The notes beneath the pieces are model-generated. The model did not search any database. It worked only from the letters and a program-made list of their open reading frames with translations, and was not told the DNA's origin. The position numbers were made by a program, and so were the translations under genes. DNA of 63,834 nucleotides, filler included, from Octopus bimaculoides (Eukaryota), in NCBI RefSeq assembly GCF_001194135.2. It is 9 parts of 9 records of this genome, joined end to end, with 100 filler letters (N's around TTAATTAATTAA, not from the genome) between each part and the next. Parts side by side here need not be neighbours in the genome. Positions count along the whole stretch, not along the records: positions 1 to 25,239 come from NC_068987.1; 8 more parts are not named here. One strand, 5' to 3'. This document shows, piece by piece, positions 1-63,834 of this stretch. The stretch's first letter is position 1; each line of letters opens with the position of its first letter.

Positions 1-42
<42 letters not shown>

Positions 43-106
43 ATATATTATATTGTTATTATTTGTATTATATATTGTTCGTGTTGTTATCATCTATATT
101 AGCATA

Positions 107-164
<58 letters not shown>

Positions 165-186
165 GTAGTAGTAGTAGTAGTAGTAA
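1..186. repeat. Compound microsatellite (TAC)n ... (ATT)n(AGT)n
   Basis: Read directly: (TAC)n at 1-41, (ATT)n at about 108-163, (AGT)n at about 163-186. Confidence 0.97.
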
Positions 187-1397
187 TATGGCATTTTAGG
201 TGAATAGGCAGCTTAAGTGCAATATATTTGCTTCAAGTGCCTAGTAATATTTTTCTTCAACAAAACACTAATAAAGCAAACATTATTGAAATAGTTTGTT
301 CTGCTGGGAAAAAGACAACAATGGTTTAGACTATACAAACGCTTGTCTAAACACATTATATAATTGGTACTTATTCTATCATCAGATATTCTTTAAAGTT
401 AAACGCTAGTCTTTAGAAAAAACAATTTGAATTCCAGAGAGTTACTCATTTCGAAATTTCTGGACATTTAAAACATAAAAAAATATATTTACACCAGGAC
501 ATTTCTATGTAGATTCCAATGTAAATATTATATTCCATTCAATCCAAGTGTTATATTAGTTTACTGTTATGAAAAATGTGGGTATTCTAATAAAAACTAC
601 TTATATTCTATTCAGATTAACAACGGCGGAAAACTCCAAAATTAACATTTTCTTTAGTTCTTTAAAATTATAGTGAAAATAATGATATGCTCATTAAATT
701 TGGCAGAGACATAGAAACAACGTAAGGAGGTATTTTTTTCCAACTGCTCATGATCGTGTACAGTATATAATGGCCGGTATTATTAGTACTTTTATTCTCG
801 ATCTGAAGGGATATAAGACAAATTCTTTTCCACCGTTATGTAAGTGTTAAGATATTAAAAATCAGTTACTTTCTCTCATTTACATTAAAACCAAACAAGC
901 AGGCGAAATAATTATCGCAAAAAGCTTCCTTACATATCGAAATTGATGTCGATTAATCTGAGATCATAGAATTTTTTTTTTTTTTTTAAAAGAATAAGAA
1001 AAACACAGGAAGAAAAAATTCTCATTTCACTAAAGCATGTCTGAAACTGTTTGAAGGGAATGAAGGGGAAAATTCAATTGACTGAAGAATTGGAAAAATA
1101 ATTAGAATATTAATACTTGAGGTTTTACATCAAACACAAATTTGTGTTTGAAATTAGATTATTATGAGAAATAACTAGTTAGTGGAAACTTCTGTAAATA
1201 ACACTGATATATGTCGCAAGCCTACGGTAATAACAAACTGCTTACGTATAATTATCCACTTTATATAAAATAAAATTGTGTTTTATTTTTCAAGCATATG
1301 CGTCTACGAATTCATGCGATGTCCAAAAAAAAACGCAATTTAATCATCATCTAATTGAGAATACGATGGTGATATTGTTGCAAAAATTTATGTATAT

Positions 1398-1456
1398 TCT
1401 TCTCATACATTCCTCTTGCTCTCTCACTTTCTTTCTCTCTCATTTTACAGGTGAGT
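1398..1456 (+). other. Candidate recursive splice site (3' ss directly followed by 5' ss)
   Basis: About 50-nt pyrimidine tract, yUnAy branch-like CTCAC at 1423-1427, then TTTTACAG|GTGAGT with AG at 1449-1450. Confidence 0.5.
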
Positions 1457-1891
1457 AGTGATTTGCGCGTCTGTACGTTACTTTCTGTGAAAGTTGTCTA
1501 AATACGTGGGGACATGAAGGATAAGCCAAATCCAATTTAACTGATCTGCAAACTTACTAAACGCTCAGTGGTTAGTTTGGCTGATGTAGATCGTATCACA
1601 AACAGAATATTGACATATCAATGAAAAGTGTGGTGAAGCTGTAACTGAAATTGCTTATGATGCTGAATGAACGTGATGGAAGTGCAGTGTCTTGTGTCGC
1701 AGAAAAGACGGAAGAAGAGAAGATCTCTGGCTGGAGAAACGTAAGCAGAGGGCATTGACTGAAAATATCTTTCCTGGTGTTTAAAAACGTCCCTGAGTCG
1801 AGTGAGAGCTTACTTCCTTAACTCTGATGGCATTGCTGCTGTCGTTAGGGAGTAATTCATATCCTACATCCTGCTTCTGCTCGTGGCTTAG

Positions 1892-2870
1892 GGGTGCTCA
1901 AATTTCATTAACGTTGCTCCTGATCGTGTACGATATATATGGACTAACAGCTTAAGCCGCAATAGCACATCCGATGGCAACAATGACAGCAGTGACGGTG
2001 ATGAGCAGAGCAACAGCATAAGCGGGCACAATGCCTCCACCGACAACAGCGGTGACGGCGGTGGGGGCAGCATCGCTTCAAACAGCAGAGATAACAATAC
2101 CAACAGTTACGATGGAGGCAGCGGCACTAAATTTACGCGCAGATCCACTAGAAGGACATCCAGGAATATCAGCACGGTGAGAAACACCTCCAGCAACTAC
2201 AAAGACTTCTGGTCCGTTGTTAACGAAACCAACATCGATGGTAGCACATCCAAAACACAGACACGAAAACATGTCGGTTTAACCGCGACACATTTTAAGG
2301 AACACATGAACAACCACAAGTCCTTTTTTAGGATAGCGGAAAGGCGCAGTATCACGTCTCTGGGCAGGTATGTATGGTGATTAAAAGTGGAAGGAACCCC
2401 ATACATAATTGAATGGATGCTCCTTGAACGAGCAGAAGCTTGTATAAAAGGGAGCAAATGATGTAATCCTTGCTCGGTTGAGAGGGAAACAATCCTATAA
2501 AAAATGCTCGACCCGAGTTATTTTTACATTCCAGAAAGGAGGTATTCACTCAATGCCTCCATCTAAAATGTTTCCTCTTCAGACTTGGAATTCCCCATTC
2601 GGTAAATAGTTCCGCTGCAGCTCCTCCAAATATCACAATGGCAAGAGTCGATAAATGCGAGATAGCCCATCCCCTCTAATCACGTCCCGCTCGTAGTACG
2701 GATAATTATTTTTTGTCTCCAAAACCAACTGATCGTTACGTATTTCCTTCTCCAGCTGTAGAGAAGTTACGCGCTTTCAGCCCTTTTGAGTTTGACGAGT
2801 CGCCTATACTGATAAGCGTTTTATAGGTGCGAAACCAACAGTCACTCTATGACCGACTATAGCTTTTAAG
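1892..2870 (+). mobile_element. Penelope-like retroelement 3' remnant (linker, GIY-YIG endonuclease, 3' UTR)
   Basis: One frame from 1892 reads ...RKHVGLTATHFKEHMNNHKSFFRIAERRSITSLGRYVW*LKVEGTPYIIEWMLLERAEACIKGSK*CNPCSVERETIL*. This matches the PLE GIY-YIG pattern YIGxTxxxFKxRxxNHKxSF...STxLSxYIWxLK...WxIxxxA...CxLC. In-frame stops show decay. Confidence 0.8.
2804..2862 (+). ncRNA. Degenerate type I hammerhead ribozyme in PLE 3' region
   Basis: CTATA-CTGATAA-GCG..TGC-GAAA-C..GTCA/TGAC hairpin..GAC-TATAG. Stem I is CTATA/TATAG. The core carries G8>A and the triplet reads GAC instead of GUC. Confidence 0.5.
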
Positions 2871-4507
2871 TTCTTAAGAACCATATTATCTGGAATATGC
2901 TTCTATTTCGAATATATGAACTATTGGCGATACATATAAATATATTCACATACACAACTTTACATGTATACATATGCAAATTAGAAGCACATATTTTCCG
3001 GAGCTAATAGAATTGTTCTATATCTTAAAGGAATGGCTATTTGTCTAGGACTAGTCAAATGATCTACATATCTCCCATGAGACGCTAATACGGGTTGTGA
3101 ATAGATTAAATGTTCATCTATTCCTTGAATGGCAGAGAAATAAGTAAATCTGCCGTGTTTATAGTCAACCCATAGGTTTTTCTATGTATGTGAGTCCCTT
3201 ATGTATGAATGTGAATGTGCACGCTCCAAATACATGTCTCTAAGAACAAATAGATTTCTCAATTCTACTGATATTATAGATGGAACATAGATTAAGGGAA
3301 TTCTTCATGAATAGCATGGAAATATTGATGATAAATTTGTAAATATATCTAATAGTGCCTTTAGCTGCACCGAAATTATCATCAACAAAATTATCGTATA
3401 TTATAAGCCATATCCATCTCGTTGTCTAAGCTACAAGAATAACTGCAATATATTTTCAGAAATAACATCAAATTTGTAGCAGCGTATAATTTCTCTGGCA
3501 GTTTTTATTACGAAATTCTTGACGAAACAACTTCTAGGACCTTTCACTGAAATTATTTATGTATAGTGAATATTTCATTACTATTTATTACATGCCTCGT
3601 TTCATTCGTTTGTCTTTTCATTCCCGTTAAATATTTAATATCCTCTCTTTAGTGAATTAGTCTGTTACATGTTTAATCGAAAACTAATCTGCTCAAACTG
3701 TTTCAGTCATGAAGTTATACTTGCCAGTATACCTGCACGGGCTCTTCAAGACACCTGATGGTTACGAAGCACAGTATACTCAGAACAAAGCCCATATTCA
3801 TGCAAGAGAACAGGTTCCGCTAAACGTGGATGGGTTAAACCTCCAGTATACGTACATACATGCATGTATGCATTCTGTTACACTCGAATAACTTAGCACT
3901 GAAGTTTTATCTATATTCTAAATATAAATCCTTTAAAACTATTTCTTAAAACTGAAGATTATCGGCTAATATTCAAAACAAAATATTTTCAAAACAGAAT
4001 TAATAAAATACTTTAGAGCTGATTCTGAAAAAAATGCGACAATTCTGTCCGATTTACTTAAAATTCGCGCAATATGTAAAATTAATATCACTATTCTTGT
4101 TTTCCATCTGAGAAAATATATTGGCATAAACAGTGTTTAAACCATTTGGATACAAAATTGCGTTCAACATTTGTTGAAAGACAATCTAGTAGTAAGAAAA
4201 TATTTATTATAATCATATGGGAGGGCGTCTTCAGCTGAAATCGTAATACTATATATCATAGCAACAAGGATGAAAGTATTTATATTGTCAATGGTCGGTG
4301 TGTATAATTTTAGTCAGAGTAGTAAATGAACTTGCGAGTATTACAGCAAATAGTTATCCGTGTAATTTATTGCATATTCTCATCGGCATATGTTACATCA
4401 TTAACTAATGAAGCAATTAATAATTGTTACGCTGTGGAATGATGAGATACTAATCGCATTTTTTACTGATTTTTTTCTTTCTTTTACTCTGGGAAATATT
4501 AATTTAG

Positions 4508-4696
4508 ATTCATGTCTCAAACCGATATAGAGGAGCAGAAGGTTGCAAAAAGGTGTGGAAAATGAATACGGGAAAGAAAGTGTGTGCAAATCATAGCGTG
4601 TTGAACTATGGGGCAGATGGAATTGGGAAACCTTACTACGACAGGACTTGCCAAGATATTCCGTGTAAACAAGTGGATGAATACAAGAGCTGTTGA
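4508..4696 (+). CDS. Candidate terminal exon, Cys-rich peptide with TSP1-like C-terminal spacing (unverified)
   Basis: TACTAAT at 4448 and pyrimidine tract 4458-4491 precede TTTAG|. The frame is open for 62 codons: IHVSNRYRGAEGCKKVWKMNTGKKVCANHSVLNYGADGIGKPYYDRTCQDIPCKQVDEYKSC*. Confidence 0.25.
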   Translation: MHVSNRYRGAEGCKKVWKMNTGKKVCANHSVLNYGADGIGKPYYDRTCQDIPCKQVDEYKSC

Positions 4697-5823
4697 AGGC
4701 CAACTAAAACAACTTCTGGAGTTGGGTGAATCTAAAATGATGCTCATTATTTAATCCTTCACTTCAAGACCCATAAATATTTCTCATTAAAGCATTGGTT
4801 TTCATATAATTAATTTTCATACAGCTTTTATACTATTTTCGTTCACTTACTCGATATAACTTACATTTTATCTTGGGTAACTTTCCTTTTTAACAAAGGA
4901 AAATTAAATTACGGTACGAAATTCTCCATAAATATAATAATAATGGCTGACATAAAGTTTTTATTCAATCAAGGGTTATATCGAAGGAAACAGCCAAAAT
5001 ATATAAATACAGCGGAAAAATCGAAACCTATTCGGAGAAGTAAGCACAAGATTTCATTTTTCTGGTACTTGATTATATGGTAAGTGAGGAATCGAATGAC
5101 AAGTAGTAACCCATTAATTTTCACAATCGTGATGATTTATTTATGATAAAGGGGATTTTTAGAGAGAATTTAATAATTACCTAATTGAAGTTGCTTGTGT
5201 CTCTTACGTATTTTATCCAAGAGGAAATATGCGATTTCAAGGAGAGCCACTTGGAAAAAAAAAGAGGCATAATTTCAGCTGTATCTACGTTTGACAATAT
5301 TACAAGAAAGATGTATATCGCACCAGAATAATCATGAGAGGCTTTGAAGATAACGAGGAAAATACATTGAATAAAGTTGTTCGACAATAGATATGAGGTG
5401 ACGGGCACAGAACTTAAATGTGAAAGCCATCCGATCCAAGAATCCGTGAGAGAAATGTTAGTGATAACTCAAGTTGTATCCAGTGTTCCAGTTGGATTTT
5501 CGGTTTATTTAATATTCCATCTCAACGAGTGATTTAAATTGGAATGTCGGTTATAGTGATTATTGTACAAAGTTAATGCGAAAAGTATATGCGGCACATA
5601 ATTTGGTGAAATGACATTGAGTCCAAGTAGTAGACCATTTTAATGCTTTTCTGTTTGTTTCAACCGCGGTTATCTGTGTTGAGGATTATGGTTCTGATAG
5701 TATAGTATGATCTCAATATTAATAATCATTGAGCTATTTGTGTTGAAAGGAAATCTGAATATATATTTTCTTCAACTCTTTCTCTGTCCCTCTTTCGCTC
5801 TCGAAAACAATTACAATTCATAG

Positions 5824-5858
5824 AAATTAACGTGAATAACAATACACACGCCGAAGAG
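5824..5858 (+). other. Candidate 35-nt exon
   Basis: Pyrimidine tract 5766-5802, first downstream AG at 5822-5823, donor GAG|GTAAGA at 5858. One frame is open (xINVNNNTHAEE). Confidence 0.2.
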
Positions 5859-7627
5859 GTAAGACATAATATTAGAAAGTTAGGTATGAAGAGTTGATGC
5901 GTCAATTTTAAATAATAGATTATTTTTCATAGGGATTCAAAATTTGAGAGCGAAATTCTATTTAAACAATGAGATCTCCACTGGCAATAACTCCTCCGAA
6001 GCATCGTATGCGGTTGATGTAGAGTGTAAAACGCTTCTGTTTTTCAGTAAATGATTGAAAATAACCGCCATAGTTGAATGAATCAAGTTTTGTACACATT
6101 TACAAAATTATTTTGATGATATTTATAGAAGCGATACAGAATTCCCATTTCATAGTTTCTAAAAGGAACAACGCCACATAAAATTGCAATGATTTGGCGA
6201 TATTTTAAATTTTACTAAGGCGAAGTTAATATTTCTAAATTAGTCTTCACAAATGTACGTTATAATATAAAAATAGAGATGATCATAAACACACATCCTC
6301 CTTTCTCTTCATAGAAATCTAAATATAGAACCTATGGTTATTTCATTTTCAATCGATTTCATATTCTAAAACATTTCAACAAATCGTAGGTGATAGATAC
6401 GTTTTTGCGTTTCTGCTTTCTTTTTGTCTGTGCCATCCATCTGTCTCTTTTTTCCCTTTTCTCTCTTCTTTCACTTTATCGTTTCTCCCCACCTTGTCAG
6501 ATCCGCGCATATGCGCACACATACATATGCCAGAAGACTTAGATATACACATACACCATTTAGTTTTAAGTGCATCAATAACCACAACTGATATTGACTG
6601 ATTTAAGTACTCTTAAGATTTGATTACAGTAATGATATCTTCTCAATAAAGGAGCACTATAAATCAAGTCTCGGTATATATATATANNNNNNNNNNNNNN
6701 NNNNNNNNNNNNNNNNNNNNNNNNNNNNNNNNNNNNNNNNNNNNNNNNNNNNNNNNNNNNNNNNNNNNNNNNNNNNNNNNNNNNNNNNNNNNNNNNNNNN
6801 NNNNNNNNNNNNNNNNNNNNNNNNNNNNNNNNNNNNNNNNNNNNNNNNNNNNNNNNNNNNNNNNNNNNNNNNNNNNNNNNNNNNNNNNNNNNNNNNNNNN
6901 NNNNNNNNNNNNNNNNNNNNNNNNNNNNNNNNNNNNNNNNNNNNNNNNNNNNNNNNNNNNNNNNNNNNNNNNNNNNNNNNNNNNNNNNNNNNNNNNNNNN
7001 NNNNNNNNNNNNNNNNNNNNNNNNNNNNNNNNNNNNNNNNNNNNNNNNNNNNNNNNNNNNNNNNNNNNNNNNNNNNNNNNNNNNNNNNNNNNNNNNNNNN
7101 NNNNNNNNNNNNNNNNNNNNNNNNNNNNNNNNNNNNNNNNNNNNNNNNNNNNNNNNNNNNNNNNNNNNNNNNNNNNNNNNNNNNNNNNNNNNNNNNNNNN
7201 NNNNNNNNNNNNNNNNNNNNNNNNNNNNNNNNNNNNNNNNNNNNNNNNNNNNNNNNNNNNNNNNNNNNNNNNNNNNNNNNNNNNNNNNNNNNNNNNNNNN
7301 NNNNNNNNNNNNNNNNNNNNNNNNNNNNNNNNNNNNNNNNNNNNNNNNNNNNNNNNNNNNNNNNNNNNNNNNNNNNNNNNNNNNNNNNNNNNNNNNNNNN
7401 NNNNNNNNNNNNNNNNNNNNNNNNNNNNNNNNNNNNNNNNNNNNNNNNNNNNNNNNNNNNNNNNNNNNNNNNNNNNNNNNNNNNNNNNNNNNNNNNNNNN
7501 NNNNNNNNNNNNNNNNNNNNNNNNNNNNNNNNNNNNNNNNNNNNNNNNNNNCCTAAGCCTGTTATACGTACAAAATTTAACAGATAAATACTAAATATGA
7601 TTTCTAGACAAAAATTTTTCATGGAAA

Positions 7628-7642
7628 ATATTATTATTATTA

Positions 7643-7706
<64 letters not shown>

Positions 7707-8816
7707 TTTTATATTGATTATAACGCTAACCTTATCGATATATCAACTCTTGTTTTGATGCGTCCATATGGGGCCTACCACAAAATTACACTCTTATTCA
7801 TACAAAAATATTCCTAAGGGCAATAATAGTTCATAAGAAAGCGCCTCTTGCAGTACAAAGTACAAGCAAATAGAATCTAAAGCGGTGTGAACTTAATATT
7901 AAGTAGTTAAACTGTGTTATGCGGCGGTAGTGGTGGTGGTGTCTTAAATGAGTAAATCTCATGCGGTCAACAATAAATGTATGTAGACCCATGAGCTGAC
8001 TGAAAATTAAGCCCAGAATGAAAAGTTAATTTAAACAAGCTAATACATGGTGTAGGAAGTAAAGTCAAGTTAAAGTATCGTTAGTTGCAAATAACGTCAT
8101 TGCTGAGATGGCAGGTACAGGCTCTCTTAGGTGAGGTGTAGTTGAGAGGGATTGAGTACTTATGCTCTCTGTATTTTGATTAGGATCATAGTGGAAAGAT
8201 CTGGCATTATTAAAGGGGTTGAGAAGGTTATATTAAGGAGAGATAGATTAATACATATAGTTTGTATTTAGCTATTGTGTGGGGGAGGTGGAATTTATCT
8301 CGGATATGTTGGTGAAGGGATATTACTCCTGGATTACCTATAAGTGGCCTAGGAGTGTAATACTATGAAACTAGCTTTAATTTGGAAGTTAATATATGCC
8401 ATCATTTAGTATCGAAATTTATTATTTCTGTGGTGAAGTGGTCTGGGTGTTATTTGTGGGTTTGATGCAAAGGGTCTCTAAAGCTCCTTATATTTAGAGA
8501 AGGTAAATTTACCCTTGCGCAGGCAAGTTAGTTACTTTCTTCCTTCAAGTTAAGTAATGCATGTTGCGTCGCTAGAATGAAAATTTCTTCATTGATTGCT
8601 GACCCCATTAGATTTACTTATTTGATAACTCCCACCACCGTAAGACAACTCTTAAAATTGTATTTGCTTGGACTTTGTACTGCAGTAGGCGCTTTCCTAT
8701 GAACAATTATTGCTCTTAGGCATATTTTTTTATGAATAGGTGTCATTTTGTGGTAGGCCCCATATTGATGCACCCAAACAAGGGTTGATATATCGACAAT
8801 GTTAGTAATATTAACA

Positions 8817-8882
<66 letters not shown>

Positions 8883-8890
8883 TAATAATA
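7628..8890. mobile_element. About 1.1-kb non-autonomous element with about 250-bp diverged inverted arms, bounded by (ATT)n left and (AAT)n right
   Basis: About 7715-7990 is the reverse complement of about 8590-8818. Example: tcgatatatcaactcttgttttgatgcgtccatatggggcctaccacaaaat versus RC tcgatatatcaacccttgtttgggtgcatcaatatgggggcctaccacaaaat. Identity is roughly 75-80% by eye. Confidence 0.75.
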
Positions 8891-9364
8891 TATTAAGTAT
8901 GATTTAGCAAACTGTGGTAGGACCCAGTATTTGTGACCATTATAGTAATTAGCAAGTGATATAATTGTAATCGTTTAATTAATTTGCGATTTTGTACTTA
9001 TGCCTTCTCATAGGTCCATTACGCTGCATGTATTTTGGAATGTTTAGACAATTACTGCTTGTCCAGAAAGACCACCGCTTGGGTACTGTGGTGGCTATAT
9101 CAGAAGATAGATTTAGTCTTATAATTATATAACAGAAAGTCGCTGCTCTACCCATTACCTCCCCTTAACAGTAGTCTCCCCTTAACCATAGTACATTCTT
9201 TTGCATAATGCTTGTTTACATGTTTGGATGGTTTATTTATAACATTATAATATGATAAGCGGCTTTGGGACACCCATAACATATGCTACTTCTCCATCAC
9301 TTATACTTTTTATTTACTTCTTTATTTACATTTACCCCTATAACGGTCTTAATAGCTTGCCCTT

Positions 9365-9420
9365 TGGTTTTTCAATTCAACTGACCAATTATATTGATGG
9401 CTGAACTTTCGTCAATCCCA
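9365..9420 (-). ncRNA. Degenerate hammerhead-like motif with extended stem II
   Basis: RC reads TTGACGA-A-AGTTCAGC-C-ATCAAT-ATA-ATTGGT-CA-GTTGAATT-GAAA. Stems I and III are not recoverable. It lies 3' of the PLE ORF on the same strand. Confidence 0.4.
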
Positions 9421-10440
9421 TTACGGACAACGGGTGGTTGGTCTTTACAATATATCAGTAAGTATATAAATGTAATTAATTTATGGGCATGTTATTTAGA
9501 TAAATATTAATTTCTGCTATTTACGAAATTTTAAGTACAATATTTTTTTAGACCGATTGGCGTATCCCGTTATACTAAAGTACTTATTTTACTTAGTATT
9601 ATTTATATAACCTGTAAATCCCAAACAAAGATTAGCCCACCAACTAATATTGTAGTTTAGTCATTTATTCAACAGCCTGTAGCGTTGAATTGCAAAATCG
9701 TATGGTTAAAATATATTAATCAGTTATCCCTCCCCTCAAGGCCCTTTTATTTTCTTTTCCAGCCTTCTATTAAGTAAAGATCTGGTGCATGTCTTCAATA
9801 CATTGTTCACATTTATTTTCTCCTGTACGATACGGTTTAGCTGTACTAATTATCTCCCTTAAGAGAGCTTATTAGTTTGTCAGGCTCGTGCTATTCCTCA
9901 TACTTCTATGGCTAAATGAATTTAAATGGTTAGTTAGTTTTCTTTTGAAAGGTAGCCTGGTGTCCCGTATATTGAAGTACGTCCTTCGCTCAGATGTGAT
10001 TTTGCATCAGTAGGCTAGCTTCTTAGTCTAACGTCCAGAGTTTAAACGGCATTCTTTATTCTTAGCAAAATTACAGAAACCTAATTCACTGTTCCTATTA
10101 TATTTTGTATTAGTTCTCCCTTATGTCTCTGCTGCCCTCGTTTCCGTCGATCAACTATTTTTTCTAAGCTTTTATCAATTGGTGGTAGCACGCTATTAAT
10201 TCTAACTATTCTCATTCCCTGACCTGTGGAGGTATAAGCTTTTGTTGGAGTTGTCTTTGCTCGACTCCAAAGTACGGCTTGCATTTTCCATTAGCCGTAA
10301 CCTAGAGCAGATAATAGCAACGCACAATGCGAGAAGACTATCTTATTTCCGAATAACCCATGAAAATAGTAGAATAGAGGAAACAAAAGTTAAGTAAAAC
10401 TAACACAAAAAAATTAAAACACACAGTAGTCGGGGATGGT
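9365..10440 (-). mobile_element. Second Penelope-like element remnant (linker + GIY-YIG + 3' UTR)
   Basis: Minus frame 10090-9770 reads FCNFAKNKECRLNSGR*TKKLAY*CKITSERRTYFNIRDTRLPFKRKLTNHLNSFSHRSMRNSTSLTN**ALLREIISTAKPYRTGENKCEQCIEDMHQIF, which is the CNC-x-CPLxGxC linker plus the PLE GIY-YIG pattern. Confidence 0.75.
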
Positions 10441-11006
10441 AATAAACAACTACATGAAGGTATAATATGCTGGCAAATTCCATTGAAATTTCCACCGCAT
10501 CGACAGGGATATGAAATTGTTTCATTCAGCCTAGGAGACATAATCTCATTCAGGTAATGCAAATTTTGCATTGAAATATTATGACTAGCTATATATTTTA
10601 AATATTAGAAATAATCCAGAATTTTAGTCAAACGAATCTCTCTAAACTTTGTGTATGTTACCGTCAAAATTATTTTCAATATTATAAACACAGTAAGGAA
10701 AGTATTAATATTTTTTATTATCTTCTGTGACATTTTTATGATAAAACCTCCATATAAATATTTTTAAAAACCGTATGTAAGTCTCTTGTCTACAATCGAC
10801 TTTCCAATAACATCATAAAATTAAAGAATACATTAATATTTGTACATATTTTTATTGAAACTTTCATCGTTAGTGAAATTGCGATGGAAGAGTTTATGTG
10901 TGCGTGTGTAAAATGTGTTTGCGTGTATAGCATACAGATATATATTAGAATGTATGTGTGTATATATATACATATATGTATATGTACATATATATATGTA
11001 CACATA

Positions 11007-11038
<32 letters not shown>

Positions 11039-11781
11039 NNNNNNNNNNNNNNNNNNNNNNNNNNNNNNNNNNNNNNNNNNNNNNNNNNNNNNNNNNNNNN
11101 NNNNNNNNNNNNNNNNNNNNNNNNNNNNNNNNNNNNNNNNNNNNNNNNNNNNNNNNNNNNNNNNNNNNNNNNNNNNNNNNNNNNNNNNNNNNNNNNNNNN
11201 NNNNNNNNNNNNNNNNNNNNNNNNNNNNNNNNNNNNNNNNNNNNNNNNNNNNNNNNNNNNNNNNNNNNNNNNNNNNNNNNNNNNNNNNNNNNNNNNNNNN
11301 NNNNNNNNNNNNNNNNNNNNNNNNNNNNNNNNNNNNNNNNNNNNNNNNNNNNNNNNNNNNNNNNNNNNNNNNNNNNNNNNNNNNNNNNNNNNNNNNNNNN
11401 NNNNNNNNNNNNNNNNNNNNNNNNNNNNNNNNNNNNNNNNNNNNNNNNNNNNNNNNNNNNNNNNNNNNNNNNNNNNNNNNNNNNNNNNNNNNNNNNNNNN
11501 NNNNNNNNNNNNNNNNNNNNNNNNNNNNNNNNNNNNNNNNNNNNNNNNNNNNNNNNNNNNNNNNNNNNNNNNNNNNNNNNNNNNNNNNNNNNNNNNNNNN
11601 NNNNNNNNNNNNNNNNNNNNNNNNNNNNNNNNNNNNNNNNNNNNNNNNNNNNNNNNNNNNNNNNNNNNNNNNNNNNNNNNNNNNNNNNNNNNNNNNNNNN
11701 NNNNNNNNNNNNNNNNNNNNNNNNNNNNNNNNNNNNNNNNNNNNNNNNNNNNNNNNNNNNNNNNNNNNNNNNNNNNNNNNN

Positions 11782-11855
<74 letters not shown>

Positions 11856-37570: not shown

Positions 37571-38919
37571 AATCCTTGACGCTTATATATCACTGGGAGA
37601 ATTACGATAATATCGTTGAACACCACAAGATAACGTGCCCTTCGTTAAGGAAAAAGGTTATGCAACAAACTATTCTATTTTTTCCCCAGTAGTGAAACAA
37701 CTAAAATTTCTGCGCTCATTTATGACTAAGATATAACCAAGTATACAGAAGCATGTTTCTCTAAACAAATTGCTTTCAAACTATCAGATTAGTGGTTGGA
37801 TACTAAAAGCTTTTACAATGAGAGATTTGACAGTGATGTTCATACTACTTCGAAAATATCTTGTGTTAAGCAAGTTGAACTGCTGTCTCACGGCAATAGT
37901 TCCCCGGTGGACTAGGTTTTACCTACCACTAAAATTTAAGTAAATTCGACCATCTTAAGCATACCTTTATGCATTGTGTCTCTGTTCTTTAGAAGTTAGA
38001 GGGACCAATATGCTATTTTACATGGAAAATTTGGTTCCGAACTTCGATATACAATACAGAAAAATAAACAGAAATATGAGTGGTACCATGGGATTTCAAA
38101 ACTTCCTTCTTCAAATACTCGCATCAGAAATGTACACTGCAACAGTTTAACTTATAAAGGTCGTCAGATGCAAAACTGTCAGCGAAAATGATTGCAAAAC
38201 ACGACAACACTTCTTCTGAAATTCTTAAAAAGCATCTAGAACAAGCTGCCGCAGGCTAGTAGCAGCGGCCTGATACGTTGTAGCCAACACACCATGATAT
38301 AGAAAAAAATTATCAAAATCTTACGTAATAAACCAGTTTTTTATGCAAGTACTTTATCGGCGTAAAAAAATTATATAAGGTTTAAAATGTTAACATCTTT
38401 AAAACATTACCGATAATTCCACGCATTCAACAAAATTTTGACTTACAAATTTTCAAAATTGAAAGAACTGTTTTTCTTCACTGTGAGAAAATCGCTATTA
38501 TCATCGAATGCGTTTGAAACTGAACTACTTTACAAGACTTTTACCTATCTTCATAACATTTTTCTTTAACTGATAATTAAAAATTGCAAAACATGTTCCA
38601 TTTTTTTAATAGTTTTTTAAGTATTGATATATAAACGCTTAAATTAAAATTTCTATAAGCCACATATTATTTAACCTTCCGTTCCTTTTATGAATGTACA
38701 TGCAGGTAAGTGGATTTTAGTTATTTTGATTCCCATTTGTCACCATTACCTACCAATATGTGTGTGTGCCTGTCTGTTTGTGAGTGTGTCGGCACACATG
38801 CGTGTGTTACATTGCGTACATTTATCAAGTGTGTGTAAATATTTTTAAATATTTTGCATTTATACATTAATTCCAATTAAAAATCAATTAATTGAAATGT
38901 ATTTTTGTGCTTATACATG

Positions 38920-38997
<78 letters not shown>

Positions 38998-39179
38998 ATT
39001 ATATATATATTATATACATACACACATTTACACACACACACACACACAATAGACATACATCACACATATGTATACACACACAAATATATAATATACATGC
39101 ATACACATATGTATACACGTATATATATGTATATGTGTGTGGGTGTCTGCAGATATATATATATATATATATGTGTGCC

Positions 39180-39211
<32 letters not shown>

Positions 39212-39275
39212 NNNNNNNNNNNNNNNNNNNNNNNNNNNNNNNNNNNNNNNNNNNNNNNNNNNNNNNNNNNNNNNN

Positions 39276-39326
<51 letters not shown>

Positions 39327-40005
39327 TTATTTATTTATTATATATATAAATATATATATTTATATTTATATATTTATATAATTCATTCGTGCGATTAAAT
39401 AAGCGTTTATGATTGCTGCATAATACATATATCGAAATTTAAATCAGTGAACTAGAAAACAAATTTGTGTGAGTATGTGTGCGTGTGTGTGTATCTATGC
39501 ATATATAATTTGTGCTTCAGTGTGTGTGTGTACATGTGCGTAAAGTGTTCGATTTTATTCAGATGTATTATGGTCTTTGCCTACAACTAACTGCATGAAA
39601 AGTAATAGATAAGAAATACAATATATGTACCCAGTTCTGCTGTTTCCTTTAAGTAACATATCTTCACAATTTTTTTTCTTCAAAACAGCGACACCTGATT
39701 CAAGGTTGACTTGGCCTTCTAGCAAGCATTTTTAAGATATCGATTTCAAGTCAAAGGTCAGCATGCCTAATCTAAATAAAAGATTTGTAATTAGATAGAA
39801 AATTGTCTTCGATGTAGGAAGTGTGCTATCATGTGATCTCAAACAGTTACAGAAGGAAATAAAGTCATACTTGATTACGATCAATAGAATTTCCTTCATA
39901 TTACAATTGATGACGTATTTTATTGGCTTTAAATTATAGCTTTATGTTGTTGCTTTTTTTTTCTAGTGGAGTTTCACAATAAAATCTTCGTTTTCGCAAA
40001 ATTTT

Positions 40006-40452
40006 GTGGCTGTGTAGTGAAGAAGCTGCTTCCCAACTATGTGTTCTTAGGTTCAGTCTTAATGCGTTGCTCCTTGCGCAAGGTGTCTTCTGTTGTAGCC
40101 CCGCGCCGACCAAAGCCTTGGTAGTGAATTTGGTAGACGGAAACTAAAAGAGGCTCCTCGTATATACGCGTGCGCATGTGTGTGCGTGCATGCGTGCGTG
40201 TGTATGCGTGTGTGTGTGTGTGTGTGTGTGTAACTATGTGTATGTGAGTATTTGTGTTTGTCCCTCACCACAGCTTGACAACCACTGTTGGGTTTTACGT
40301 CCCCGTAGCCAAGTGGTTCGGCAAAAGACAACGATATAATAAGTACCTTTCTTTAACATAAATTTGTTAAATTTGTTCGAATAAACCCTTCCATGCAGTG
40401 ACCCAGCATGGCCGCAGTCCAATGACTGAAACAAGACAAAGATAAAAGAATA
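40006..40452 (+). mobile_element. SINE family A, full-length diverged copy
   Basis: Head, ccgaccaaagccttg, ggtagacggaaact, central (TG)n, catggccgcagtccaatgactgaaac tail. Confidence 0.88.
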
Positions 40453-40795
40453 CAAAGAAGAAATCAACACTAAAATTATTTATGAATTTGACATCTATAC
40501 GTAATATAGCAAATTATCTTTTGCAATTAATCGAAAAGTTCTCTTCGGTAATATTTCAATGACGTTCGTACTAATTTCTATTTTACTGCATATAAGATTA
40601 AAATTCAACTAAACATCTAAAGTATGTTACAGATGGTGTTGTTGTTGTTGTTGTCGTTGTTGTTGTTGTTATTTAGCCCCGGATCTACCCTAATCGAACA
40701 GATCTATGGTCATAGGTATTCCAGTATTATCTTTTTTTGAAAAGTATTGAGAAGATTTGGCTGCTATTTCTAGCAGGTCGAATGATCATATAAAG

Positions 40796-41130
40796 CAGGG
40801 ATTCTCAACCATTTTTTTTTTTTATCCATAGACCCTTGCTGATTTACTATTTTATTCTGGTTGACCGCCATAACCATTCGATGCTTAAAAACTAGTTTTA
40901 TACATCTTTCGAAACTCCATTAACTTGTGTTGGCTGAACTATGTAAAATGTTAAAGGAAGAAACCTAGCTGTTTCTTGCAATACATACCAATACATACAT
41001 CTAAAGCAAAATTTTTTAGGAACCCTTAAAATACTATTGTGGATCCCCATTTTATTATTTTGTTATGTGGACCCCAAAAAATCTTATATGGACCTTCAGA
41101 GACCATATGAACCCCGGTTGAGAATCACTG
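40796..41130. mobile_element. hAT/Charlie-type MITE
   Basis: TIRs CAGGGATTCTCAACC / GGTTGAGAATCACTG, 335 bp. No 8-bp TSD is preserved. Confidence 0.8.
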
Positions 41131-41509
41131 AACAGTTTCCTTGTTGACTCGTGCATGCAATGGATTTTGCGGGATATGTGCTCAATCTACGTTTCTTGTA
41201 TAATAACAGAAAAATTGAATCGATACTCAATTACAGCAGACTTAAACAAATCAAAATATATTAATAAATCGAAACTAGTCAAATTTTATTCAGAATGGCT
41301 AACTCAGGACAAAAGAAGAAAATATTCAACAAATAATATTTCAAGTTACAACTTAGTAAATTTTCATCAGAATTTATCTCTAAGGGAAATTTACTTATTG
41401 GTAACATAATTATTAATATAAAGTTATTTATACAATGTTAGTTGGCTTTAAATTCTGAAAAATCATTATAAGATAAATATCAACATCGTTTTATAAAATA
41501 TGTACAATA

Positions 41510-41920
41510 GGCGCAGGAGTGGCTATGTGGTAAGTAGCTTGCTTACCAGCCACATGGTTCTGGGTTTAGTCCCAATGCGTGGCACCTTGGGCAAGTGTCT
41601 TCTACTATAGCCTCGAGCCGACCAAAGCCTTGTGAGTGGATTTGGTAGACGGAACTGAAAGAAGCCTGTCGTGTATATGTATATGTATATATGTATGTGT
41701 ATGTATATGTTTGTGTGTGTGTGTTTGTCCCCCCAACATCGTTTGACAACCGATGGTGGTATGTTTGCGTCCCCGTAACTTAGCGGTTCGGCAAAAGAGA
41801 CCGATAGAATAAGTACTAGGCTTACAAAGAATAAGTCCTGGGGGCGATTTGCTCGACTAAAGGCGGTGCCCCAGCATGGCCGCAGTCAAATGACTGAAAC
41901 AAGTAAAAGAGTAAAAGAGT
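41510..41920 (+). mobile_element. SINE family A, full-length young copy (tRNA head, CORE-like CCTTGGGCAAG, central microsatellite, LINE-like tail)
   Basis: Best-preserved copy, ending (GTAAAAGA)n. Consistent with published tRNA-derived octopus CORE-type SINEs; the exact family was not verified. Confidence 0.93.
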
Positions 41921-42608
41921 AAATATATTTTCCTAAAATGGAAATATATTTTCCTAAATGGAAATAGCTATTATACTGAATCGCACTACAAGCTCACACG
42001 CTTCAAGTGTTGTGTACTAGATAAGTTTCAATTAGTGAATATGATAATTTATAGAATGTAATGGACTTCTAGAAATGAAATTAATTTCTCTGCAAAAAAA
42101 ATCGTGAAAAAAATGTAGTTTCATAATTAAAGAAAAATACATATTTGGCATAAAATTATAAAGTATTGATAAATAAAAGTAATGAATCTGCCGAGTACAC
42201 TTCCAGCTCGGAGTCATTTGCCCGTTCGCCTCATTAATTTGGAGAATGGTTTAATAATCAAATTACATTTTTTAATAAATTCTCAATCTTTCAAATACCG
42301 GTGTGGTTTGAGACTACTTAATTTTGCATTTTAAATTTAATAATATAAGGGAGCAAAATCTAGGAATTATGAGTGGAAAATAGAAAATAGAGACGCCTTT
42401 AACTTTTTCAGAGCCTTATGAGGCTTGACTAACAGCAATAAAAGTGGGAAATTCAAAATGAACTGAGGTCTCCATCTCTCATCTATTTGATTGCACACGT
42501 TATGTTGTTACTCTTAATAGATATTCTAGTTATATGTGAAATATCCTAATCAAACAACCCCGACACCCTGTTGTTTATTAGAACACCACTAAAAATAATC
42601 TAATATAA

Positions 42609-42644
42609 GCGCAGGAGTGGCTGTGTGGTAAGTAGCTAGCTTAC
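42609..42644 (+). mobile_element. SINE family A head only (36 nt)
   Basis: gcgcaggagtggctgtgtggtaagtagctagcttac, then an abrupt switch to unrelated sequence. Confidence 0.85.
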
Positions 42645-43388
42645 TTCCGGTTTGCTCACTGCGCATGTGCGTCAGACTAGCTACTTGCTGTGAACGAAGA
42701 TAGACATGGGTTTCGGCTCTGTCTATAGAAGGAAAAATTGAAGAATTCGCCGGGGAACTTGCTTGTGAACTATTTTCTGAACTCTTTTGTTGAACATGGC
42801 AAAAAAAGGCAACACTGTCTTGGAGTGGGAACTGTGCACACCCAAGCAGTGGTTGAAAGAAATGGAGGAAAGAACAGTGACGCTCCGGACCTACTCAAAG
42901 GTGTTGGATAGCGTCACTGTCTTTCCTCAAACTATTATTGAAAAAGAACTTACGAATGTTAATATCAACTTTAAATATATTTCAAGGGGAGTCAAATATG
43001 CAACCGTGTGGTTGCTTTTTGACTCTCCGAGTGAAGCGCGCAAATTTGCGAGTGGTCCCATTGAGGGCAAAGAAATTTTGTTTCTGCCCACATATTGTGG
43101 ACAAAAAATAACGAGGGCTTGGGTCTGCGGGTTGCCGCCTGGNNNNNNNNNNNNNNNNNNNNNNNNNNNNNNNNNNNNNNNNNNNNTTAATTAATTAANN
43201 NNNNNNNNNNNNNNNNNNNNNNNNNNNNNNNNNNNNNNNNNNGTATATCCCAAACGATTTCGATCCCTTTTGATCGTTGTCCCTATTTTTATTTTTTAAT
43301 TTCAGTTGTTTTCGCCCCACTCAAAAAGAAAAACTCTACATTATATTTGCCCCCTCTATGTTCAGCCCTGTGTGGCCAATAAAGAAAG

Positions 43389-43450
<62 letters not shown>
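42645..43450 (+). mobile_element. Tx1/L1-like LINE: 5' UTR and ORF1 start, gap, 3' end with AATAAA and (TATC)n tail
   Basis: Stop-free ORF from ATG 42796 to the gap. After the gap: ttcagccctgtgtggccAATAAAgaaagtt(ATCT)n. The body is hidden in the 100-bp linker gap, so the two ends are only inferred to belong together. Confidence 0.6.
42796..43142 (+). CDS. LINE ORF1 N-terminus (RRM-like), truncated by gap
   Basis: MAKKGNTVLEWELCTPKQWLKEMEERTVTLRTYSK...TVWLLFDSPSEARKFASGPIEGKEILFLPTYCGQKITRAWVCGLPP. About 115 codons with no stop. The fold is inferred by resemblance to Tx1 ORF1 proteins. Confidence 0.55.
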
Positions 43451-43973
43451 GTGGATCTTTTTCGTTTTCTTCCAACCAGTTGAAATTTTTTGAATTTTCA
43501 ATGGATTATTTAAAAATTTTTCTACACTGTATCAATTTTACATGCTGATGGCGAAAATACCAGTCATTTTCAACTAAAATTCATAATAAAGAAGTTAGAA
43601 GCATTTAAAGTTACATGACTTTAGCCAATGAAATAAGTCCAATGTCCTCACAAGCGGAAGTCAAAACTGTTTTGTTGCCATGGGAACTCCAGTATACCGT
43701 TGTTTACCCACAGAACCATATAAAAATTTTGAAAATGAAGACAGAAGGGGAACCATAAAGATTGAATGAAAGACGAATTTTTGAAGCTAAAAACATTACG
43801 GAACCTTAAATTTTTATTTAAAAAAAAAAACGAATAAAAAGATTTTCTCGGGTTTTCTTTTAAAAAATGTATTTAGTAAAAGAAAACAATGATGAAATAA
43901 TGAATATTTTCTGGGGTTTGACGTAATGAAAGAAAAGGAATATCTTTTTATTTTCTCCAGCCACTTGAAGATA

Positions 43974-44012
<39 letters not shown>

Positions 44013-44131
44013 ATATATATATATATATATATACATATATATAGTTCAAATTTATAGAAGAACAAAGACGAAGACAGGTGTATGAACAACAAGCAAGTGC
44101 ATTAGTTTGACGCTCGGGGAAATGGAAAAGT

Positions 44132-44167
44132 CTCTTACGTTTCAAGCCTATGCTCTTCGATAGAAAG
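44132..44167 (-). ncRNA. Variant minimal hammerhead-like motif in a short repeat (about 44055-44200)
   Basis: RC: CTTT-CTATCGA-A-GAGC-ATAG-GCTT-GAAAC-GTA-AGAG. Stems I and II pair and the triplet is GUA, but the core deviates from CUGANGA. Confidence 0.5.
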
Positions 44168-44822
44168 GAATAAGAGGAAACAAATAGAGGGAGAATGAAA
44201 TGAACGTGCTGATTTCAGTGGTCCAAAATGGTCCAACATATATATGTGCGCGCTCGTGCGTACAATTAGAATAATATTATTGCCATAGTTATGGCTCTTG
44301 CTTTCGACAAGCAAGAAATAACAGCCAAAATGAAACAAAGCACATGGGCTTTCAATAAAAGAAAAGAAAACAATGATGAAATAAAACTATTTCTACGAAG
44401 AGATCACATTTTTTGTACACACGGCATCACATAAACTTGCAGAGATCTGTAAAACGATGAGCGCCACAACAGCGTTTATTCCCTCGCTTGAGACAAGCCC
44501 AAATGCTTTCTACTTATTAAGCAAAAGTCTCGTCTTGCGAGTTTAAAAACTCAACCCTGTGGTTCACCGGTCTATGGCGAAATTGGTAACCTGGTATCTT
44601 AGGAATATGTATGAGCGTCACAGGTTACTGCAAATAGTTGTTCCCGACAAAATTAATTGTCAAATGCAATCTTCAAGTGTGTCGTGGTTCTGAGAAGGCA
44701 GAGCAAAAAGAAAACCTCGAGTTTCGTGACAAACACCACCGAAATCCACTATTCGGGTAGCATTCGACTCCGGTTATATTTTTAGCTCGCTCCAGTAAAT
44801 AACTCCTATAGTCTACTGCGGT

Positions 44823-45210
44823 CAGGGCCGGGTTAAGACCCTTAGAGGCCCTAAACACTTGAAATGTTTTGGTGCCCTCGAACAAAAATAATTCAAAATG
44901 TAAGGTATAATAGACCATTAAATGAATTTTTATTTCTCAAAATGAAACAAAATTCACAGTAAGATGGAAAATAATGTTTTTTTTTGTACGCTTCCACTTT
45001 ATTTATATTTGAAAAGTTTTCTCCTTCGTTTTGTTTCTTTATAAGTGTGAAGTGTTCGATGATATCGTTAAAATTAATTTTACGTAAAACTTCTGCTTCT
45101 ATACTGAGACATTACGAATATTCTTTTAGCAAGTTTAAAGTGATTTCTTTCGTGCCATAAACCATTTTCATTTCTATGGTGCCCCAGTCCCTCCTTATAA
45201 AACCTAATAA
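44823..45210. mobile_element. Possible nested hAT-like MITE
   Basis: Starts CAGGGCCGGGTTAAGACC with GGTGCCC motifs at about 44871 and 45178. The right TIR is not recognisable. Confidence 0.3.
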
Positions 45211-45469
45211 TTGTCAACTCTTTCGCCTAGCAGTATGGGTAAACAACAGTAACCTAGCGTTGCTATGACAACTTTCGACTTCCGTTGAGAGGACACTGGT
45301 TAACATTCTTTGGCTAAAAACGCATAACTTTAAATGCGTCCAACTCCATTATTTTTTATTATTTTTTGAAAAGATGAATGGGATTTTCGTCATCAACATG
45401 TAAAACTACATCAAAAGTACATTTTTTGAAAATTTTCAGATTAAAATTAATGGTTGGAAGAAAACATAT

Positions 45470-45738
45470 GTGTGTATGTGTGTGTCTATGTGTGTGTGTA
45501 TGTGTGTGTGCATGTGTGTGAGTGTGTGTGTGTGTTTTTTTTTGTATCTTTCTTTCCCCCACCGCTTGACAACCGGTGTTGGTATGCTTATGTCCTTAGC
45601 AAAACGGTTCTCTAGAATAAGTGTCAAACTTTTAAAAAAATAACAATAGGTACTGCAGTCGATTCATTCGACTGCAGTTTCTCAAGTCGGTGCCCCAGCA
45701 TGGTCGCAGTTTAATGACTGAAACAAGTAAAAGATTAA
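45470..45738 (+). mobile_element. SINE family A, 3' half (older)
   Basis: cccccaccgcttgacaaccggtgttgg...ggtgccccagcatggtcgcagtttaatgactgaaacaagtaaaag. Confidence 0.85.
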
Positions 45739-45839
45739 AATCTGTATATTCCCGGTATACATACTAAACTACAAATACTACCAATAAATAGATGAGTAAG
45801 CACACAAATGTACTCACACACAGACACCTTGTGTGTGTG

Positions 45840-45876
<37 letters not shown>

Positions 45877-46164
45877 GTGTGTGTGTACATACAGCCATTT
45901 AGCTCAGATACGACAGATACCATTACACTTTAAAAGACTTATAAAACAACACGGTGATTAGACTTCATTAAGCAGGCGACACTTAATAACAGACAGGCCA
46001 CACTAATTATTGTAGCAACAAATACGGCGACACTAATCATCTTTGACCGTAACGATCTTAATTAATTCCACCCATCGTTACATTGTAACGTTAATTCTCT
46101 TTCACTCACTCTGTTTACATACAGACATGCATACATTTTACCTTTCGGTATTAATACTGCTTCT

Positions 46165-46400
46165 ATATCTTTTACTCTTTTACTTGTTTCAGTCTTTTGA
46201 CTGTGGCCATGCTGGAGCACCGCCTTTTAGTCGAGCAAATCGACCCCAGGACTTATTCTTTAGAAGCCTAGTACTTATTCTATCGGTCCCTTTTGCCGAA
46301 CCGCTAAGTTACGGGGACATAAACACACAAGCATCGGTTGTCAAGCGATGTTGGGGGGACAAACACAGACGCACAAACACATACACACATACATATATAT
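46165..46400 (-). mobile_element. SINE family A, 3' half (young)
   Basis: Near-exact RC of 41705-41920. Confidence 0.9.
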
Positions 46401-46699
46401 GTAAGAGACGACCGTGCGAACTCATAAAAGGAGAAATGGTGACGAATGGAAAAACAGAGGACTCCTTTTATTTAAACGCGTCACACGGTCGAACACACAA
46501 TAATATATCGAAGATGATATANNNNNNNNNNNNNNNNNNNNNNNNNNNNNNNNNNNNNNNNNNNNTTAATTAATTAANNNNNNNNNNNNNNNNNNNNNNN
46601 NNNNNNNNNNNNNNNNNNNNNTGTGTGTGTGTGTGTGTGTAACTCCTACCGAATGTGTTGAGTGCCTCTTTCATTCTTGTCACATATATAATATATATA

Positions 46700-46968
46700 T
46701 ATGCATATTACGTGGCCATGTCTAGGCGATGAGATGTTGTTACACATCGCTGATGACAACACACTTTTTGCATCGTTTTAACATTCAAATAACGCCACCC
46801 TATTAGTTGTGCAAACAGACCAACATTCCTCTCTGCTCAAAAGAGAGACTGCAGCAACGTGAGATTAAGTGTTGTACTCAAGAACGCAGCGCGCCGCGTA
46901 ATCAGTGAATCGAACCCGCGATCTACCGATCATGAGTGCAAGGACGTAACCACTTGTACACACACCTT
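46700..46968 (-). mobile_element. SINE family B
   Basis: RC head agtggttacgtccttgcactcatgatcggtagatcgcgggttcgattc (B box GGTTCGATT). Matches 15317-15465. Confidence 0.7.
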
Positions 46969-47016
46969 CACAATACACACACAAATATATGCATATGCAT
47001 GTATATAGATGTATAT

Positions 47017-47069
<53 letters not shown>

Positions 47070-50021
47070 TGTATGTGCATGTGTGTATATCTATGTGTGA
47101 GTGCTTGTGTGTTTATGCATATATAAAGAGGGAGAGGCAGAGAGTTCTCTATTATTTAAAAGCCAACAGAAGACCTTAATGTAAATTTAAGTTTTAACAT
47201 TACTATAATGTAGGTAAACATCACATCAATGTCTGAATGATCTTTTGATCTATGTATGTATGGCCACATCGATAGCGTTCACTTGTTGTGCAACCCATTA
47301 TCTCCTATTATACGTGTGTCAGCATTAATGGATTATTGTTTTTAATTTGAGAAAACACTTTTATATTTTTAATTTTGGTATAAAAATATTTATCCCTATC
47401 AGTAGGGAATCTTACTTAACAGTGGAGTAACAAAATTTCGCAAGATTTCATGTAAAAATGCAGCAATGCTTCTTTCGATATCTTCCATACTATTGATGTC
47501 TGACGAGGAATGTAGCAGGTACATAGGGACAGATGACAATCTTTCCTTGGATGGTATTTATCACAAAACCTCCCTAACCGATAAATGATATCACCAGGAA
47601 AAAGTAAATATTCTCCTCAGAGCCTTCTGCAATTTTATTGCTCTCCCTCAATTCGTATATGTATTTAGTACTCTTCAGTGGAAGAAAAGTGCGGTGTTTA
47701 ATACTTAAGCCCAAACATTATTGATCCAAATCACGAATTGTTACATGAACAATGATAAAAGGCAGCTTTTAGAAAAAAATAAAGGACGCAAAATTTTAAC
47801 ATCAAAGTGAACTATCTTACAATATCTACAAAAGACACTCAGAGTTTTTCCATATATCAAGTCGCATACGTGAAGTGAATAACATCATAAAAAGTGGATA
47901 GGTGCTTCTCAGAAAGTACTTCCTTACTGATAGCCAGTTATGTACAGAGACGTTGCTCTACAGTACCTCGACAATACTTGAGAAGCAGAAAAACGCTTCA
48001 GAAGAATGTAATACATTGCTTTGTAGCGTGAAAGCTGGAAATTTCGAAGAATATAGATGTTCGACATGCCTACTTCAAATTAACAACCGTGCTCTCACTT
48101 TACATATTATGGTTTTGCGATATACGAACATGAGTTCATATCGATAAACACAAGACGCACAATCAACATAGATGCAAGCAAACAAACTATATGCTACACC
48201 TTATGCCGAGTTTTGGCAATAGAAATAAGGACATCAGCCACGCTGTAAGCAGGATATGCTTATTCTACGTGAACCGGTGTAGTAACCAGACCAATCCATA
48301 GGTTAGTCTTATTATTGTATTTACATACACTGTGCAATTTGTAGAACGTATGCTACCAAAGATGGAAATATAAAGTTACAAGAATATGGAGATTGCTGTT
48401 GAAATGTTCTCACCAGGACTCCAGTAGGGACCAGATGAAATAAGAGCGTGGAGGTTGAAAAAAGAGATCATGTACCATAATGGAAATTAGTTGCCAAGCA
48501 AATATTAACTTAATGTTAGAGATGATAGGAACCGAACGCATCTATATTAATCTAAAGTTGAATATTCAGTTATTCCACAAACTATAAAGAAGTAAAGCTA
48601 CAGATTTGCAACACTCGAATACGTAACTATGGGTTTCAGTACCAACAGCCAGCTACGAAATCTAGAAGGAACATACATACATACGTAAATAGATTAAAGA
48701 TCTAATCCATCAAGTGGAATTGTAAATATCTGTGCAGCTTTCCAGAAGTTTATCACTTAAATATATAAAATCATGTCAAGATATGCAACTCTAAGCATGA
48801 GAATACCTACATAAAACATACATACATGCAAATATCATGTTGTTGATGTTGAAATACCAATGAAAGAGCCTTGGATCTAGGTTAGAAAACGGTTGTTTTT
48901 CTATTGGTAAGAACTCTTGAAATAAAGCGAATAATGACATACATATGTACACACACACTCACACATATACAAGCGCCCACACAAACAAACACACACACAC
49001 ATATGGTTCCATACATGTTCTATCATATGCATGCATACATGAAAGTATGGTTCTATATATGCGGAAAACCATACGTACATGCATATATACATTCATACAA
49101 GCATACATACGTATTTTATGATACATATCCGTATCCGTGTATAAAACATTTATAAAGAATGATTAACGTGAGGAGTCATCATGTCGAGAAATCTTGGAAG
49201 AGACCAATTTAACACCTCGAAACGATATACGCCTCCAACAGTTGACAGCCATTTCATCTGTAATTTCATATTACATCAGTTTCATTGTACCATTCGGTAA
49301 TAGACACGGGAAGGGATTTAATTGAAATTGGATCTATCGACAAGAGTTCGCTTTGGATTGACTTCACTCTTGATTGAAATAATTATATCTAAATTATGTA
49401 TTTCTTTATAAGGTTTCTGAAGATTGTTTATTGTTTTTGATACTAGCACACACGTCGACAGAAAGCCAGCGAGCCTGAAGGAGAAGTATGCAAGAGACAT
49501 ACAATGCCATAAATTCAATCGAACGTAATTCGGAGACAGCGTAGCACCAGCGTGTGGCAATTATATCGGCAAGTGTATCTCTATTGCATAAATAATATCT
49601 GTGAAATTAAATGGCAAGCCTATATGTCCATACGTAGCATCTTGCACACAGACACACATCCACATAGACACATACACACACACACAAACACACACATACA
49701 ATGTATACACATACATATGTATATAAATATATATATGGATAGTTATATGTATGCATGTAAACATATGTATATATATATATATATATATATGTGTTGTCTT
49801 TATGGGACTGTGTGCATATGTGTGCAGCGTGTTTTATGTGATCGTATGTTTGAGTAAATGTGTATGCACACAGAGCAGAGGCGATTCAATCATTTCCTCT
49901 AATAATATTAGGTTTATGGTCTTATTAAATCATTATACTGAATAGATCGCATGTTTTGTCGAGAAACCATAACAATACAATGCTTATATGTGTGTGTGCG
50001 TGTAACCCACATATATATGGA

Positions 50022-50068
<47 letters not shown>

Positions 50069-63510: not shown

Positions 63511-63834
63511 GAACAAAAAATGATAGTGGAGGCATACAAGGAAACCGAACGAAAACAAAGAGGGTCGTAAGACCAAAACGAGAGGAAAATAGTGAATGCT
63601 GGGAGAAATTTTTTTTTTTTTTGGAAAGGGAAAAGATAGAAGAGAGAGATGATAGACGTTCAGTCCTTAGAACGTCCGTACAGGAAAAGAAAGATGGTTA
63701 CGTGAGGAAATGAAAGATGGAAGATGGTCACGTGTGAGCAACGAGAGAAAGAAAAAAGAAAGAGGGGGAGAGAGAGAAAGAGATAGAAAACGATAAAGGG
63801 GAGAAAAGGGGAATTAGAGAAGCATGGGGGGGGG

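What the first reader, a model, noticed from the sequence alone, without database searches (positions are those of the whole stretch)
1398..1745. Textbook recursive-splicing (ratchet) site: polypyrimidine tract-ACAG|GTGAGT
Seen: about 50 nt of near-pure pyrimidines, a CTCAC branch-like motif 24 nt upstream, and TTTTACAG directly followed by the consensus donor GTGAGT. A possible downstream donor AAC|GTAAGC at 1741 would define a 290-nt RS-exon. Established: AG|GT ratchet points subdivide very long introns in Drosophila and in vertebrate neuronal genes. Inference: this window may be part of a giant plus-strand intron that is spliced recursively. I am not aware of this being characterised in cephalopods.
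Basis: partly seen in the sequence, partly recalled or inferred. Interest (0 to 1): 0.7.

Follow-up and report, generated by a model that had tools for sequence, protein, structure and literature searches.

The report
Perfect back-to-back splice signal, unproven use
A very strong intron-end signal sits directly against a perfect intron-start signal at 1450/1451, at the left edge of an exon-like block, so it could be a recursive splice site, but no RNA, annotation or cross-species data could be reached to show that it is used.

Summary
A 56-nt pyrimidine tract (1395-1450) ends in TTTTACAG, which abuts GTGAGT at 1451. AAC|GTAAGC lies 290 nt downstream. With a generic splice-site matrix, this one position is both the best acceptor and the best donor of the window, on both strands.

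The core YAGGTRAGT alone is at chance level (1 found, 0.64 expected). With the window's own density of pyrimidine tracts, I estimate 0.003 such composites per window and about 340 per 2.7-Gb genome. The motif therefore proves nothing by itself.

The context does not look like the middle of a giant intron:
- The site lies at the left edge of a 1.45-kb GC-richer block (about 1412-2858).
- That block holds the window's best exon candidate, ORF 1892-2377 (+), bounded by a good acceptor and a good donor.
- An ATG at 1657 joins that ORF in frame across a 151-nt GT-AG intron.

The likeliest reading (about 0.45) is a real + strand acceptor opening an exon at 1451, whose first bases regenerate a donor. 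That is a recursion-competent "RS-exon" layout. A chance motif (about 0.35) and the deep-intronic ratchet reading (about 0.15, a sub-case of the first) remain open.

No protein, Pfam, Rfam or metagenome relative was found. Annotation, RNA evidence, conservation and the cephalopod origin were all untestable.

The parts
1395..1450 (+). Polypyrimidine tract ending in TTTTACAG (3' splice-site signal). Contains yUnAy branch-like motifs with their A at 1405 and 1426.
   Evidence: Acceptor matrix score is 15.0 bits, rank 1 of 2446 AG sites on both strands. Includes a 16-nt tandem duplication, 1414-1445.
1451..1456 (+). GTGAGT, a consensus 5' splice-site core directly after the AG. With CAG before it, this is a 9/9 match to the donor consensus.
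   Evidence: Donor score is 13.8 bits, rank 1 of 2681 GT sites.
1451..1740 (+). Candidate RS-exon or ordinary exon of 290 nt. Stops occur in all three frames within 17 codons of its start. An ATG at 1657 opens 28 codons that run to the end of the interval.
   Evidence: three-frame translation; donor list; spliced model.
1741..1746 (+). GTAAGC, the candidate donor that would close the 290-nt exon. It is far weaker than the donor at 1451.
   Evidence: Score 7.0 bits, 97.5th percentile of + strand GT sites. Other weaker candidates lie at +55, +120 and +182.
1741..1891 (+). Candidate 151-nt GT-AG intron between the 290-nt exon and ORF B.
   Evidence: Donor at 1741 and acceptor cttag|G at 1891/1892 (9.2 bits, 99.2th percentile). 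The reading frame is kept across it.
1892..2367 (+). Best exon candidate of the window (ORF B). It is an open frame of 158 codons plus 2 nt, rich in Ser/Asn/Asp/Gly, and ends at CAG|GTATGT.
   Evidence: It lies in the longest + strand ORF, 162 codons, p about 0.01 against local dinucleotide shuffles. It ranks first of 151 ORFs for an acceptor at its start plus a donor at its end. It has no homologue anywhere.
1412..2858 (.). GC-richer block (0.38-0.56, against 0.23-0.32 upstream and 0.27-0.37 downstream). The composite splice signal sits at its left edge.
   Evidence: Maximum-likelihood change-points are 1412 (support 1391-1672) and 2858 (support 2803-2894).

Best explanation
Position 1450/1451 is a genuine + strand 3' splice site. 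It opens an exon-like block, and the first six bases of that exon (GTGAGT) rebuild a consensus 5' splice site once an upstream exon has been joined to 1451.

Proposed mechanism, inferred and not shown:
1. U2AF/U2 recognise the long pyrimidine tract and the AG.
2. The exon is defined with the help of a downstream donor. The best candidate is GTAAGC at 1741; weaker ones lie at +55 to +182.
3. An upstream exon, which lies beyond the left end of the piece, is spliced to 1451.
4. The regenerated donor at 1451 then competes with the exon's own donor.
   - If the regenerated donor wins, the 1451-1740 segment is removed with the next intron and the upstream exon is joined to the next acceptor. The best candidate is 1892. 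This outcome is recursive splicing.
   - If the 1741 donor wins, the 290-nt exon stays in the mRNA and brings in an ATG (1657) that is in frame with the exon candidate at 1892-2367.

This is the 'RS-exon' layout described in flies and mammals, not a zero-length ratchet in the middle of a giant intron.
For: Shown by the sequence:
- The site is the top acceptor and the top donor of the window.
- All downstream donors within 300 nt are 7-9 bits weaker. In Drosophila that relation favours use of the ratchet donor (PMC8605326).
- Recursive 3' splice sites are reported to be stronger than ordinary ones (PMC6110457).
- The site lies within the support interval of the left edge of a GC-richer block, 1412-2858, as expected for an intron-to-exon boundary in an AT-rich genome.

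Evidence that the + strand is the sense strand:
- ORF 1892-2377 is the longest + strand ORF (p about 0.01).
- It is the only one of 151 ORFs bounded by both a 99th-percentile acceptor and a 99th-percentile donor.
- ATG 1657-1740, the 151-nt GT-AG intron and 1892-2367 keep one frame, and a third segment from 2756 closes a 197-codon ORF.
- Pyrimidine tracts lie 9:1 on the + strand.
Against: - No RNA evidence of any kind could be obtained.
- ORF B has no relative among 5.8 billion protein clusters or 1.84 billion representatives, and no Pfam domain.
- No ORF of 38 aa or more, on either strand, matches any known protein. No annotated gene is therefore anchored here.
- ORF B lies in T-poor DNA with a three-base periodic, low-complexity character, where several frames on both strands are open. 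It may not be coding.
- The supposed introns inside the block are as GC-rich as the supposed exons. That fits a single unit, such as a long terminal exon or a transposon fragment, as well as it fits an exon cluster.
- About 340 equally good composites are expected by chance in a genome of this kind.
- CT-rich low-complexity tracts are common on this strand of the window.
Confidence: 0.45

Rival explanations
1. Chance juxtaposition with no function. A CT-rich low-complexity tract, partly made by a 16-nt tandem duplication, happens to be followed by CAGGTGAGT. The region is not transcribed on the + strand, or the site is ignored.
For: - The core motif occurs at the chance rate: 1 found against 0.64 expected.
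- Comparable pyrimidine tracts occur at nine + strand places in the window.
- The tract contains a tandem duplication.
- No homologue, annotation or conserved copy was found.
Against: - The expected number per window is only 0.003.
- The coincidence of the rank-1 donor with the rank-1 acceptor has an expected count of about 2e-5 per window under independence.
- The site coincides with the correct-side edge of a GC-richer block.
- It lies 441 nt upstream, on the same strand, of the window's only well-bounded exon candidate.
Confidence: 0.35
2. The site is a deep-intronic ratchet point with a cryptic, always-skipped RS-exon, and it subdivides a giant + strand intron. This is a special case of the best explanation.
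For: - The motif matches the Drosophila ratchet-point description: juxtaposed strong SA|SD, and a weak downstream donor (PMC8605326; PMC6110457).
- The segment after 1451 has stops in all frames, as cryptic RS-exons generally do.
- No upstream exon candidate is seen in the 1.45 kb to the left.
Against: - The 3' side is not intron-like. A GC-richer block starts at the site, and an exon candidate starts at 1892. The second-step intron would be only about 441 nt.
- Fly cryptic RS-exons are about 50 nt (PMC8605326), not 290 nt. Weaker donors at +55 and +120 could serve, however.
- No second ratchet-like site exists in the remaining 23 kb.
- Neither intron length nor the host gene is known.
Confidence: 0.15
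3. Ordinary 5' splice site. A short first coding exon ends at 1450. The ATG at 1366 has a good Kozak context (A at -3, G at +4) and opens MVILLQKFMYILLIHSSCSLTFFLSHFT, a hydrophobic, signal-peptide-like stretch encoded by the pyrimidine tract. CAG|GTGAGT is simply its donor.
For: - The frame is open from 1252 to 1455.
- The ATG context is read directly.
- A CT-rich tract translates to Leu/Phe/Ser in this frame.
- A consensus donor always carries AG before the GT.
- A TATATAAA sequence lies at 1262-1269.
Against: - The supposed exon is AT-rich (0.28-0.30 GC), while the supposed intron is GC-richer. That is the reverse of the usual relation.
- Three upstream ATGs lie at 1298, 1314 and 1319.
- Any frame of a CT tract looks hydrophobic, so the peptide is not diagnostic.
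- The phase-1 end does not fit the acceptors I checked by eye (exon starts 1892, 1951, 1957 and 1966) for the frame of ORF B; this was not a full scan.
- No homologue was found.
Confidence: 0.08

Closest known systems
Drosophila intronic ratchet points with cryptic RS-exons (Ubx, kuz, Bx and others; Hatton 1998, Duff 2015, Joseph 2018, Pai 2018, as summarised in PMC8605326 and PMC6110457)
   Same: - A strong 3' splice site is juxtaposed to a 5' splice site around AG|GT.
- The acceptor is unusually strong.
- The downstream donors that could define a cryptic exon are much weaker than the ratchet donor.
- The following sequence is non-coding in all frames.
   Different: - Location inside a very long intron is not shown.
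- An exon-like block follows immediately.
- The best downstream donor gives 290 nt, against about 50 nt in flies.
- Conservation and RNA intermediates are unknown.
- The organism is not an insect.
Expressed RS-exons: Ubx m1/m2 in flies, and mammalian RS-exons whose regenerated donor is repressed by the exon junction complex (Sibley 2015 and Blazquez 2018, as cited in PMC8605326)
   Same: The candidate exon starts with a consensus donor, has its own downstream donor, has normal exon size (290 nt), and may contribute coding sequence (ATG 1657, in frame with the next exon candidate).
   Different: - Inclusion in mRNA is not shown.
- The coding partner has no homologue.
- The regenerated donor is far stronger than the exon's own donor, which in fly reporters usually predicts skipping.
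Ordinary constitutive exon, or a terminal exon, that happens to start with GTGAGT
   Same: A strong acceptor lies at an intron-to-exon rise in GC content. Stops in all frames soon after 1451 would also suit a last exon with a long 3' UTR, about 1.4 kb to the end of the GC block.
   Different: GTRAGT at an exon start has a probability of only about 5e-4 per exon by composition (my estimate from the base frequencies). ATTAAA hexamers occur at 2380 and 3105, but no AATAAA occurs before 4002.

Membership tests
Intronic ratchet point (zero-nt recursive splice site) | A 3' splice site (pyrimidine tract plus YAG) juxtaposed to a 5' splice site (GTRAGT) at AG|GT | tested here: met
   TTTTACAG|GTGAGT lies at 1450/1451. 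It is the only YAGGTRAGT in the window.
Intronic ratchet point (zero-nt recursive splice site) | An unusually strong acceptor and a strong donor (PMC6110457) | tested here: met
   It is rank 1 of 2446 acceptors and rank 1 of 2681 donors with a generic metazoan matrix. The matrix was written from textbook frequencies and is not trained on this species.
Intronic ratchet point (zero-nt recursive splice site) | A downstream cryptic RS-exon closed by a donor weaker than the ratchet donor (PMC8605326) | tested here: inconclusive
   Candidates lie at +55 (5.2 bits), +120 (5.8), +182 (5.9) and +290 (7.0), against 13.8 for the ratchet donor. Donors of that quality are frequent by chance.
Intronic ratchet point (zero-nt recursive splice site) | Lies on the sense strand inside a very long intron of an expressed gene | tested here: inconclusive
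   - No annotated protein maps to either strand.
- Only 1.45 kb is visible upstream.
- An exon-like block starts at the site.
- The + strand sense is suggested by ORF B and by the pyrimidine-tract bias.
Intronic ratchet point (zero-nt recursive splice site) | Strong conservation of the SA|SD motif between species | not testable with these tools
   No animal genome collection was available. The metagenome scans found nothing.
Intronic ratchet point (zero-nt recursive splice site) | RNA intermediates: junction reads to the site, saw-tooth coverage, and lariats whose 5' end is at the site | not testable with these tools
   No RNA-seq data were accessible.
Expressed RS-exon | An exon with a functional acceptor that begins with a donor consensus and has its own downstream donor | tested here: met
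   At the sequence level only: 1451-1740, with GTGAGT at its start and GTAAGC at 1741.
Expressed RS-exon | The exon is present in at least some mature mRNAs | not testable with these tools
   There are no transcript data, and no protein in the databases contains its 28 codons or those of ORF B.
Expressed RS-exon | The reading frame is compatible with the neighbouring exon | tested here: inconclusive
   ATG 1657-1740 (phase 0) joins 1892-2367 in frame across a 151-nt GT-AG intron. The chance of such a fit is a few percent (my estimate), and ORF B is not proven to be coding.

The most novel reading that the evidence does not exclude
This is a working recursive splice site in a cephalopod, or another lophotrochozoan, and the first outside insects and vertebrates. 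It would be of the RS-exon type. Competition between the regenerated donor at 1451 and the exon's own donor at 1741 would decide whether a 290-nt exon carrying the start codon of a lineage-specific Ser/Asn/Asp/Gly-rich protein is kept or removed.
Probability: 0.15. Interest if true: 0.55.

Novelty: new member of a known kind. Interest (0 to 1): 0.3.

Why it matters
Recursive splicing has been demonstrated in Drosophila and in vertebrates. The paper library held nothing on it for cephalopods.

From general knowledge rather than anything tested here, cephalopod genomes are large, with long introns in neural genes. A confirmed site would show that the mechanism also exists in lophotrochozoans. 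It would also give a concrete locus for asking whether recursion there subdivides long introns or regulates exon inclusion.

As it stands, the finding is a good candidate motif, not a demonstrated case. One motif of this kind is expected hundreds of times per genome by chance.

Tried and rejected
1. **Placing the window on an annotation through proteins.**
   - ORF B alone found nothing.
   - Concatenated, low-complexity-masked ORFs of 38 aa or more found nothing on the + strand or the - strand.
   - An exact look-up of 10 ORFs found none in the collection.
   - phmmer of ORF B against 1.84 billion representatives gave 0 hits.
2. **Pfam on the 10 longest ORFs.** Only sub-threshold noise appeared.
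3. **Rfam and tRNA scans, to find an intronic RNA gene that would fix the host strand.** Only sub-threshold microsatellite 'mir-297/466' matches were found, and no tRNA.
4. **Metagenome scans for the junction 30-mer and for ORF B.** Both found nothing.
5. **Repeat membership.** No second copy of 1398-1745 exists in the window, so there is no sign that it belongs to a repeat family.
6. **Inverted repeat 1751-1787 / 2521-2557 flanking ORF B.** I considered it as transposon ends or as a back-splicing aid. It scores about 14.5 on the scheme (my calculation: 28 of 37 matches), close to the shuffle mean of 13.6, so I rejected it.
7. **CpG observed/expected profile as a promoter mark.** It was uninformative.
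8. **A minus-strand exon entering at 1730, the best minus-strand acceptor.** No matching minus-strand donor appears among the 12 best and no homologue exists, so it is not favoured.

Full report
**Observation**

- Positions 1395-1450 are 82% pyrimidine (A 14%, G 4%). The figure is 86% over the last 50 nt and 95% over the 20 nt before the AG region.
- The tract ends in TTTTACAG, with G at 1450, and GTGAGT follows at 1451-1456.
- CTCAC at 1423-1427 puts a possible branch A 24 nt from the AG. It fits only the loose yUnAy form.
- AAC|GTAAGC has its GT at 1741, so 1451-1740 is 290 nt.
- Part of the tract is a tandem duplication of a 16-nt CT-rich unit.

**Is it more than chance?**

- The core YAGGTRAGT is not. 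It occurs once against 0.64 expected, and 45 of 100 shuffles have at least one.
- AGGTRAGT occurs twice in the window. The second copy, at 15323, has no pyrimidine tract.
- The composite is exceptional within the window. I scored it with a generic metazoan splice-site matrix written from textbook frequencies, not trained on this species. The position is rank 1 of 2681 GT donors (13.8 bits) and rank 1 of 2446 AG acceptors (15.0 bits) on both strands. The next best AGGT composite scores 17 bits in sum, against 29 here.
- Tracts at least this pyrimidine-rich cover 0.46% of positions: 198 on the + strand and 18 on the - strand. Multiplied by the composition-based probability of the core, this gives about 0.003 composites per window, but about 340 per 2.7-Gb genome.
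- A site picked out of a genome scan therefore cannot be called functional on its motif alone.

**Context**

- The window is AT-rich and full of microsatellites, with four assembly gaps.
- The site has no second copy in the window.
- It lies at the left edge of a GC-richer block. GC is 0.23-0.32 in 1001-1400 and 0.38-0.56 from 1401 to 2900. The change-points are 1412 (support 1391-1672) and 2858.
- Inside this block lies the longest + strand open frame, 1892-2377 (162 codons; p about 0.01 against local dinucleotide shuffles).
- Of 151 open frames of 50 codons or more, it is the only one with a 99th-percentile acceptor exactly at its start (cttag|G, 9.2 bits) and a 99th-percentile donor just before its end (CAG|GTATGT, 9.9 bits). 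The runner-up scores 7.1 and lies in a microsatellite.
- An ATG at 1657 opens 28 codons that end at the GTAAGC donor. They join 1892-2367 in frame across a 151-nt GT-AG intron. A further acceptor at 2756 closes a 197-codon frame.
- Pyrimidine tracts lie 9:1 on the + strand.
- Together these points suggest, but do not prove, that the + strand is transcribed and that an exon cluster, or one long exon, begins at 1451.

**What could not be obtained**

- No protein in 5.8 billion clusters matches ORF B, or any masked open frame of 38 aa or more on either strand.
- None of 10 ORFs is in the collection by exact look-up.
- phmmer against 1.84 billion representatives found nothing.
- Pfam gave only noise.
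- Rfam gave only microsatellite artefacts below threshold, and there is no tRNA.
- Metagenome scans for the junction and for ORF B were empty.

The window therefore could not be placed on any annotation, and neither conservation nor the cephalopod origin could be checked. ORF B lies in T-poor, three-base periodic, low-complexity DNA where several frames on both strands are open. Its coding status remains doubtful. The supposed introns inside the block are as GC-rich as the supposed exons.

**Mechanism and weights**

In Drosophila, ratchet points are juxtaposed acceptor and donor sites with ultraconserved motifs. They lie mostly in long introns. They need a short cryptic exon closed by a weaker donor, and they are used because the ratchet donor out-competes that donor. 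A smaller set of expressed RS-exons exists, and in mammals these are the majority (PMC8605326). Recursive acceptors are stronger than ordinary ones (PMC6110457).

The present site meets every sequence-level criterion:
- The downstream donors at +55, +120, +182 and +290 score 5.2-7.0 bits, against 13.8 for the donor at 1451.
- Stops occur in all frames within 17 codons.

Its setting, at the start of an exon-like block with a start codon inside the candidate exon, resembles an RS-exon more than a zero-length ratchet deep in a giant intron.

My estimates are:

| Reading | Weight |
|---|---|
| Real + strand acceptor opening an exon at 1451, recursion-competent | about 0.45 |
| of which recursion is actually used | about 0.25-0.3 |
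| Chance motif without function | about 0.35 |
| Plain donor of a hydrophobic first exon (ATG 1366, good Kozak context, frame open to 1455) | about 0.08 |
| Other readings | the rest |

The plain-donor reading is weakened because the supposed exon is the AT-rich side, and because three upstream ATGs precede the ATG at 1366.

**Comparison and novelty**

If used, the site would be a new member of a known kind: recursive splice sites or RS-exons, in a group where none has been described. The library holds one paper with both 'recursive splicing' and 'cephalopod', and its title and abstract concern another topic. Nothing in the anatomy departs from the known mechanism.

**Verdict**

- Interest is modest (0.3). 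This is a clean candidate worth a look in RNA-seq, not a discovery.

Noticed in passing
window 1892-2377 (+): This 162-codon open frame, rich in Ser/Asn/Asp/Gly, is bounded exactly by a good acceptor and a good donor. It is the best exon candidate of the window. It has no relative in any protein database searched and no Pfam domain, so it is either an orphan exon or a composition-driven open frame.
   Followed up: yes
window 1412-2858: A 1.45-kb GC-richer block (0.38-0.56) sits in AT-rich surroundings. Its nature is unresolved: it could be an exon cluster, one long terminal exon, or an old transposon fragment.
   Followed up: partly
whole window; + strand tracts at 1395-1450, 5762-5803, 6416-6499, 11982-12024, 12220-12294, 12328-12367, 19834-19962, 23814-23861, 24033-24086; one - strand tract at 13395-13435: Long pyrimidine-rich tracts lie 9:1 on the + strand. 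This may be a mark of + strand transcription or of an orientation bias of repeats, or it may be chance.
   Followed up: partly
window 1130-1151: A perfect 22-nt palindrome, TCAAACACAAATTTGTGTTTGA. It is the best inverted repeat of 900-3300, and only 0.5% of shuffles reach its score.
   Followed up: partly
window 19740-19961 and 24878-25102: Two direct copies (77% identical) of a short SINE-like element with a conserved core of about 110 nt. The core includes TGTCTAGGGGAAATTTCG.ACCTGGGTTCTCATTCCTAAGG. One copy is followed by a (TTC)n tail and the other by an (ATT)n tail.
   Followed up: partly
window 7635-7888 and 8645-8890: An inverted pair of 254-nt repeats, 86% identical. Each adjoins a (TAT)n or (TAA)n microsatellite, and they are about 750 nt apart. 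This may be two copies of one element in opposite orientation, or a foldback structure.
   Followed up: no
window 15993-16183 / 19179-19357, and 22873-22988 / 23116-23223: Two further inverted repeat pairs, 72% and 75% identical. The first is associated with (CA)n/(GT)n arrays.
   Followed up: no
window 22318-22872 (-): This 185-codon frame is the longest open frame of the window. It has no Pfam match and no database relative.
   Followed up: partly
window 15316-15331 (+): The second AGGTGAGT of the window (aag|GTGAGT) is the rank-2 donor. It is preceded by a TA/TG microsatellite instead of a pyrimidine tract, so it is not a ratchet-like site.
   Followed up: yes
window 10951-11042, 12607-12714, 23550-23726: Rfam matches to mir-297, mir-466 and mir-3688, all far below their gathering scores, fall on TA/TG/CA microsatellites on both strands. 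They are artefacts of simple repeats.
   Followed up: yes
window 6687-7551, 11039-11781, 16220-16229, 19966-19975: Runs of N (865, 743, 10 and 10 bases) are assembly gaps. Three of them are flanked by microsatellites. Any feature that spans them is unreliable.
   Followed up: yes
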